Below are positions 1 to 64,000 of a stretch of 64,000 nt of DNA, piece by piece; the stretch's first letter is position 1, and each line of letters starts with the position of its first letter. The position numbers and the translations under genes were made by a program. Location of the stretch: the NCBI GenBank assembly GCA_012838995.1, contig DUOD01000013.1, positions 28,561 to 92,560 of the forward strand. The letters are read 5' to 3'. The notes below the pieces were generated by a model that saw only the letters and a program-made list of their open reading frames with translations, made no database searches and was not told where the DNA came from. The DNA is from Clostridiales bacterium. GTDB lineage: Bacteria; Bacillota; Clostridia; DUOD01.

Positions 1-161
1 ACACCCCGCTCGAATAATTCGGTGTGCTCAAAAATAGGTGTTCTTATCTCACGGTAGCCGTAGTACGAACACAGCTTCCGTATTATGTCTTCCACGTAGT
101 GCCACTTGTATATCTCTGAAGGGAGGGTATCTCTAGTGCCCCTGGGTGCTTTTGTAAGCAT
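1..161 (-). CDS. hisS: Histidyl-tRNA synthetase, N-terminal 53 aa only; the gene continues past the left edge of the window
   Basis: Minus-strand translation from the ATG at 161 gives [53 protein letters not shown]. This matches the class II HisS N-terminal motif (PRGT.D.LP...W.YVE...[17 protein letters not shown]). An AGGAGG RBS sits upstream. Confidence 0.8.
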
Positions 162-185
162 CTCCTTTCCTCCTTTATCCTTGTA

Positions 186-445
186 AAATAAAAAAACCTG
201 GTCCCTGTTAGTAAGGGACGAGGATATTCCTCGCGGTGCCACCCTAATTGGATATAAATCCCGCTTACAAATTTAACGCATAAATACGTACCTATCTACT
301 CTACCGCTTATTTTGACAGGTCGACTCCGAGGCGTTTTTCTATTACCGGTTGTACTTAAAGGGTGCTCTCAATTAAAACACCCTCTCCCTGTTAAGCCCT
401 TGTAATATACTTTTCCCTTCATCGTCTTTACAATATTATATTTTT
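186..445 (-). promoter_or_regulatory. T-box riboswitch leader (tRNA-sensing antiterminator) controlling hisS
   Basis: The reverse complement of about 222-249 reads AATTAGGGTGGCACCGCGAGG, the conserved T-box sequence. It is followed by an intrinsic terminator hairpin (GTCCCTtactaacAGGGAC) and a U-tract, at about 188-224 on the plus strand. The element lies between the upstream gene stop (464) and the hisS start (161). Confidence 0.7.
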
Positions 446-463
446 AATGGAATATATTATATC

Positions 464-1978
464 CTATTGATTTTTTAATGTCAACATTTCAAGCATTTCC
501 CTTTTGTTGTCTATCACCTGATGTATTCTATTGACATATACCCCGGTATCCTTGGGGTTTGATATCCTCTCTATTCTGTTGTTATTCAACACGGCTTTTG
601 AAATAGCCCCTGCTCCCAAAGCGATGATTGAATGGCTATCCTCCATGGTGGTGATATTGTATAAACCTTCCTTTCCCTTTCTGCAAAAGCCTATGTTTTC
701 TTCATTTCCATGCATATATTTTTGTCTGTATAGATAATAAGGAATCATATCCATCTTTCTTAATGAGTCATAGACCATGGCGGTATTACAAATGTAATTG
801 TGACGAAGTGTATTTCGGCTCTTTACCGCTTTTTCCTTAAGGTGCGAGCCCTTCTTTATTGCCAGGGCGTGTACCGTAACGCTGTCGGGTTTTAAATCAT
901 CAAGAAAACCTAGGGTATTTGCTACCATGGTGTCATCTTCTCCGGGCAGACCGACTATAATATCCATATTAATATTTTTAAACCCTATTTTTCTGGCAAT
1001 GTAATATTTGTCAATGATATCTCGGGCAGTATGTTTACGTCCTATAAGTTTAAGGGTTTTTTCGTTAAAGGTTTGGGGATTTATACACAGCCTGTTTATG
1101 CCATATCCATATAACAGGGTTAACTTGTCTTTGTCAATGGTATCCGGCCGTCCGGCTTCAATATTATATTCTTCCACTCCTTCAAAGGAAAAGCTTTGCC
1201 TGATACAATCCAGCAGCTCCCTTAACTGATTTATATCAAGGGAAGTAGGCGTACCGCCGCCTATATATATATTGAGGGGTCGGATACCCGCATGGCCCAG
1301 CATCCGTCCGGTACACCTGATCTCCTCTAGAAGACAGTTCAGGTATTCTTCCAAATTACTGTTCCGAGTACCCATTACCTGGGATACAAAGGAACAATAT
1401 ATGCACCTGCTGGTACAAAAGGGGATCCCTATATAGATATTTACACCGTCACGGGCAATACTGGCTAATACATCTTGCTGGATATCGGATACCTCCATTA
1501 ATAAGCTGCCTTTGGAATTCGACAACATTAATTCGTCAGTTAAATATTGCCAAATTTCGGCAGCGGACACGCCCTGTGCCCTCATCTGGTTAACCAGTTT
1601 TACAGGCCGTATCCCGGTAAGTATGCCCCAGGGAGGGCGGTAACCCGTGTACCTAGTTAAAAGCTTTAATACGCATCTTTTTAAGCCATATTTAAAGGCT
1701 TTATCCTTTATATAACCTTCGGGCAACCCATAAACGGTTTCCCCTTCCGTCCACACCCGCCGGTTGTCACACAGACGGGTGGTAATTTGAACGGCATCGG
1801 GCTTTAACTTTTTGTGTTGTACATGGATTGCAAATTCACCGGTATCCAACAAAGATTTCAAACTTGTATACTGTCCTTGGCATCGAATTACTTTTATATG
1901 GGCCAATGGATAGAAAACATTAATAATATTTCTTGTATCATTCTCCAATGCATTGTCAGAAAGGAAAAGATAAACCAT
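464..1978 (-). CDS. hemZ: Radical SAM coproporphyrinogen-III dehydrogenase-like protein, HemN/HemZ family (504 aa)
   Basis: CxxxCxxC radical SAM motif (IGIPFCTSRCIYCSF). The length and N-terminal extension are typical of HemZ-type enzymes, and HemN-like C-terminal region motifs are present. Confidence 0.65.
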   Translation of the reverse strand: MVYLFLSDNALENDTRNIINVFYPLAHIKVIRCQGQYTSLKSLLDTGEFAIHVQHKKLKPDAVQITTRLCDNRRVWTEGETVYGLPEGYIKDKAFKYGLKRCVLKLLTRYTGYRPPWGILTGIRPVKLVNQMRAQGVSAAEIWQYLTDELMLSNSKGSLLMEVSDIQQDVLASIARDGVNIYIGIPFCTSRCIYCSFVSQVMGTRNSNLEEYLNCLLEEIRCTGRMLGHAGIRPLNIYIGGGTPTSLDINQLRELLDCIRQSFSFEGVEEYNIEAGRPDTIDKDKLTLLYGYGINRLCINPQTFNEKTLKLIGRKHTARDIIDKYYIARKIGFKNINMDIIVGLPGEDDTMVANTLGFLDDLKPDSVTVHALAIKKGSHLKEKAVKSRNTLRHNYICNTAMVYDSLRKMDMIPYYLYRQKYMHGNEENIGFCRKGKEGLYNITTMEDSHSIIALGAGAISKAVLNNNRIERISNPKDTGVYVNRIHQVIDNKREMLEMLTLKNQ

Positions 1979-1988
1979 TAATTTACCC

Positions 1989-2177
1989 CTAGTATATATT
2001 TTTCTTTTCCAGGTCGGTAATTATATCTTTTGCAATTTGTTTATTTCTTCCAAGTTGTTTGGCCAGTTCTTTATCGTCGGCACCTTCCAAAATCAAGTCC
2101 AACAGTTCATCCTCGTCCATATCAATTATCTCGTGGGCCTGCTCCCGCCTTATTTGATTCTTAAACACCCTCTCCAC
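1989..2177 (-). CDS. Small acidic hypothetical protein (62 aa)
   Basis: ORF with an acidic, helical-looking sequence (DMDEDELLDLILEGADDKELAKQLGRNKQIAKDI). It sits tightly between flanking genes on the same strand. I recognise no family. Confidence 0.3.
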   Translation of the reverse strand: MERVFKNQIRREQAHEIIDMDEDELLDLILEGADDKELAKQLGRNKQIAKDIITDLEKKNIY

Positions 2178-2259
2178 AGAAAAAACCCTCCTTAAACTTT
2201 TTATATATTATTCCCCTACTCCTATGTTCCTAATCTTTATAGGGGTTTGTCAGGTTTCT

Positions 2260-2880
2260 TCATGTTAAAAAGGGATTTCGGGCCTTTTCCACGCTCAAAC
2301 TGGTACATTCTCCATGGCCCGGGTACACATCAAAATCCCCATCCAGCACAAAAAGCTTTTCCCTGATGGATTTTATTAGCCGGGGATAATTACCGCCTGG
2401 CAAATCCGTCCTGCCTATGGACATTCGAAACAGCGTATCCCCACTAAAGATTATATCCCGAAGCACAATACAAATGCTTCCCGGAGTGTGTCCCGGGGTA
2501 TGTATAATTCTTAACCGGTCATCGGCTATTTTTAAGGTTCCCTCATCGATAATATCATCCGCTTCAACCTTGGGAAGCGGCATGCCCAAGGCATTTGATA
2601 AATTTTTTCCGTTGTCCGTCAACATATCCTTATCGTCTCTGTGAATGAGTACCCTGCCCCCTAACTTATCCTTTAAATCCTTAAGACCCATAATATGGTC
2701 GAAGTGTCCGTGGGTAAGGATAATATACTCTAGCTTGGCGTCGGCATCTTGGATTTTCTTAATAGTATCATCCATTTTTCCGCCCGGGTCTATAACTACC
2801 GCCTTTTTTGCCTTTTTCCATAGAAGCAAGTAACTGTTGGTCCCATATATACCTACCACCATTTTATGAACTACTGCCAT
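2260..2880 (-). CDS. MBL-fold metallo-hydrolase
   Basis: HxHxDH motif (ILTHGHFDH) and downstream His/Asp ligands typical of the metallo-beta-lactamase fold. Confidence 0.75.
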   Translation of the reverse strand: MAVVHKMVVGIYGTNSYLLLWKKAKKAVVIDPGGKMDDTIKKIQDADAKLEYIILTHGHFDHIMGLKDLKDKLGGRVLIHRDDKDMLTDNGKNLSNALGMPLPKVEADDIIDEGTLKIADDRLRIIHTPGHTPGSICIVLRDIIFSGDTLFRMSIGRTDLPGGNYPRLIKSIREKLFVLDGDFDVYPGHGECTSLSVEKARNPFLT

Positions 2881-2889
2881 TTTATCACC

Positions 2890-3357
2890 TCAAAACTGTT
2901 TATTGCTGTCCAGTAGTATGGTCACGGGCCCGTAGTTCTCCGAATATATATCCATCATTGCCTGGAATTTACCTGTTTGTATTTTTATTTCTTTATCTTT
3001 AAACCGCTGTATGGTCTGTTCATATAGTTGCATTGCCTTTTCAGGCGAGGCGGCCTGGGTAAAACTTGGTCTTCTTCCCCGTCTACAATCGCCATATAAT
3101 GTAAATTGAGATATCAATAGTATCTCACCGTTAATATCCAAGGTGGACAGATTAAGCTTATTGTCGTCGTCTTCGAATATTCTAAGGTTAATTACCTTAT
3201 CTACGATATAATCAATATCTTTTTGGGTGTCTTGGTGACTGACGCCTAGGTAAACGATAAGACCCTGGCCAATTTTGCCAACGGTTTGACCATCAACCCT
3301 CACCTCTGCCCTTTTCACCCTTTGCACCACTGCACGCATGGTCTCCTCCTTAAGCAT
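2890..3357 (-). CDS. dtd: D-aminoacyl-tRNA deacylase
   Basis: MRAVVQRV...GLIVYLGV...SQFTLY motifs. It lies immediately downstream of relA, as in Bacillus. Confidence 0.85.
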   Translation of the reverse strand: MLKEETMRAVVQRVKRAEVRVDGQTVGKIGQGLIVYLGVSHQDTQKDIDYIVDKVINLRIFEDDDNKLNLSTLDINGEILLISQFTLYGDCRRGRRPSFTQAASPEKAMQLYEQTIQRFKDKEIKIQTGKFQAMMDIYSENYGPVTILLDSNKQF

Positions 3358-5512
3358 GTACTCTGTAGACTTCCTTTATTTCGGGTAGTTTTTTAAACTT
3401 CTCCATTATTTTTTCCAATTGCTTGGTATTTGATATCTCCATTGTTAAGTTTATTACGGCCGTGTTGTCCTTGGTGGTCTTTGCGCTGACTGCCGTTACC
3501 GAAGTGTTCATGTCATTTATAAGTTTATTTATCTCCGAAAGCAGTCCGTATTTATCTATGGCCATTATCTGGATTTCCGTTTTATAAGATGCGCCGTTGT
3601 CCGTCTTCCATTCAACTTCTATTAACCTTTCTTCCTCTAAAGATCCATCCTTAATATTATTACAGTCCTTACGGTGGATGGACACGCCCCTGCCCCGGGT
3701 TATATAACCTATTATTTTGTCCCCCGGCACTGGGCTACAGCATTTTGAAAAGCGCACCATTATATTACTTATACCCTTGACAACCACACCATGGCTAAGG
3801 GACCTACCTCTTTGGGGATGTTTGCCGGTCCTGGACATACTAGTCCGGTCAGCCGGCTTGTCTTGATGGACTTTTCTGTATTCATCGATCAGTCTTGTCA
3901 ATACCTGATTGGTGGTTAGGCCACCGTAACCCACAGCTGCATATACATCATCCGCCGAATGAAAGCTGTATTTTTTGTATACCGCCTCCATCCATTCAGG
4001 TTTGGTGAGTTGAGACAGGCTGTACCCTTGACGTTTTGCTTCCTTTTCCAGCATATCCCTGCCTTTAACAATATTCTCTTCCTTCCTCTCCTTTTTAAAC
4101 CATTGCTTAATTTTGTTCTTTGCCTGGGATGTTTTTACTATCTTTAGCCAGTCGCGGCTGGGGCCGTGGTGGGAGGAAGAGGTCAAAATCTCCACTATTT
4201 CACCGGTTTTTAGTTGATAGTCCAAGGTTACTATTTTGCTGTTTACCTTGGCACCGATACACTTATTACCCACCTCACTATGAATAGCATAGGCAAAGTC
4301 CAAAGGCGTGGAACCCTGAGGTAGATTTATTACGTCGCCCTTGGGTGTAAAAACAAAAACCTGGTCGGTAAACAAATCAATTTTCAGCGTTTCGACAAAT
4401 TCCTTGGCATCCTTTAAATCATTTTGCCATTCCAGCAATTGTCTTAACCAGGCCAGCTTTACATCCAAATCGTCATTGGTCTGCCTACCCTCTTTATACT
4501 TCCAATGGGCTGCGATGCCATACTCGGCTGTCCTGTGCATTTCCCTCGTACGTATCTGGATCTCGAAGGGTTCGCCTTCGGGACCGAAAACGGTGGTGTG
4601 CAGGGACTGGTACATATTTGGCTTTGGGACGGCAATATAATCCTTAAACCTACCGGGTAAAGGCTTCCATAGAGTGTGAACGGCACCTAGTACGCCGTAG
4701 CAGTCCTTAACACTGTTGACTATTATCCTTACGGCTATAAGATCATATATCTGCTCAAAAGTCCTGTTTTGGTGATACATTTTTTTATATATGCTGTAAA
4801 AATGTTTAGGTCTGCCTTCTATTTCGGCTTTTATACCTATTTCATTGAGCTTACCCCTAAGGATTTTTATGACGTGGGCTATATATTCCTCTCTTTCCTG
4901 TCTCTTTTTAGCCACCTTTTCTACCAGTTCATAATAGCCTTTGGGGTTAATAAAACGCAGGGCAAGGTCTTCCAGTTCCCATTTTATCCTAAAAATTCCC
5001 AGCCTATGGGCAAGGGGTGCATAGATTTCCAATGTTTCATTGGCCTTTTCTTTTTGCTTGTTTATCTCAATATGCTTTAAGGTACGCATATTATGAAGTC
5101 TGTCGGCCAGTTTTATGAGTATCACCCTAATATCCTTTGCCATTGCCAAGAACATCTTTCTTAGGTTCTCAGCCTGTTGATCTTCTTTGCTGGTGTATTC
5201 AAATTTTCCCAGCTTGGTTACGCCGTCTACCAGTTCGGCCACTTCCTGGTTAAACTCCTTTTTTATATCATCAAAGGATACGCTGGTATCTTCTATAACG
5301 TCGTGGAGCAGACCCGCGGAAATGGTGTTGGCGTCCAAGCCGAGGTCCAAGAGTATTTCCGCTACCTCTATAGGATGCTTGATATAGGGTTCGCCGGAAA
5401 TTCTATATTGTTTTTTATGGGCTTCTTTTGCAAAGGAATAGGCCTTTTCAATTAATCGCCTATCTTCTTCGCTGTAATGTTGCCTTACCCTCATCATGAA
5501 TTTATTTAACAT
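3350..5512 (-). CDS. relA: Bifunctional (p)ppGpp synthetase/hydrolase RelA/SpoT (720 aa)
   Basis: HD hydrolase domain (HDVIEDT), RelA/SpoT synthetase domain, and TGS and ACT-like C-terminal domains. Confidence 0.9.
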   Translation of the reverse strand: MLNKFMMRVRQHYSEEDRRLIEKAYSFAKEAHKKQYRISGEPYIKHPIEVAEILLDLGLDANTISAGLLHDVIEDTSVSFDDIKKEFNQEVAELVDGVTKLGKFEYTSKEDQQAENLRKMFLAMAKDIRVILIKLADRLHNMRTLKHIEINKQKEKANETLEIYAPLAHRLGIFRIKWELEDLALRFINPKGYYELVEKVAKKRQEREEYIAHVIKILRGKLNEIGIKAEIEGRPKHFYSIYKKMYHQNRTFEQIYDLIAVRIIVNSVKDCYGVLGAVHTLWKPLPGRFKDYIAVPKPNMYQSLHTTVFGPEGEPFEIQIRTREMHRTAEYGIAAHWKYKEGRQTNDDLDVKLAWLRQLLEWQNDLKDAKEFVETLKIDLFTDQVFVFTPKGDVINLPQGSTPLDFAYAIHSEVGNKCIGAKVNSKIVTLDYQLKTGEIVEILTSSSHHGPSRDWLKIVKTSQAKNKIKQWFKKERKEENIVKGRDMLEKEAKRQGYSLSQLTKPEWMEAVYKKYSFHSADDVYAAVGYGGLTTNQVLTRLIDEYRKVHQDKPADRTSMSRTGKHPQRGRSLSHGVVVKGISNIMVRFSKCCSPVPGDKIIGYITRGRGVSIHRKDCNNIKDGSLEEERLIEVEWKTDNGASYKTEIQIMAIDKYGLLSEINKLINDMNTSVTAVSAKTTKDNTAVINLTMEISNTKQLEKIMEKFKKLPEIKEVYRVHA

Positions 5513-5565
5513 ACCGTCACCTATACCTATTATATAAACTCCAGGCTAGTGTTTAGGTTTTTTTC

Positions 5566-6078
5566 TTAATATTTTACTAATGATTTTACATTATAGCCCT
5601 TTAACAGTTCAATACCGTTTAAATAAGTAAGTTCTATGATAAACCTTACCGATACTACTTCACCGCCAAGCTCTTCCACCAATTTGACGGTTGAATATGC
5701 AGTGCCCCCGGTTGCCAACAAATCATCGGCCACCACCACCCTCTGTCCCGGGCTTATGGCATCCACATGTATTTCCAGTTCGTCCTTCCCGTATTCCAAT
5801 TCATACTCGAACTTCCTTGTTTCTGCCGGCAGTTTTCCGGCCTTTCTGATGGGTACAAAACCACTGTTTAAAGCATAGGCTAGGGGGGCACCGATTACAA
5901 ATCCCCTGGCCTCCGGCCCGACAACAACATCTATATCCTTATCCCTTAAATCAGCCGCTAACTGATTTATTGCATACGCGTAGGCCTTTTTATCCTTTAG
6001 TAGAGTGGTAATATCCTTGAATCTGATACCGGATATCGGAAAGTCTTCTATTACCCTGATTTTTTCTTTTAAATCCAT
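5566..6078 (-). CDS. apt: Adenine phosphoribosyltransferase
   Basis: 170 aa with a PRPP-binding motif (VVVADDLLATGGT). Confidence 0.9.
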   Translation of the reverse strand: MDLKEKIRVIEDFPISGIRFKDITTLLKDKKAYAYAINQLAADLRDKDIDVVVGPEARGFVIGAPLAYALNSGFVPIRKAGKLPAETRKFEYELEYGKDELEIHVDAISPGQRVVVADDLLATGGTAYSTVKLVEELGGEVVSVRFIIELTYLNGIELLKGYNVKSLVKY

Positions 6079-6116
6079 TACTCTTCCCCCTTAATTTAAA
6101 TTAAAGCTGCATTGGT

Positions 6117-8699
6117 TCAGCTGTTGTTTTGTTGAAAGTGTATTATATGTTCTCCGTCCACACCAAAAAATTTTTTGTAAAGGGATTTTTGTGTCTTTTT
6201 TATATGCAGAAGTCCGGTATATAATTGGCTGTCCTCCAACTGCTTTGGATTCTGGTCCACAATCCTCACCATTATATCTTTTTTCCCCTCATCATGCATA
6301 AGGTCAATTATCCCCAGCTCTTTTAAAATGTCTATTGAAAGGTCTATCTTAAAAAGACTAACCTTATAGTTTTTTAGAACAGACCTTATTTTATCCAAAG
6401 ATATCGGAGATGAGTGCTTTTTGTTCCATCCATTGATTAACCTATAAACATCTGCAAGATCCTTCTTGGTTACCCTAAGGTAAGACGCTGCTCTGTATCC
6501 CTCCTTAATGATGGTATGGCTAACTGCCATATACAATGGGCTGTCCCCGGCAAGCCTGGCTAAGTTGTATAAATAATTTTCACTGTAGCAGCAATCGTAA
6601 AGGATGATGTTGCCGTAATTATTAAAGGCACTTCCGGATAAATCACAGTTGACCAACACCGTATTATGGCAGCATTCCATAGAGTTGATGGAATTATAGC
6701 TGAACCGTACCTGGTGCAAAATGTTTTTCTTAAAAAGAAAAGAAATTAGTCTTTTTAGTCCCGGTAGGGTATTTACTATCACCAGCACATCGTTGCAGCA
6801 GTCGAGCTTTTTAAATACAAATTCGTTGATACTGCATTTTTCCATCCTCATATTACGGCTATCCAGTATATTTTGTTGCTGCATACCACAATTATATATA
6901 ATTTGGCTTAAAAAATCACTAGTTATATTTTGATAGTACATGGAAATTAATTTTTCCACGCCTTTTTTGTCCAGGTTGTAGTTGGCAGCCTTTATATTTA
7001 ATTGTACCTTTTCAACATTATTCCATCGGTTAATGTCCAGGTTACACAACACGTCCAAATTAGCATTCTCGTTATCCATTATTTCGTTATAATTAAAGGC
7101 GATGGCATCCACAGTCCGACCTTTGGCGTCCATGACTTGGGCTTTTAAGTGTTTTCCGTCCCTGCCCACCTTTGTGAAGTTGCACAGTTTTATGTTTTTT
7201 ATAAGTATATTGGGTCGCGGGTTGCCGCAACCAAAAGGGCCCAGCCTTTGAATGTCTTTGGCTAATTCCATGGTTGCCTGCTCTAAATTCAACTGGCAAT
7301 CATACCATAAAACAGGCCTGTATATATTGGGATGGTATCTTGAATGGGCAAATTCATTAACCATCATGCGCAGGCTGTCTATACGGTCTGTGGAAATCGT
7401 AAAACCTGCCGCCTGCTTATGTCCGCCCAGTTTAGTCAGGCAATGCTCACACTTACTGAGGGCTTCGAATATATCAAAACCTTCTATGGATCTGGCTGAC
7501 CCGATACCTCGCTGACCGGACGTGCTGATTAATATCGTAGGGCGATGGTAAAGCTTTGCCACTTTAGAGGCGGCTATGCCCATAACCCCTAAGTGCCAAT
7601 CCTCTTTGTCCAGCAAAATTACTTTATCCCGCCTTAAGTCTGTATATTTTTTCGACTCCACCATGGAAACCGCCTGTTCAAACATTTCCCGCTGAATGCT
7701 TTGTCTTAGGTTATTCAGCTTTATAAGCTCACGGGCAATTTCTATACAAGTTTCCCTGTCATTGGCTATAAACAGCTCCAAAGCTTTTTGGGGATAACCC
7801 ATCCTGCCTGCCGCGTTTATTTTGGGCACAACATAATAGGCTATTTCATCGGCATCCCTATCCCTTGGCCAAACACCGCTCTGTTCCAGCAGAACTTTTA
7901 GGCCAACGTTTTCGGTATCAACCATAGAAGACAGGCCACCGTACACAATACTCCTGTTTTCGTCCATCAGGGGAACTATGTCTCCGATTGTACCTATGGC
8001 AGCAAGCTGCATGTATTCCTCTTTCAAAGGACCGCCGCCCAGCGCCTGTACCAGTTTGCAGCACACCCCCACACCGGCCAGGTCCTTAAAAGGATATCCG
8101 TCATCCGGTCTATGGGGATTAATTACCGCTGTTGCCGGGGGCAGCTCCCGGGGACAGGTATGGTGATCCGTTATTATCATATCCAACCCTAGCCTAGCTG
8201 CATAACGGGTTTCGGTGTTATTGGTAATCCCACAGTCCACCGTAATTATCAGCCTGCAGCCCCGATTTGCAATTTCTTCTATGGCCTCCTTGTTTAAACC
8301 ATAGCCCTCAAAAAGCCTGTTGGGTATATAAGTAAACACACGGGCGCCTAAAGAAGTCAAAAATTTATAAAGTATGGCAGTGGCAGTTATTCCATCGGCG
8401 TCGTAGTCGCCAAAGATACAAATAATTTCGTCTTTTTTTATGGCCAATGAAATCCTTTCCACTGCCTTTTCCACGTCCTTTAACAGGTATGGATCATACA
8501 GCAAATCTGGCCGAGGGTCTAAAAATTCCTTTGCCTCGTTTACATCGGTGATACCCCTATTATATAAAAGCTTTGCAATAAAAGGGCTTATGGACGCGCC
8601 TTTTGATAGGCGGTTTATTATACTGTTGTCTATTAAATTTTCGTCGTTATATCCTGGATATTCTTTTATATTCTTAAATATATACATTTTATTCCACAT
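6117..8699 (-). CDS. recJ: Single-stranded-DNA-specific exonuclease RecJ (860 aa, with a long C-terminal extension)
   Basis: DHH motifs (FGDYDADGITA, ITDHH) and a DHHA1 domain (GGHKQAAGF). Its position, secDF-recJ-apt-relA, is conserved. Confidence 0.85.
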   Translation of the reverse strand: MWNKMYIFKNIKEYPGYNDENLIDNSIINRLSKGASISPFIAKLLYNRGITDVNEAKEFLDPRPDLLYDPYLLKDVEKAVERISLAIKKDEIICIFGDYDADGITATAILYKFLTSLGARVFTYIPNRLFEGYGLNKEAIEEIANRGCRLIITVDCGITNNTETRYAARLGLDMIITDHHTCPRELPPATAVINPHRPDDGYPFKDLAGVGVCCKLVQALGGGPLKEEYMQLAAIGTIGDIVPLMDENRSIVYGGLSSMVDTENVGLKVLLEQSGVWPRDRDADEIAYYVVPKINAAGRMGYPQKALELFIANDRETCIEIARELIKLNNLRQSIQREMFEQAVSMVESKKYTDLRRDKVILLDKEDWHLGVMGIAASKVAKLYHRPTILISTSGQRGIGSARSIEGFDIFEALSKCEHCLTKLGGHKQAAGFTISTDRIDSLRMMVNEFAHSRYHPNIYRPVLWYDCQLNLEQATMELAKDIQRLGPFGCGNPRPNILIKNIKLCNFTKVGRDGKHLKAQVMDAKGRTVDAIAFNYNEIMDNENANLDVLCNLDINRWNNVEKVQLNIKAANYNLDKKGVEKLISMYYQNITSDFLSQIIYNCGMQQQNILDSRNMRMEKCSINEFVFKKLDCCNDVLVIVNTLPGLKRLISFLFKKNILHQVRFSYNSINSMECCHNTVLVNCDLSGSAFNNYGNIILYDCCYSENYLYNLARLAGDSPLYMAVSHTIIKEGYRAASYLRVTKKDLADVYRLINGWNKKHSSPISLDKIRSVLKNYKVSLFKIDLSIDILKELGIIDLMHDEGKKDIMVRIVDQNPKQLEDSQLYTGLLHIKKTQKSLYKKFFGVDGEHIIHFQQNNS

Positions 8700-8804
8700 A
8701 ACCTTTAAAATAACACGGCTAAATTTACAGTCCGTTAGACTTTCTCTTTTCTTTTAAAATGTGATGCCCATAAAATTAAATTTTTCAGTATTTGATATAC
8801 AAAA

Positions 8805-8832
8805 ATAAAAGCAGCGTAGCTGCTTTTATTTT
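8805..8832 (-). terminator. Intrinsic terminator downstream of secF; palindromic, so it could act in both directions
   Basis: The sequence aaaaGCAGCgtaGCTGCtttt sits immediately after the secF stop codon. Confidence 0.6.
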
Positions 8833-9719
8833 CTATGGGGTGCCAGTTTTTTAGTCCGACTTCTTTCGGTCCAAACAGCCCAAATTGGGCCGGCTATGAG
8901 TAACGATGAATAGGTCCCGGCTATTATTCCGATTATAATGGGTAGGGCAAATTCCTTTATGGACTCAACACCTAATATATACAGTACGACGATTACTATC
9001 AAGGTAGTCAATGAGGTGTTTATTGACCGGACAACTGACTGTTTAATGCTTTTATCCGTTAATTCTTGGATAGTACATTTTCTAAGTTTCTTGGTATTTT
9101 CCCGGATCCTATCGAATATTACTATGGTATTGTTAATCGAATAACCGATTATCGTCAATACCGCCGCAATAAAGGTGCTGTTAATCTGTATCCTGAATAT
9201 CAGCAAAAAAGCGGCAATTATCAAAACATCATGAACCAGAGCAATTATAGCAGCTACACCCGACTTAAATTCAAATCTTATCCATATATAAACAAGCATA
9301 AACCCGCAGGACAGCACAACGGCTAAAAGGGCGTTTTGGGTAAGTTCTTTGCTCATTACGCTGCCCACCTTCTCCACCGACAAAATATCCTTTTCGGCTA
9401 GTTGAAATTGCTTGCTTATGTCATCAATAACGGCACTGCTAACCCTGTCTTCGTCGGGGATATTGGGCATTCTTATTAAGACCTCGGTATTACCATCCCC
9501 CGCTCCGCTTACAACGGCTTCATCCAATCCATGTTGGTTGAGTATAGACCTGATATCCCCCACATCATAGGGTTGACCTATATTTAAATGTATTAGGGTG
9601 CCGCCTTTAAAGTCAATGCCCAAATTAAAACCGTTATTTATTATACCGAATATTAAGCCTATTACAATAATACAAAGGGGGATAGCAATCCAAACCTTTG
9701 CTTTAGATACAATTTTCAT
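8826..9719 (-). CDS. secF: Protein translocase subunit SecF
   Basis: Multi-pass membrane protein; the SecF family sequence follows secD with a 4-nt overlap. Confidence 0.9.
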   Translation of the reverse strand: MKIVSKAKVWIAIPLCIIVIGLIFGIINNGFNLGIDFKGGTLIHLNIGQPYDVGDIRSILNQHGLDEAVVSGAGDGNTEVLIRMPNIPDEDRVSSAVIDDISKQFQLAEKDILSVEKVGSVMSKELTQNALLAVVLSCGFMLVYIWIRFEFKSGVAAIIALVHDVLIIAAFLLIFRIQINSTFIAAVLTIIGYSINNTIVIFDRIRENTKKLRKCTIQELTDKSIKQSVVRSINTSLTTLIVIVVLYILGVESIKEFALPIIIGIIAGTYSSLLIAGPIWAVWTERSRTKKLAPHRK

Positions 9720-10963
9720 CCCTTAACCCCCCTGCTATACAGTTTCTTATTCTTTAAATTAAGCCCCATAACAAGTCGCAGTAAAAATTTTGTTAAGGTA
9801 ATGGCGGTAAACAAGCTTACTACTATACCTATACCCAGTGTAAGGGCAAAACCTTGAACAGGGCCCGTCCCAACAATATACAATACTATTGTGGCAATAA
9901 GGGTGGTTATATTGCTATCCAGTATGGCCCTGAAGGCCTTTGAAAATCCCGAATCCAGAGAAGACCTAAGGGTCTTTCCGGTTTCCAGCTCTTCCTTAAA
10001 TCTTTCGAAGATAATCACATTGGCATCCACTGCCATGCCCACCGACAATATAATTCCAGCTATTCCCGGCAGTGTTAAGGTAGCTCCTATTCCTGCCAAT
10101 ATAATCAACACTATTAATAAATAGGTTATCAGGGCGATATCGGCCATTAAACCCGGCAACCGATAGAATGCTATCATAAACACGAATACCGCTATCAGGC
10201 CGATAAATCCCGCCTGGATACCCGTGGTCAAAGCATTGGATCCTAAAGTGGCACCCACCGTCCTTACTTCCACCGGTTCAATGGGTATGGGCAGAGCACC
10301 GCTTTTAATCAAACTTGCCAGTTCCGCTGCATCGTCTATGGTCATGCTGCCACTTATGCTGGCCTGGCCGTTGGGTATGGCTTCATTTACAACTGGCGCG
10401 GATATTACCACGTCATCCAATACGATTTTTATTATTTTGTCAATATTTTCCTGTGTGCCCTTATAAAATTTTTCAGCGCCTTCGTCGTTTAATTCGAGAA
10501 AAACCATGGGTTTCATACCTTCGCCGTAATTAGCTTCGGCATTGGCCACATCTTTTCCGTCTATTATTACATTGCCCTCTTCGTCTATAAATTCCAGTTT
10601 GGCTGTCTTGCCCAACAACTCCAAGGCTTCTTCATGGTCATCTATATCAGGGATTTCCACCCTGATTTTTTCCCTTCCCTGGGTGGCTATGGTAGCTTCT
10701 GTCAAGCCCCTGTCATCTAAGCGTTTTCTAAGTATTTCCATAACGCCGGATAATTTGCTTTCCAGCTCAGGGTCATTTTCAACTCCCTGGGGTTCATATA
10801 CTATATACACGCCTCCCCGCAGGTCCAGACCCTGTTTTATGGCATCCCGGATGGGTATTACCGTATATCTGCCGACATCAAGGCCGAAAACAGCTACATA
10901 TGAAAGAAAGCCAAGGATTGCTATATATACCAGTAGCCATATTAAGCTTTTTTTCCTGCCCAT
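9716..10963 (-). CDS. secD: Protein translocase subunit SecD
   Basis: SecD periplasmic domain plus a C-terminal six-helix transmembrane bundle. Confidence 0.9.
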   Translation of the reverse strand: MGRKKSLIWLLVYIAILGFLSYVAVFGLDVGRYTVIPIRDAIKQGLDLRGGVYIVYEPQGVENDPELESKLSGVMEILRKRLDDRGLTEATIATQGREKIRVEIPDIDDHEEALELLGKTAKLEFIDEEGNVIIDGKDVANAEANYGEGMKPMVFLELNDEGAEKFYKGTQENIDKIIKIVLDDVVISAPVVNEAIPNGQASISGSMTIDDAAELASLIKSGALPIPIEPVEVRTVGATLGSNALTTGIQAGFIGLIAVFVFMIAFYRLPGLMADIALITYLLIVLIILAGIGATLTLPGIAGIILSVGMAVDANVIIFERFKEELETGKTLRSSLDSGFSKAFRAILDSNITTLIATIVLYIVGTGPVQGFALTLGIGIVVSLFTAITLTKFLLRLVMGLNLKNKKLYSRGVKG

Positions 10964-11104
10964 ACTACCCTTCCTCCTTTAGACTTGTTACGTTATTATA
11001 TAATTTTTAGTAATTATCAGTCAATAATCCAACCGAAGTTACAGATAAAAGCCATATATCAGCACTTTTTAACATAACCACGTCCTTCGGTTGCCGGGTA
11101 CTAT

Positions 11105-11770
11105 CTATAAAAGTTTGGCATTATTAATTATAAGTTCAAAGTGGCAATTGAGGAAATTAGCAGCCCTTCTACACAGTATCATTCTCGATAAAAATATTTC
11201 AAAGTATTCTATCACCGGACAGATTTCAATGTCTATATTTATGTTCAGCGATATGATGCCTTCTTTCGGGAATATATTCAAACATGAATGCTGGGCTGCA
11301 TAGTTTACCCTGTCATGGATATCAAAGGTGGCGAAATCGTCATTCCTCACCCTGCTTCTATGGACATCTGACTTATCCGCAAGAATAAGGGCGGCGGCCA
11401 CATTGTTTACCGGATGGCCGAATTCCTCATCGTGGTTGCCTATGGCAGATATGATAGTGGTTATTTCCCGCCGGGGCATGTCCATGTTTTTTAGAAGGTT
11501 TAATGTAAATAACGCTCCTATTTGGCTGTGGTCGTTTCTGTTTATCATATTGCCGATATCATGGAGATAACCTGCTATGGCAGCCAATTCCGCCTCCCTT
11601 TTGGAATATCCCAGCTTTTTCAGTATGTTCCTTGCCCTGTTTGCCACCAGCATTCCATGGCGCCTGCCATGTTCCGTAAAGCCCAGTACTCTTAGGCATT
11701 CATTGCTATATTCCAGATATTCGTTTATTTCGTCGTTGTTTTTTATATCATTATAGGTAATTTCATTCAT
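11105..11770 (-). CDS. HD-domain phosphohydrolase-like protein
   Basis: H...HD motif (HGRRHGM ... YLHDIGN). The longest ORF begins with TTG at 11812 and has no RBS; the ATG at 11770 (MNEITY...) is the more likely start. Confidence 0.55.
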   Translation of the reverse strand: MNEITYNDIKNNDEINEYLEYSNECLRVLGFTEHGRRHGMLVANRARNILKKLGYSKREAELAAIAGYLHDIGNMINRNDHSQIGALFTLNLLKNMDMPRREITTIISAIGNHDEEFGHPVNNVAAALILADKSDVHRSRVRNDDFATFDIHDRVNYAAQHSCLNIFPKEGIISLNINIDIEICPVIEYFEIFLSRMILCRRAANFLNCHFELIINNAKLL

Positions 11771-11832
11771 GACAATACCATAATAAATATATTTAATTAT
11801 ATATTGTGGCAAAAAGAGCGGATGTTATGTAT

Positions 11833-13182
11833 TCATTCCGATAAAGAAGCCTTGATCCACATGGCGCATTCTATCCTTTTTTTCTCCATCTCACAACCTA
11901 TCTTGTAAGTGGAATGGATATCGTTAGATGAATAATAGGCACTGGCATGGCAGCCCCCGCTACAGTAAAACTTGGCCCAGCATTTCTTGCACTCCTCTTT
12001 TTTCAGGACATTACACTTCCTAAATTCTTCAACTGTTTTCCGGTTTTCTATACCCTCCTTTACATTACCTATGCAAAAATCCTCAATGCCCACAAATTGG
12101 TGGCAGGGATATATATCACCTTCGGGAGTTACTGCCACGTACTCGGTACCGGCTCCGCAACCCATCACCCTTTTAATCACACAAGGCCCCTGGGTAAGGT
12201 CTATATTAAAATGAAAAAAGTTAAAGGGGTTGCCTATTTTATACCGTTTGACATATTCTTGGGCCAAGGTTTCGTATTCCTTAAAAATTGTCGGTAAATC
12301 CTCTTCCCTTATGGCATAATCCTTATTCTTATCTGCTACCACTGGTTCTACGGATATATTTTTAAACCCTAAATCAGCAAGATGAAGAACGTCCTCGGAA
12401 AAGTTAAGGTTATAACGGGTGAAGGTACCCCTGACGTAAAAGCTTTTATCTTCCCGCATCTCAACGGCCTTTTTAATCTTTGGGAGTATTAAATCATAGG
12501 TTCCCCTGCCGTCTGCTTGATATCTCATCCTGTCATTGGTTTGTCGTGTACCGTCTATACTCAATACCAGGTTGTACATCTTATCGTTTATAAAGGATAA
12601 AAAATCATCGTCCAGTAGCAGTGCGTTTGTTGTAAGGGTAAAACGGATGTCCTTATTACTTTGTGCGGCCCGTTCATTGCCGTAGTCCACCAATTGCTTT
12701 ATTATATCTTTGTTTAGCAAGGGCTCGCCACCAAAGAAGTCAACCTCCAGTTGACGACGGTTACCGGAATGGGAAATCAAAAAATCTATGGCACCTTTGC
12801 CCGTTTCACAGTCCATCACCAACCGGCGGCCCTGAAAACTGCCGGTGGATGCAAAGCAATATTTGCATCGAAGATTGCAGTCATGGGCCACATGAAGACA
12901 CAAGGCTTTTATTATACCGTTATGATGAAGATCCATATCATCATAATAATCCGGGCTAAACAACAATTCCTTTTGCTGTAAGGTCTTCAGCTCCAAATAG
13001 GCCTGGGTTATATCCTCTACATCGTATTTCTTTTTTAAAATATCTATTATTTTATCTCTGCTGCAGGAAGTAAAATAATTCAGTACTTCCCATGCCACTT
13101 CATCCAAGACATGAACAGCTCCGCTGTTAACATCCAGTACCATGAATTTATCGAATAATGAAAACTTGTGAATCATGGGCAT
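11833..13182 (-). CDS. Radical SAM/SPASM-domain peptide maturase of the SCIFF system (449 aa)
   Basis: N-terminal CxxxCxxC motif (CNLRCKYCFA) and a C-terminal Cys-rich SPASM region (CxxCxxxxC...CGGC). Its N-terminus resembles thioether-forming SCIFF maturases, and it lies immediately downstream of a SCIFF precursor gene. Confidence 0.85.
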   Translation of the reverse strand: MPMIHKFSLFDKFMVLDVNSGAVHVLDEVAWEVLNYFTSCSRDKIIDILKKKYDVEDITQAYLELKTLQQKELLFSPDYYDDMDLHHNGIIKALCLHVAHDCNLRCKYCFASTGSFQGRRLVMDCETGKGAIDFLISHSGNRRQLEVDFFGGEPLLNKDIIKQLVDYGNERAAQSNKDIRFTLTTNALLLDDDFLSFINDKMYNLVLSIDGTRQTNDRMRYQADGRGTYDLILPKIKKAVEMREDKSFYVRGTFTRYNLNFSEDVLHLADLGFKNISVEPVVADKNKDYAIREEDLPTIFKEYETLAQEYVKRYKIGNPFNFFHFNIDLTQGPCVIKRVMGCGAGTEYVAVTPEGDIYPCHQFVGIEDFCIGNVKEGIENRKTVEEFRKCNVLKKEECKKCWAKFYCSGGCHASAYYSSNDIHSTYKIGCEMEKKRIECAMWIKASLSE

Positions 13183-13240
13183 AATAATACTCCTTTTTGA
13201 AATGTCCTGACAATTATGGGTCGAAGGGTAAAAAAACCAG

Positions 13241-13265
13241 TAAAAAAAGCAGCCTTGCTGCTTTT
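13241..13265 (-). terminator. Intrinsic terminator/attenuator between the SCIFF precursor gene and its maturase
   Basis: The minus-strand RNA reads AGCAGCaagGCUGCU followed by UUUUUUU. It sits in the 90-nt gap between the precursor stop (13273) and the maturase start (13182). Confidence 0.6.
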
Positions 13266-13272
13266 ATATGTA

Positions 13273-13416
13273 TTATTTGCTGCGCTCACAATTTTGGTTA
13301 GCAACCGTACAGGAAGTCTTACAAGCAGACTGGCACGATACCTGGCACTCGCCGCATCCGCCCTTGCTTAAGGATGTTTTTAAGTTTGAACTGTTGAGTG
13401 TCTTTATATGTTTCAT
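13273..13416 (-). CDS. SCIFF (six cysteines in forty-five) ribosomal precursor peptide, 47 aa; absent from the ORF track because it is under 60 aa
   Basis: Hand translation gives MKHIKTLNSSNLKTSLSKGGCGECQVSCQSACKTSCTVANQNCERSK. There are six Cys in the C-terminal half in the characteristic GGCGECQ.SCQSACKTSC pattern. A strong RBS (AAGGGGGAC) lies 7 nt upstream of the ATG. Confidence 0.85.
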   Translation of the reverse strand: MKHIKTLNSSNLKTSLSKGGCGECQVSCQSACKTSCTVANQNCERSK

Positions 13417-13428
13417 ACGAAGTCCCCC

Positions 13429-13839
13429 TTATTTATTGTACATCCCTATAATACCACCAACGGCACCGATTATCAATCCCAAAATAATGTCTGAAAAAAT
13501 TATTTTGACTGAAAGGGTTCCGTCGCTAAAGAAAGAATTAATTATCATAGAAAAAATAATATATGTTACTCCGATTATTGCTCCTATCAGCCAACCCTTT
13601 GTTTTTATTTTTCGTACCCCATATATGGAAGCCACCACGATACTGGCAATTTTAATGACCTGAATAACGGAAGGGATTACCGTTTCACTTATTTGTGAGA
13701 CATTTAGAATTAAGGCAAATATTACAAAGCAAATAAGGGAAAGTATAATCCCTAAAACAGCAGCCTTTAATATAATAACAACAATACGGGGTATTCTGCC
13801 TTTTTCATTGCCGTTTTTTTTTCTTCTGGGCTTTCTCAT
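13429..13839 (-). CDS. Small polytopic membrane protein (136 aa) encoded upstream of SCIFF, possibly of the SCIFF-associated membrane-protein family
   Basis: Basic N-terminus followed by 3-4 hydrophobic helices. Its position, yajC then membrane protein then SCIFF then maturase, recalls the conserved clostridial arrangement. Confidence 0.55.
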   Translation of the reverse strand: MRKPRRKKNGNEKGRIPRIVVIILKAAVLGIILSLICFVIFALILNVSQISETVIPSVIQVIKIASIVVASIYGVRKIKTKGWLIGAIIGVTYIIFSMIINSFFSDGTLSVKIIFSDIILGLIIGAVGGIIGMYNK

Positions 13840-13920
13840 ATTATCACCCCTAATAATTGTATCTAGTGTAATTTATGTTTGTCGGATATACATTATTACT
13901 TGATAAAATAAAAAAAGACA

Positions 13921-13957
13921 AAATAAAAAAAGCAATTATAAAATTGCTTTTTTTATT
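13921..13957 (-). terminator. Intrinsic terminator after yajC
   Basis: The minus-strand RNA reads AAGCAAUUuuauAAUUGCUU followed by UUUUUUUAUUUU, immediately 3' of the yajC stop. Confidence 0.6.
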
Positions 13958-13966
13958 TTAGTTTAA

Positions 13967-14260
13967 TTATTCTTCATCGTCATCATCATCTTCTTCATTG
14001 TCCACACTTCTAATGGACCATCTGGCCATAACAAGCTTTACCTTATCCGGACCAACTTCTATGGTGATAACCTCATCCTTTATACGTACAATCTTGCCGT
14101 ATATACCGCCTATGGTGGTGACGTTGTCACCCACCTTCAATGCCTCAAGCATTTCCCTCATCGCTTTGTCCCTTTTTTGCTGGGGTCTTATCATCAGGAA
14201 ATAAAACACTAAAATGATGATTATAAATGGTAGGAAAGCACCTAATTGTCCTCCTTGCAC
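13967..14260 (-). CDS. yajC: Preprotein translocase subunit YajC
   Basis: 97 aa with a single transmembrane helix, the conserved YajC core, and an acidic C-terminal tail (DNEEDDDDDEE). Confidence 0.85.
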   Translation of the reverse strand: MQGGQLGAFLPFIIIILVFYFLMIRPQQKRDKAMREMLEALKVGDNVTTIGGIYGKIVRIKDEVITIEVGPDKVKLVMARWSIRSVDNEEDDDDDEE

Positions 14261-14330
14261 CGTTATCCCTCCTTATCCTTAGTCTGTTTCAAGTATAATT
14301 CAACATATAGGCAAAAAATCCTTTAATTTT

Positions 14331-16489
<2,159 letters not shown>

Positions 16490-16612
16490 GCCAAACCCCA
16501 AGTTATAATTTAAGTATAATATGTTATTATATCCATACCTGCCGTTGGCAAACGGCACAATCATAATTTTATACAAATTATTAATAATTACAATAGTTTT
16601 TTATTCTTTTGG

Positions 16613-16834
16613 TTATTTTAACCTTCTTATAACGTTAAAAATTATACTTAAAACTATGCTGATTATAATACAGGTTACCATGGGAAAATAAAAAGAAAAT
16701 CCTTCCTTTTTAACGTAAATATCCCCGGGAAGTCTGCTAATACCCAGCTTGGACAATGCAAGGAATATCCCGCCCATAATAAGTAATACGGCGCCAATGG
16801 ACAACAAAATTTTGCCTAGTTGGCCAAATCCCAT
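16613..16834 (-). CDS. DUF2905-like small membrane protein (73 aa)
   Basis: MGFGQLGKILLSIGAVLLIMGGIF... with two transmembrane helices. A GGAGG RBS lies 8 nt upstream of the internal ATG; the longer track ORF has a Cys-rich leader with no RBS. Confidence 0.55.
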   Translation of the reverse strand: MGFGQLGKILLSIGAVLLIMGGIFLALSKLGISRLPGDIYVKKEGFSFYFPMVTCIIISIVLSIIFNVIRRLK

Positions 16835-16916
16835 AATATTATCCTCCAAACCAAAAGCGGTCCTCAGCACAGATTTATCAGACAGTAAGCATAGTAAGCA
16901 TTTACAAAATAAAAAC

Positions 16917-17921
16917 TTAGTCGTTGTCGTTGTAGGGTAGCTGCAGATGTTCATATGCCCTCTTTGTAGCTATCCTTCCCCTGGGCGTCCTATTTATGAA
17001 TCCCAATTGCAATAGATATGGTTCATATACATCCTCTATTGTGTTACTTTCCTCACCAATGCTGGCGGCCAGGGTATCCAGTCCCACCGGGCCTCCTCCG
17101 AACTTTTTTATAATGGTAAGGAGCATTTTTCTATCCACATCATCAAGACCAATTTCATCCACCTCCAATAAATCAAGGGCCTTTTTCGACATCTCCAGGG
17201 TGATGATACCTTCGCCTTTAACCTGGGCATAATCCCTCACCCTTTTCAGCAGCCTGTTGGCAATTCGGGGGGTACCTCTCGACCGCCGAGCTATTTCATC
17301 GGCCGCCCTATCGTCTATTTTTACCTTTAGTATGACCGCCGACCGGAGAATTATCTGTTTAAGCTCGGGGACGGAATAATGTTCCAGCCTGTTAACTACG
17401 CCGAACCTTTCCATAAGGGGCGAAGTCAGCATCCCCGCCCTGGTAGTTGCACCTACCAAAGTAAAGTGCGGCAGGTCCAGTCTAATAGACCGGGCGCTGG
17501 GGCCCTTGCCTATAATTATATCCAGGGTATAGTCCTCCATTGCAGGGTAAAGTATCTCTTCAACGCTCCTGTTTAGCCGATGAATTTCATCTATAAACAA
17601 AACATCATGTTCCCCCAGGTTTGTTAATATGGCCGCAAGATCACCGGGTTTTTCTATGACCGGGCCTGAAGTTGTCCTTATACCCACCCCCAGTTCATTG
17701 GCTATAATATAGGCCAGGGTGGTCTTACCCAATCCCGGCGGTCCGTATAGCAGTACATGATCAAGGGCCTCTTTCCGTTGTTTTGCAGCCTTTATAAATA
17801 TATTTAGTTTCTCCTTGGCTTTGGTCTGGCCGATGTATTCGTTCATATACCTTGGACGCAGGGTGGTTTCCACGTCAACGTCTTCCTTCTTAAAATGACT
17901 GGTAATAATCCGTTCTCCCAA
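16917..17921 (-). CDS. ruvB: Holliday junction branch-migration ATPase RuvB
   Basis: AAA+ Walker A (GPPGLGKTT), Walker B (DEIH) and the RuvB C-terminal winged helix. Confidence 0.9.
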
Positions 17922-17939
17922 TTAAATGCAACTCCTTAA

Positions 17940-18533
17940 CTATTTTATATTAGATAGCTCACTTAGGGCCAGTTTAAGCAGAGTTTCTATATCATACTCC
18001 CCTTTATATACACGGGCAACGGCCTTTTCCGCTTCTTGGGCAGTATAGCCCAAGGTCGTAAGCGCGCTTAATACCTCGCTCCTGTTGTCATCGACTTGTT
18101 GGAGCATATCATAAGATGGCATCATATCCCTTTGTTTGATCTTGTCCCTTAGTTCAAATATTATTCTCTGGGCGGTTTTTTTGCCCACGCCCGGTACCTT
18201 GGTCAAACTCTTGATATCATTTGCCAGTAAACTGGTGGTAAATTGGGAAGGGGTCATGGTGGATAGTATGGATAGCCCAACCTTTGGCCCTATACCGGAT
18301 ACATTAATTATCTCCTCAAACAATTTTAACTCCTCGTCTGATAGAAAGCCGAACAAGGCCATTGTATCTTCTCTTACATGTAGGTATGTATAAACTTTAA
18401 TCGGTTCCTTAACGGAATTTAATTTGCCCAAAGTGGTGGCATCGGACCATATCTTAAAGCCCAGGCCGTTGACCTCCATAATAAAAAAATCCTTTGCTAC
18501 ATGTTGGATTTTTCCTTTTATATATGCAAACAT
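17940..18533 (-). CDS. ruvA: Holliday junction DNA helicase RuvA
   Basis: OB fold plus HhH motifs (GIGPKVG, VPGVGKKTAQRI) and a C-terminal RuvB-binding domain. Confidence 0.9.
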   Translation of the reverse strand: MFAYIKGKIQHVAKDFFIMEVNGLGFKIWSDATTLGKLNSVKEPIKVYTYLHVREDTMALFGFLSDEELKLFEEIINVSGIGPKVGLSILSTMTPSQFTTSLLANDIKSLTKVPGVGKKTAQRIIFELRDKIKQRDMMPSYDMLQQVDDNRSEVLSALTTLGYTAQEAEKAVARVYKGEYDIETLLKLALSELSNIK

Positions 18534-18539
18534 ATCACA

Positions 18540-19031
18540 CTACTCCCTTAATAAATGATTAACCCTCTTGGAATGGGCGTGACACACTGCTACAGCCAAG
18601 GCATCGGCGGCATCGTCCGGCTTAGGTATTGAATCCAGCTTCAGTAAAGTCTTGACCATTTGTTGTACCTGTGCCTTTTCCGCACGGCCGTAGCCTACCA
18701 CCCCCTGTTTTACTTGAAGGGGAGTGTACTCATATACTTTAAGACCACAGTTGGAACCCGCCAGTATACAAACACCCCTGGCCTGTCCGATAACCATCGC
18801 GGTCTTTGCATTTTTATTGAAAAACAATTCCTCCACGGCCATGTCTTCAGGTTTATATTTATGTACTAAGTACAGTATGCTGTTATACAACTGCTCAAGT
18901 CTTTTTGCCGTGTTAAGACTACTGTCAGTTCTGACGCATCCATAGTCTAAAACATTGAAATCATCGTGTTTATATTCTATTATACCATACCCCATTATGG
19001 CTATGCCGGGGTCAATTCCTAAGATTACCAA
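18540..19031 (-). CDS. ruvC: Crossover junction endodeoxyribonuclease RuvC
   Basis: ILGIDPG N-terminus and the RNase H-like catalytic acidic residues. Confidence 0.9.
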
Positions 19032-19135
19032 TATTAACCTCCACTTTCCGTAAAATATTGTATTTTACTTTCTACTGTTATATTATATATGGGGCAAAGA
19101 CAAAATAAAAGTGTTTATGTATGTATATAAAAAGG

Positions 19136-19170
19136 TTTGTATAATTATAAATAACATTGTATAATTATTT
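19136..19170 (+). promoter_or_regulatory. Two direct repeats (TGTATAATTAT) in the argG promoter region; candidate ArgR/AhrC-type operator and/or -10 elements
   Basis: The sequence ttTGTATAATTATaaataacatTGTATAATTATttataaa lies 25-60 nt upstream of the argG ATG. ARG boxes are AT-rich 18-mers of similar character. Confidence 0.3.
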
Positions 19171-19194
19171 ATAAAACGATATGGAGGGTTTGTT

Positions 19195-20409
19195 ATGCCA
19201 GAAAAGGAAAAGGTAATATTAGCATATTCAGGTGGACTGGATACATCAATTATAATCCCATGGTTGAAAGAAAACTTTGATTATGAGGTTATAGCCGTGG
19301 CCGCAGACGTGGGCCAGGGCGAAGAATTGGCCCCCCTAAAAGAAAAGGCCTTAAAATCCGGCGCAAGCAAACTGTATATCGAAGATTTAACCCAAGAATT
19401 CATTGAAGATTTTATATTCCCCACCCTTAAGGCCGGTGCAGTATATGAAAAGAAATATTTACTGGGCACCTCTTTCGCCCGACCCGTTATAGCAAAGCGG
19501 CTTGTGGAAATTGCCCACAAGGAAGGTGCCGTTGCAATCGCCCACGGCGCAACGGGGAAGGGTAACGATCAGGTACGGTTTGAATTGACCATCAAGGCTT
19601 TGGATCCCCATATAAAAATAATTGCCCCGTGGCGAATTTGGGATATAAAGTCCAGGGAGGACGCCATTGATTATGCCATGACCAGAAATATACCCGTCCC
19701 CGTTGCAAAGGACCGTCCTTATAGCATGGATAGAAATATTTGGCACCTCAGCCACGAAGGCGCCGATCTGGAAGACCCCTGGAATGAGCCCAAAAACGAT
19801 ATTTATATGATTACTACACCTCCGGAAAAGGCACCGGATAAACCTACATACATTGAAATCGACTTTGAAAAGGGCATCCCCGTGGCACTGGACGGACAAA
19901 GGTTAGGATCGGTCCAGTTGCTAACAAAGCTTAACCAACTGGGAGGCAACAACGGTATAGGTATAGCGGATATGGTGGAAAACAGGTTGGTGGGCATGAA
20001 ATCCAGGGGCGTATATGAAACCCCCGGCGGAACAATACTATACGAAGCCCATAATGCCCTTGAATCAATCACCCTTGACAGGCAAACCATGCACTTTAAA
20101 GAGCAAGTGGCCATAAAATATGCTGAACTTGTGTACGACGGTAATTGGTATACACCCTTAAGGGAAGCCCTGGCGGCCTTTGTGGACAGTACCCAGCAAA
20201 CGGTAACAGGCACGGTTAGGTTGAAGCTATATAAAGGTAATTGTACCGTAGTAGGGGTCAAATCTCCCTATTCCCTCTATAGCGAAGAATTCGCAACCTT
20301 TGGAGAAGACGAGGTATACAATCAAAAGGACGCCGAAGGTTTTATCAACCTGTTTGGTTTGCCCCTTAAGGTAAGGGCATTGATGGAGGATAAAAGAAAG
20401 GATAAGTAA
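19195..20409 (+). CDS. argG: Argininosuccinate synthase
   Basis: [11 protein letters not shown]-loop and the full-length ArgG family sequence. Confidence 0.9.
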
Positions 20410-20411
20410 AT

Positions 20412-21794
20412 ATGAAACTCTGGGGTGGCAGATTCGAAAAAAGTACGGATAAAAAGGTAGATGATTTCCATTCATCCATTGCCTTCGACGCCCGGTTGTA
20501 CAGACAGGACATAAAGGGCAGTATCGCCCATGCCAAAATGCTGGCTGCCTGTGGAATTATTTCCGGCGAGGAAGGGGATGCAATTGTAAAGGGACTTGAA
20601 AGCATATTGGATGATATAGATAAGGGTAAGATAGAATTCTCAAAGGAAGCCGAAGACATCCATATGAATATCGAGTCGCTGTTGATAGAAAAGATTGGGG
20701 ATGTGGGTAAAAAACTGCATACCGGCAGGAGTAGAAACGATCAAGTGGCCTTGGATATAAGAATGTATCTGAAGGATGAAATAGACGAAATTTCTTCTTT
20801 AATAGCCACACTGCAGAGAGTACTGCTTAATATGGCCAAAGAACACCAACATACCTTAATGCCGGGTTACACCCACTTGCAACCCGCCCAGCCTATTACA
20901 CTGGCCCATCATCTTATGGCGTATTTTCAGATGTTTAAACGGGATTGGCAAAGGTTTAGAGATTGTCGTAAAAGAACGGATATTATGCCCCTAGGCTCGG
21001 GCGCCCTGGCCGGTACGACATATCCTTTGAACAGAAATTACGTTGCGGATATGTTGGACTTTTCGGATATCACCGATAACAGTCTGGACGGGGTGAGCGA
21101 TAGGGACTTTGCCCTTGAATTTTTAAGCTGTTGTTCCATACTGATGATGCATCTTAGCAGGTTTTGCGAAGAAATAATTCTTTGGGCAACGAAGGAATTT
21201 GATTTTATTGAACTGGACGACGGTTTCAGCACGGGCAGTAGTATAATGCCACAAAAAAAGAATCCGGATGTGGCAGAGCTCATCCGGGGTAAAACCGGCA
21301 GAGTTTACGGTAATTTGATTTCTCTGCTGACCGTTATGAAATCCCTGCCCCTTGCCTATAACAAAGATATGCAAGAAGACAAAGAACCCGTCTTTGACGC
21401 TGTTGATACCGTTAAAAAGTGCGTTGCAATTTTCACAGACATGGTAAAAACCACAAAATTTAAAAAAGATAACATGAAAGCAGCATGTTTAGATGGGTTT
21501 TTAAACGCCACCGACGCCGCCGATTATCTGGTAGGCAAGGGCATTCCCTTTAGGCGCGCCCATGAAATAACCGGACGGCTGGTTTTATACTGTATCAAAA
21601 ACAACAAAGACCTTCAACAATTGTCGTTGGATGAATATAAAACCTTTTGCCAGGCCTTTGATAAAGATATATACGACCATATCGACATAAAAAACTGTGT
21701 ATACCAACGAAAAATCCAAGGCGGTCCCAGCCCCCAAGCCGTTGCCCAGGCAATAAAAAAGGGCGAAGAGTTTTTGCAAAGCATCCAAGGGTAG
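20412..21794 (+). CDS. argH: Argininosuccinate lyase
   Basis: Fumarate lyase signature ([12 protein letters not shown]) at 460 aa; translationally coupled to argG. Confidence 0.9.
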
Positions 21795-21830
21795 ACCAAT
21801 TAAGAGATGAAAATAGGATCGGGGATATGT

Positions 21831-21880
21831 CTTGCCTCTACGGAAAATATTTTGTGCAAGGCATATCCCCTATATATTTG
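21831..21880. terminator. Bidirectional intrinsic terminator between the convergent argH and proA genes
   Basis: A 15-bp stem (GGGGATATGTCTTGC ... GCAAGGCATATCCCC) with a 10-nt loop, flanked by T/A-rich runs. Confidence 0.55.
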
Positions 21881-21901
21881 CCCATTGATTGATATATTAT
21901 T

Positions 21902-23149
21902 TTATCTTATTTGACCATTACCTAAAACAATGTACTTGGTGGTGGTCAACTCGTTAAGGCCCATGGGACCCCTGGCATGAAGCTTTTGAGTACTAATGCC
22001 TATTTCCGCTCCAAACCCAAACTCAAAACCATCGGTAAAACGGGTAGAAGCATTTACATAAACAGTGGCTGCATCTACTTTATCCAAAAATTCTCGGGAA
22101 TGGCTGTAGCTGTTTGTTACTATGGCTTCCGAGTGTCCCGATCCGTATCGGTTGATATGATCGATGGCATCCTGTATTCCGTCAACTACCTTTATAGCTA
22201 TAATAAGATCCAGGTATTCGGCTGACCAATCGTCCTCCGTTGCCGGAATAATATCGGGTATTATGGCTGCAGTCTCGCCACAACCCCTCAATTCAACGCC
22301 ATGGTCCCTTAATCTCTGTGCTATAGGGGGTAAGAACTTAGAAGCTATTGCCTTGTGCACCAACAAAGTTTCTGCGGCATTGCACACCCCCGGTCGATTT
22401 ACCTTGGCATTTGTCACAATTTCCAAAGCCATATCCATATCGCAATCCTCATCTATGTATACGTGACAATTTCCAACGCCGGTTTCAATAACCGGGACGG
22501 TGGCGTTTTCCACTACCGACTTGATTAACCCTGCACCTCCCCGGGGGATTAGCACGTCAATGTAATCATTCAGTTTCATCATTTGGGTGGCTATTTCCCT
22601 TGAAGTATCCCGTATCAGCTGAATACTGCCCTGGGGTATTCCCTCTTCATAAGCCTTTGCCGTCAGCACGTCGACAATGGCTTTGTTTGAATTAATTGCT
22701 TCTGAACCTCCCCTTAAAATCACCGCATTTCCGGTTTTTAAACAAAGGCCTATCGCATCCACCGTAACATTAGGCCTGGCTTCGTATATTATGCCTACCA
22801 CTCCCAAAGGCACTCGTTTTTTCCCTATCTGTAAGCCGTTGGGCCTTTTCCACATGGACAGGACCTCACCGATGGGATCGGGTAGGTCTTTTATTTGACG
22901 TAGCCCGACGGCCATATCCTTTATGCGCTTTTCGTTAAGTTCCAGCCTGTCCAGCAGCGCCCCGGTTATCCCCTTAGCCTTTGCATTGTCCATATCTATG
23001 GCGTTTTGTCGCATAATATAGTCTGCATTATCCTCCAAACTTTGGGCCATGGCCTCCAATGCCCTATTTTTAACATCCGTTGTTATGTTCATCAGCTCTG
23101 CCGATGCCTTTTTACACGCTGTTGCCTGTGTTAAAAGTTCGCTATTCAT
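21902..23149 (-). CDS. proA: Gamma-glutamyl phosphate reductase
   Basis: Aldehyde dehydrogenase-like ProA family; overlaps the proB stop. Confidence 0.9.
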   Translation of the reverse strand: MNSELLTQATACKKASAELMNITTDVKNRALEAMAQSLEDNADYIMRQNAIDMDNAKAKGITGALLDRLELNEKRIKDMAVGLRQIKDLPDPIGEVLSMWKRPNGLQIGKKRVPLGVVGIIYEARPNVTVDAIGLCLKTGNAVILRGGSEAINSNKAIVDVLTAKAYEEGIPQGSIQLIRDTSREIATQMMKLNDYIDVLIPRGGAGLIKSVVENATVPVIETGVGNCHVYIDEDCDMDMALEIVTNAKVNRPGVCNAAETLLVHKAIASKFLPPIAQRLRDHGVELRGCGETAAIIPDIIPATEDDWSAEYLDLIIAIKVVDGIQDAIDHINRYGSGHSEAIVTNSYSHSREFLDKVDAATVYVNASTRFTDGFEFGFGAEIGISTQKLHARGPMGLNELTTTKYIVLGNGQIR

Positions 23150-23966
23150 TTACTACACCCTCCCTTTTGCTCTTTCCAGGAAACAGGGTACCTATTTCCT
23201 CTCCTTTTAAAACCTTATATATATTTCTCGGTTTGTTCCCATTTATTATTACCATATCTATTAAAGCATCATGACATAGCCTTGCGGCCATTATTTTTGT
23301 TTTCATTCCACCCGTTCCAAAATCGCTGCCCGCACCTCCACAGTTTTCAAGCAGATGGTCATCAATCTTATCTACCCTTGTTATCAGCTTTGCGTCTGCA
23401 TGCTTATGGGGGTCTTTGTCGTATAAACCGTCAATATCCGAAAGGATTATAAGTAGGTCGGCGTTGATAATGGCTGCCACCACCGCCGACAGAGTGTCAT
23501 TGTCCCCGAACTCTATCTCTTCCGTTGCCACCGTATCGTTCTCATTTACCACGGGAATTACCCCGTATTTTAGCAACGTATCAAAAGTATTTCTTGCATT
23601 GTTTTTTCGATCGTCCCGGTCTATTACATCCTTTGTAAGCAATACTTGGGCGGCTATTATGCCGTATTCGCTAAAAATCCTTTCGTAAACCTGCATAAGT
23701 ATCCCTTGGCCTATTGCCGCCATTGCTTGTTTTTCCTGGATGGTAACGGGTTTATATGTTAGACCCAGTTTTGATGCACCGACGCCAATGGCCCCCGAGG
23801 TTACCAAAATTATTTCCTTGTCCTGGTTCCTAAGGTCTGCCAGCACTCTAACCAACTGCTCGATTCTTAATAGATTTAATTTACCGTTGGGATATGTTAT
23901 GGTAGATGTTCCAACCTTTACAACTATTCTGGTGCTCTGTTTCAAGCCGTTTCTCCCGTACTCCAT
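23142..23966 (-). CDS. proB: Glutamate 5-kinase (short form without a PUA domain)
   Basis: Amino-acid kinase family (VVKVGTS...) at 274 aa. Confidence 0.85.
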   Translation of the reverse strand: MEYGRNGLKQSTRIVVKVGTSTITYPNGKLNLLRIEQLVRVLADLRNQDKEIILVTSGAIGVGASKLGLTYKPVTIQEKQAMAAIGQGILMQVYERIFSEYGIIAAQVLLTKDVIDRDDRKNNARNTFDTLLKYGVIPVVNENDTVATEEIEFGDNDTLSAVVAAIINADLLIILSDIDGLYDKDPHKHADAKLITRVDKIDDHLLENCGGAGSDFGTGGMKTKIMAARLCHDALIDMVIINGNKPRNIYKVLKGEEIGTLFPGKSKREGVVNE

Positions 23967-24079
23967 TTGGACTCTCCCTACATAATTGTTTTTTTCCTTG
24001 TTCCCCTTTCAAGGATCTTCATGTAATATTTTAAACCCTATGGCTTTTTAAATCAAATATTCCTTTAAAAGTCTAAGAT

Positions 24080-24110
24080 AAAATAAAAAATAGGCAGATT
24101 TAACTGCCTA
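24080..24110 (-). terminator. Intrinsic terminator overlapping the stop codon of the 24100..24726 gene
   Basis: The minus-strand RNA reads UAGGCAGuuaaauCUGCCUA followed by UUUUUUAUUUU. Confidence 0.5.
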
Positions 24111-24726
24111 TGTCCTCTAGCAGTAAGTCCAAATGGTATTCGTCATCTACCACCAGACCTCCACGTATTTGCCGTTTAAAGTCTTCCGGCAATATGTTTA
24201 TAGGGATTGACGTTTCCCTAAACAGCTCCGGCTGTTCCTTGCCCAATTTGTTCTTATAGATGCCTACATATCCGTTGTTATCCATGATTATATAGTGTTT
24301 TGGACAATACCCTTGGAAATGCTGCATCAACAAAACTTCCTCAACAGAAAAGTATATTACGTCCCAATCACCATAGTATTGTTCAAGCTCATGGACATTC
24401 AGCCCCACAAGGCTGCCTTCAGCCGTGGATTCTTCCACAACCTCGTGACCGCACCTTTTGTATATATGGAGGAATTTGAGCCTGGTGTCCTTTGTTATTG
24501 TTTGGTCTGTATCCGTTTCATATACACCGTCTCCCTCCATTTCATTATACGACGGAAAAAGGGTGTTCTGTGACGGGATATTGTCGGATTGCTCCGGCCG
24601 CCCGTTATTTATCACGCTCTTTTTGGTAAAAAGATATCCATAAATGTATCCACTTGCCAAAAGGAGTATACCCACCAATATGAATATCAATACACCCTTT
24701 GGTTTTCTCCTTTTATTGGAAAACAT
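24100..24726 (-). CDS. Membrane-anchored hypothetical protein with a BofC-like C-terminal domain (208 aa)
   Basis: N-terminal signal-anchor helix. The C-terminal segment (NGYVGIYKN...GGLVVDDEYHLDLLLEDI) resembles the BofC C-terminal domain pattern (NGYIGV...GIPFRTKAEFEDVIEHM). This is a weak similarity judged by eye. Confidence 0.35.
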   Translation of the reverse strand: MFSNKRRKPKGVLIFILVGILLLASGYIYGYLFTKKSVINNGRPEQSDNIPSQNTLFPSYNEMEGDGVYETDTDQTITKDTRLKFLHIYKRCGHEVVEESTAEGSLVGLNVHELEQYYGDWDVIYFSVEEVLLMQHFQGYCPKHYIIMDNNGYVGIYKNKLGKEQPELFRETSIPINILPEDFKRQIRGGLVVDDEYHLDLLLEDIGS

Positions 24727-24884
24727 TTGCTATTCCTCCAGCCTGTTCTGGGGTAATATTATTTCCATAATTTAATAAATTTATACAAAATTAATAAAAT
24801 ATGTATTTCCCGACAATTGATTGTTAAATCTCAGTTTTTTAAGTAAAATTAATATAAGTAAACGATAAATTTGGAGGCACAAGA

Positions 24885-25061
24885 ATGGGTGGAATTATTG
24901 GCGGTTTGATAATTGCCTGGATATTATCCTGGCTTGGTATCGATAGTATTATTATCCGGGGTATTAACGAATTGTTCGGTATGGAGATTTCCAAAGCCGG
25001 GTATTACGTGATATTTGCCATAATAGGCCTGATAACCCGACTGTTAACAAGACGAAGATAA
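24885..25061 (+). CDS. Small hydrophobic protein of about 58 aa with two predicted transmembrane helices
   Basis: ATG with a GGAGG RBS 8 nt upstream. Translation gives MGGIIGGLIIAWILSWLGIDSIIIRGINELFGMEISKAGYYVIFAIIGLITRLLTRRR if the stop is at about 25059. My reading of the printed sequence and the ORF track disagree by one base near 25020-25085, so the 3' end is uncertain. Confidence 0.35.
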   Translation: MGGIIGGLIIAWILSWLGIDSIIIRGINELFGMEISKAGYYVIFAIIGLITRLLTRRR

Positions 25062-25155
25062 AAGGCATTGTCTCAGTTTTATAAAGTAAAACGCCTTATC
25101 CCGTGGACGGTAGTTAATCCGTGGGATAAGGCGTATATGTTTATCCGTAATTTTT

Positions 25156-25887
25156 CTACTCTTCGGGCATATCCCAGTTATGATACACATTCTGGACATC
25201 GTCATGGTCGTCCAGCTTTTCTACCATGGCCTCCAATTTGCCGGCAGTCTCTTGGTCCAGGGTAACTGTATTTTGGGGTATCATTTCTATGCCTGCCGAA
25301 ACAAATTTTAAACCTTTAGCTTCCAAGGCTTCCCGCACACTGGAAAAGGAGGCGGGATCGGTATATATTTCGTAAACATCGTCCAACGTCTCAATATCTT
25401 CTGCACCGGCCTCCAGGGCCTCCATCATCAAATCATCTTCGGTCAGCGGTATGTCTTTTTCGACAACCAATAACCCTTTTCTGTCAAACATCCATGCAAC
25501 GCAGCCGGATTCGCCAAGGCTGCCCCCTGCTCTGTCGAATATATATCTCATTTCACTGGCCGTTCTGTTTCTGTTATCCGTTACAGCCTCAACTATCACA
25601 GCAACACCTCCGGGACCGTATCCTTCATAGGTTATTTCTTCATAATTCACATTTTCCAGCTCACCGGCCGCCCTTTTTATGCTTCTTGTTATGGTATCGT
25701 TAGGCATATTAAAGGACCTTGCCTTGGCTATAGCATCCCTAAGTCTGGAATTGGTTGAAGGGTCACTTCCCCCCTGCTTTACAGCTACAGCCAATTCCCT
25801 GCCCAGTTTTGTGAACAGTTTTCCCTTTTGGGCATCAGACCTTTCCTTTTTATGTTTAATGTTGGACCATTTTGAGTGTCCAGCCAT
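25156..25887 (-). CDS. YebC/PmpR family DNA-binding transcriptional regulator
   Basis: MAGHSKWSNIKHKK N-terminus and the full 243-aa YebC family sequence. Confidence 0.9.
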   Translation of the reverse strand: MAGHSKWSNIKHKKERSDAQKGKLFTKLGRELAVAVKQGGSDPSTNSRLRDAIAKARSFNMPNDTITRSIKRAAGELENVNYEEITYEGYGPGGVAVIVEAVTDNRNRTASEMRYIFDRAGGSLGESGCVAWMFDRKGLLVVEKDIPLTEDDLMMEALEAGAEDIETLDDVYEIYTDPASFSSVREALEAKGLKFVSAGIEMIPQNTVTLDQETAGKLEAMVEKLDDHDDVQNVYHNWDMPEE

Positions 25888-25950
25888 TTAAAATCCCTCC
25901 TAATTTATAGAATTAATCTAATCTCTTGGCTTTGCGGAACTAACAACATA

Positions 25951-26736
25951 CTAAAGCATTTCATTTAATTCTTTAGGCGGCGCAGAGGGAGGACGACGTT
26001 TGTGTTGGGAAACCCTTGCCATGGTTTCTATTCTGTTTTTAATATCCTCCGACAGCCCAGCTTTACCCTCTATAAAGGCATCTATATCATCATAACGCAA
26101 CTGCATTTCTTGCTCATCGGTTTGATCAGGCCACAAACCCGCTGATGGCGGTTTTGCTATTACTTCCCTGGGTACGCCTATAAATTCGGCCATTTCCCTG
26201 ACCTGTCTTTTAAGAAGTATTCTTATTGGCAGCAAATCCACTCCGCCGTCGCCGTATTTGGTAAAATACCCGGTTAAATATTCGGCGGCATTATCCGTCC
26301 CTATTACCAGGCTATTGTTCAATTGGGCTATCATATATAAGGTACACATCCTAAGTCGGGCCTTAAGATTACCCTTTGTCAGGTTTATGATTTGTTGATT
26401 CTTTTTGGAAAAAATGCCCTTATCCTGTGCATATTCCACCAAACGGGAATAGGTATCGGATAGATCAAATACCACGGGTTTTAATTTAAAGGTTTTGCAG
26501 ACCTTGTCGGCATGGTCCAAATCTTCCTGTGAGCTGTAGCAGGGCATAATCACCGGTATTGTGGTCTTTGGAAAAACCTTGTAACACAAACCCAACACCA
26601 GGGCGCTGTCCACACCGCCGGATACACCTACAACGCATCCCTGGGCACCGGACGTTTCAACCGTATTTTTTATCCATTCTGCAATATTATTAACGGTATT
26701 TATTATACCCTGGGTTTTTTGGTCATTTACATTCAC
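25951..26736 (-). CDS. nadE: NH3-dependent NAD+ synthetase
   Basis: PP-loop (SGGVDSALV) at 261 aa. Confidence 0.85.
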   Translation of the reverse strand: MNVNDQKTQGIINTVNNIAEWIKNTVETSGAQGCVVGVSGGVDSALVLGLCYKVFPKTTIPVIMPCYSSQEDLDHADKVCKTFKLKPVVFDLSDTYSRLVEYAQDKGIFSKKNQQIINLTKGNLKARLRMCTLYMIAQLNNSLVIGTDNAAEYLTGYFTKYGDGGVDLLPIRILLKRQVREMAEFIGVPREVIAKPPSAGLWPDQTDEQEMQLRYDDIDAFIEGKAGLSEDIKNRIETMARVSQHKRRPPSAPPKELNEML

Positions 26737-26827
26737 AACTCATCATCCTTATAAATTTTCTAGATAAATATTAACATGTCGGTCACTATCGCGACAAGTT
26801 TTTTTAAACTTTACATTATAATTATTA

Positions 26828-27457
26828 TTAGATAACATCTACGTCAATATATACATCTCCTTTGGCTTGTATATCAATGTTACCCTTGGTAATATCCTGC
26901 ATCCGTCTACGAACGGCGTCAATATCATCGTCCTTTATATTAATGATTATGGCAACACGGCTCCCGTATTCCATATCGGCAATGGGACATTTAAGATTAT
27001 ACAATTCATTTTTTATCTTGCCAATATAATTATAATCCGTTACCAGCATTAACTGTTTACCCGGAATCTTTTCAATGATGCCTGTATTATCAAGGGCTGA
27101 CCGTGCAGCTTTGGAATAGGCCCTTATAAGTCCCCCGGACCCCAACAGTATGCCCCCGAAATACCTGGTGACAACCGCAACCACATTTCGTAAGGCTTCT
27201 TTTTTCAATACTTCCAGTATAGGCAGGCCGGCCGTTCCGCTGGGTTCCCCATCATCACTGAAACGCTGTATGCTCCCCTTTTCCCCCACTATATATCCGT
27301 AACAATTATGGGTTGCATTCCAATGGCTTTTTTTAATACCTTCGATAAAAGCCAGTGCCTGATCCTCATTTACAGCTTTCTTTATGTGTCCGATGAATTT
27401 GGATTTTTTTATAACAATCTCTGCCTGTCCAAATTTTTTTACCGTCCTGTATCGCAA
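26828..27457 (-). CDS. YigZ/IMPACT family protein
   Basis: UPF0029 N-terminal domain motifs (KSKFIGH...GEPSGTAG). Confidence 0.8.
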   Translation of the reverse strand: MRYRTVKKFGQAEIVIKKSKFIGHIKKAVNEDQALAFIEGIKKSHWNATHNCYGYIVGEKGSIQRFSDDGEPSGTAGLPILEVLKKEALRNVVAVVTRYFGGILLGSGGLIRAYSKAARSALDNTGIIEKIPGKQLMLVTDYNYIGKIKNELYNLKCPIADMEYGSRVAIIINIKDDDIDAVRRRMQDITKGNIDIQAKGDVYIDVDVI

Positions 27458-27490
27458 TATATAACACCACCTAGAGATCCATAATTTATC

Positions 27491-27516
27491 AAAAAAAAAG
27501 CAGATATGTCTGCTTT
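27491..27516 (-). terminator. Intrinsic terminator after the NUDIX gene
   Basis: An 8-bp stem (AAAGCAGA tatg TCTGCTTT) flanked by an A-run and a T-run; palindromic. Confidence 0.55.
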
Positions 27517-27526
27517 TTACAACCTT

Positions 27527-27943
27527 TTAAACTACCATTTCCTTATATTTTTTATATGATAAACTGACCAAAGCCTTGTCCTGGCTATAAGTAATCCTGT
27601 TGATGGCATCATCAATCGGGAAAAACCCGCCGTCTAAAAAGCCGTCGCTTTCACTTATCTTGTAATCAGTATTTAATGCAGTCATTAAATACCACGTTAT
27701 TTCGTTACAAACCGGTCTCTGTCTTGTGACAGAAAAAAATTCGTAACTGGTTTCACCTACCGCTGATATTATCTCAGCGTCTACTCCCGCTTCCTCCTTT
27801 ACGCGACGTAAAGCAACTTCGCGGGAAAGGTCACCGTTACGAATTACTCCCTTGGGCAGTACCCATTCTCCCTTTTCGTTTTTTAAGAGCAACACCCGAT
27901 CACCGCTAAAGACTACGCCACCTGCGCAAACCCTCTTAAGCAT
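27527..27943 (-). CDS. NUDIX hydrolase
   Basis: Nudix box (GDLSREVALRRVKEEAGV). Confidence 0.75.
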   Translation of the reverse strand: MLKRVCAGGVVFSGDRVLLLKNEKGEWVLPKGVIRNGDLSREVALRRVKEEAGVDAEIISAVGETSYEFFSVTRQRPVCNEITWYLMTALNTDYKISESDGFLDGGFFPIDDAINRITYSQDKALVSLSYKKYKEMVV

Positions 27944-28129
27944 TTTAACCAGCCCCCCGTATTATTGTGCTTAACTATATGGTACAATAAATCACTACCA
28001 CTTTCAACAAATATTTGCTGCCTGGGACTAAATAAATATCCATAACGGGTTTAATCGGTCACATTTCCCCGTAAAATAAAAATACACTAAAAAATTCCTG
28101 CATTTTTTCTTGTATCCACAAGATTATAC

Positions 28130-28804
28130 CTATTCTCCGCTGGGCCTGGGTACTATATCCAATATCTGTTCCCCATCGTCCACATTGACATAATAACGGG
28201 GAACATCACCGATTATAACCGTATCCACTACCGGCACATGGGACACCACGGTGACCAGGTAGGAGTCCAAAGGCACCGCAACGCGCACCTGGGTTTCCAC
28301 CCTTATGTTTATACTGTGTCGTGTTTGGTTAACCCCCGCTTGCTCAAATTGGCTTACAAAGTCGGCTTCTACAGATCCTACAGGCAGAACCTTTACCCTT
28401 ATCATGGGGCCGGCACCGGCAAAAATACTGCTTTGGAGGGTGGCACCTACCGGAATTTCAATACCCTGTTGAGTCCTTTTATTAAGTTCTTCTATTACAT
28501 ATTCGGTAAGTTGAGAAGCTATAAGATTCATCTTTACCGTATTGGCCTGCAGGGCGTTTATTTTCCCAGAGCTGTCCCTTACCATCGTAACAAAGTCTTC
28601 ATAACTTACATTGCCCAACAATCTTTTTCCCACCGCTTCGTTTATCGACTCGGTGGCAATCACCCTGACCTTTGCTTCGCATATGGCAAAAAGTACGGGT
28701 TTTATTCGGGTATCTATTATAATCAGCATAATAATCAAAATAGCAATTATCACGGTTATGTAAAAAATAAACCTGCTTTTGATAAACCTTTTTCTACGTA
28801 TCAT
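28130..28804 (-). CDS. yunB: Sporulation protein YunB-like, membrane-anchored
   Basis: Basic N-terminus, a transmembrane helix, then a about 190-aa domain. The size and organisation match the YunB family, and it sits divergent to a class A PBP. Confidence 0.45.
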   Translation of the reverse strand: MIRRKRFIKSRFIFYITVIIAILIIMLIIIDTRIKPVLFAICEAKVRVIATESINEAVGKRLLGNVSYEDFVTMVRDSSGKINALQANTVKMNLIASQLTEYVIEELNKRTQQGIEIPVGATLQSSIFAGAGPMIRVKVLPVGSVEADFVSQFEQAGVNQTRHSINIRVETQVRVAVPLDSYLVTVVSHVPVVDTVIIGDVPRYYVNVDDGEQILDIVPRPSGE

Positions 28805-28948
28805 AAACTACTCCTCCTAATTATATGTCTATGTAACAGCGATGGAGAAGTTACAATCTATTTACAGTCAATTTGTTTTCCATTTCGTTTGTGGTATAAT
28901 ATATTAGGCAATTTCCTGTTTCTATACTATTGAGGAGGAAAAGAAAAG

Positions 28949-31609
28949 ATGAAGTTTTTTCAAAAAGGAAAAAACTCTGCTAATAATAAAAAGGCTGTAA
29001 AACCAAATAATGAATCTCAGGAAAAGGGCTGGCTGGTAAAGAAGAAGAAAAAACCCAATACAGCCCTAACTATTTTTGTTACTTCTCTAAGGATATTCAT
29101 TATTGTCATCCTATTGGTGTTTTTTATAGGCATTGGTGCAGTATTCGGTATAGGCAAAGCTTATTTGGATTCCACGCCCGAACTGGACCTTGAAAAAATC
29201 GAGAATCAAAGTGAGGCCAGTTTTATATATGATGCAAACGGCGAGCTGTTAACCGAGTATTATGGCTATGAATACCGTATATGGGCCTCCCTGGATGAGA
29301 TACCCGAAGACCTTCAAAATGCCTTTATAGCCATAGAAGACGTGCGATTTAGGGCCCATAACGGTGTTGACTTTAAGAGGATTATCGGCGCTTTTATATC
29401 AAACATAAAAAGCGACAGTGTTCAGGGTGCCAGTACCATAACACAACAACTTATAAAAAACAGGATTTTGACCCCCGAGCGTAGTTACAAACGTAAAATT
29501 CAAGAAGCTTATCTTGCATTGCAATTGGAAAAAAAGTATACAAAGGAGCAGATACTGGAGGCCTATCTTAATACCATTTGGCTGGACCGCTCTGTTTATG
29601 GGGTTAAGGCCGCGGCAGAATACTATTTCGGTAAAGAACTCAGTGAACTCAATTTAAAGGAATGCGCAGTTCTGGCTGGTATGACTCAAAATCCTTCCTA
29701 TTATTCACCCTATAATAAGAATCAGGAAAATTTTGAGCGTACCAATAAAAGAGCCAATTTGGTATTAAGCATAATGTATGAAGAGGGCTTTATTACCGAA
29801 CAGGAATACAACAAGGCAAAGGAAACGGAGATTGTGGTAAAACCTCCCGAAGAAAATGCTTGGAGTTTTGATATGGCATACTTTATTGAATATGCCATAA
29901 AAGACGTAAGAAACCACCTTATGCAAAAATACAATGTCAGTCTGTCGGAAGCCGAGCAGATGCTTTTGACGGGCGGTTATAAAATATATACCACCCTTGA
30001 CCCGGAAATTCAAAAAACCGCAGAAGAAGCCGTCAAAAACTATGATCAATACCCCAAGCTACCTCAAAATATATCGATAGGCAAACAAACCGGAGCCATG
30101 CAGCCCCAGGCGGCTGCCGTGGTCATGGATCATCGTACCGGTGAAGTCAAAGCATTGGTGGGCGGTAGGGAGACCCCCGATGTTAGGCGAACCTTTAATA
30201 GGGCTACCGATTCCCTGCTTCAAATCGGTTCCACGATAAAGCCCATATCTGTTTACGCCCCGGCTTTAGACAACGGTTTGTCACCGGCTACGGTATTTGA
30301 CGATATCCCTGCACCCATTCCCGGGTGGAAGTCTAAAAATGGATACCCCAACAATTACGATTATTTCAGAGGTCTCATAACCATGCGGGATGCCGTAAAG
30401 TTTTCCGTTAACCACGTAGCGGCCGAAACCCTTGCCAAGCATGTGGGTGTAGACACGGCTGCCCAATACCTTATAAATATGGGTATTGATCAACGGGGAA
30501 TAGAGAATAACCTAAGCGGACTTTCACTGGGGACTTCCGCCATGTCCCCCTTGGAACTGGCGGGAGCGTTTAGTACAATAGCAAATAAAGGTGTATATCA
30601 ACAACCTATTACCTTTACCAGGGTTGAGGATAAGGACGGTAAAGTAATTCTGGATAAAACCGATCAGATAAAAAGGGTGGTCATGAAGGAAACATCGGCC
30701 TTTATGCTAAACAGTATGCTGGAAGATGTAGTAAACAGCGGTACCGGCACAAATGTAAAGTTCGGCAAAATGCCCTTGGCGGGCAAAACCGGTACCAATG
30801 AAAAGGTCAAGGGCGTACTTTTTGCAGGGTATTCCCCCTACTATACATCCATTGTATGGATAGGACACGACGATAACGAAAGCCTGCCACGAAACGCTAC
30901 CGGTGGACGCACCGCAGGACTTCTTTGGCGAAATATCATGAAACCTATACATGAAGGTTTGGAGCCGATAAAAATTTATGAAGGTGTACCTGAAGGTATA
31001 GTACGTGTGAGCGTATGCTCAAAGTCAGGCAAACTACCCACGGATTTATGCAGCCAGGCCGGCCATGTTGTAACCGACTACTTTTTAACCGGTACAGTTC
31101 CCCGGGAAAAATGTGATTACCATATAAAATATTCCATATGTTCAGAATCCGGTAAAACACCGGGAGAATTCTGTCCGGAGGAAAGCATTGTGTCGCGTGT
31201 ATTTGTTAAACGGCCAAGTAATTCACCCTATTTTACCCAATTAAGTGCTGAACAGAGAAAGCTTGTAAGGGATTATGATGAGCAGTTACCCGAAACGGCG
31301 ACGGATAAGGGCATATGTGACGTCCATACTATGGAATGGTGGCTGGCAGAAGAGGAAAGAAAACGTCTGGAAGAAGAGGAAAACGCCCAGGGACCGGACA
31401 ATGAAGCAAATCCTGAAGAAGAACCCGGTACTGACCCTGGGAAGGATCCGGGTACCGACCCGGGAAGTGATCCCGGTACCGACCCGGGAAGCGATCCGGG
31501 CACCGGCTCAGGAAATGATCCCGGCGCCAATCCGGGCGCCAACCCGGGAAATGATCCGGGGGCAGGCAATAGAAAAAACGATGGTAATAATGATAAAAAA
31601 GATGGATAA
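28949..31609 (+). CDS. Class A penicillin-binding protein (bifunctional transglycosylase/transpeptidase, PBP1A-type), 886 aa with a Cys-rich segment and a low-complexity C-terminal tail
   Basis: GT51 motifs (EDVRFRAHNGVD, GASTITQQL) and transpeptidase motifs (STIKP, SVN, KTGT). It has an N-terminal signal anchor, a C-terminal CxxxxC...C.YH...C...C segment and a D-P-G repeat tail. Confidence 0.9.
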   Translation: MKFFQKGKNSANNKKAVKPNNESQEKGWLVKKKKKPNTALTIFVTSLRIFIIVILLVFFIGIGAVFGIGKAYLDSTPELDLEKIENQSEASFIYDANGELLTEYYGYEYRIWASLDEIPEDLQNAFIAIEDVRFRAHNGVDFKRIIGAFISNIKSDSVQGASTITQQLIKNRILTPERSYKRKIQEAYLALQLEKKYTKEQILEAYLNTIWLDRSVYGVKAAAEYYFGKELSELNLKECAVLAGMTQNPSYYSPYNKNQENFERTNKRANLVLSIMYEEGFITEQEYNKAKETEIVVKPPEENAWSFDMAYFIEYAIKDVRNHLMQKYNVSLSEAEQMLLTGGYKIYTTLDPEIQKTAEEAVKNYDQYPKLPQNISIGKQTGAMQPQAAAVVMDHRTGEVKALVGGRETPDVRRTFNRATDSLLQIGSTIKPISVYAPALDNGLSPATVFDDIPAPIPGWKSKNGYPNNYDYFRGLITMRDAVKFSVNHVAAETLAKHVGVDTAAQYLINMGIDQRGIENNLSGLSLGTSAMSPLELAGAFSTIANKGVYQQPITFTRVEDKDGKVILDKTDQIKRVVMKETSAFMLNSMLEDVVNSGTGTNVKFGKMPLAGKTGTNEKVKGVLFAGYSPYYTSIVWIGHDDNESLPRNATGGRTAGLLWRNIMKPIHEGLEPIKIYEGVPEGIVRVSVCSKSGKLPTDLCSQAGHVVTDYFLTGTVPREKCDYHIKYSICSESGKTPGEFCPEESIVSRVFVKRPSNSPYFTQLSAEQRKLVRDYDEQLPETATDKGICDVHTMEWWLAEEERKRLEEEENAQGPDNEANPEEEPGTDPGKDPGTDPGSDPGTDPGSDPGTGSGNDPGANPGANPGNDPGAGNRKNDGNNDKKDG
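31420..31570 (+). repeat. In-frame tandem nucleotide repeats encoding a (D/N)PG(T/S/A/K) tail at the PBP C-terminus
   Basis: Repeated GATCCGGGTACCGACCCGGGAAGT-like units encode PGTDPGKDPGTDPGSDPGTDPGSDPGTGSGNDPGANPGANPGNDPGAG. Confidence 0.7.
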
Positions 31610-31637
31610 AAAGCGGTGTACCGCTTTTTATCCTTTT
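31609..31637 (+). terminator. Intrinsic terminator after the PBP gene
   Basis: AAGCGGtgtaCCGCTT followed by TTTATCCTTTTATTTT. Confidence 0.55.
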
Positions 31638-31654
31638 ATTTTGAGCAAAAATCA

Positions 31655-33133
31655 TTACCCAGAACCGGAGTCTTTATCGATGTTTCTTAAAAAACTCGGC
31701 CTGTACTTTACCTCGGGAACGGGTTTTCTTACCAATATGGTTTTAAGGGATCTAGTGTCCAAGGGTATTAGCGGCCATAGATAATTGGTACCGCCAAAGG
31801 ATTTTGTGGTAATCAATACTACAGCGGTAAACACCAACCCAAGGATAAAACCCAAATGGTTTAGTAATCCGGTTAAAATAAGGACCATCATCCTAAATAG
31901 TTTTATAGCAAGGGCAAACTCGATGCTTGGTATGGCGAAGGAGCAAATAGCCGTAAAGGCCATGTATAAAATGGTCTCCGGTACGAACATACCCACCTTT
32001 ATCGCCAGTTCCCCTAAAAGCAGTGCGCCTATAATGCCCAGGGACGTTGTTAATGCGTTGGGAGTGTGTATAGAAGCCATCCTTAAAACATCAATGCCAA
32101 ACTCCAGGATTAGAAACTGCAAAAGTAGGGGTAGCGTACTTTTCTCCTTTGGTCCTAAAAATTTCAGCCATTCGGGAAGGCTTGCCTTGTTTTGGACCAA
32201 CAGCAACCATATGGGTACCAGTATCAATGAAATTAGGATGGAAATCAAACGGATCCATCTAAGGTAAGTGCCTACCGTGGGTGCCTGGTAGTAATCCTCG
32301 GCATGCTGGGTAAAATGGAAAACGCTGACGGGCAGTATCATTACACTTGGGGATGTATCCACCATGACAATAATATGACCTTCCAACAGATGGGCGGCCG
32401 CCACGTCGGGGCGTTCGGTATAACGTATTTTGGGAAAAGGATTCCAGCTCCTGCCTATAATAAATTCCTCCAAGGTTTTTTCAGACATCTCCAGGGAGTC
32501 GGTATCGATGCTTTTTATCTTTTCCTTTACTTTTTTTACAAGATCGGGGTTTGCGATATCTTCTATGTACGAAACCACCACATCGCTTTTGGACCTGTTA
32601 CCCACCGACAATATTTCGTTCCTCAGCCTCGGATCCCTTATCCTTCTTCGTATAAGGGCGGTGTTAAATACTATGGTTTCCACCAGCCCGTCCCTTGAAC
32701 CACGGGTCACCCTTTCAAGGTCTGATTCTTCAGGGTTTCTGGCGGGATACTCCCGAGTATCCAAAAGTATTGCTTTGTCAATACCGTCTATGATAAGCGC
32801 ACACATCCCCGATAAAATACCGTCAATGACGAGATCGAACTCTTCCTGTATTTCAGTTTCGATATAAGGGATTTTGGTTTCTATTATCTTTTGCGGGGAC
32901 AGGGGGGCTATCTCCTCCCGGGTTGTATGTTGCAGAATCTTTAAAATGAATAATAATATGTCATCCTTTGTGAAGCCGTCAACAAAGATAATCGCCGCAT
33001 CTTTGCCGCATGTTTTTAACCTCCTTAGGATGATGTCGAAGTTTATGCCTATGGCCAACTTTTGGGAAATTTCTTCTATGTTATCCTTTAGCTTTTTTGT
33101 TAACTTGCCGCTAATTGTCACTGTAAAATCCAC
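31655..33133 (-). CDS. GerA-family spore germination protein with no adjacent B or C subunit; SpoVAF-like
   Basis: 492 aa with a soluble GerAA-type N-terminal domain and a C-terminal 4-5 helix membrane domain. There is no gerAB/gerAC nearby, and its start overlaps the stop of the upstream SpoVAEA-like gene. Confidence 0.6.
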   Translation of the reverse strand: MDFTVTISGKLTKKLKDNIEEISQKLAIGINFDIILRRLKTCGKDAAIIFVDGFTKDDILLFILKILQHTTREEIAPLSPQKIIETKIPYIETEIQEEFDLVIDGILSGMCALIIDGIDKAILLDTREYPARNPEESDLERVTRGSRDGLVETIVFNTALIRRRIRDPRLRNEILSVGNRSKSDVVVSYIEDIANPDLVKKVKEKIKSIDTDSLEMSEKTLEEFIIGRSWNPFPKIRYTERPDVAAAHLLEGHIIVMVDTSPSVMILPVSVFHFTQHAEDYYQAPTVGTYLRWIRLISILISLILVPIWLLLVQNKASLPEWLKFLGPKEKSTLPLLLQFLILEFGIDVLRMASIHTPNALTTSLGIIGALLLGELAIKVGMFVPETILYMAFTAICSFAIPSIEFALAIKLFRMMVLILTGLLNHLGFILGLVFTAVVLITTKSFGGTNYLWPLIPLDTRSLKTILVRKPVPEVKYRPSFLRNIDKDSGSG

Positions 33134-33680
33134 TCCTGACCAGTATTTCCTTTAGGGCTTTGGTGGTAATGGGCGCACCTTTCTTTATCTCATCCTTAAA
33201 ATTCATTTTACCCGGATCGCCAATGCCGATTATTATAGGAATATCAAGATCCTTAAGGATGCTTAAGGTATCACCGTAACATACATTGTCTTCCCTTTTA
33301 TTCCCGTTTTTATCCACCGCCTGATTTATCACCTGGCCGGTATTTGTCACCGAGGCATCAACTGTTATCCCTTCACCCCTTTCCATATTGGATGCAACGG
33401 CCACCACTCCCAAGACTTGTATCTCTTCATCATTGCATATGCTGCTTATAACCTCTTCGCCCTTGCCATGGCCCAATACTCCCCTGTCGTCCACCATAAC
33501 CACCACCGGGTCATGGGGTGTTTTTTTTATTTGTTCCTTTATGAATTCACCGGTTTTCATAGTGGGGTTTCCGGCCGAGCTGGATATACAACGGCCGTTA
33601 ATATTTTTCGCCGCCTGCTCAACGGCGCCCTTTGCCACCATATCACCGTCGGTTACGATTATTACCTTTCTTTTGTCCAT
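33111..33680 (-). CDS. Soluble 189-aa protein, SpoVAEA-like by context; carries Toprim-like acidic motifs
   Basis: KVIIVTDGDM...VVVMVDDRGVLGHGKGE is an arrangement similar to E...DxD Toprim proteins. It is translationally coupled to the SpoVAF-like gene. I cannot verify the family without a search. Confidence 0.35.
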   Translation of the reverse strand: MDKRKVIIVTDGDMVAKGAVEQAAKNINGRCISSSAGNPTMKTGEFIKEQIKKTPHDPVVVMVDDRGVLGHGKGEEVISSICNDEEIQVLGVVAVASNMERGEGITVDASVTNTGQVINQAVDKNGNKREDNVCYGDTLSILKDLDIPIIIGIGDPGKMNFKDEIKKGAPITTKALKEILVRSGFYSDN

Positions 33681-33694
33681 GTCATCACCTAAAA

Positions 33695-33730
33695 CAAATA
33701 CATAAAACGGAGCCGGATAAAGCTCCGTTT
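33695..33730 (-). terminator. Intrinsic terminator after the dodecin gene
   Basis: The minus-strand RNA reads AAACGGAGCuuuauccgGCUCCGUUU followed by UAUGUAUUU, immediately after the stop at 33733. Confidence 0.55.
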
Positions 33731-33732
33731 AC

Positions 33733-33945
33733 TTACCTTTTTTCATCGACAACTTCAAATGCTACATGTACATTGGCCTTATATTCAACTATTTTTCCAT
33801 CTTTGACATTGGCTGTATTATTTATAACTTCCACTCCCACTATGTTGTCAATGGTCTTGGAAGCTTCAGCCACCGCTTCTTCTACCGCTTCCTGCCAGCT
33901 GTTCTTTGACGATCCCACAAGATCCAAAATTTTATATGTCGACAT
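33733..33945 (-). CDS. Dodecin-family small flavin-binding protein (70 aa)
   Basis: MSTYKILDLVGSSKNSWQEAVEEAVAEASKTIDNIVGVEVIN...DGKIVEYKANVHVAFEV matches the dodecin pattern (K.IE.VG.S..S...A...A...A..T...I.....V......DG.I..Y...V.V.F). An AAGGAGG RBS is present. Confidence 0.65.
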   Translation of the reverse strand: MSTYKILDLVGSSKNSWQEAVEEAVAEASKTIDNIVGVEVINNTANVKDGKIVEYKANVHVAFEVVDEKR

Positions 33946-34192
33946 ATTAAACCTCCTTAAAAACTATTGTATTTTTAGTTTGCAGCTTTGTAATATATTT
34001 ATTCTTCCTAAAAATTTTCCAACATGTTCCTTGTATTCTTTTGGTCATGGCTGCCTTCCATATATTTTGTTATATCCTTTTTGTTATTTTTCGCCGACAA
34101 CTCTTCCATAATATCCAATGTCAAGGTCCTTATATTATGGTGCCCTTGCCTTTCTTTTTGGATATGGTCCTCCATAGCCGCCACCGTCCTTC

Positions 34193-34366
34193 CTAAGCGC
34201 TCATCTTGTTCCGGCCAAAGCAATCTTCCGTTTCCATTACAAATTTTGCACCGGAATAGCTCCTGCTTTGTTCCTTCTTCGCGATCAATCTGAAGGCCGC
34301 TATCAGGAAAACAAAGGACAAAAACAGTACTATGGCCAATGTGAAGGTTGTTATACGGGTTTCCAT
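34193..34366 (-). CDS. Small membrane protein, 57 aa, hand-called. It lies in a different frame from the 138-aa track ORF 34008..34424 that overlaps it
   Basis: GGAGG lies 9 nt upstream of the ATG. Translation gives METRITTFTLAIVLFLSFVFLIAAFRLIAKKEQSRSYSGAKFVMETEDCFGRNKMSA, with one clear transmembrane helix. The 138-aa ORF in the other frame has no RBS and no recognisable features. Confidence 0.4.
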   Translation of the reverse strand: METRITTFTLAIVLFLSFVFLIAAFRLIAKKEQSRSYSGAKFVMETEDCFGRNKMSA

Positions 34367-34479
34367 GACAATTTTCCTCCTCTTTGGTCATAAAAATAAT
34401 CCGATATAGCATAGTATCTAACATTTACCGTGCATTTATGTAATTTAAAACCACAAAAAAAAAGCAGTCGGTAGACTGC

Positions 34480-35214
34480 CTATTCCAACATACTCTTCAT
34501 TTTTTCGATTACCTTTTTTTCTACCCTGGACACCTGCACCTGGGATATACCCAATAAATCTGCTATTTCCCTTTGGGTTTTATCCTTAAAATATCTAAGG
34601 ATTATTATCTGCCGTTCCCTCTTTTCCAACTTAAGTAATAATTCTTTTAGGATTAGTTTGTCTATCATTTCTCCTTCCATATTGTCCTGATCGGTTAATT
34701 TATCCATCACTGTGACATCCTTGCCCTCTTCATGATATACCGGTTCATGCAAGGACAACGGAACCAGACTGGCTTCCAGGGCATTTAATATATCACCGAT
34801 ATTCAGCTGGGTTTCCTTGCTTATCTCCGTTATGGTAGGGTCTCTGTTATACTCCTTCTTAAGCTTTTCGGAAGCAGCCTTTATTTTAACGGCAAGGTCC
34901 TTTAAATTTCTACTTACCTTTATCATTCCGTCGTCTCTTATAAACCGCTTTATCTCGCCCAAAATCATGGGGACGGCATAGGTAGAAAATTTTACATTAA
35001 AACTTTCGTCAAAGTTGTTTATCGCCTTCATCAGTCCAATACTTCCCACTTGGAAGAGATCTTCATATTCATGACCGCGGCCCAGAAATCTTTTGGCAAT
35101 ACTCTTTATCAGCCCGATATTCCTATTCACCACATATTCCCGCGCCCTTTTACTTCCGGCCTTTGCTTGTCTTAAAACTTCCAGATAATCCTGGTCTTCG
35201 GAATGTTGACCCAT
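34480..35214 (-). CDS. sigF: Sporulation sigma factor SigF (sigma-F)
   Basis: Sigma-70 regions 2-4 with SigF-type residues (LIKSIAKRFLGRGHEYEDLFQVG...). It sits downstream of spoIIAB. Confidence 0.9.
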   Translation of the reverse strand: MGQHSEDQDYLEVLRQAKAGSKRAREYVVNRNIGLIKSIAKRFLGRGHEYEDLFQVGSIGLMKAINNFDESFNVKFSTYAVPMILGEIKRFIRDDGMIKVSRNLKDLAVKIKAASEKLKKEYNRDPTITEISKETQLNIGDILNALEASLVPLSLHEPVYHEEGKDVTVMDKLTDQDNMEGEMIDKLILKELLLKLEKRERQIIILRYFKDKTQREIADLLGISQVQVSRVEKKVIEKMKSMLE

Positions 35215-35227
35215 AACTGCCCCTCCT

Positions 35228-35662
35228 TTAATCGGAGGTATCAGCTAAATATTTTTTTAGTGTTACCCGGGTACCTTTATTGACGTGTGATTCTACTATT
35301 ACTTCGTCCATAAAAGTTTCCATTACCGTAAAGCCCATTCCCGACCTTTCAAGCTCAGGCTTTGACGTATAAAGGGGCTGTTTTGCCTTTTCTATATCTT
35401 CTATTCCCTTTCCTTCATCAATAACACTTATCGTTATTCCTTTATCGTCTATAATGCCATGGATTTTTACATAGCCTAATTTATTTTCATAGCCATGGAT
35501 AATGGCATTGGTAACTGCCTCAGAAACGGCCGTTTTTATATCCGCTAACTGTTCAAGGGTAGGATTTAACTGTGCTGCAAAGGCACTTACCACTATCCGC
35601 GCAAAGGATTCATTTTGTGAGATGCTTAAAAACTCAACCTTGAACTCATTTTTTTTGTTCAT
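35228..35662 (-). CDS. spoIIAB: Anti-sigma F factor (serine kinase) SpoIIAB
   Basis: GHKL ATPase motifs ([17 protein letters not shown]) at 144 aa. Confidence 0.9.
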
Positions 35663-35706
35663 ACAACCTATCTCCCCTCAATATCTTATAAAAAACCAAA
35701 GCATGT

Positions 35707-36015
35707 TTATTTGCGAACCTTTATTATATTAAACAGGCCGGATACCTCCATGACCTTTTTCACCTGCGGTGAAAGGTTGGTCACCCACACTTGTCCGCCC
35801 CTTTGTGAAATGCTTTTATATCTACCTATTATTACTCCCACTCCGGAACTGTCCATAAAGGGAACCCCTTTAAAATCCAGCAACAATTTTTTTGCATTTG
35901 TCTTATTTATCATCCCCTCCAGGGCATTTCTAAAACTGACGGAAGAATGGTGATCGAGTTCCCCTTGCATATGTACAATTAGCGTATCCCCTTGTTTATC
36001 AAAAATAAATTTCAA
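35707..36015 (-). CDS. spoIIAA: Anti-sigma F factor antagonist SpoIIAA (STAS domain)
   Basis: STAS fold with the phosphorylatable Ser motif (DSSGVGVIIG) at 102 aa. Confidence 0.9.
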   Translation of the reverse strand: MKFIFDKQGDTLIVHMQGELDHHSSVSFRNALEGMINKTNAKKLLLDFKGVPFMDSSGVGVIIGRYKSISQRGGQVWVTNLSPQVKKVMEVSGLFNIIKVRK

Positions 36016-36049
36016 CCAAAAAAACCCCCTTCTAATACTAAATCATGGT

Positions 36050-36078
36050 TATATTCTACCTTCGTCTAATTTTTCCTT
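36050..36078 (-). promoter_or_regulatory. Sigma-H-type promoter for the spoIIA operon
   Basis: The minus strand reads GAAGGAAAA (a -35-like AGGAWWW), then 11 nt, then GTAGAATAT (a -10-like RNNGAATWW). It is positioned about 35-60 nt upstream of the spoIIAA ATG. Confidence 0.4.
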
Positions 36079-36150
36079 CGTAAAAGAATGTAGTATTTTG
36101 GGGGAAAACTAAATTTATTTATATTTTTTTATGATTTGCCACGGTTACCG

Positions 36151-36885
36151 TCACGCCTTTGTTCCATATATTAGTATTCGGGAGCTGGAGTTCTCGTCAT
36201 ACTCTTCCAGGGAATAACTACCGTATACCTCCTTAATCTCTAAGCCTGCTGAGTAAAATATCCTCTTGAAGTCATCAAGGGTATACAGCTTCACCCTTTC
36301 CATGTATGTTTTACACCTGCTTTTATCGCTAACTATAATCCTTTTTATTACCGTGTTATTTTCTATCCACCTGGTCTCCTTAACAGAAGTGCCGTCTACT
36401 ATTCTGTGGGAAAAGGGAACGATATTTTTTCTGATATAGCAAGGGTTTAGAAAGTCAAGCAGTACCCTGCCCTCATTCTTTAATACCTTGCTGATTTCCG
36501 TTATCACTTTGTAATTGTCTCGGTCATCTTCGAAGTATCCAAAGCTTGTAAACAGATTTAACACTACATCAAATAATTGATAATAAGGAAGGCTTCTCAT
36601 GTCATGTCTTTTAAATTCCACCCAGCCATTTTCTAACCTTTGGGCCCTTGCCTTTGCAATTGACAACAAATATTCAGACAGGTCTATGCCCAATACCCTG
36701 TAGCCCAGTCGGGCCAGGGAAATGCTGTGGCGACCGTTACCACAGCATAAATCCATAATATATTCATCTTTTTTTATACCCAGCAACTTAATTATGGTAG
36801 CAACTTCCTTCATTCCTAATTCATTGTTCCTATGGCTGTATATTTTAAGATAATCTTCACCAAAGCTTTCTTCGTACCAGTGCAT
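36151..36885 (-). CDS. Class I SAM-dependent methyltransferase (244 aa) immediately downstream of bshA
   Basis: Motif I (LDLCCGNGRHS) and motif II/post-I residues; a 32-nt gap separates it from bshA. Confidence 0.7.
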   Translation of the reverse strand: MHWYEESFGEDYLKIYSHRNNELGMKEVATIIKLLGIKKDEYIMDLCCGNGRHSISLARLGYRVLGIDLSEYLLSIAKARAQRLENGWVEFKRHDMRSLPYYQLFDVVLNLFTSFGYFEDDRDNYKVITEISKVLKNEGRVLLDFLNPCYIRKNIVPFSHRIVDGTSVKETRWIENNTVIKRIIVSDKSRCKTYMERVKLYTLDDFKRIFYSAGLEIKEVYGSYSLEEYDENSSSRILIYGTKA

Positions 36886-36917
36886 TTAAACTTTCCTTTC
36901 GTTGTTTTTATTAAAAG

Positions 36918-38036
36918 CTATGTTATAAGCTGTTTATAGACATTTTCATACCGTGGAATTATTTTATCGGCAGTAAAGTTGTTCCTTGCATGTTCAACGG
37001 ACTTTTCTCTCATTTCACTTAGTTTTTCGTCATCCTTTAATATATCAATTCCATGACGGGCCATGGTATGTACATCTCCTATATCGCACAGGTAACCTGT
37101 ATGGCCGTGTTTTACCACTTCCGGGATTCCTCCGGCATTTGACGCAATGACCGGTACACCGCAGGCCATGGCTTCCAAGGCTACCAACCCGAAACTTTCG
37201 GTATCCGAAGTCAACAAAAACAGATCCGACATGGAAAGAAGTTTTACTATATCGGTCTGCTTTCCTAAAAAGTGTACCTTGGATATAATATTCAGGTCTT
37301 GCGCCAACTTATAAGCATTGTTCCGTTCCGGCCCATCGCCCACCATAAGCAGATGACAATCAACTTCCCTTTGTATCAGGTCAAAGGTTTTTATAACATC
37401 ATCAATGCGTTTTACCGGTCTAAAATTTGATATATGGATTATTATTTTTTTACCGGTGCCAAACAAGGATTCCCTGGTGTTTTGGGCATTAAGCCTCTTA
37501 AACCTGTCGATATTGATAAAATTATATATTGTTTTTATGGGCTTGTTTACGTTAAAAAATTGCTTTGTATGACGGGTTAGGAAACTTGATACCGAGGTGA
37601 CACAGTCACTTTGGTTTATCATGAATTCTGTAATGTTTTTTAGTTGGGGGTTTTTACCTACAACGGTGATATCTGTACCATGAAGGGTGGTAACCGTTTT
37701 AAGGTCGTACCGGTCCAGCATTTCCCTAGCCAGATATGCACTGGCCGAATGGGGAATGGCATAATGGGCATGGATAATATCTAATTTTTCCCTTTGGGCA
37801 ACCTGTGCTATTTTAGCCGCTAAAGCCAACAAATAGGGTTTATGGATAAAAACCGGATAGTCCACCAGTTCCACTTCATGAAAATATATATTCCTTTGGT
37901 AATTATTTAATCTAAAGGGTTGGTCATAGGAAATAAAGTGCACGTTATGACCCCTGGATGCTAATTCCATACCCAGCTCAGTTGCCACCACCCCGCTTCC
38001 TCCATAAGTGGGATAACAACAAATACCGATGTTCAT
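36918..38036 (-). CDS. bshA: N-acetyl-alpha-D-glucosaminyl L-malate synthase (bacillithiol glycosyltransferase, GT4)
   Basis: The N-terminus MNIGICCYPTYGGSGVVATELGMELASRGH matches the BshA signature, and there is a GT-B C-terminal domain with E...E. The start overlaps the bshB stop (TGATG). Confidence 0.8.
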   Translation of the reverse strand: MNIGICCYPTYGGSGVVATELGMELASRGHNVHFISYDQPFRLNNYQRNIYFHEVELVDYPVFIHKPYLLALAAKIAQVAQREKLDIIHAHYAIPHSASAYLAREMLDRYDLKTVTTLHGTDITVVGKNPQLKNITEFMINQSDCVTSVSSFLTRHTKQFFNVNKPIKTIYNFINIDRFKRLNAQNTRESLFGTGKKIIIHISNFRPVKRIDDVIKTFDLIQREVDCHLLMVGDGPERNNAYKLAQDLNIISKVHFLGKQTDIVKLLSMSDLFLLTSDTESFGLVALEAMACGVPVIASNAGGIPEVVKHGHTGYLCDIGDVHTMARHGIDILKDDEKLSEMREKSVEHARNNFTADKIIPRYENVYKQLIT

Positions 38037-38746
38037 CAAATTACACCTCCATCGAAGAAATTGTTTATCCCAAGAGGTTTTTGGGTGCAAAACCCTTCTC
38101 CGTATTTAAACCCTGCCTGGACACCTAAGTATGAATCTCTGCACCTGATCTTCGATATATAATCGCTGTTTAAGGGTGTGGTCAAATCCCCCTTATCCTT
38201 TACAAACTGGCTTTTAAAACATGATAAAGCCCTCAGCTTCATATCGTAGTATCGAGAGACATCCACCACTAAATCCGGTGTTTCATCAAAAGCGTTGATA
38301 TAGTAATAAAATACCCGGCGTACCCTATGGGGTTTTTGTTCACAGGGGAATTTAGCCAGGGTGCTGTCAAATACCGCATGGCTAATCAACTCACTGCATC
38401 TTACATGGTCGGGATGCCGGTCCTTTGCCAAGGGTGCAAAAACATAAGCCGGTTTATAAACCCTTATCAGCTCCACTATCCTTTGCCTGTTTTCCAAATT
38501 ACAGTCTATATTTCCGTCTTCAATTCCCAGATTGATCCTGGATCTAAGTTTGAGGATATCTGCAGATCTTTTAGCCTCCTTTGCCCTTTGTTCAACGGTA
38601 CCGTTTGTCGATCTTTCACCCCTGGTCACGTCTACGAACACAGCGCTAAATCCAAGGCTTATGTGCTTTGCTACAGTTGCGGCCATCCCTATTTCAATAT
38701 CGTCGGGATGGGCACCAAAGCATAGAATGTCAACACTGGTTTTCAC
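38036..38746 (-). CDS. bshB1: N-acetyl-alpha-D-glucosaminyl L-malate deacetylase (LmbE family)
   Basis: LmbE/PIG-L motif (AHPDDIEIG) at 236 aa. Confidence 0.8.
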   Translation of the reverse strand: MKTSVDILCFGAHPDDIEIGMAATVAKHISLGFSAVFVDVTRGERSTNGTVEQRAKEAKRSADILKLRSRINLGIEDGNIDCNLENRQRIVELIRVYKPAYVFAPLAKDRHPDHVRCSELISHAVFDSTLAKFPCEQKPHRVRRVFYYYINAFDETPDLVVDVSRYYDMKLRALSCFKSQFVKDKGDLTTPLNSDYISKIRCRDSYLGVQAGFKYGEGFCTQKPLGINNFFDGGVI

Positions 38747-40406
38747 CGGTTATATCCCTCCGTTTCCTGCAAAGTTGTTCTTCAGAAACTATAAGAATTA
38801 GCCGTGGATATTTTTGATCAAGGGGCAAATTGTTTATAAGAAAATCTATGATTCTGCTACCGTATTGGGCAATAAAGGTAAATATATTAAGTTCCCTATC
38901 TTGGTCATTGCTTTTCGGATAAAGATAATCATAAAGGAGAACAAAATCCTTAACCAACTTCCGGTTGTGCTTTTTATAGTAATAGTATATCTTTCTTTCC
39001 AGATACTCAATTTGTAACCTTATTTTGTTGAAGTTGGTCTTTATTATATCCTCCCTTCCCTCTAAAAATGGAACCGACCGACCCAGCTCATCATACCGGT
39101 TTTGTATGCCCTGGCTAATGTCACTTAGTTTTTGTTTTATTTCACTAAACCCCTTGTCTTGCAAAATACGGTATGTCATCTCTTCAAGACTGTCGGATAA
39201 AACATCCTCCACCGAAAGGAAATATTTATCCATTATCGATTTAAAGTAATCATCTATTAAAATCAGTCTATTTCTAGGATATATAATGGGCATTTTCATA
39301 TTAAACAGATGATACACCCTTTTGAACTGGCAGTAGTAGGATATCTCACCGGGACCGGCGACATATGCTAAAGTGGGAAATAGTTTTTCCTGTACCACCG
39401 GTCTTAGCACCACGTTTGGACTAAACAGCCACGGATACCGGCGGATTCTCGACTTTAACCCTTCCCTGTCGCCAAAGCATACCGACCCGTCCCTGGTGAT
39501 ATATTCCTTACCCTTTGAAATTACAAGTTTTCTGATGCCATCATCATAATAAAACAGGTTGGTGGAGTGGGGCGGTATTTTTACCTGTACCCTAAAACCC
39601 ATCTCGGCTATGGCCTTGCTGGTATCTTTTACGATGCTGTTAACACTTTCCCAATTGTCAGCCGCCTGCAAAAATATATCCCACGACAATTTTCTCAATT
39701 CTAAATCCATGGGGTCCATTAATACCAGACCGTGATCCCTGAACAATGATGCCATAATCCGCGCGTACCATTCACCCAGGGTCTTTGACTGGGTAAGGGT
39801 TTTTTTCAACATATCATAGGTTTCTTCTTTATATTGACCATCTAGAGTATTATTGTATAGTATATCTAACATATTTTCCATATCAGGGGAAATGGGTATG
39901 GAACCGACGGACCGACCGACACTATCCGGTTGTTTCAATATATACCTTTTTACCTCTAGGTCCTTATTAATATAATTTATCCATGATACTTCTTGAAAAT
40001 CATGATCTTCGCTTGCTATCCAAAAAATCGGGACTACCGGTAAGCCCAGCTTAGCCTCCCAATGTCTTGCAAGGTTGATTGCGGTAATAGCCTTATATAT
40101 AGAGTATAACGGTCCTGTCAAAATACCCGCCTGCTGGCCGGTAACAACTGCATACCATAACCGGTGTTTTGCGGCTTCTAATGCCCTAAGGGTTTTAGGA
40201 CCACAACCCATCGATAGGTTATACCTTATAAGAGCATTGATCAATCGGTGGTTATTATCCCTTATATGCTGACTTAGATATTGGACTCGTTTGCATAGAC
40301 TGTCGGGTTCTTTATAATGGAACTCAAAAAAACCCCTTAGCAAACGGGAATTTTCTATATAGAAAGGAGTTATGTTTTTTCTTCTTTGATTATTGTTCAT
40401 TCCCAA
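38730..40406 (-). CDS. bshC: Bacillithiol biosynthesis cysteine-adding enzyme BshC
   Basis: The conserved segment VVTGQQAGILTGPLYSIYKA matches the VVGGQQAGLLTGPLYTIHK motif of BshC (DUF1444) at 558 aa. Confidence 0.75.
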   Translation of the reverse strand: MGMNNNQRRKNITPFYIENSRLLRGFFEFHYKEPDSLCKRVQYLSQHIRDNNHRLINALIRYNLSMGCGPKTLRALEAAKHRLWYAVVTGQQAGILTGPLYSIYKAITAINLARHWEAKLGLPVVPIFWIASEDHDFQEVSWINYINKDLEVKRYILKQPDSVGRSVGSIPISPDMENMLDILYNNTLDGQYKEETYDMLKKTLTQSKTLGEWYARIMASLFRDHGLVLMDPMDLELRKLSWDIFLQAADNWESVNSIVKDTSKAIAEMGFRVQVKIPPHSTNLFYYDDGIRKLVISKGKEYITRDGSVCFGDREGLKSRIRRYPWLFSPNVVLRPVVQEKLFPTLAYVAGPGEISYYCQFKRVYHLFNMKMPIIYPRNRLILIDDYFKSIMDKYFLSVEDVLSDSLEEMTYRILQDKGFSEIKQKLSDISQGIQNRYDELGRSVPFLEGREDIIKTNFNKIRLQIEYLERKIYYYYKKHNRKLVKDFVLLYDYLYPKSNDQDRELNIFTFIAQYGSRIIDFLINNLPLDQKYPRLILIVSEEQLCRKRRDITGENQC

Positions 40407-40439
40407 CCCAACCTAAAGTAGAATATAAAGTAAAATATG

Positions 40440-40480
40440 TTGTTAAAAAGGTCGCACAGCTTATCTAGCCACACGACCTT
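40440..40480 (-). terminator. Putative intrinsic terminator after the 74-aa gene
   Basis: The minus-strand RNA reads AAGGUCG...CGACCUU followed by UUUAAC; the loop is long, which lowers confidence. Confidence 0.35.
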
Positions 40481-40487
40481 ATGTATT

Positions 40488-40712
40488 TTATCCTATTTCC
40501 AACTCTTGAATCTCTATCTTTATCGACATTTTTTTGTTCAGATCCTCGATGATTTTTTTCTCATCCGGCCAACCACGATACTTTTTCTTCTCATCATCGC
40601 TTAAAACTACCTTATCCAGCACCTGCCTACCCGTCAACCTATTATCGCTAACAATGGTCTGCATAATCGGACAATTATCCACAACGGTAAGGACAGCATA
40701 AACGTATTTCAT
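40488..40712 (-). CDS. Hypothetical small protein (74 aa)
   Basis: An AGGGGGAC RBS lies 7 nt upstream of an internal ATG. Translation gives MKYVYAVLTVVDNCPIMQTIVSDNRLTGRQVLDKVVLSDDEKKKYRGWPDEKKIIEDL.... I recognise no family. Confidence 0.45.
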   Translation of the reverse strand: MKYVYAVLTVVDNCPIMQTIVSDNRLTGRQVLDKVVLSDDEKKKYRGWPDEKKIIEDLNKKMSIKIEIQELEIG

Positions 40713-40849
40713 ATTTAAAGTCCCCCTACTCAAAGCAAAATATCTTTTCTGTTGCATATTTACTAAAACATGTACTTTTTTAGTTTACTACAAATAATGT
40801 CATATTTCAACATTATTACATCATCAGACCGAACAATTATTTGTGGATC

Positions 40850-41464
40850 TCATTCTTCATTCGGTACTTTTTCATTATGGATAGCTTCTTGGACCGTGCT
40901 TTGGGTTGGACGGCTGTCTGCCAGTACAGTAACGATTATATCATCGGGTTTGTTTAATACAGTTAATTCCTCGGCAAATTCCACATCCTGAACCCTTAGT
41001 GATTGTCCGGGGACCATATTGGAAACATCGGCCTTTATAAAATGAGGTATACGGCTTAAAAAGCCAAACACTTCCACTTCCTTTAGTTGGTGCTGCAATA
41101 TACCTCCCCTCCGGGCAACGCTGCCGTAGCCCGTTATATTAATAGGCAATTTGGTTTTTATTTTTTTATCTTCTCTTATACTATACAGATCTATGTGCAA
41201 GATTTTTTGGGTTATAGGTTCCCTTTGTATTTCTCTTACTATAACAGGTCTTATTTTACCTTCCAGCATCACTTCAAAGACAGCGTTGCTGCCGTTTTGG
41301 GAAAGGATTCTCTGTAAAACTTTTTTATCCAACTTAATCCTTGTAGCGGGTAACTCCTTTCCGTATAATACACCGGGTACGTTACCCAGGCGCCTGATAT
41401 AATTGCCGGTTTCATTATCTCCGGGTATCATCCCCTCAATCCTAAATCTACAATCTCCATACAT
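40850..41464 (-). CDS. ctc: 50S ribosomal protein L25 / general stress protein Ctc
   Basis: L25 N-terminal beta-barrel motif (RRLGNVPGVLYGK) plus the Ctc-type C-terminal extension. Confidence 0.85.
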   Translation of the reverse strand: MYGDCRFRIEGMIPGDNETGNYIRRLGNVPGVLYGKELPATRIKLDKKVLQRILSQNGSNAVFEVMLEGKIRPVIVREIQREPITQKILHIDLYSIREDKKIKTKLPINITGYGSVARRGGILQHQLKEVEVFGFLSRIPHFIKADVSNMVPGQSLRVQDVEFAEELTVLNKPDDIIVTVLADSRPTQSTVQEAIHNEKVPNEE

Positions 41465-41559
41465 TTTTTACCCTCCTGTATATTTTAACTATTATGGTTC
41501 CCATAATACGTCGATTTTAAACAAGAGGGAAAAATAGATCATATGCCAGGAATAGTTCT

Positions 41560-42726
41560 TTATTTTTTCATGCTATTTTGATTTTTTAACTTTCCATTCT
41601 CAAAAATCACTTGTCCCTTGGCAATAACTGTATGGATATGTAGTTCATGGTCCATGATAACTATATCGCCTTGATATCCTTCCTTTATTCTGCCCTTTAT
41701 ATTGCTTAGACCTAAGGCCTTTGCCGGGTTTTGGGTTATCAATCCTATGCATTGCTCAAATCCGATTATATTCTGATCATTGATATTCTTTATTTCATCA
41801 ATTAAGGCAGATATCCGGGAAACGCCCGTACCCAGCACCTGCCCACGGCTGTCGAATACCGGCATACTGCCATTGGCATCAGAACTTACCGAAACGCTGC
41901 CTAGGTCAATATTTCTACTCTTCAGTATTGATAAGGATTGGCCTATGGACAACCCTCCGTCCTCCCACATACCGGCTGTCAGGTCTATCATACCACCCAG
42001 CCTGACAAACTCCATGCCCTCCTGTAATAAATCAGCGCTCCGGTTTATATGGGTGGGTATTATATGTCTTAAATACTTGGGAAACCTGGCAACCAATTCA
42101 ATTAAAGGTTTAAGGCCCACCTTTTCCGGACCTACATGTACGTGGACGATGCCGGGCTTTTTGGATAGGATAGAGGCTGTATATACCTGGGCAATTAAGT
42201 CCAACAATTCACTTTCTCTTAATTGTGACGACCTGTAGTCAGATACGGCCAGTTCACCCAGCCCTATTATATTATCAATGAAAACAATATCTTTCTTTAG
42301 ACTACCGGTTATTGTTGCAAAGGGCCGGCTGTAGCCGCCGCAGTAGATATAGCAGTCTATGCCCTGCATCTTTAATTTCTTGGCCTTGGCGTATAATTCT
42401 TCCATGGTTCTGGTTATGTTATCGGCACCCAGCAATCCAACTACAGTGGTAATTCCGTTGGCCACAATTTCTTCCAAGGATATTTCCTCTATCCGGGTAA
42501 GGGGTCCCCCTTCCCCTCCTCCGCCTATTATATGGACATGTTGGTCAATAAAACCGGGCACAGCGATCATTCCCGAAGCATCTATTACCCGTGCATGGCT
42601 TTGTAGCCAGCCCTCGACCCGGTGATTATCCAATATTTTATAAATGCTTTTACCTACCAGAACAACGGTTTTATATCCAAGATATTGCGGATCGTACACT
42701 TTTGCATTATTTATGACGGTAATCAT
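41560..42726 (-). CDS. iadA: Isoaspartyl dipeptidase-like amidohydrolase
   Basis: Metal-dependent amidohydrolase with PGFIDQHVHIIGGGGEGG at 388 aa. Confidence 0.7.
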   Translation of the reverse strand: MITVINNAKVYDPQYLGYKTVVLVGKSIYKILDNHRVEGWLQSHARVIDASGMIAVPGFIDQHVHIIGGGGEGGPLTRIEEISLEEIVANGITTVVGLLGADNITRTMEELYAKAKKLKMQGIDCYIYCGGYSRPFATITGSLKKDIVFIDNIIGLGELAVSDYRSSQLRESELLDLIAQVYTASILSKKPGIVHVHVGPEKVGLKPLIELVARFPKYLRHIIPTHINRSADLLQEGMEFVRLGGMIDLTAGMWEDGGLSIGQSLSILKSRNIDLGSVSVSSDANGSMPVFDSRGQVLGTGVSRISALIDEIKNINDQNIIGFEQCIGLITQNPAKALGLSNIKGRIKEGYQGDIVIMDHELHIHTVIAKGQVIFENGKLKNQNSMKK

Positions 42727-42790
42727 TTATGCCTCCTAAAGGAGCTGCCTGATTAACAAACGGGAACCACATCCCGCCCATTAAAAATGA

Positions 42791-43504
42791 TTACCTATCT
42801 TCCCTGTATTTATCCATAAGAAGACCTAAAATTTCCCCCGGCGTAGGCGGGGTATATGTAATGGCATTTGCTCCAGATTTTATGGTTTCTAGAATGGATT
42901 CATCATTGGGACCTCCGGTGGCTATTATAGGCACATAGGGAAAATTTTTCCTTATGTGCCGCACTATTTTTGGGGTATTTGAGGCCCCTGATACATTTAT
43001 TATGGACGCCCCGGCCTTTAACCGGCCTTCTATATCGCAGTTTTCAGAAACAACCGTTACCACTATGGGTATGTCTATAGTTTCGCTCAGTCGCCTTATG
43101 GTTTCATTGGGAGTGGGTGCATTTACCACAACACCGATGGCACCCTGAAATTCGGCGTCCATGGCGATATTTATCACTCTGTTGCCTTGGGTTATACCAC
43201 CCCCTACACCGCAAAATACCGGCACGTCGGCTGCCATCATAATGGTATGGGTAATCACCGGCTGGGGTGTAAAAGGATATACTGCTATCACTGCATCGGC
43301 ATTGGCATTTTTTATAATTGCAACATCGGTGGTAAAAATCAGAGACTTTATCCTTTTACCAAAAATTTTTATACCGCTTGCCTTCCTGATAACCTGGGGA
43401 ATTTCTATCATATGCCGTCTCAAGACGCCCTTAATTTCAGGTATAAACTTTTCTGTCATATAAACACCTCGCTTACCTTCTATTATTTCCCTTAACCGCC
43501 CCAA
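42791..43504 (-). CDS. Uncharacterised (beta/alpha)8-barrel-like protein (237 aa)
   Basis: Alternating beta/alpha pattern with Gly-rich phosphate-binding-like segments (VFCGVGGGIT, IIATGGPNDE). It weakly resembles NanE/ThiE-type barrels; I could not assign a family. Confidence 0.4.
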   Translation of the reverse strand: MGRLREIIEGKRGVYMTEKFIPEIKGVLRRHMIEIPQVIRKASGIKIFGKRIKSLIFTTDVAIIKNANADAVIAVYPFTPQPVITHTIMMAADVPVFCGVGGGITQGNRVINIAMDAEFQGAIGVVVNAPTPNETIRRLSETIDIPIVVTVVSENCDIEGRLKAGASIINVSGASNTPKIVRHIRKNFPYVPIIATGGPNDESILETIKSGANAITYTPPTPGEILGLLMDKYREDR

Positions 43505-43948
43505 ATTGCCTTTATCGGATAAAAAAGAAATCTTTTCCTTAATTTCTTCACATAAAAATATAATATATTTATTGTTATATCCTTAAAACAGAAATACTTT
43601 GCACCCCTTAAGACCTGAGAAACTATAATGTAATCAAACGGGATGGAAACCAATGGGTTGGACAATATATTGGTTAAAAACATAATAACACTTTAAAAAG
43701 CATAATTCAATGATAAATTTGTGTTCATATATATAAGGTAAATTAGAGAAATAAATCATAAAAAAATATTTTATTTTATTTGATTTTACAAATTTTTTAT
43801 GCTATAGTTTTAATCAGAGTTTTTAAAAGAAGTCCACATTAAAGGGTTGGGACATCTGCTGAACTAACTAGCCATTGAGGTTAGTGCATCGGTTGAACTA
43901 ACCTTCCCCCATGTGGATTTCAAAATATTTTATAAGGGGGAAAAGGAC

Positions 43949-44341
43949 ATGGACACATATTCAAGGCACTGTATTATTGAACTTTGGGATTGCAATTCTG
44001 AGTATTTGAACGATCGCCAAATGATTGAAAAGCTTATGGTGGAAGCGGCACTGGAAGCCGGTGCAGAAGTTAGAGAAGTAGCTTTTCACAAGTTTGCACC
44101 CCAAGGCGTTTCAGGAGTTGTAATTATCTCGGAATCCCACCTTGCAATTCATACATTCCCAGAAAGCGGATATGCCAGTGTTGATGTATTTACCTGTGGC
44201 CAACGCATAAATCCGAAGGAGGCTGCCTACCTTATCGGGAAAAAACTGGATTGCAAAAGAATATATGAGATAAACCTCGAAAGGGGACAAGGCGAAATCA
44301 AAGTTGTGGACGGTTTTGGTGAGGGATCAAAAATAGCGTAA
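43949..44341 (+). CDS. speD: S-adenosylmethionine decarboxylase proenzyme (class 1, SpeH-type)
   Basis: [12 protein letters not shown]...[13 protein letters not shown] contains the ES/H processing and pyruvoyl motif. A GGGGG RBS lies before the internal ATG. Confidence 0.85.
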
Positions 44342-44374
44342 AAAAAGAGGGGCAAAACAATAGCCTCTCTTTTT

Positions 44375-46132
44375 TTAAACCGCTTTTGCAAAGATTATCT
44401 CATTTAGTTGCTGCTCGTCCAGTGTTTCCTTCTCCAAAAGACTTTGGGCAATGGCGTGGAGCAGCGAAAGATTTTCCTTTAAAACCTTCTTTGTGCTGTT
44501 ATACAACTCCTCCATTTGTTTTCGACATTCTATAATTATATCATCGCCAATACCCTCGGAAGAACCGTATAAAATATCGTAGTTAAGCATGCCGGCCTTA
44601 TTATTCATCCCGAACCTTTTTACAAGGGATACTATTATCTGGGTGGCCTTTTCCAGGTCATTGGAAGCACCGGTGGTTATCCCGTCCCGGCCGAAGACCA
44701 ATTCTTCAGCCGCTCTTCCGGCAAGGCATATCTTTATTTGTTTTTCCATATCCCTTTTGCTGTGATACATTCTATCGGGTGGTATATTCATGCTAAACCC
44801 GCCGGCTCCTTTTGTGCTGGGTATTATGGTAACCTTGGTAACCCTGTTTTCAGGTGCCAGCAACCGCGTTGCCAGTGCATGTCCGGCCTCGTGATAGGCG
44901 GTAATGTATTTATCCTTCTCTATTAATGAACTCCTATCCTTCTTTTCCGAACCTGCCACCACGGTATAAAAGGCCTTGTCTATATCTGATTTTTTGATAG
45001 TACCCGAACCCCTTTTAGCTGCAAGTATGGCGGCTTCGTTTAATAGGTTTTCCAGCATGGCACCGCTGAAAAAGACCGTTTGCTCCGCCAGCTCCTTTAA
45101 GTCCACCGTGGCATCCAACGGCTTGTTTTTACTGTGGAGCTTGAGTATTTGCAGTCTGCCATTGACGTCGGGAAGGCCGATCTCAATGTGCCTGTCAAAA
45201 CGACCGGGCCTTAACAGGGCATCATCCAGCACATCCAGTCTATTTGTAGCAGCAATGACCACTATACCCTCGTTCTCATCAAAACCCGACATTTCTGAAA
45301 GCAATGCGTTCAGGGTTTGATCCCTTTCGTCGTTACCACCGTCAATACCGCCACTTCTTTTTTTACCCAGGGCATCAATCTCGTCGATAAAGATAACGCA
45401 TTTTCCGCTTTGGCGGGCCTTTTTAAACAAGTCCCTGATTCTCCCTGCGCCCAAACCTACATAAACCTGGACGAAATCCGAACCCGAAACGGCATAAAAG
45501 GGCACCTGGGCCTCGCCCGCCAGGGCCTTGGCCATCAAGGTTTTACCGGTACCCGGCGGTCCATGGAATATTATACCCCTGGGCAATCGGGCGCCGTACT
45601 TTGTATACTTCTTTGGATTCTTGATAAAGTCCACCAGTTCCTTTACACTTTCTTTAGCCTCTTCATTACCGGCAACACTGCTAAAATCCACTTCTACAGT
45701 GCTGTTGTCGTCCACGTTTACAGAAGATAATTTGGCCATACTGTTTTGTGTCTGCCTGGAGGATTTTCTGTCCAAAAAGTAAATAATACCGACAAAAAGA
45801 CCTATCAACAAAACAAAACTAAGAATATTCTCCGCAGTAAAACTTCCGTTTTTTTCTTCCACCTTTACGCCTTGTAACAACAACTCTTCCTTTAAGCTGG
45901 GTTTCCTGGGGTTATCGGTGATAAAAACATCACCGTTTTTATAAATTCCCCGGAGTTTGTCCCTGTCTTCTAAATATACCCTATCAATTTTCCCCGCTTT
46001 TACATCCTCCACAAATTTCCTATAGGTTATCTCCCTTTCCGGAGGAGTATTCCCTGCGGTGAAACTTAACAGGCTAACAATAATTATTATTGCTAAAAGG
46101 CTGTAAATAATGACTCTTTTCTTAACCTTCAA
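44375..46132 (-). CDS. ftsH: ATP-dependent zinc metalloprotease FtsH
   Basis: Two N-terminal transmembrane helices, an AAA Walker A (GPPGTGKT), an SRH motif and the HEAGHAL zinc motif. Confidence 0.9.
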   Translation of the reverse strand: MKVKKRVIIYSLLAIIIIVSLLSFTAGNTPPEREITYRKFVEDVKAGKIDRVYLEDRDKLRGIYKNGDVFITDNPRKPSLKEELLLQGVKVEEKNGSFTAENILSFVLLIGLFVGIIYFLDRKSSRQTQNSMAKLSSVNVDDNSTVEVDFSSVAGNEEAKESVKELVDFIKNPKKYTKYGARLPRGIIFHGPPGTGKTLMAKALAGEAQVPFYAVSGSDFVQVYVGLGAGRIRDLFKKARQSGKCVIFIDEIDALGKKRSGGIDGGNDERDQTLNALLSEMSGFDENEGIVVIAATNRLDVLDDALLRPGRFDRHIEIGLPDVNGRLQILKLHSKNKPLDATVDLKELAEQTVFFSGAMLENLLNEAAILAAKRGSGTIKKSDIDKAFYTVVAGSEKKDRSSLIEKDKYITAYHEAGHALATRLLAPENRVTKVTIIPSTKGAGGFSMNIPPDRMYHSKRDMEKQIKICLAGRAAEELVFGRDGITTGASNDLEKATQIIVSLVKRFGMNNKAGMLNYDILYGSSEGIGDDIIIECRKQMEELYNSTKKVLKENLSLLHAIAQSLLEKETLDEQQLNEIIFAKAV

Positions 46133-46280
46133 TATTACAACCCCCGTTGTTTACATAATATCTACTACTACCATTATAACCTTTTCAGCAATAATAATCT
46201 ATGGAATTCTTTAGCATGGAATAGGTAGGCATTTTAATAGGGGGTTTTTAACCTTTATCGTAAGGTGGACAAGGGGTTTA

Positions 46281-46694
46281 TTATTCTCCCATAACCTTGA
46301 TTATCAATCTTTTATGTCGCTGGCCGTCGTATTCCGCATAAAACACCTGCTGCCATGTTCCAAGGTCCAACCTGCCCTTGGTTACCGGGATTATCACCTG
46401 ATGTCCGGTTAATATGTTTTTTAGGTGACTGTCTCCATTGTTCTCTCCCGTCCAATGATGGTGATAATCATCCTTATAAGGCGCTAACCTCTCCAGCATT
46501 TCATCTATATCTCGTAAAATCCCGCTTTCGTTGTCGTTGATAAATACCCCGGCCGTAATGTGCATGGCAGATACAAGCACCATTCCCTCCTGTATTCCGC
46601 TTTCATCAAGTGCCTGCTCCACCTCGCCGGTAATATTTATGTACTCCCTACGCTTTTTTGTGTTGAAGGTAAGGTACTTGGTGTGAAATTTCAT
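46281..46694 (-). CDS. yjbQ: YjbQ family protein (secondary thiamine-phosphate synthase, UPF0047)
   Basis: The 137-aa sequence matches YjbQ along its whole length, including the [15 protein letters not shown] motif. Confidence 0.85.
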
Positions 46695-46958
46695 AAATGC
46701 AAGCCTCCTTTTTATAAGTATTTATATCCTTAACTTCCATTATATTACTGGTTTAAGCCGTTATGGTTAGACCAAAACTAGTTGTGGTGGTTAGATGAGC
46801 AAAACAAGATTGCAAGTAATAAACAAAAATATAACAGCTAAAAGGAACAGGCTGGAAAGATGTATGGACCAGAAACATTTCAACCTTAATGATCCCCAAA
46901 TCCTACATCTTAGCCGGGATCTCGACGAGTTGGTCCTCCTATATTACAGATGCCAAGA

Positions 46959-48680
46959 TTAATAACGCACCTGTAAGACCCTTAACCTATTTATGGCTGC
47001 GGCTATTTCCTGTTTCCTGGGCAAGGCATATTCCCCCGGGTGCTGTCCGTAAAAGGGAGATATTACATCCAGGCCATAGGTATCTATATCCCTAAGTACA
47101 TTATCTATTATGGAGTTTAAAGTTCTGTGACCGTCGATGAATTTCTTTAGAGCGTATTGTATTATAAGGGCCACTGCCTGGGTTTGGTTAACATCTATCA
47201 ATTGTTCCACATAATCCAATTCAAGACTGGTCAAACCGTATTGTATGGTGTCCACTCCCCTGGTACGCACCTTTGTTTTTCTGCCCTCCAATGAAAGGCT
47301 GTGGGGCATGGGGATTCTTGGAGTAATATGAAAGTCGCAACCTTGGTCCTTTGTCTGTCTTAAAACGGGAATTTGTCGGGAAATTTCCTTGGCCTGTAAT
47401 GTTACATCCCTGGGCATATAATTATCCATCATTATCACCCTGTCGGCTACATCAAAATAATCTCCCGAACCTCCCAATACCAAAATGGTGGAAACACCAA
47501 GCTTGTTGTATATCTGTCTTACCCTGTCTATAAAAGGAGTAATGGGTTCTTTTTCGTCCCGCACCAGTTCTTGCATCCTTGCGTCCCTTATCATAAAATT
47601 TGTTGCGCTGGTATCCTCATCCAACAATAACAGCTTGGACTCCACTTCCAGAGCTTCTATAATATTTGCAGCTTGGGATGTACTGCCGCTGGCATTGTCG
47701 GTGGAAAATTTCGTAGTATCAACGTTGTTGGGTAAATTGGAAATAAAAGGGCTGATATCCACCTGCTCGATCCTGCGGCCGTCCTCTGCCCGCACCTTAA
47801 CTCCGCTTGGGACGGTAACGACATATTCCCGGCCGTCTCCGGGTATATGGTTGTAAACACCCCTTTCTATGGCTCTGAGTAGAGTAGATTTACCGTGGTA
47901 GCCACCGCCCACTATTAACGTTACCCCTTGGGGTATCCCCATTCCCTTTATAGGTCCCCCATTGGGCAGGGAAATCTCTATTTCCAGGGAAGGAGGGCTT
48001 ATAAATTTTTTTACATTATCCTTAAGGGTAAGGGGCTTGTCACTGACCCCGCTTTCCCTGGGCAATATTGAACCGTTAGCTATGAAGGCAACGATGTTAT
48101 ATTTCTCCAGTTGTTGACGCAAAAAATGCTGATCCTCGCATACCAGAACATGGTTTTTTAACCGTGACTTGTCCAGATTGTTATAGTAAAGGGATCTTTC
48201 TATGATTTTAGGAAGTTCGTTAAACAGCATTTCTTCGGCCTGGCGTGCCAGAATTGTCCTGCCTGCCGCGGGCAGGCCCATGGTTAGCCTGGCTTCAATA
48301 AAGTCGGAAGTTATTACAACAGAAGTTCTTTTTAATATCTCCTGTCCGCATCTTTGGATGGATATCCTTCCGCTTTTACCGGTGCCCCTGTTATTTTTAC
48401 ATATCAACCCTATCTGCCTGTATATCTGTCTGGTAAGGTAATCTTCCAGGGCGGTTTTCCGTATTTCGCTATTATATAAATCCTGCGGTAAACCCGCGAT
48501 TTTATTGGGTAACCTTACCCTTATCCGGGAAGGTGAAGCAAAGGGATCGCCTTGGACATGATCTATGTACAAATCAAATTGTTCAAATGTATATTGCCCG
48601 GCAATGTCCTTATACGCTTTATAGCCCCTGCCGTCTATCCTGTTTAATATACTCCTTAAAGTTACCTTTTCCCTTATCAT
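46959..48680 (-). CDS. Standalone ABC-class ATPase of unknown function (573 aa, of the 'predicted ATPase of the ABC class' family)
   Basis: Walker A (GGGYHGKST) and Walker B (LLLLDEDTSATNF) sit within a large soluble protein. No transporter permease gene lies nearby. Confidence 0.7.
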   Translation of the reverse strand: MIREKVTLRSILNRIDGRGYKAYKDIAGQYTFEQFDLYIDHVQGDPFASPSRIRVRLPNKIAGLPQDLYNSEIRKTALEDYLTRQIYRQIGLICKNNRGTGKSGRISIQRCGQEILKRTSVVITSDFIEARLTMGLPAAGRTILARQAEEMLFNELPKIIERSLYYNNLDKSRLKNHVLVCEDQHFLRQQLEKYNIVAFIANGSILPRESGVSDKPLTLKDNVKKFISPPSLEIEISLPNGGPIKGMGIPQGVTLIVGGGYHGKSTLLRAIERGVYNHIPGDGREYVVTVPSGVKVRAEDGRRIEQVDISPFISNLPNNVDTTKFSTDNASGSTSQAANIIEALEVESKLLLLDEDTSATNFMIRDARMQELVRDEKEPITPFIDRVRQIYNKLGVSTILVLGGSGDYFDVADRVIMMDNYMPRDVTLQAKEISRQIPVLRQTKDQGCDFHITPRIPMPHSLSLEGRKTKVRTRGVDTIQYGLTSLELDYVEQLIDVNQTQAVALIIQYALKKFIDGHRTLNSIIDNVLRDIDTYGLDVISPFYGQHPGEYALPRKQEIAAAINRLRVLQVRY

Positions 48681-48710
48681 TACTCGCCTCCACCTTTAAA
48701 AAATGCTTGT

Positions 48711-49877
48711 TTATTGCGGTTTGATTGCTATTAATTCCTTACCTTCCAAGGCATCTTTTATCAGCTTGTCCATATCCAGTTTCTTTTCAGAATTCTCTAT
48801 TTGATCCAGCTTGGGCTTTGTAACCGGGTGTTTTGGTACAAATACGGTACAACAATCTTCATAGGGCAGGATAGAAATTTGATAGGTACCTATATCCTTT
48901 GCCCTGTCCATAATTTCGACCTTGTCCAGACCAATCAACGGTCTTAAAACCGGCATATTTACAGCGGAGTTGGTCACATGAAGGCTTTCAATGGTCTGGC
49001 TGGCCACCTGTCCTAGGCTTTCTCCTGTTACCAAAGCGCCCCCGCCTGTGGCCAGAGCGATCCGCTCGGCGATCTTCATCATAGAACGCCTCATTAATAC
49101 GGTAATTTGGCTGTCGGGACATTTTTCGTATATTTCCTGTTGTATGGTTGTAAAGGGTATAATATGCAGATTTATATCTCCCATATATTCCGATAATACC
49201 CTACATAGATCAATTACCTTTTCCTTGGCCCTTTCGCTGGTAAAAGGAAAGCTATGGAAATAGACCGCTTCCGGCTTGACACCCCTCTTTGCAATCATCC
49301 AACCGGCAACGGGACTGTCTATCCCACCGGAAAGCAACAGAACAACCTTACCGTTTGCTCCCACCGGCATGCCACCCGGTCCTGGGTATATATCGGTATA
49401 AATGTATGCCCTATCCCGTACTTCCACATACAGGATTTTATCGGGGTTATGCACATCTACTTTAATACCGGGTATGTTCCGGAGTACGGCCGCCCCCGAT
49501 TGTCTACTGATCTGGGGGGATGTAAGTGGAAATCTTTTATCCGCCCTTCTGGCTTCTACTTTAAAGGTTTTTACGCCACCGTCCATGGAGTTTTTAAAAA
49601 CTTCCACACATGTTTTTGTTATGTCCTCCATATTTTTTTCGGTAACAAATACCGGACTTAGGGATACTATTCCAAACACCTTGGAAAGCCTTTCCAAGGC
49701 ATGATTGACATTATCAATCCCAGAAACAAATATACGGCCCTGGGTCCTTATGATCTCTATCCCTCCACTGCTTCCTAATACGGCCTTTATATTGTCCATC
49801 AGTTTTCTCTCAAAAAAAGGGCGATTAAGGCCCTTGAGATGAATTTCACCATACCGAACAAGAATGAGTTTTTCCAA
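48711..49877 (-). CDS. thiI: tRNA 4-thiouridine(8) synthase ThiI (short form without a rhodanese domain)
   Basis: THUMP N-terminus (LVRYGEIHLKG) and a PP-loop (LLSGGIDSPVA). Confidence 0.9.
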   Translation of the reverse strand: MEKLILVRYGEIHLKGLNRPFFERKLMDNIKAVLGSSGGIEIIRTQGRIFVSGIDNVNHALERLSKVFGIVSLSPVFVTEKNMEDITKTCVEVFKNSMDGGVKTFKVEARRADKRFPLTSPQISRQSGAAVLRNIPGIKVDVHNPDKILYVEVRDRAYIYTDIYPGPGGMPVGANGKVVLLLSGGIDSPVAGWMIAKRGVKPEAVYFHSFPFTSERAKEKVIDLCRVLSEYMGDINLHIIPFTTIQQEIYEKCPDSQITVLMRRSMMKIAERIALATGGGALVTGESLGQVASQTIESLHVTNSAVNMPVLRPLIGLDKVEIMDRAKDIGTYQISILPYEDCCTVFVPKHPVTKPKLDQIENSEKKLDMDKLIKDALEGKELIAIKPQ

Positions 49878-49881
49878 GGTT

Positions 49882-51051
49882 CTACCTCCTGATAAATTTT
49901 CTTAATTGTTCCACTATTTGTTTTACAATGTTTATTGTATAGTCTATTTCCTCCATTTCATTAAATAAGGAAAAACTAAACCTTATGGCACCTATGGCAA
50001 AGCTGTCAATAAGCCCTATAGCCCGGAGCACATGACTGATCCGTGCCCTTCTGGAAGAACACGCCGCGCCGGTACTGACGAAAACTCCATATTTTTCCAA
50101 TGCATGGACCAAAACTTCGCCTCTGATATCGTTAAAGGAAATATTGACAATATGGGGAGCACCCTCTTTTACTGACGGTCCGTTCAAACGACAATCATCT
50201 ATAGTGTCTAAAATACCCTTGGTCAGCCTTTCCTTCAACATATACAACTTATTGGGATGCTTTTCCTTAAGTAAGGCCATGTCAACTATAGCCTGGGCAA
50301 ACCCCGCTATCCCCGGCATGTTCTCGGTACCCGGCCGCAGGTCAAATTCCTGCCCTCCGCCCATCATCATACCGGACAACTTGGTTCCCTTTTTAATATA
50401 TAAAGCACCCACACCTTTGGGACCGTGGATTTTATGGGCACTAATGGAAAAAAGATCGACATAAGGCATATTCTTAAGATCTATATCCAGTTTTCCAAAG
50501 GCTTGTATACCGTCAACATGGAATAGGGTATTGGGGGAGATTTGTTTAATAATTCTGCCTATTTCCTCTATGGGTTGTATGGTTCCTATTTCGTTATTTA
50601 CATACATAATGCTTACCAAAGAGGTATCCTTGTCAATAACCTCCTTAAGACTGTGCAGGTCTACCACACCCCTTTGGTCAACGGGCAAATAGCAAACCTT
50701 TGCTCCCATTTGTTCCAGCCCATTAAAAACATTCAGCACCGATGGATGTTCAATGGTGCTTGTAACCAAACGGCTGTTTTTATTTTTGTTCAAAGATGCC
50801 ACACCCATTATTGCAAGATTGTTTGCCTCCGTCCCTCCGGAAGTAAATACTATTTCCTGGGCACTGCAATTAAGGGCCCGGGCAACGGTCTCACGGCTGT
50901 TTTTCAGTATTTTTTCTGCGGCCAGGCCCATGGCGTGGAGAGAGGAAGGATTTCCATAGTCATCCTCCAGACATTTAAGCATCGCCCGAACTACGTTTTT
51001 AGTGGGCTTTGTGGTTGCACTGTTATCAAGATAAATTTCTTTGTTGGCCAT
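49882..51051 (-). CDS. Cysteine desulfurase (NifS/IscS class V aminotransferase), ThiI partner
   Basis: YLDNSATT N-terminus, the PLP lysine region (SISAHKIHGPKG) and the active Cys region (GAACSS). Confidence 0.85.
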   Translation of the reverse strand: MANKEIYLDNSATTKPTKNVVRAMLKCLEDDYGNPSSLHAMGLAAEKILKNSRETVARALNCSAQEIVFTSGGTEANNLAIMGVASLNKNKNSRLVTSTIEHPSVLNVFNGLEQMGAKVCYLPVDQRGVVDLHSLKEVIDKDTSLVSIMYVNNEIGTIQPIEEIGRIIKQISPNTLFHVDGIQAFGKLDIDLKNMPYVDLFSISAHKIHGPKGVGALYIKKGTKLSGMMMGGGQEFDLRPGTENMPGIAGFAQAIVDMALLKEKHPNKLYMLKERLTKGILDTIDDCRLNGPSVKEGAPHIVNISFNDIRGEVLVHALEKYGVFVSTGAACSSRRARISHVLRAIGLIDSFAIGAIRFSFSLFNEMEEIDYTINIVKQIVEQLRKFIRR

Positions 51052-51166
51052 GTATTCAATCCCTTTGACACTAAAATAAATTTTTTTCTTTTTATATCTT
51101 TTGACTAGACAGGTATTTGTATACCCTTGTATATTTTACCCAAATTAAAGGACCAGGTCAAATAAC

Positions 51167-52387
51167 CTAGTCCTTTAATTCTCCCAATGTGAGAGTTAAC
51201 TCTATTCTCTTACCGTCCCGCCAGATAACCAGATCCACGTCGTCGTTTACCTTATAATTCTGCAGTATTTTGTTGAGCTCATCAAAGGTTTTTATTGGCT
51301 TGCCTTCCATTTCGATTATAATGTCACCCGGTATTATACCGGCCTTTGCAGCGGCACCGTCTGCCACCACCCTTCTTACCAATATCCCGGTGGGTACATT
51401 GTATTCCTTGGCAGCCTGTTCAGTTATCTCAGTGCCCCATATACCCATACCCGGCCTGCTGATGTACCCGTATTCTATTAATTGTTCAATTATCGGCTTT
51501 GCGTCGTTTATGGGTATTGCAAAGCCCAATCCTTCAACGCCTACGGCCGCTTGTTTCAAGGTATTTATCCCTATTACTTCGCCGTTTCTGTTGACCAACG
51601 CACCGCCGCTGTTACCTGGATTTATGGCTGCATCCGTTTGTATTAGGTTTAGGGTCTTGCCGTCCACTTGAAGGGTCCTGCCCACCGCGCTTATTACTCC
51701 CACCGTCACCGAACCTGCCAATTGGTGTCCAAGGGGATTACCAATGGCCACCGCCAGTTCGCCGGGCCGGATTTTATCCGAGTTGCCTAACTTAGCGGCG
51801 GTTAAACCTTCGGCATTCACCTTGATGACTGCAAGATCCGTCCTGGCATCCCGACCTATCAACTGGGCCTCAACTTGTTCGCCTCCGGGTAGCATAACCC
51901 CTATTTTGGTAGCCCCCTCTATAACGTGGTTGTTGGTCACTATATAACCATCTGAACTTATTATTATTCCCGAGCCTGTACCCTGTTCGGCTTCAACGCT
52001 GTCTTCTAAAAAATTTCTAAACATGGTGACCTTATTTGTCACACCCACCACCGCCGGACCTACCTTTTGGGCAATTTCCACTACCGGATTATCATCCTCG
52101 AATATCTCGTACATGCCCGATACACCGGTGTTTTCCTCCTCCGCTGCCTTTTCTTCGCTTTTTTTAATATCCGTTGTCTGGCCTTCATGGATACCGGAGC
52201 TTTCCTGCTGACCGTACATACCGCTGGTGAAAATGGAATGGACTAACACTGCCCCTATCAGTATGCCTACTAAAAGCAAAGCAACATATCCAATATAATT
52301 TCTTCTTTTCTTGCTTTTTTTCCTGAAATCATCGTCAAAATCAAAGGAATCATGCATATTACATTTCACCACCTTATTTTTTATCAT
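51167..52387 (-). CDS. htrA: HtrA/DegP-family serine protease with a C-terminal PDZ domain, membrane-anchored
   Basis: N-terminal transmembrane helix, a trypsin-like catalytic triad (TNNHV...D...GNSGG) and a PDZ domain. Confidence 0.85.
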   Translation of the reverse strand: MIKNKVVKCNMHDSFDFDDDFRKKSKKRRNYIGYVALLLVGILIGAVLVHSIFTSGMYGQQESSGIHEGQTTDIKKSEEKAAEEENTGVSGMYEIFEDDNPVVEIAQKVGPAVVGVTNKVTMFRNFLEDSVEAEQGTGSGIIISSDGYIVTNNHVIEGATKIGVMLPGGEQVEAQLIGRDARTDLAVIKVNAEGLTAAKLGNSDKIRPGELAVAIGNPLGHQLAGSVTVGVISAVGRTLQVDGKTLNLIQTDAAINPGNSGGALVNRNGEVIGINTLKQAAVGVEGLGFAIPINDAKPIIEQLIEYGYISRPGMGIWGTEITEQAAKEYNVPTGILVRRVVADGAAAKAGIIPGDIIIEMEGKPIKTFDELNKILQNYKVNDDVDLVIWRDGKRIELTLTLGELKD

Positions 52388-52450
52388 ATATTCCGCTAAT
52401 TGCTATTATAATCAATAATTTTTAATAAATTTTAAATAGATTGTAAACTT

Positions 52451-53872
52451 TTAAGGTTTTTCGCCATATTTTTTCAGAGTAAAGGTAAACTTTGTGCCCT
52501 TACCCGGTTGGGATTTTACCCATATCTCCTGGTTATGCTGTTTGATTATATTTTTTACTATCGATAGGCCTAAACCGGTACCTGTTTTGTCATAAGTCCT
52601 TGCTTTATCCACTTTATAAAACCTATCCCATATATATTTAATTTCTCCCTCGGGTATACCACATCCGTTGTCCTGTATGGAAATATATGCTTTGTCATCA
52701 TCACAAAGGGTTATAAAGCTTATCCTGCCACCGGCATCCACAAAACGTATGGCATTGTCCAAAAGATTATTAAGTACCTGAAGTATTTTCTCCTCATCGC
52801 CTACAACCCACAGGTTATGTTCGTCAAACCGCACATCGATGTCTATATCCTTTTCTTTTAGGATGGCTTCATGGTTAATGATAACTTTTCTTATCAATTC
52901 GTTTATATCAAAAGGAGACGGTTTTATGACCATACTGGGGTTTTCAAGTTGGGAAAGTTCTAAAAGTTCCTTTGTCATTTTACTTAGACGCTTTATTTCC
53001 TTTGACACCAACCCTAAATATTTATCAAATTCCTCCCTTGGTATGGTACCGTCTATCATACCCTCTATAAAACCGTTAATGGAAGTTAAGGGTGACTTTA
53101 ATTCATGGGACACATTCTCGACAAAGCTTTTCCTCATATTCTCCAAATTTTCCAGTTCCCTAGCCATGTAATTAAAACTTTGCGATAATTGACCAATCTC
53201 ATCATCAGAGTAAATAGACACCTTCTTATCAAACCGGCCCTTTGACATGTCCTTTGCAATTGTGCTCATTTCCTTTAACGGTTTGGATATTCTCTTGGAA
53301 GTAAAATACAGCATTAATATGGCAATGACGAGAGAAATCAATGCCGATACCCATATCATTTTATATACATTTTTTAAGGTATTGTTAACCTCATACACCG
53401 GCGAATGGAGAAATATTGCCCCGTTGATTCTTCCGTTTATGGATAAGGGTACGCCTACGGTAATCATGGGCACCGTAAAACGTTGGCTGAACCGGCCGAT
53501 TTTTGTTATTATGTCGCCTTCCATTACCTGCTTGAACTCTTTCTTGGTTAGTTTTTGGCCTTCCCAGCTACCATCCGTGCCGGAGGATGAGGCCCATATA
53601 ATACCCACCCTGTCGACAAACCATATCTTGGCGTTTAAAAACCTGTCTATTGCATCTATCTCCTGGTAAAATCTCTGCTCATCGATGGCACCAAGGGTAT
53701 ACTGCACTACCATATCGTTTATTTTCATGCCTTCGTCAATCAGCTGTTTTTGTTTTTGAGAAAAGTAATAATTATGAAGAATTTGTGACAGGGAAAAACC
53801 CAGCATTATTAAAGTAATGGCAATGATAATGAAATACGTCCGCATTAATTTGCCAAAAAGGGTCTTAAACAT
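52451..53872 (-). CDS. Two-component sensor histidine kinase (CssS-like)
   Basis: Two transmembrane helices flanking an extracytoplasmic loop, then HAMP, a HisKA H-box (SHELKSPLT) and HATPase_c (N, G1, G2 boxes). Confidence 0.85.
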   Translation of the reverse strand: MFKTLFGKLMRTYFIIIAITLIMLGFSLSQILHNYYFSQKQKQLIDEGMKINDMVVQYTLGAIDEQRFYQEIDAIDRFLNAKIWFVDRVGIIWASSSGTDGSWEGQKLTKKEFKQVMEGDIITKIGRFSQRFTVPMITVGVPLSINGRINGAIFLHSPVYEVNNTLKNVYKMIWVSALISLVIAILMLYFTSKRISKPLKEMSTIAKDMSKGRFDKKVSIYSDDEIGQLSQSFNYMARELENLENMRKSFVENVSHELKSPLTSINGFIEGMIDGTIPREEFDKYLGLVSKEIKRLSKMTKELLELSQLENPSMVIKPSPFDINELIRKVIINHEAILKEKDIDIDVRFDEHNLWVVGDEEKILQVLNNLLDNAIRFVDAGGRISFITLCDDDKAYISIQDNGCGIPEGEIKYIWDRFYKVDKARTYDKTGTGLGLSIVKNIIKQHNQEIWVKSQPGKGTKFTFTLKKYGEKP

Positions 53873-54562
53873 CTATTTCACCTCAAAACGGTACCCCACA
53901 CCCCATACTGTTTTTATCTCCCAACTATTTTCAGGATGGTTGAACTTTTCCCGCAGCCTGTTAATGTGTACATCCACCGTCCTGGAATCCCCCGTGAACT
54001 CATAACCCCAGACCTGTTCCAATAATTGGTCCCTTGTAAAAACCTTATTGGGATGGCTGGCCAAGAAAAACAAAAGCTCTATCTCTTTAGGCGGCAGGCT
54101 TATATCCTTGGAATTATATGTCACCGTGTAGGTTTCAAGGCTAATAAACAGATTTTTGTAGGCCACTTCCTTTTCCTTGTTATGCATACCCTTGCTGTAC
54201 CGGCGGAGTACCGCCTTTATCCTTGCAACCAATTCCTTTGGCTCAAAGGGTTTGACCACATAGTCATCGGCTCCCAACTCCAGCCCCAGCACCTTGTCAA
54301 TGGTCTCATCCTTTGCGGTCAGCATGATTATTGGCGTGTTGCTTATACTTCTAAGCTTTTTGCAAACTTCCCAACCGTCCATCACCGGCAGCATAATGTC
54401 CAATAAAACCAAATCCGGAGTTTTATTCTTAAACATTTCTATGCCCTCACGTCCGTCATGGGCCACTACCACATCGTACTGTTCCTTCAACAAATATAGC
54501 CGTATTACCTCTGCAATATTTTTATCATCATCAATTACCAAAATCAAAGGTTTTTTGTCCAT
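53873..54562 (-). CDS. OmpR-family response regulator (CssR-like)
   Basis: Receiver domain (DDD...D...K) and a winged-helix C-terminus. Start chosen at the ATG with an AAGGAG RBS (MDKKPLILVIDDD). Confidence 0.85.
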   Translation of the reverse strand: MDKKPLILVIDDDKNIAEVIRLYLLKEQYDVVVAHDGREGIEMFKNKTPDLVLLDIMLPVMDGWEVCKKLRSISNTPIIMLTAKDETIDKVLGLELGADDYVVKPFEPKELVARIKAVLRRYSKGMHNKEKEVAYKNLFISLETYTVTYNSKDISLPPKEIELLFFLASHPNKVFTRDQLLEQVWGYEFTGDSRTVDVHINRLREKFNHPENSWEIKTVWGVGYRFEVK

Positions 54563-54680
54563 ACATATGCTCCTTAAACCCATCTTTTTTTCATTATAAC
54601 ACTTTACTTGGCCCCGTTGGAATCAGTTTTTGCACAAAGCAAAAGAAGTTGTCCATCTTTTTTCTGACGGACAGCTTCTT

Positions 54681-55883
54681 TTACAATGTTTTTTTAAACT
54701 GTACTTCCCCATCTAAGAAGCTAAAGGCTTTTTTTAATACTATGGCCCCGGCCCCGATTGCCGGACCGACAAACCCCAAACGGCTGATGAATACTTCGGT
54801 GTTATTTGCAGCCGCCTCCAAAGCCCTTTTTCTGACGGTATCCTTAATAATATCAAGTATTAAATGACCGTAGGCGATTATATCACCCCCCAGTATAATG
54901 CTGGAGGGATTTAGTATATTTATTATGTTTGCAATGCCTATACCTATATAAACCCCCGTTTCCTCCAGTATCTCCCTGGCGGTTTCATCGCCCTTTTTAT
55001 AACGGGTTATAATTTGCTGTAGTGTGGCACCGCCGCCCAAGTTCAACCTCTTCTCATACCTTCTTACGAGGGCGGGTGTGGACACCATGGCCTCCAGGCA
55101 GCCGTAGTTGCCGCAACTGCACAACGGCCCGTCATGGGCCACCGTACTGTGACCTACCTCTCCGGCGGTACCCCGGGCACCGGTATATACTTCCCCATTG
55201 ATAAATATCCCGGAACCCACACCCGTTCTTATATTTATACAAACGAAACTTTGCCACTGCTTTGCCAGACCAACCCAATATTCGGCTATACCCGTGGCCC
55301 TGGCCTCATTCTCCAGCAATATGGGTACTTTAAAATTATCCTTTAGCCTGTGTATGATGGGAAAGTCCTTCCAGCCCAAATTGGGTGCAAAAAGCACAAT
55401 GCCCGATTTTTTATCCACCGTTCCCGGTACCCCAAGGCCAATACCTAAAACCTTGTCCATGGTTATACCGTAATGTTGGATCATATTTTCAATGAGATCT
55501 GCAACAACCTCTGCAACCTTGTTTCCGTCCCTATCATGGATTTGGGCTGAAGATACAAAAACTGCCTCGGCCGCCAGATTCAGTATCACTCCGACGGCCT
55601 CATGTTGGTCAATGTCTATGCCAATGGCATAACATGCTTCACTGTTTAATTCCAGAAGAATGGGTTTACGACCCCCCGTAGATATATCTTCCCCCTTTTC
55701 CCTTATAAGCTTCATTGACATCAACTGCTTTATAATGCCCGAGACCGCAGTCGGTGTCAACAGAGTCTGCCTGGAGATGTCTATCCTGGAAATACTGCCC
55801 TTCCTTCTTATGACATCCAGGACCAAGGCCCGGTTGTGCATTTTTACATTACTGCTGTTTTTAGCCAAAAAATTTATTGTCAT
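54681..55883 (-). CDS. ROK-family transcriptional regulator (XylR/NagC-type, N-terminal HTH)
   Basis: N-terminal wHTH followed by a ROK sugar-kinase-like domain with a zinc motif (CxCGxxGC). Confidence 0.8.
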   Translation of the reverse strand: MTINFLAKNSSNVKMHNRALVLDVIRRKGSISRIDISRQTLLTPTAVSGIIKQLMSMKLIREKGEDISTGGRKPILLELNSEACYAIGIDIDQHEAVGVILNLAAEAVFVSSAQIHDRDGNKVAEVVADLIENMIQHYGITMDKVLGIGLGVPGTVDKKSGIVLFAPNLGWKDFPIIHRLKDNFKVPILLENEARATGIAEYWVGLAKQWQSFVCINIRTGVGSGIFINGEVYTGARGTAGEVGHSTVAHDGPLCSCGNYGCLEAMVSTPALVRRYEKRLNLGGGATLQQIITRYKKGDETAREILEETGVYIGIGIANIINILNPSSIILGGDIIAYGHLILDIIKDTVRKRALEAAANNTEVFISRLGFVGPAIGAGAIVLKKAFSFLDGEVQFKKTL

Positions 55884-55909
55884 ACAAAATTTTGTAATAC
55901 TACCTCCCG

Positions 55910-57433
55910 TTAAATCATGCTTATTTCTTTGAACTTGTCCTTTAAATCGGCGTACAGACCCTTGTATATGGGATAATACTTATCGTAAACCTCAACATTT
56001 TCCGGAATTGGTCTTTGGATGGACTCCCGTTTGATAGTCGCTTCACAGGCCTGGGGAACATTGTCGTATATCCCCGCTCCCACGCCCGCCAGCAGTGCAA
56101 CACCCAGGGCCGGCCCTTCGCTGGAGTTTATGGTTACTATATCGCGGTTAAACATATCAGCCTGCATCTGTCGCCATAGCCTGCTCCTGCCCCCGCCGCC
56201 GGACGCTCTAACTTCATTTACCTCTATATCCAATTCCCTAATGATCTCAAAACAATCCCTAAGGCTGTAGGAAACCCCTTCCATAACCGACCGGATTACA
56301 TCCTGCCTGGTATGCTTGGCGGTTAAGCCGAAGAACACACCCTTGGCATGAGGATCTAAATGGGGAGTCCTCTCGCCCATTAGATAGGGCAGATATATAA
56401 GACCCTGGCTACCGGGAGGAGATTTCTCTGCCTCCTGGTCCATCAAAACATAGGGATCGATTTCTAAAAACTTACTCAAGGAAATTTCCATGTTGCCGAA
56501 ATTATCCCTAAGCCATTTTAAGGACAAGCCCGCGCCCTGGGTAACTCCCATCACATGCCAGGTACCCGGCACCGCATGGCAAAAGGTATGAACCCTTCCC
56601 TTACCGTCTATGCTTACCTTGTCGGTGTAGGCAAATACCACCCCGGATGTGCCTATGGTAGAGGATATTACTCCCGTTGTTACAATACCGTTACCCACCG
56701 CCCCGGCGGCCTGGTCGCCTGCTCCGCCGACTACAGGAGTACCCTGTTTCAGTCCGGTTAACGAAGCCGCTTTTTCCGACACCGTACCGCTTACCTCCGC
56801 TGATTCATAAACATCCGGCATCCAGTTTCGGGGTATCCCCAACTTATCCAGTACTTCGTAGCTCCAATTTCTTTCACCGATATTCAAAAACTGGGTACCG
56901 CTGGCATCGGATACTTCGGTAGCAAATTCTCCCGTCAACATAAACCGGATATAATCCTTGGGCAGCAGTACCTTGTGGATACGCTCAAAGATTTCCGGCT
57001 GATTGTTCTTTATCCACATGACCTTAGAGGCGGTAAACCCAGTGAGGGCAGGATTGGCCGTCAGCTCTATCAGTCTTTCCTTGCCGATTATTTCCGTAAT
57101 CTCATCACATTCCTTATGGGTTCTCTGATCACACCAAATTATGGCGGGCCGCAGTACCTTATATTCTTTGTCGAGCAGTACCGCACCGTGCATTTGCCCC
57201 GAAAGGCCTATGCCCTTAATATCATGGGCATTAACACCGGATTTCTTTATAACCTCCTTAATGGTATTTACCACTGCGTTCCACCAGTCTTGGGGCTGCT
57301 GTTCAGCCCAGCCTATATGGGGCTGATACATGGGATATTCCTCCACGGCACTGTGTACGGTATTTCCCCTTTCATCAAACAATACCGTCTTGGTCCCCGA
57401 GGTACCTATATCTATGCCCAGTAAATATGCCAT
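55910..57433 (-). CDS. xylB: Xylulokinase (FGGY family)
   Basis: MAYLLGIDIGTSGTKTVLFD, a GGGA C-terminal motif and the FGGY sugar-kinase fold. A GGAGG RBS lies before the internal ATG. Confidence 0.85.
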   Translation of the reverse strand: MAYLLGIDIGTSGTKTVLFDERGNTVHSAVEEYPMYQPHIGWAEQQPQDWWNAVVNTIKEVIKKSGVNAHDIKGIGLSGQMHGAVLLDKEYKVLRPAIIWCDQRTHKECDEITEIIGKERLIELTANPALTGFTASKVMWIKNNQPEIFERIHKVLLPKDYIRFMLTGEFATEVSDASGTQFLNIGERNWSYEVLDKLGIPRNWMPDVYESAEVSGTVSEKAASLTGLKQGTPVVGGAGDQAAGAVGNGIVTTGVISSTIGTSGVVFAYTDKVSIDGKGRVHTFCHAVPGTWHVMGVTQGAGLSLKWLRDNFGNMEISLSKFLEIDPYVLMDQEAEKSPPGSQGLIYLPYLMGERTPHLDPHAKGVFFGLTAKHTRQDVIRSVMEGVSYSLRDCFEIIRELDIEVNEVRASGGGGRSRLWRQMQADMFNRDIVTINSSEGPALGVALLAGVGAGIYDNVPQACEATIKRESIQRPIPENVEVYDKYYPIYKGLYADLKDKFKEISMI

Positions 57434-57471
57434 AAAACTTCCTCCTGTATAAATCCTCATTTTTTTATTGT

Positions 57472-58614
57472 CTATTTTATTTCGGGCAGCTTAGAAAAGA
57501 CAGTTTTGCCGTTGGACCTTGCCCTTATTAGCAGTGCTTCCAGTAAGCCTCGGTTTTCATCCGGTCTGTAGGTACATGCCAACACGGCGGCATGGTCCAG
57601 TTCATTTATTCTGTCGTTCATGCTTTTTATAGCTTCTATATTATTTATTACAGCCCTTTCAACCGGCATTCGTTCAGGGTTTATATCCAACCCGAAATAA
57701 CCGTCGTATCCATACATTTTGAGGATATAAAGGGCGGCTTCCGCCTGTTCCGGCATGATTACACCTACATTTTGATCCTGGTCATAATTCCCCAGAGGCT
57801 GGCTGTTCCAATGGGTATGGAATAATTTGCCGTATTCCATTATCAGGCTAAAGGCATAGGGCACATCCTCCGTTCCCATAAGTACATGTCCTATTTCGGG
57901 ATTCAAGCCCACCAAAGACTGTCCGCTGCTGAGTATCTCCCTGTTAACATCCGACTTTAGTGCCTTTTCAACTTTTTGGGCAAGTAAAATGCCTTCCCCG
58001 GTCATGCCATAATATATCCGACCTCTTGGTTCATAGGGTTTTGGCTCTATGGCCACCGGTATTCCCGGAACCTCATCCATGGCCTGGGCAATGCCATAGG
58101 CAAACCTGTCCCTGGCTGCTATAAAATCTATGCCAAAGAAGTTTTCATATCCATCGCCTCCCGGCCATATAATTGCGAAATCGGTGTCCAGCTCCTTATT
58201 CAGTTCCAGGGATATTTTTACCCTTTCTATGGCCTTTTGTCTTACCGAGTCGATGGGCGAGGATAACGAACCGAATTCCCATGTATCATCATAGAATAAA
58301 TTGGGTATTACGGTAATTACTTTAATGCCGGTGTCCTTTTCAAATTTTTGATAGAGGGGCAGGTTTTTTTCATTTATTTCGTTGGGATAATGGGCTTCTA
58401 CTCCTAAAACGCCATAATCCTTCAATGAAGCTATTATATCCAGCCTCTCTTCGATGGTAGTTGCCTTGCCCAACGGGGCATGGAACCTGCTGCTGTGGTC
58501 ACTGAAATACCAAATGCCTACCGAAAATTTTAAATCAAGATTAAAGTCCTCAAGATGCTGTATCATTTGTTGCTCGTTCCTTCTGTCGCACTGCCGTGTA
58601 GTGTTAATGTTCAT
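57472..58614 (-). CDS. Xylose isomerase-like TIM-barrel protein (class I XylA-like, divergent at some catalytic positions)
   Basis: Class I XylA-like motifs (WPGGDGYE, IEPKPYEPRG, NPEIGH, KLFHTHWNSQ, NYDQDQ). However, the FHDDD motif is replaced by AHYPNE and the HIDLN Asp by Trp. Start taken at MNINTT with an AGGGGTGA RBS. Confidence 0.55.
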   Translation of the reverse strand: MNINTTRQCDRRNEQQMIQHLEDFNLDLKFSVGIWYFSDHSSRFHAPLGKATTIEERLDIIASLKDYGVLGVEAHYPNEINEKNLPLYQKFEKDTGIKVITVIPNLFYDDTWEFGSLSSPIDSVRQKAIERVKISLELNKELDTDFAIIWPGGDGYENFFGIDFIAARDRFAYGIAQAMDEVPGIPVAIEPKPYEPRGRIYYGMTGEGILLAQKVEKALKSDVNREILSSGQSLVGLNPEIGHVLMGTEDVPYAFSLIMEYGKLFHTHWNSQPLGNYDQDQNVGVIMPEQAEAALYILKMYGYDGYFGLDINPERMPVERAVINNIEAIKSMNDRINELDHAAVLACTYRPDENRGLLEALLIRARSNGKTVFSKLPEIK

Positions 58615-58725
58615 AATATCACCCCTACTTTTTAATATTATCTTAATAAGTCTGTATATTATTTCTACATTTTTTTGGAAAACCCTGCTTATTTTATCAA
58701 AAATTTTATAAAGGTAAAATGCCAA

Positions 58726-61110
58726 TCATTTTAGCCGTACCACCGTTACGCCGTCTTCGCCCTCGCCAAACTTACCCAGCCTAAAGGAGGATACATGGGC
58801 ATGATGTTTAAGATGCTTGTGAATACCCGCTCTTAATGTACCGGTACCCTTGCCGTGGATTAGGGTAACCTCGCTCAGGCCCGCTAAAAAGGCGTCGTCT
58901 AAATATTTATCCACCGATATCAGGGCCTCCTCAAGGTTATTGCCCCTTAAGTCCAGTTCAAGGCTAACCGGTCGGGACTTTTTCGTCACACCGTTTAAGG
59001 TACTGATCAAACGCTGAGTTTGGGCCTTTTGTTCATCAATAAACTTAAGGGCCCTTTTCTTAACGTTAATTTTCATAACGCCTACCTGCACCAAGGCTTC
59101 GTCGCTGTCCCCATTAAGGTTTAAAACCGTACCCCTTTGTTTTAAATCCGTTATATAAACGGTATCCCCGGGTTTTACAGAAGAGTCGGCATCGTATAAT
59201 TCATCGCCTTCGCCATGGTCCTCCATATTATAATCGGCCGTACGGTCAATATGCCCTTTGAGCCGTTGTCTTATTCGTTCAATATTCTTGTTTCGTTGGG
59301 AGGCATCTTCAACGGTTTTTAGGCTCCTCAGTTCCTTTATTATATCCTTACTGGCAGATCGGGCCTCCTCCAGAATCCTTTGGGCCTTTATTCGTGCCTC
59401 TTTAACAATCGAACTTTTCTGCTGCTCCAGCCTGTCCTTAAGCTGTTGATATTTTTCTTTGATTTCCCGGGCCTCCTGATTAAGGCGATGGGCTTCCTCC
59501 CTCTCCAACCGTGCCGTCTGCCTGTCCTTTTCTATTTGTGCCAACAATTCCTCCAATGAACGATGTTCGGTGGTCAAAAAACTTTTGGCATGGTCTATAA
59601 TATCCTTTGAAAGGCCTAATTTCTCGGATATGGCAAAAGCGTTGCTCTTGCCCGGCAGTCCCAATAGCAGACGATAGGTGGGCCTAAGGGTGGTAATATC
59701 GAATTCCACCGATGCGTTTGCCATACCCTTCCGATTACCGGCATAGGCCTTGAGCTCACTGTAATGGGTGGTGGCCACCGTATTTACTCCTTTTTTATGG
59801 AGGAATTCAAGTAAAGCCATGGCAAGGGCAGCCCCTTCGGTGGGGTCGGTACCCGCCCCCAGTTCGTCCAGTAACACAAGATCACCCTTCTTCACCCTAT
59901 TCAATATGGATACAATATTGACCATATGGGAAGAAAAGGTGCTCAAACTTTGTTCTATGCTCTGTTCGTCGCCGATGTCCGCGTAAATATTTTTAAACAC
60001 ATTGACGGTACTCTGCCGGTCAGCGGGTATTAACAATCCCGCCTGGGCCATAACCGACAAGAGACCTATGGTTTTTAAGGTGACGGTTTTACCCCCGGTA
60101 TTGGGACCTGTAATGACTATAGTGGTAAAATCCCCTCCCAGAGTTACGTCTATGGGCACAACCTTATCCCTATCTATAAGCGGATGACGGGCGCTTTTTA
60201 GCTGCATAAAGCCTTCATCCGTCAATCGGGGTGCAAAGGCATCCATCTCCAGGGCCAATTTAGCCTTGGCAAATATTAAATCCAATCGGCCCAATATGTC
60301 CATATTTTTTAGGATTTGCTCGCTGAAGTCGGCTGTATGCTGCGTCAGTTGCGTCAGTATCCTTTCGATTTCTCTTTTTTCCTCGGCCTCCAGATGCTTG
60401 ATCCTATTATTTTGCTCCACCGCCCAAAGGGGCTCAATAAACAGGGTGGCGCCGCTGGCCGACTGGTCGTGTACCAGCCCTGGAAAGGAATTTTTGTACT
60501 CCTGTTTTACGGGCACCACATACCTGCCGTTTCTTATGGTGATAATGGACTCCTGCAAAATTTTTTGATATTTTGGAGAATGGATTATATTGTTAAGTTT
60601 ATCCCGTATTTTGCCATGGCTTTCCCGTATGTCTTTTCTTATGCTCCTAAGCCTTGAACTGGCATCATCGGACACTTCCCCTTCCTCCGTTATGCATCTT
60701 AAAATTTCCTCCTCCAGATCTGCAATAATAGCAATATCCTCCACCATCGAGGACAAGCCCCAACCATGGGAGGTTATATCCTTGTCGTCTTCAATGTACC
60801 TTTTTATATGCCTTCCCGATCTTAGAACACGGCCCACCTCCAATAATTCGGGAGGCGACAGCACAGAACCGATATTTGCTTTTTTGACTGCTGTGCTGAT
60901 ATCCGTCAGACGTCCGAAGGGCGGTTGTCCTTTCTTAACTAAATACTCCACCCCTTCACAGGTTTTCATAAGCTCGGCTTTTATTTCGTCTATATCCGTT
61001 GAAGGCAAAAGCCTAAGGGCATGGTCCTCCCCCAGTGTCGATACGGTATGTTCCTTAAGCATGCTTAGTATTTTATCAAATTCCAGGATGCGTAAAACCC
61101 GTCGGTCCAT
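58726..61110 (-). CDS. mutS2: Endonuclease MutS2 (MutS domain plus C-terminal Smr)
   Basis: MutS ATPase Walker A (GPNTGGKT) and a C-terminal Smr domain (LDLRG...), at 794 aa. Confidence 0.9.
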   Translation of the reverse strand: MDRRVLRILEFDKILSMLKEHTVSTLGEDHALRLLPSTDIDEIKAELMKTCEGVEYLVKKGQPPFGRLTDISTAVKKANIGSVLSPPELLEVGRVLRSGRHIKRYIEDDKDITSHGWGLSSMVEDIAIIADLEEEILRCITEEGEVSDDASSRLRSIRKDIRESHGKIRDKLNNIIHSPKYQKILQESIITIRNGRYVVPVKQEYKNSFPGLVHDQSASGATLFIEPLWAVEQNNRIKHLEAEEKREIERILTQLTQHTADFSEQILKNMDILGRLDLIFAKAKLALEMDAFAPRLTDEGFMQLKSARHPLIDRDKVVPIDVTLGGDFTTIVITGPNTGGKTVTLKTIGLLSVMAQAGLLIPADRQSTVNVFKNIYADIGDEQSIEQSLSTFSSHMVNIVSILNRVKKGDLVLLDELGAGTDPTEGAALAMALLEFLHKKGVNTVATTHYSELKAYAGNRKGMANASVEFDITTLRPTYRLLLGLPGKSNAFAISEKLGLSKDIIDHAKSFLTTEHRSLEELLAQIEKDRQTARLEREEAHRLNQEAREIKEKYQQLKDRLEQQKSSIVKEARIKAQRILEEARSASKDIIKELRSLKTVEDASQRNKNIERIRQRLKGHIDRTADYNMEDHGEGDELYDADSSVKPGDTVYITDLKQRGTVLNLNGDSDEALVQVGVMKINVKKRALKFIDEQKAQTQRLISTLNGVTKKSRPVSLELDLRGNNLEEALISVDKYLDDAFLAGLSEVTLIHGKGTGTLRAGIHKHLKHHAHVSSFRLGKFGEGEDGVTVVRLK

Positions 61111-61139
61111 AATTTTCGTTTTTCTCCCCTTTAAATTCT

Positions 61140-63644
61140 TTATACTCCTCTGAAATAACGGCCCCGTGTAAAGCCCCGAGCGTTTATCCTATCCATCCTT
61201 TCCTTGATATGCCCAGGGATACCCCTTTGACCGTCTAATCCTATCAGGGTATGGTAGATTTCTATTATCTCCAAGATTTCCTCCGGTTTTTCCAGGGTAA
61301 CGTTTATCCTTAGATAACGGGCTCCCAAGTCCTTTATACGCTCAAACCTGTCCATTAATGACAGACACTGACTGTTTAAAATCTGATTTATACAATAATG
61401 ACCGGTGGTGTACGGAAATATTTTAAGTTTTTGGCCCATCCTGTCCACCAGCATATAATCCCGGGAGCACCACCCAGATTCACAACCCTTTCCGGAAACG
61501 TCCCCCTGCTCCAAAAAAATTCCGGGGCACCAATGGGTAACCATCAACGGTAAATAACCATGGATAATCAATTCATATTCCATTGACCCATTGTTTTTTA
61601 TTATATCATCAATCTGGCGGGCGGTTAACTCCGGGGACAGGGTAATCCTTGCCAGGCCGAGTTGTGCCGCCTGATCCACCGACAAACTATTGAAGACGTT
61701 CAGCGAAAAATCGCCGTACATTTTCACTCCCAAGTCAGCAAAAAGCTCTAGTAAACCCAGGTTGGTGACCAAGACGCCATCGAAATATTCGGCCATGGAA
61801 AGCTTTATATCTTCCATATCTTTGTTTCTGGTTATGGGAGGAAAGGCCAGTACCACCTTCTTACCCCGGCACCTGACCCCTTCCACAATGTCCAGGTTTA
61901 TATTCGGATGGTATACAAAATAAACGGTATCGATGGGGGTTTTGATCACCCGCTTTAATATTTCTTCGCTCCTTGTCCACAGCGAAAGTTTTATATCCTC
62001 ATATATCCTTTGACCTGTCTCTTTCCCTGTTGGACTTTCTTCTGTTATTAGATCCTTTATCCATGGGAATCCGTGGGCTACATTGTCTTCTGCCTCCGAG
62101 CCGCTTATATCCGATCCTCTCCTGTCTATGCCCAGTCTTTTCTTTATCAATAGGTCCAAAGCCATTCGCCTTAAACCGTTTAACTCCCGAACCGGTAAAG
62201 ATACATTATCCTCCAGCTCAACATCCAGCTCTGCTACATTAAAGGCAGTACCGCCCGTCTTGGAAAGTTGTTTCCTAACTGTCTCATCTGTTAATGGCTT
62301 GTTTATCGCAGCTTGTGCATTGAGATTGCCCTCAACCCTTACCCGGTTGCCCTGGTCATCCCAAAGATCTAGCAACGGCCGACGTCCCATTTTGATAACG
62401 GCCTTGCAGTATATCGGTATTTCCCTTGACCTATTGACATCCTCCATCTTGCCCATTAATTTTTTGTCAAAGGTCTTATACACCATACGGGGCCTTTTTA
62501 AGCCTTTATGGGTTTTAAGCTCCACCGTCTGACCTGCCTTACCGCCTTCCACCGGTTTTCCGTTTATATAGATATTTCTTATATACATACCGGCAGTGTT
62601 TCCGTTATCCTGCCATATCTCTAACCCGTCCCCCAAGCTGATGTCTTCTGTCAACTCTAACACAAGCCTGCCGGTCTTGCCGTTGTATTTTTTTACCTTG
62701 CCGATAAAAAGACCCCAGTTGTCAGGCTTTTCCGGGGCTATCAAGGTTTTTTTGTTGCCGTCAAAGGCGTACCCCGGCCAAAACCCGCCCCTGTTATAGG
62801 CCAGCATCAGCCTTTTCATATCGTCATCCTGCATATAGCCAGCCTTCTCATTTAAGCTATCAATGGCCCTGCGGTATGCCGAGGTGACATGGAAAACATA
62901 TTCCGGCTTTTTCATCCTGCCTTCAATCTTAAGTGATGTCACTCCCGCTTTTTTGAATAGGGCCAGATAATTAAGGGTGCATATATCTCTTGCACTGAGC
63001 AGATACTTACCTTGGATCTTCATTCTTTTTCCGTCTTTGTCCATAAGGGTATAGATCAACCTACAAGGCTGAGCACATTTGCCCCTGTTACCGCTCCTAC
63101 CGCCTATAAGACTGCTCATCAGACACTGTCCGGAATAGCAAATACACAAAGCACCATGTACAAAGACTTCCAGCTCAATTTCGGTATGGGCAGCAATCTG
63201 GGCTATTTCCTCGATTTCCAGTTCCCTGGCCAATACCACCCTCTTAAAGCCCATTTTCTCCAGGGCCTTTACCCCCAATGTGTTGTGAACGGTCATCTGG
63301 GTACTGGCATGTACTTTAAGATCTGGGAAGGCCTGCCTTATAAGGCGCATTAAACCCAGATCTTGAATAATAACACCGTCTACACCCATACCGTATATTT
63401 GATTGATAAAATTTTCCGCTTCTTTCAGTTCATTATTTGATAAAAGGGTATTTACGGTAGCATATATCTTTACGCCCAAATGATGGCAAAAGTTCGTTGC
63501 TTCTTCTAACTGCCGGTTATCGAAATTTTTTGCATATTGTCGGGCACTGAACTGCGTGCCTCCCACATAAACGGCATCGGCTCCTCCCTTAACCGCAGCT
63601 TGCAAAGCCTCCATACTTCCGGCAGGTGCAAGTAATTCCATCAC
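61140..63644 (-). CDS. Large U32-family protein with a DUF3656-type C-terminal extension (834 aa); RlhA/TrhP-like putative RNA hydroxylase or peptidase
   Basis: U32 N-terminal TIM barrel (ELLAPAG...GADAVYVGG) with conserved Cys motifs (CxxxxCxC), plus a long C-terminal region. Confidence 0.75.
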   Translation of the reverse strand: MMELLAPAGSMEALQAAVKGGADAVYVGGTQFSARQYAKNFDNRQLEEATNFCHHLGVKIYATVNTLLSNNELKEAENFINQIYGMGVDGVIIQDLGLMRLIRQAFPDLKVHASTQMTVHNTLGVKALEKMGFKRVVLARELEIEEIAQIAAHTEIELEVFVHGALCICYSGQCLMSSLIGGRSGNRGKCAQPCRLIYTLMDKDGKRMKIQGKYLLSARDICTLNYLALFKKAGVTSLKIEGRMKKPEYVFHVTSAYRRAIDSLNEKAGYMQDDDMKRLMLAYNRGGFWPGYAFDGNKKTLIAPEKPDNWGLFIGKVKKYNGKTGRLVLELTEDISLGDGLEIWQDNGNTAGMYIRNIYINGKPVEGGKAGQTVELKTHKGLKRPRMVYKTFDKKLMGKMEDVNRSREIPIYCKAVIKMGRRPLLDLWDDQGNRVRVEGNLNAQAAINKPLTDETVRKQLSKTGGTAFNVAELDVELEDNVSLPVRELNGLRRMALDLLIKKRLGIDRRGSDISGSEAEDNVAHGFPWIKDLITEESPTGKETGQRIYEDIKLSLWTRSEEILKRVIKTPIDTVYFVYHPNINLDIVEGVRCRGKKVVLAFPPITRNKDMEDIKLSMAEYFDGVLVTNLGLLELFADLGVKMYGDFSLNVFNSLSVDQAAQLGLARITLSPELTARQIDDIIKNNGSMEYELIIHGYLPLMVTHWCPGIFLEQGDVSGKGCESGWCSRDYMLVDRMGQKLKIFPYTTGHYCINQILNSQCLSLMDRFERIKDLGARYLRINVTLEKPEEILEIIEIYHTLIGLDGQRGIPGHIKERMDRINARGFTRGRYFRGV

Positions 63645-63660
63645 AAAATTCCTTCCTTCT

Positions 63661-63999
63661 CTAAACGTTAAGCGCCTTAGGCATTTCCAATAGGGGGGTT
63701 AAACCCTTTTCAATGGCCGGACTGATATCGGTCAGTGATTTAATATCACCCTTAAGCTTATCCTGCCCGCTGCCTATGAGAAATGTCGGCACTTTATTCA
63801 ATGTATGGGTCTTAGTTGTTATATCTTCTATGTTTCCATGATCGCTGGTAATTATGATCAGATTTTTCTTTAAATCCACGTTTTTTATAAGCTTACCGAT
63901 AAACCTATCCAGCAGCTGGATTATATCCACCGACACATCCATTTGCTGTCCATGGCCGGCTATGTCGGTTAAAAAATATTCAAAGAATAAAAAATCATG
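63661..63999 (-). CDS. C-terminal part of an alkaline-phosphatase-superfamily metalloenzyme (ApgM/iPGM/phosphopentomutase-like); truncated by the window edge
   Basis: The frame is open to the window end (...HDFLFFEYFLTDIAGHGQQMDVS...) and carries a TSDHGN metal-binding motif. Confidence 0.45.
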   Translation of the reverse strand, partial: HDFLFFEYFLTDIAGHGQQMDVSVDIIQLLDRFIGKLIKNVDLKKNLIIITSDHGNIEDITTKTHTLNKVPTFLIGSGQDKLKGDIKSLTDISPAIEKGLTPLLEMPKALNV

Positions 64000-64000
64000 G

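Follow-up and report, generated by a model that had tools for sequence, protein, structure and literature searches.

A SCIFF ranthipeptide locus from an uncultured lineage of Clostridia and the conserved hairpin between its precursor and maturase genes

The window, a stretch of 64,000 nucleotides from an uncultured lineage of Clostridia, contains a complete and intact SCIFF ranthipeptide locus, and its assignment to this known RiPP family, of which it is an ordinary member, is in our view practically certain. Between the precursor gene scfA and the maturase gene scfB lies a hairpin with a U-tract and, judging from the comparison of SCIFF loci of different species, such a hairpin is a conserved design feature of these loci. 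Its most likely role is that of a partial terminator, through which the precursor would outnumber the enzyme. To the model as a whole (a SCIFF locus whose hairpin would act as a partial terminator, with read-through to scfB and an excess of the precursor) we assign a probability of about two-thirds. The features discussed below are, in the order of the minus strand:

13967..14260, yajC, upstream of the membrane-protein gene
13920..13955, minus strand, hairpin and U-tract after yajC (by folding)
13429..13839, minus strand, small polytopic membrane protein of the TIGR04086/DUF3792 type, 136 aa (TIGR04086, PF12670)
13448..13476, minus strand, candidate promoter-like sequence TTGATA-17-TATTAT with TG (consensus scan)
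13273..13416, minus strand, scfA, SCIFF precursor, 47 aa (ORF and translation, TIGR03973, PF13165)
13230..13265, minus strand, intrinsic-terminator-like hairpin with two U7 tracts (folding and comparative conservation)
11833..13182, minus strand, scfB, radical SAM/SPASM thioether-forming SCIFF maturase, 449 aa (TIGR03974, alignment with CteB)
11105..11770 (longest ORF 11105..11812), minus strand, HD-domain protein, 221 aa (PF01966; gene calls on contigs L121 and L122)
9716..10963, secD, downstream
8826..9719, secF, downstream
8808..8826, minus strand, end-of-operon hairpin after secF (pattern search)

The precursor and its maturase

The initial annotation had proposed a six-cysteine SCIFF precursor of 47 residues which was missing from the ORF track, and the gene was found intact, with neither a frameshift nor an internal stop. 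The translation of scfA is MKHIKTLNSSNLKTSLSKGGCGECQVSCQSACKTSCTVANQNCERSK, followed by the stop codon TAA, and the strong ribosome-binding site described for it corresponds to GGGGGA with a spacer of 6 nt to the start. The peptide scores far above the cutoffs of both family models, with 82.7 bits against TIGR03973 (cutoff 50; model positions 1-43 of 43) and 84.6 bits against PF13165 (cutoff 27). Its leader is MKHIKTLNSSNLKTSLSKGG, and the core cysteines stand at positions 21, 24, 28, 32, 36, and 43; their spacing after G19-G20, C-x2-C-x3-C-x3-C-x3-C-x6-C, is the same in 120 listed loci. Among the matches listed, the peptide can be aligned to 120 SCIFF peptides of other species, the CKTSC segment included, and residue 26, which is Val here, is Thr in 104 of the 120. 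The sample of SCIFF loci (at least 120) was gathered by matching the SCIFF core as a degenerate DNA pattern, and the conservation of Thr34 is not readable from it, because the pattern itself fixes K33-T34. On the same strand, scfB starts 90 nt past the scfA stop, that is, inside the distance of about 500 bp between the peptide and a radical SAM maturase gene that serves as a criterion for SCIFF (PMC5300114).

As to the gene call, the scfA ORF is overlapped by longer antisense ORFs, and its 47 residues fall below the default threshold of ORF lists. Four public contigs carry an identical locus, and scfA is called on one of them (the ENA contig L121, as PF13165:SCIFF), being uncalled or replaced by an antisense ORF on the other three. 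The absence of so short, antisense-overlapped, and rarely called a gene from the ORF track is therefore plausible; it is a familiar small-ORF artefact, and the three copies out of four in which the gene is lost call for caution in surveys of metagenomes for RiPPs.

The radical SAM/SPASM enzyme predicted next to the precursor is likewise supported. ScfB reaches 654.3 bits against TIGR03974 (equivalog cutoff 425), and its score of 571.5 bits against the 'not_ScfB' exception model NF040492 stays under the cutoff of that model, 855. The alignment with CteB, whose crystal structure is 5WGG, runs end to end (615 bits, 58.7% identity across 445 residues). The residues that should bind the cofactors are directly recognisable in the sequence: the CX3CX2C motif, C102-NLR-C106-KY-C109, matches C107/C111/C114 of CteB, and the seven-cysteine SPASM set, C342-x12-G-x4-C360, C398-x2-C401-x5-C407-x3-C411, and C430, is present in full, all of its members aligning to CteB cysteines. 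Against the SPASM models TIGR04085 and PF13186, the protein scores 70.2 and 28.3 bits, respectively. Residues 14-62 give a weak match to PF05402 (PqqD-like/RRE; 20.8 bits, just below the cutoff of 23.4), and the N-terminal region aligns without gaps with the N-terminus of CteB. In public metagenomes, the nearest relatives are 97%-identical copies (partial, without upstream DNA), and all others are at most 60% identical.

The hairpin between scfA and scfB

Folding recovered the hairpin with a U-tract that had been described at 13241..13265 of the minus strand between the precursor and the maturase. It begins 8 nt 3' of the scfA stop codon and reads AAAAGCAGC-AAG-GCUGCUUUU at 13265..13245, with a 9-bp stem (13265..13257 / 13253..13245) and the loop AAG; the core, GCAGC-AAG-GCUGC (5 bp, G:C-rich), is lengthened by four A:U pairs. 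On the 3' side there is a U7 at 13248..13242 and then a second U7 at 13236..13230, and if the 5-bp GC core is taken as the stem, seven Us follow it directly on the minus strand, so that the element has the G+C-rich stem-loop and immediate U-tract which define an intrinsic (Rho-independent) terminator. Its folding energy is -10.4 kcal/mol (z = -2.5). Within the family, whose median is -16 kcal/mol, it belongs to the weak end with its -9 to -10 kcal/mol.

A chance inverted repeat without function has to be considered here, since the stem is short (five G:C-rich and four A:U pairs) and the terminator scan of the region returned three sites against 3.1 in shuffled sequences, flagging the scfA hairpin on the plus strand only; the failure to flag it on the minus strand is due to the A:U extension of the stem, which consumes the first Us. 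Against chance, only 4 of the 200 shuffles fold equally stably. It is the comparison of loci, and not this single fold, that places the hairpin beyond chance. Our own search for a hairpin with a U-tract (dG <= -8) in the scfA-scfB spacers, with shuffled, antisense, and coding controls, found one in 88 of 106 SCIFF loci (83%) belonging to different species among the matches listed, against 9% for dinucleotide shuffles, 15% for pieces of the same length within scfB, and 41% for the reverse complement; in about 17% of these 106 listed loci no hairpin was detectable. In a second sample, picked by similarity of ScfB, 26 of 35 loci had it. Based on this comparative count, a chance origin appears very unlikely. 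The sequences of the stems vary between lineages, and therefore it is the structure that is kept. The statistic on conservation is new in this analysis; our search, which did not extend to Haft & Basu 2011, Bruender 2016, and Hudson 2019, found no paper linking SCIFF with 'terminator'.

The same controls bear on the possibility that the hairpin is a 3'-end stability element, i.e., that the full polycistronic RNA is cleaved and the hairpin shields the scfA segment from 3'-5' exonucleases, so that precursor mRNA would be equally in excess with no termination of transcription involved. RNA cleavage and processing of such kind are described for other RiPP operons, and conserved stable stems just after scfA would suit protection as well as termination. 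However, the U-tract depends on the orientation (83% in the sense direction vs. 41% in the reverse complement), and a pure stability hairpin has no need of it; we regard this explanation as unlikely.

The hairpin had also been called attenuator-like, a description that holds only if it is taken loosely, as meaning a partial terminator. In the strict sense, a regulated attenuator, riboswitch-like or coupled to translation, would let read-through answer a signal, and since the hairpin lies only 8 nt past the scfA stop, its 5' arm would be occupied by a ribosome terminating there. Such regulation, however, finds no counterpart in the structure of the spacer: folded as a whole, its 108 nt are no more stable than shuffles (z = -0.5) and form no notable competing (antiterminator) helix, and in the Rfam search no family reached its gathering score in the region; the two hits obtained lie elsewhere, stay below the threshold, and are of chance level (E 0.4-0.5). 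Moreover, in the SCIFF loci among the matches listed the median distance from the scfA stop to the hairpin is 19 nt, outside the footprint of the ribosome, and the stems have no conserved sequence around them. We give a regulated attenuator very little weight.

The distance from the hairpin to scfB argues for read-through. Among the matches listed, the median gap between the end of the hairpin and the scfB start is 38 nt, and in 64% of them it is less than 45 nt; since so short a gap leaves no room for a promoter and a 5' UTR, RNA polymerase should as a rule arrive at scfB by read-through. The window has a gap of 58-63 nt, above the median, which contains a promoter-like sequence, TTGTCA-18-TATTAT at 13213..13184 (match 10/12), whose -10 element abuts the start codon. 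It is thus conceivable that the hairpin is a full-stop terminator, and that scfB and the HD gene are expressed from their own promoter in a 58-nt gap, possibly as an independent transcript which may even be leaderless and begin at the second in-frame ATG (13176), 7-8 nt past the end of the -10 element; most homologues start at the residue aligned with this second Met. The hairpin after secF points in the same direction: it has the 9-bp stem of the scfA hairpin, the loop UAC, and a U-tract (two mismatches, both in the loop; none such expected in shuffles), and, as the identical stem serves there as a terminator at the end of an operon, the scfA hairpin may be efficient rather than leaky. On the other hand, the first ATG is preceded at 7 nt by a good Shine-Dalgarno sequence, AAAGGAG, as would be expected of a leadered message, and CteB likewise begins M-A-M-IHKF. 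Promoter-like matches are common in such AT-rich DNA (23 vs. 12.7 expected), and most of the listed SCIFF loci have too little space between hairpin and scfB for any promoter. All in all, an own promoter of scfB is a rather unlikely explanation, and a partial terminator remains the preferred one; the conserved position of the hairpin across SCIFF loci fits the earlier reading of the spacer as an arrangement for high precursor and low enzyme.

Neighbouring genes

The neighbourhood was located as it had been described, with the membrane protein (13429..13839) and yajC upstream and the HD-domain protein and secDF downstream. The membrane protein, a hydrophobic product, scores 76.5 bits against TIGR04086 (cutoff 30) and 69.3 bits against PF12670 (cutoff 31.3); its gene ends 12 nt 5' of scfA, and the two are probably co-transcribed. 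The promoter-like match at 13448..13476 (10/12, extended -10) is situated inside the 3' end of this gene, about 30 nt upstream of scfA. The number of homologues found across the loci rose from 6 ORFs with single-sequence phmmer to 29 ORFs with an iterated local HMM, and by the latter 23 of 101 loci among the matches listed have a TIGR04086 homologue immediately upstream of scfA. We therefore rejected this protein as an obligatory SCIFF component; its gene is a facultative neighbour of SCIFF.

Between yajC and the SCIFF block stands, as a separation, the strong hairpin after yajC (-17.6 kcal/mol, z = -5.8, matched by none of 200 shuffles). Downstream of scfB, folding of the junction with the HD gene (11800..11840) revealed no structure or terminator. 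The HD protein scores 31.6 bits against PF01966, and among 72 listed loci an HD gene follows scfB in Acetivibrio straminisolvens only. Between about a sixth and a quarter of the sampled species, which belong to several families, have SCIFF beside yajC or secD. The membrane-protein, yajC, HD, and secDF neighbours are lineage-specific and lie outside the universal SCIFF core.

A more speculative reading, to which we attach little probability, takes SCIFF not as an independent natural-product cluster but as a housekeeping module in a Sec-accessory operon, whose peptide, made abundant by the terminator, would act at or through the membrane and translocon and not as an antibiotic. It draws on the position of SCIFF between yajC and secDF, often beside the TIGR04086 protein, and on the stem shared by the scfA and secF hairpins. 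If true, the action of the peptide could involve an export route, a membrane partner, or an envelope signal.

Proposed model and its significance

Under the preferred model, the membrane-protein gene and scfA would form one transcript, and the hairpin with its U-tract, 8 nt past the scfA stop, would end or stabilise most of these RNAs. A minority would be read through into scfB and probably onward into the HD gene, so that the substrate peptide should be in excess over the enzyme; we infer this stoichiometry, as well as termination and read-through themselves, from the conserved arrangement of the loci. A putative RRE/PqqD-like domain at the N-terminus of ScfB would bind the conserved ScfA leader (MKHIKTL...), and the enzyme would then use its radical-SAM cluster and two SPASM auxiliary clusters to join Cys to Thr within the CKTSCT segment by one thioether or more. 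According to reviews, the crosslink in the studied SCIFF homologues connects Cys32 with Thr34 or Thr37.

By itself, the locus is a standard SCIFF system, recognised at once by curated models, and is of little matter. Of more general interest is the presence of the scfA-scfB hairpin in most SCIFF loci, both in Clostridia and in Negativicutes, mostly at a distance from scfB that would not accommodate another promoter. From this arrangement one would expect the precursor to be in large excess over the maturase. The hairpin thus offers a simple handle on the expression of a very widespread and poorly understood peptide.

Comparison with known systems

The best-characterised relative is the CteA/CteB pair of Acetivibrio (Clostridium) thermocellus (5WGG/5WHY). 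The peptides agree in architecture and numbering (Cys21...Cys43, C32-K-T34-S-C-T37), and in the maturases, over the 445 residues compared above, the radical-SAM, SPASM, and extra cysteines are all aligned; the locus of the window differs in coming from another, uncultured lineage and in having Val26 for Thr in the peptide. A. straminisolvens (L084) shares with it the gene order scfB-HD-secD-secF and a hairpin with a U-run after scfA.

With respect to expression, partial terminators are known after the precursor genes of other RiPPs, e.g., between nisA and nisB and between sboA and albA. The likeness is that the precursor gene, small and highly expressed, is directly followed by a hairpin and the gene of a modification enzyme lies downstream on the same strand; our literature search for a citable precedent of a leaky terminator in lantibiotic operons yielded nothing usable.

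The same TIGR03973/TIGR03974 pair occurs in Tte1186a/Tte1186 of Caldanaerobacter subterraneus and in the SCIFF ranthipeptides of C. beijerinckii and C. ljungdahlii. For the studied SCIFF systems, reviews report one Cys32-Thr thioether shown in vitro and disruption mutants which point to a quorum-sensing-like role, citing Chen et al. 2020 for this role in solventogenic clostridia. The statement of the initial annotation that the function of the mature peptide is unknown is, in the light of these reviews, partly out of date; all the copies named here are experimentally studied ones, and the role reported from solventogenic clostridia may not transfer to the lineage of the window.

Finally, PapB/freyrasin and QhpD belong to the same radical SAM/SPASM superfamily and share its chemistry, the formation of non-alpha thioethers, but ScfB scores 292 and 288 bits against their models, below the respective cutoffs of 340 and 453. 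Their substrates are also different: a Cys-Asp repeat peptide in the case of PapB/freyrasin and the QHNDH gamma subunit in the case of QhpD, whereas here the substrate is SCIFF.

Organization of the SCIFF locus and the missing gene call

The locus in the window is an ordinary, intact SCIFF system of an uncultured lineage, with the following features:

11833..13182 (-), scfB, 449-codon ORF for the maturase ScfB, 90 nt downstream of scfA
13241..13265 (-), scfA hairpin with U-tract, between scfA and scfB
13273..13416 (-), scfA, 47-codon ORF with a TAA stop, product MKHIKTLNSSNLKTSLSKGGCGECQVSCQSACKTSCTVANQNCERSK, preceded by GGGGGA at a spacing of 6 nt
13429..13839 (-), hydrophobic 136-codon ORF ending 12 nt upstream of scfA
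13920..13955, hairpin after yajC
8808..8826 (-), hairpin overlapping the secF stop codon

The 47-aa six-cysteine precursor proposed by the initial annotation is present in the ORF list and borne out by the raw sequence. The peptide covers the whole NCBIfam model TIGR03973 "six-cysteine ranthipeptide SCIFF" (82.7 bits, cutoff 50) and matches Pfam PF13165 (84.6 bits, cutoff 27), ScfB matches TIGR03974 "thioether cross-link-forming SCIFF peptide maturase" (654.3 bits, cutoff 425), and the upstream membrane protein belongs to TIGR04086/DUF3792 (76.5 bits, cutoff 30). The exception model for ScfB-like orphans was rejected for this enzyme (571.5 bits, under the cutoff of 855). The gene order on the minus strand is queA, tgt, yajC, membrane protein, scfA, scfB, HD protein, secD, secF; as initially described, yajC lies upstream and the HD protein and secDF downstream. 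A lack of SCIFF family hits, a frameshift or stop in the ORF, or missing SPASM cysteine clusters, named beforehand as grounds against the annotation, were not observed; its observation and interpretation are correct.

Of four public contigs with an identical ScfB protein, the ENA contig alone has the 47-aa SCIFF gene called (PF13165). In the JGI contig (L122, a copy of this locus) a 51-aa antisense ORF is called in place of scfA (window 13216..13371 (+), L122 2812..2967 (-)), while the two Logan contigs have no call between the membrane protein and ScfB. The antisense ORF is spurious, and the missing scfA call is an annotation artefact, not biology. No public relatives of ScfB with 60%-97% identity were found.

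Conservation of the hairpin after scfA

One genome per species (GTDB) was searched for the SCIFF core by a degenerate DNA pattern, which gave at least 120 loci (Lachnospiraceae, Oscillospiraceae, Christensenellaceae, Peptoniphilaceae, Acetivibrio, Alkaliphilus, Veillonellaceae, Selenomonadaceae, and others); the 106 with identifiable scfB among the matches listed, whose scfA-scfB spacers have a median length of 86 nt, made up the census set. A site was considered terminator-like if a single hairpin with dG <= -8 kcal/mol was followed, after a gap of 0-2 nt, by an 8-nt window containing five or more Us. Among the matches listed, such sites occur in 83% of all 106 spacers and in 90% of those of at least 40 nt, against 9% of dinucleotide shuffles of these spacers, 15% of same-length pieces within scfB and 41% of the spacers' reverse complements. 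The stems in the listed matches (median 10 pairs, -16 kcal/mol) are unrelated in sequence between lineages, which argues for selection on the structure and the sense-strand U-tract. In a second sample, collected by ScfB similarity in metagenomes and partly redundant with the first, 26 of 35 loci have the hairpin. Thus a predicted terminator-like hairpin after scfA is, on comparative sequence grounds, a conserved feature of the SCIFF family; this conservation is the sole addition to the initial account. No literature linking SCIFF with a terminator was found in a search that did not extend to the primary SCIFF papers.

One gut lineage, whose peptides end in NQSCENSNR, is an exception: its loci L141, L146, L154, L160, L163 and L164 have long spacers (123-176 nt) that lack a hairpin with U-tract by the census criteria. 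This lineage could be a natural control for the hairpin.

The window hairpin and expression of the maturase

After the scfA stop the transcribed strand reads UAAUACAUAU-AAAAGCAGC-AAG-GCUGCUUUU-UUUACUGGUUUUUUU, i.e., a stem of a 5-bp G+C-rich core and four A:U pairs, with seven Us directly 3' of the core and a second U7 run five bases beyond. The hairpin and U-tract noted initially are present, folding at -10.4 kcal/mol (z = -2.5, equalled by 4 of 200 shuffles). A generic terminator scan lists the hairpin on the plus strand only, because the A:U-extended stem takes up the first Us. It ranks among the weakest of the hairpins compared among the matches listed, and such weakness would suit leakiness. 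However, a near-identical hairpin at 8808..8826 (-) has the same 9-bp stem (AAAAGCAGC/GCUGCUUUU), with the loop UAC versus AAG, followed by UUUUAUUUUU; overlapping the secF stop codon, it must be an operon-end terminator, so stem strength alone is no proof that the scfA hairpin is leaky. No matches to this shared-stem hairpin are expected in shuffles of the window, and the shared stem may be due to a duplication, to convergence or to a terminator stem favoured in this genome.

Among the matches listed, the median distance from the scfA stop to the hairpin is 19 nt, and that from the end of the hairpin to the scfB start codon is 38 nt (<45 nt in 64%). With the U-tract and the ribosome-binding site also to be accommodated, this latter gap is too short for a promoter plus 5' UTR, which suggests that in most species scfB would be reached only by read-through past the hairpin. 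The element would then either work as a partial terminator or protect the 3' end of a processed polycistronic RNA, and in both cases precursor mRNA would exceed enzyme mRNA. The same precursor-hairpin-enzyme arrangement occurs in lantibiotic and sactipeptide operons.

In the window the gap is 58-63 nt and holds a promoter-like match (10/12), so a separate scfB transcript may exist here; as the -10 element abuts the start codon, it might be leaderless. Arguing against such a transcript, a good Shine-Dalgarno sequence lies 7 nt upstream of the first ATG, and CteB, the characterised maturase of C. thermocellus, starts with the same M-x-M-IHKF. As to the "attenuator-like" nature of the element, the terminator-like hairpin holds, but no sign of regulated attenuation was seen: the entire spacer folds no better than shuffles, and an Rfam scan of the region gave no family at gathering score, just two sub-threshold, chance-level matches elsewhere. 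The hairpin after yajC is far stronger (-17.6 kcal/mol, z = -5.8), hence the SCIFF block is not merely the tail of the yajC transcript. Folding of the scfB-HD gene junction revealed no structure, and a strong promoter-like site (11/12) precedes secD. Elsewhere in the window, 211..431 (-) holds a T-box leader (RF00230 at 116.6 bits, above the gathering score of 93), with a perfect 12/12 promoter-like site just upstream (484..456).

Genomic neighbourhood

Iterated local HMM searches of the sampled loci found, among the matches listed, a TIGR04086-like gene directly upstream of scfA in 23/101 loci, yajC upstream in 13/83, secD downstream in 16/57 and the HD protein downstream in 1/72 (Acetivibrio straminisolvens). 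Given these low counts, the universal core is scfA and scfB; the other genes of the initially annotated interval are lineage-specific context. The pair adjoins Sec-accessory genes (yajC, secD) in many unrelated families among the matches listed (L004-L117 of the scan). This neighbourhood is probably a retained ancestral position: the pair would have entered between yajC and secDF in an ancestor and stayed there in many lineages.

Comparison with characterised SCIFF systems

SCIFF is widespread in Clostridia according to reviews, and conserved ranthipeptide clusters, with no more than one in any species, are highlighted once more in a preprint of 2026. The initial statement that its function is unknown is partly outdated: the reviews PMC8102284 and PMC8326336 cite Chen et al. 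2020 for a disruption in C. beijerinckii with sporulation genes down and agr up, interpreted as a role in quorum sensing.

With Tte1186a and CteA one thioether was first assigned as Cys32 to Thr37 and, in co-expression, reassigned to the Thr34 gamma carbon; crosslinking of the remaining cysteines is still open (PMC8326336). Position 37 is Thr in 67 and Gly in 52 of the scanned loci (L001-L120, matches listed), the Gly37 peptides being of the SCGV/SCGI type, mostly from Oscillospiraceae-like MAGs. Thr34 was fixed by the search pattern in that set, so its conservation there is by design; it is invariant in all 35 loci of the ScfB-selected sample. Judged by these sequences, the variation would fit the Cys32-Thr34 assignment better than Cys32-Thr37. 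The window peptide has Val at residue 26 (GECQ-V-SCQ, codon 13339..13341 (-)), unique among the 120 peptides compared (window plus 119 other loci among the matches listed), the others having Thr (104), Ala (12), Ser (2) and Asn (1); should Thr26 serve as a crosslink acceptor once the peptide is fully mature, the acceptor would be missing from this copy. In a Lachnospiraceae MAG (L024 5563..5839 (+)), two complete SCIFF units, each with leader and six-Cys core, are fused in one 91-aa ORF, with a single scfB downstream.

The top match of ScfB among solved structures is CteB (5WGG/5WHY, 615 bits), residues 1-445 aligning to CteB 4-450 with a counted identity of 58.7%. A PqqD/RRE-like signal at residues 14-62 scores slightly below the Pfam threshold. 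The cluster cysteines of CteB are all kept, namely the CX3CX2C motif (C102/C106/C109) and the SPASM cysteines C342, C360, C398, C401, C407, C411 and C430, as are C334 and C439, which bears out the reading of the enzyme as a SPASM protein.

Follow-up and report, generated by a model that had tools for sequence, protein, structure and literature searches.

The spoVA operon of Bacillus subtilis has the gene order spoVAA-AB-AC-AD-AEB-AEA-AF. It shares with the locus described here the position after spoIIAA-spoIIAB-sigF and its last two genes, spoVAEA followed by spoVAF. The genes spoVAC, spoVAD, and spoVAEB, called the trio below, appear in a published column of sporulation genes that bacilli and clostridia both conserve (PMC3533761 Table 3). 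In Bacillus anthracis, loss of 5A2, the second trio locus, makes the spores heat-sensitive, and the C2/D2/Eb2/NJ2 complex is needed for DPA import; the germination role of the sigF-linked locus 5A1 is exerted mainly through F1 (PMC13059800). The published ion-channel partner of SpoVAF is FigP (YqhR), not SpoVAEA (PMC10903944). In B. subtilis, SpoVAF (5AF) is unstable without FigP, and an in-frame deletion of spoVAEa has no germination phenotype, whereas deletion of spoVAF causes a defect (PMC10903944). FigP has been reported mostly in Bacilli, where it co-occurs with 5AA/5AB (PMC10903944).

We analysed a 64-kb stretch of DNA from a Clostridiales bacterium, referred to as the window. The sporulation operon spoIIAA-spoIIAB-sigF (34480..36015, minus strand) anchors the locus. 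It is followed on the minus strand by a 57-residue open reading frame (ORF), a 55-residue ORF, a dodecin-family gene, spoVAEA, and a GerA-family gene. All genes listed in the preliminary description of this DNA were recovered on that strand from the ORF list, Pfam, and NCBIfam. The features of the locus are as follows.

35707-36015, minus strand: spoIIAA (NCBIfam 123.8 bits, cut-off 114.75; Pfam STAS)
35228-35662, minus strand: spoIIAB (NCBIfam 204.9 bits, cut-off 135; Pfam HATPase_c_2)
34480-35214, minus strand: sigF (NCBIfam SigF/SigG subfamily 328.7 bits, cut-off 311; Pfam Sigma70 regions 2, 3, and 4)
34462..34481, minus strand: intrinsic-terminator-like hairpin with a T9 run, from a terminator scan, immediately behind the end of sigF (-11.9 kcal/mol, z = -2.4)
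34412..34441, minus strand: candidate forespore-type (sigma-F/G-like) promoter, ACATA-18 nt-GATACTA, preceding the 57-residue membrane ORF; a consensus match only
34193-34366, minus strand: 57-residue single-pass membrane ORF with an AGGAGG ribosome-binding site
34008-34175, minus strand: 55-residue hydrophilic ORF, located after the membrane ORF and before the dodecin gene
33976..34004, minus strand: second candidate forespore-type promoter, GAATA-17 nt-CAAACTA, approximately 30 nt before the start of the dodecin gene
33733-33945, minus strand: dodecin-family gene, 70 residues (Pfam PF07311, 3e-24, 85.5 bits, cut-off 22.5)
33705-33730, minus strand: hairpin after the dodecin gene, from a terminator scan (-16.1 kcal/mol, z = -2.4)
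33111-33680, minus strand: spoVAEA, 189 residues, soluble (Pfam PF14097, 1.9e-71; NCBIfam NF052647, 208.4 bits)
31655..33121, minus strand: spoVAF orthologue, 488 residues (Pfam GerA PF03323, 3e-157)
31604..31633, no strand assigned: bidirectional terminator common to spoVAF and the convergent PBP1A gene (13-bp stem; -19.9 kcal/mol, z = -7.0)
28949-31609, plus strand: convergent class-A penicillin-binding protein (PBP1A) gene (Pfam Transgly and Transpeptidase)
28130-28804, minus strand: yunB (Pfam Spore_YunB)

The trio is absent from the sigF site of the window. When SpoVAA, SpoVAB, SpoVAC, SpoVAD, and SpoVAEB of a relative were used as tblastn queries, nothing better than E = 0.86 was found in the 64 kb, so the earlier reading of a SpoVAEA/SpoVAF pair without the DPA-channel core genes holds for the sigF site and for the whole window. 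The same trio is missing at the sigF site in 14 of 80 species-level loci, which fall into about five or six lineages of the SpoVAEA tree, and seven of these 14 loci also carry the dodecin gene. The relatives form a graded synteny series. Locus L003 has the order sigF-AA-AB-small ORF-AC-AD-AEB-AEA-AF with the convergent penicillin-binding protein gene as the only one of the two flanking anchors, and L007 has the same order with yunB as well. L005 resembles L003 without AA-AB, L006 has sigF-two small ORFs-AEA-AF, and L001, L002, and L008-L011 have the gene order of the window. The penicillin-binding protein gene and yunB are also found beyond spoVAF or spoVAEA in L001, L005, L006, L007, and many genome loci. 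The window arrangement is present in the cultured species Heliobacterium mobile, H. chlorum, and Desulforadius tongensis, whose genera are described as spore formers. The gene order is a real variant, found again in several spore-forming lineages of Clostridia, and it is therefore an ordinary operon variant and not a new kind of system.

The preliminary description had assigned the 189-residue protein to the SpoVAEA family, and the profile matches agree. The protein covers the full length of PF14097 (239.9 bits against a cut-off of 27; profile positions 1-180 of 180), exceeds the cut-off of 200 of the NCBIfam SpoVAEA model NF052647, and is identical in sequence to HHU62964.1. Among 85 SpoVAEA sequences, 55 columns are at least 95% conserved, and the window protein keeps 54 of them, the exception being G28, which is replaced by Asn. 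The family-invariant residues present include T10-D11-G12-D13, D64-D65-x-G67, G74-E75, G154-D155-x-G157-K158-M159, and D163. The acidic motifs that had been described as Toprim-like (TDGD, DD..G, GD.GKM, and others) are invariant in all 85 sequences and thus a hallmark of the family rather than a quirk of the window protein. Homology to Toprim was not established. A Pfam scan at E <= 10 returned PF14097 alone and no Toprim match, a PDB profile search gave nothing but spurious TAL-effector matches, and the search for a Toprim fold rested on a low-confidence model. The hhalign comparison of the 85-sequence profile with the Toprim region of Escherichia coli DnaG placed TDGD on the DGD motif of DnaG with P = 0.049; three other comparisons, with RecR, itself a Toprim protein, and with two unrelated controls, gave P values of 0.17-0.28.

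The GerA-family protein is a full-length membrane protein (524 bits, positions 7-465 of 466 of the Pfam GerA profile) and is 100% identical to P0001 (HHU62963.1). Its start is most likely the GTG at 33121, which gives 488 residues. The mechanically called start at 33133, corresponding to 492 residues, is probably wrong, since the GTG has an AGGAG 11 nt before it and fits the database protein. The start of spoVAF overlaps the end of spoVAEA, which lies directly upstream with no spoVAEB at the locus, by 11 nt, in agreement with the translational coupling proposed earlier. The overlap or a close abutment is kept in the examined gene calls of relatives that have both genes. The closest relatives of the 488-residue protein outside its own clade, at 62-67% identity, are the last genes of complete spoVA operons with the order sigF-(AA-AB)-AC-AD-AEB-AEA-AF, followed by a convergent PBP1A gene and, in L005 and L007, by yunB beyond it. 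Because these relatives are the final genes of complete spoVA operons with the same flanking genes, the protein is, as judged from homology and gene position, a SpoVAF orthologue and not a germinant-receptor A subunit. No GerB- or GerC-type genes lie beside it, its neighbours being spoVAEA and the convergent PBP1A gene, and Pfam scans found no Spore_permease, GerAB, GerAC, or YqhR/FigP family in the window, which confirms the reported lack of B and C partners within these 64 kb. The scans covered ORFs of at least 100 residues that had not been identified via near-identical relatives; the remaining genes had precomputed Pfam matches there.

Purifying selection is evident on every gene of the five-gene stretch from the small ORFs to spoVAF. 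The substitutions at the first, second, and third codon positions number 24/9/63 in spoVAEA, 10/4/19 in the 57-residue ORF, and 7/4/14 in the 55-residue ORF, all relative to the 87%-identical L001, as well as 56/13/186 in spoVAF. Since the divergence of spoVAEA, spoVAF, and both small ORFs is biased towards third positions, like that of sigF, these are functional genes and not decaying remnants.

The 57-residue protein has a basic N-terminus, a single transmembrane helix, and an SGAKFV motif, and the strong ribosome-binding site ascribed to its gene in the preliminary description is the AGGAGG. At least 47 of 81 loci have, directly after sigF, a homologous small ORF that encodes a transmembrane helix followed by (K/R)xPSR(A/G)(K/V)(L/F)V. 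According to its sequence, the protein is a member of a conserved small-protein family encoded directly after sigF in Clostridia, and profile scans matched it to no Pfam or NCBIfam family. This conserved membrane protein represents a modest lead. The 55-residue ORF, absent from the preliminary description, had no match in a Pfam scan and is kept in L001 (HNIRTLTLD...KDITKY...SHDQKNTRN). In other assemblies it is joined to an out-of-frame stretch, resulting in calls of 127 or 138 residues. The competing 138-residue frame, annotated as a 127-residue gene in other assemblies, is an artefact, because its substitution pattern relative to L001 (19/10/4) is the reverse of that of both small ORFs.

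A dodecin gene is located between sigF and spoVA genes in nine of 80 genome loci and in Pelotomaculum thermopropionicum. The window protein had been described as flavin-binding, which is doubtful because it lacks the flavin-stacking tryptophan and resembles the calcium dodecin Rv0379 of Mycobacterium tuberculosis. In flavin dodecins, the tryptophan of the xxW[AF]EV strand stacks on the flavin. In the alignment, the window protein has Gly37 where 2VXA, 6RI3, and the Halobacterium dodecins have this tryptophan, and it also remains below the cut-offs of both NCBIfam equivalogs (NF043052, 55.3 bits against 75; NF041389, 53.6 bits against 100). Its best PDB match is Rv0379 (3ONR, E 2.5e-8), a member of the same Pfam family. 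Both proteins have a tryptophan in an SW(Q/E)xA helix and neither has one in the xxWxEV strand. By closest solved relative and shifted tryptophan, the window sequence has the pattern of a calcium dodecin, with a small margin over flavin dodecins: 3ONR scores hardly higher than the best flavin dodecin (36.9 versus 36.2 bits), and a manual count over the alignment gives an identity to Rv0379 of no more than about 36%. We classify the protein, from its residue pattern, as of the tryptophan-shifted, Rv0379-like type. Unlike Rv0379 and the flavin dodecins, its gene heads a spoVA operon, a context specific to spore formers, and it is also a modest lead.

The stem of the hairpin after sigF is kept in L001, and among the non-coding blocks, the candidate promoter that follows it is the one most conserved between the window and L001. 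Promoters were sought with the pattern G/A-N-AT-N, 16-19 nt, CANANTA, and comparable motifs are found upstream of the first gene after sigF in L005, L006, L040, L043, L049, L057, and L077. The second candidate promoter is kept in L001 as GAATA-17-CAGACTA. We infer both putative promoters from their match to the consensus. The dodecin gene had been credited with its own terminator. The hairpin is real, with an identical stem and a different loop in L001, and it may be only a partial terminator, because it has a weak T tract and spoVAEA starts just about 30 nt further on. It is possibly a partial terminator or a processing site ahead of spoVAEA. In Peptococcaceae relatives, the dodecin gene and spoVAEA are separated by only approximately 13-53 nt.

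Based on the gene order and the protein families, an explanation can be proposed that we consider probable as a whole. The region would be the remaining 3' part of a Bacillus-type spoVA operon and would still lie where that operon was located ancestrally, flanked by the spoIIA operon and the convergent PBP1A-yunB genes. In this Mahellales-related lineage, spoVAC-AD-AEB, together with spoVAA/AB if they were ever present, would have been removed from the sigF site, leaving five genes, namely those for the two small proteins, one membrane-bound and one hydrophilic, and those for the dodecin-like protein, SpoVAEA, and SpoVAF. Transcription in the forespore would start from the candidate sigma-F/G-type promoters after the sigF terminator and read through the hairpin after the dodecin gene. 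SpoVAF would oligomerise in the inner membrane of the spore into a GerAA-like cation channel and speed the release of ions, and hence of Ca-DPA, once the germinant receptors fire, as 5AF does in B. subtilis and B. anthracis; SpoVAEA would be a peripheral accessory protein. The trio is presumably encoded elsewhere in the genome, since these genes are conserved almost universally in spore formers (PMC3533761), and a second trio like 5A2 of B. anthracis would have made the sigF-linked copy dispensable. Several observations count against this explanation: spoVAC/AD/AEB were not located for this organism, 5AF of B. subtilis is unstable without FigP (PMC10903944) and no FigP is encoded in the window, and the promoters are assigned solely by their match to a consensus.

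The preliminary description regarded the SpoVAEA/SpoVAF pair as a compact version of the ion-channel module. This is not what the literature describes, because the partner of SpoVAF is FigP and deletion of spoVAEa has no phenotype (PMC10903944). A related alternative is that SpoVAEA and SpoVAF constitute a self-contained two-protein germination module, in which SpoVAEA stabilises or gates SpoVAF in Clostridia lacking FigP. Such a partnership would account for the two genes remaining adjacent and coupled after the DPA-channel genes have gone from the locus, and the overlapping or abutting genes in the examined loci that have both agree with it, as do the lack of FigP from the window and the restriction of FigP mainly to Bacilli, together with 5AA/5AB, which are absent here (PMC10903944). 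Furthermore, spoVAF is kept in nine of the 14 trio-less loci but in only eight of 58 trio-containing loci. However, this enrichment is confounded by phylogeny, because most of the cases belong to one cluster of Desulfotomaculia and Heliobacteria. At least 50 of 80 loci have SpoVAEA but no SpoVAF, including five trio-less ones (four with sigF-AEA and one with sigF-dodecin-AEA). Conversely, P. thermopropionicum has SpoVAF but no SpoVAEA (sigF-dodecin-AC-AD-AEB-AF), and Clostridium botulinum carries an orphan SpoVAF. Together with the B. subtilis deletion phenotypes, these distributions make a two-protein module unlikely.

It is also conceivable that the lineage truly lost SpoVAC/AD/AEB, so that it forms no DPA-loaded endospores or imports DPA otherwise, and the remaining genes were repurposed. 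In its favour, the trio is missing from the window and from the 10 kb around every trio-less locus, and no SpoVAD attributable to the metagenome-assembled genome (MAG) was present among the 120 best matches, out of thousands for this highly conserved protein, although these 120 cannot exclude one from the MAG. Against it stand the conservation of the three genes across bacilli and clostridia (PMC3533761), the intact spoIIAA/AB, sigF, yunB, spoVAEA, and spoVAF under purifying selection, and the occurrence of the arrangement in Heliobacterium and Desulforadius, and we regard true loss as highly improbable. There is similarly little chance that the 488-residue protein is an ordinary germinant-receptor A subunit with B and C subunits encoded elsewhere, positioned beside spoVAEA by accident: it shares the Pfam family and the N-terminal domain (6O59, E 5.9e-34) with GerAA-type subunits and is named only "spore germination protein" by NCBI, but its 62-67% relatives are terminal in complete spoVA operons with the same flanks, it scores 216 bits against the cut-off of 850 of the one NCBIfam GerXA equivalog that it matches, the window lacks gerAB and gerAC, and many close matches are called "stage V sporulation protein AF" by JGI, NCBI, and UniRef.

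The truncated spoVA tail can be compared with several known systems. Relative to the B. subtilis operon, the window misses five of the seven genes (AA, AB, AC, AD, and AEB), and the 5' part is represented by two small ORFs and the dodecin-like gene. The full seven-gene B. subtilis-type operon is present in the flanking context of the window in the clostridial relatives L003 and L007. The C. difficile-type spoVAC-AD-AE operons and the sigF-AC-AD-AEB-AEA operons occupy the same position downstream of sigF, and the window shares the small membrane ORF and SpoVAEA with the commonest clostridial arrangement (at least 45 of 80 loci). In these operons, the DPA channel is present and SpoVAF is usually absent, whereas the window is the inverse, with SpoVAF present and, by tblastn, none of the spoVAC, spoVAD, and spoVAEB genes of the canonical channel at the locus. 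A GerAA-type receptor operon, with a B permease and a C lipoprotein, is found neither at the locus nor in the window. The two spoVA loci of B. anthracis provide a precedent for divided functions and correspond to the state expected just before the loss of the resident trio; 5A1 still contains C1/D1/Eb1, whereas the resident trio of the window is gone and a second locus is putative. In comparison with the SpoVAF/FigP channel of B. subtilis and B. anthracis (Gao et al. 2024, PMC10903944; PMC13059800), the window has no FigP (YqhR) gene and no 5AA/5AB, and the clostridial SpoVAF channel is putative; the 488-residue protein is nevertheless a full-length GerA-family positional orthologue of 5AF, and by analogy its expected role would be the amplification of ion release during germination.

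All genes between positions 31655 and 36015 of the window are on the minus strand. NCBIfam and Pfam models confirm the gene identities given in the preliminary description, and the arrangement it reported is real, with small corrections to the start of the GerA-family gene and the addition of a 55-residue open reading frame. The locus and its terminators are, from spoIIAA downstream:

35707-36015, minus strand: spoIIAA (NCBIfam model above cut-off and Pfam domains)
35228-35662, minus strand: spoIIAB (NCBIfam model above cut-off and Pfam domains)
34480-35214, minus strand: sigF (NCBIfam SigF/SigG subfamily above cut-off and Pfam domains)
34462-34481, minus strand: hairpin followed by T9, directly 3' of the sigF stop codon (-11.9 kcal/mol)
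34193-34366, minus strand: 57-residue ORF with one hydrophobic helix and an AGGAGG ribosome-binding site
34008-34175, minus strand: 55-residue hydrophilic ORF, absent from the preliminary description
33733-33945, minus strand: dodecin-family gene, 70 residues (Pfam 3e-24)
33705-33730, minus strand: second hairpin, 3' of the dodecin gene (-16.1 kcal/mol)
minus strand, after the second hairpin: spoVAEA, 189 residues (Pfam SpoVAE, full length, 1.9e-71; NCBIfam SpoVAEA, 208 bits with a cut-off of 200)
ending at 31655, minus strand: GerA-family gene (Pfam 3e-157)
31604-31633: strong bidirectional terminator common to the GerA-family gene and a convergent class-A PBP gene (-19.9 kcal/mol, z = -7)

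The mechanically called ORF of the GerA-family gene starts at position 33133 and encodes 492 residues. The GTG at 33121 is the likelier start: it has AGGAG 11 nt ahead, and the resulting 488-residue protein is 100% identical to a database GerA-family protein (P0001). The 492-residue frame has no exact database match because, on this reading, the true start lies four codons later. The GTG start gives an overlap of 11 nt with spoVAEA. HHU62964.1 and the SpoVAEA of the window are identical proteins, and the 488-residue protein belongs to the same 90%-identity cluster as HHU62963.1; both accessions are from a metagenome-assembled Clostridiales bacterium. The nearest named relative is a Mahellales MAG, at 86-87% identity.

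The locus is adjoined by yunB and by a cluster resembling bshA-bshB-bshC. The latter, at 36918-40406 on the minus strand just upstream of spoIIAA, comprises a methyltransferase, followed by a GT4 glycosyltransferase, a PIG-L deacetylase and a BshC-family protein (Pfam assignments taken from the near-identical loci L001 and L008). Together they look like a bacillithiol-synthesis cluster, here in an anaerobic Clostridia MAG. The C-terminus encoded by the PBP1A gene (28949-31609, plus strand) is a long low-complexity stretch of repeats of the DPG(T/S/A/N) type (PGTDPGKDPGTDPGSDPGTDPGSDPGTGSGNDPGANPGANPGNDPGAGN, approximately 31390-31609); this stretch accounts for several overlapping ORFs, on either strand, that are spurious.

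The identity of the GerA-family protein as a SpoVAF orthologue is indicated most strongly by its conserved position. Two relatives, Crassaminicella thermophila at 62% and a metagenome contig at 65% identity, share the order sigF-spoVAA-AB-small ORF-AC-AD-AEB-AEA-AF followed by a convergent PBP1A gene, with yunB beyond PBP1A on the metagenome contig. The gene order of these two loci, whose flanks match those of the window, is that of the B. subtilis spoVA operon. A 67% relative (L005) contains sigF, ORFs of 57 and 51 residues, AC-AD-AEB-AEA-AF, PBP1A and yunB. A 63% relative (L006) is an independent case without spoVAC-AD-AEB, the DPA-channel genes, and has sigF, ORFs of 56 and 48 residues, and AEA-AF; in the 87% relatives the arrangement is exactly that of the window. 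Many close matches of the 488-residue protein are named 'stage V sporulation protein AF' by several sources, and the only matching NCBIfam GerxA equivalog scores 216 bits against a cut-off of 850. A homologue of GerAA should resemble germinant-receptor A subunits at its N-terminus, and the N-terminal domain indeed matches the solved one of such a subunit (6O59, E 5.9e-34). The alternative set out in the preliminary description, that the 189-residue protein lacks similarity to SpoVAEA and its neighbour groups with GerAA subunits, is at odds with the SpoVAEA model matches and with the synteny, which is that of SpoVAF.

The assignment of the 189-residue protein to the SpoVAEA family was thus upheld by the profile searches. 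Its acidic motifs had been described as Toprim-like. The residues T10-D11-G12-D13, D64-D65, E75, D137, D155 and D163 are conserved in 85 of 85 SpoVAEA sequences, and the motifs are therefore a property of the whole family, not a peculiarity of the window protein. Homology to Toprim domains was not established by any of the searches: a Pfam scan at E <= 10 returned PF14097 alone and no Toprim family, and a profile search of PDB sequences with SpoVAEA gave spurious hits only. Alignment of the 85-sequence SpoVAEA profile with E. coli DnaG by hhalign placed TDGD on the DGD motif of the primase, with a weak P = 0.049 for a single-sequence target; the other comparisons, with RecR (itself a Toprim protein, represented by the single E. 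coli sequence) and two unrelated controls, gave P = 0.17-0.28. A structure predicted from the single SpoVAEA sequence (pLDDT 59.7) had generic alpha/beta matches only, and a literature search found no paper on a link between Toprim and SpoVA.

Substitutions were counted by codon position in the alignment of the window to the 87% relative (L001). The counts for spoVAEA (24/9/63) and spoVAF (56/13/186), with sigF for comparison (24/6/97), indicate that spoVAEA and spoVAF are maintained by purifying selection rather than decaying. The dodecin gene has 5/1/22. Counts for the two small ORFs after sigF (10/4/19 for the 57-residue ORF; 7/4/14, a coding-type bias, for the 55-residue ORF, which is conserved in L001) argue that both are genes. 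A 138-residue ORF overlapping both of them (34008-34424, minus strand) has 19/10/4, the signature of a wrong frame, and is not a gene. Other assemblies of the same organism have a single 127-residue gene call between sigF and the dodecin gene, and L001 has two small calls there. The codon-position counts rule out the public 127/138-residue call, which is an out-of-frame fusion of the 55-residue ORF that overlaps the 57-residue gene.

At least 47 of 81 clostridial loci have a small single-pass membrane ORF of about 50-80 residues directly 3' of sigF, whatever comes next; it occupies the interval between sigF and the next spoVA gene in the window and among L003, L005, L006, L007 and L012-L090. 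Members of the family have a basic N-terminus, one transmembrane helix and a (K/R)xPSR(A/G)(K/V)(L/F)V-like motif, which in the window reads SGAKFV. No Pfam or NCBIfam family matched the small membrane protein. Its gene, at the junction of spoIIA and spoVA, seems to be both widely conserved and undescribed and is a new lead, found directly after sigF in most of the Clostridia examined.

The window lacks other detectable spoVA and gerA genes. Searches of the 64 kb by tblastn with SpoVAA, AB, AC, AD and AEB from the complete operon of a relative gave nothing better than E = 0.86. Pfam scans of window ORFs of at least 100 residues, excluding those already identified through near-identical relatives, detected no GerAB, GerAC, SpoVAC/AEB, SpoVAD or YqhR/FigP family; the scanned ORFs are housekeeping genes, including relA, recJ, secDF, tgt, queA, ruvABC, argGH, ftsH and thiI. 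Among the best 120 of at least 8000 hits to SpoVAD from L005 and from another compared locus (L053), none was attributable to this MAG, and a cluster check of ten SpoVAD hits returned no HHU accession. The strongest candidate for the SpoVAD of the MAG, the database protein P0129, was rejected, since it belongs to an ordinary sigF-AC-AD-AEB-AEA locus.

The recurrence of the arrangement was determined by a scan in which each species was represented by one genome and the query was an alignment of SpoVAEA sequences, which gave 306 loci; the best 80 of the 306 were kept and annotated by tblastn. The same scan with a single SpoVAEA protein as the query found no relatives.

Gene arrangements after sigF among the best 80 loci
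sigF-AC-AD-AEB-AEA, no AF: 45 loci (more when cut contigs are counted)
AC-AD-AEB present with AF: 8 loci, including 2 in which a dodecin gene separates sigF from AC
sigF-dodecin-AEA-AF, as in the window: 6 loci
sigF-dodecin-AEA: 1 locus
sigF-AEA-AF: 3 loci
sigF-AEA: 4 loci

The channel genes are thus missing at this site from 14 of the 80 loci (6 + 1 + 3 + 4), which occupy about five to six separate places in a neighbour-joining tree of SpoVAEA. The six window-type loci belong to the Mahellales MAG, two Peptococcaceae/Desulfotomaculum-named entries, Desulforadius tongensis DSM 29799 and two unclassified Bacillota MAGs. Heliobacterium mobile and H. chlorum are among the three sigF-AEA-AF loci; a literature search found no paper on spoVAD in Heliobacterium. 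The complete genome of Pelotomaculum thermopropionicum SI (L091, AP009389.1 1259239-1276252) has sigF-dodecin-AC-AD-AEB-AF and no AEA, and therefore SpoVAF can follow AEB directly. The varied combinations of channel genes, dodecin, AEA and AF show that the operon is modular, with the window as one recurrent state. The arrangement in the window is one variant, seen repeatedly, of a known operon, and many public genomes have it. Separately, a C. botulinum locus (L004, CP027779.1 1628902-1650326) contains an isolated SpoVAF-like gene of the GerA family (474 residues, 55% identity to the window protein), with no spoVA, gerB or gerC gene within 10 kb.

The dodecin-like protein is a Pfam dodecin, yet it scores below both curated NCBIfam dodecin cut-offs. 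In flavin dodecins, including those of Halobacterium and Halorhodospira, the Trp of the xxW(A/F)EV strand stacks on the flavin. Alignments to solved structures place Gly37 of the window protein opposite this Trp. The absence of the flavin-stacking Trp and the sub-threshold NCBIfam scores make the earlier description of the protein as flavin-binding doubtful. The best solved match is the calcium dodecin Rv0379 of M. tuberculosis (3ONR), which shares an SW(Q/E)xA motif with the window protein and outscores the best flavin dodecin only narrowly (36.9 vs 36.2 bits). A dodecin gene is also present between sigF and the spoVA genes in other compared loci, among them L028, L040, L049, L053, L056, L057, L077, L086 and L091. 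The dodecin-bearing lineages are the Mahellales MAG, several Peptococcaceae/Desulfotomaculum-type genomes, a Thermoanaerobacteraceae MAG and P. thermopropionicum SI. All of the spoVA-linked dodecins inspected, those of L001 and of every locus in this list except L091, have Gly or Glu at the flavin-Trp position and a shifted Trp. A calcium-binding dodecamer heading an operon that handles Ca-DPA would be an attractive idea, and is a lead only. The literature searched contained no paper linking dodecins with sporulation genes, and the recurrence of a Trp-less, calcium-dodecin-like gene at the head of spoVA operons is a new lead.

Of the non-coding sequence shared by the window and L001, the block conserved best follows the sigF terminator and contains ACATA-18 nt-GATACTA (34441-34412, minus strand). 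A second conserved match, GAATA-17 nt-CAAACTA (34004-33976, minus strand), precedes the dodecin gene. Both motifs (G/A-N-ATA, 17-18 nt, (C/G)A-N-A-N-TA), found by regular expression and eye only, resemble the forespore sigma-F/G consensus known from work on B. subtilis and are candidate promoters. Related motifs, approximately G(T/C)AT(T/A)AA, 15 nt and AATA(C/G)TA, were recognised by eye upstream of the first post-sigF gene, in the first 150 nt or so after sigF, in L005, L006, L040, L043, L049, L057 and L077, and Peptococcaceae-type loci have a promoter-like motif directly before the dodecin gene. A strict sigma-G/F regular expression found no promoter shared by all loci. The distance from the hairpin 3' of the dodecin gene to the spoVAEA start is about 30 nt, and that from the dodecin gene to spoVAEA in Peptococcaceae-type relatives is roughly 13-53 nt; therefore, spoVAEA-spoVAF is probably transcribed by read-through of the hairpin, which may lower its level relative to the dodecin gene.

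Based on these arrangements, an origin and a function of the locus can be proposed. The locus is best explained as the tail end of a seven-gene ancestral spoVA operon after removal of its channel genes, and the channel genes are most likely encoded elsewhere in the genome. spoVAC, spoVAD and spoVAEB are listed as conserved across bacilli and clostridia; the table places spoVAEA and spoVAF in another column, of genes with less widespread conservation (PMC3533761). SpoVAEA is best seen as an accessory protein. Neither SpoVAEa nor SpoVAF is required for DPA uptake (PMC11841064). SpoVAF, a homologue of GerAA with a predicted pentameric or hexameric assembly around a pore, speeds the release of ions and DPA (PMC10903944). 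In the window, SpoVAF would most likely serve as a GerAA-like ion channel that amplifies germination signals.

The preliminary description had implied SpoVAEA as the partner of SpoVAF. The published partner is FigP (YqhR), on which the stability of SpoVAF depends and which is reported in most Bacilli, where it co-occurs with 5AA and 5AB (PMC10903944). That SpoVAEA takes this role in FigP-less Clostridia, in a compact two-gene module, is improbable. Nine of the 14 loci without channel genes keep the pair side by side and coupled, and FigP is absent from the 64-kb window; however, AEA and AF are each commonly found without the other, and the enrichment of AF in such loci is largely due to one phylogenetic cluster. 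In-frame deletions in B. subtilis delayed germination upon loss of 5AF alone, whereas the spoVAEa deletion was silent (PMC10903944). We also speculate, as a long shot, that the dodecin-like protein, SpoVAEA, SpoVAF and the small membrane protein might constitute a forespore-expressed accessory germination unit independent of the channel genes, in which the Trp-less, Rv0379-like dodecin would be a dodecamer binding Ca2+ and not flavin, buffering or storing calcium for Ca-DPA handling, and SpoVAEA or the small membrane protein would stand in for FigP.

If the proposed origin as an operon tail with an ion-channel SpoVAF is correct, spoVAEA and spoVAF are kept under purifying selection and coupled at the sigF locus even where the channel genes are missing from it. 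This agrees with recent work on SpoVAF as an ion channel and not a component of DPA transport, and it would provide natural 'deletion mutants' in which SpoVAF and SpoVAEA can be studied outside Bacillus. It also raises the question of how SpoVAF is stabilised if neither FigP nor SpoVAA/AB is present. The general picture of sporulation is unchanged by these results. [quoted passage not shown] The B. anthracis system shows how a second copy of the channel genes can render the resident one dispensable.
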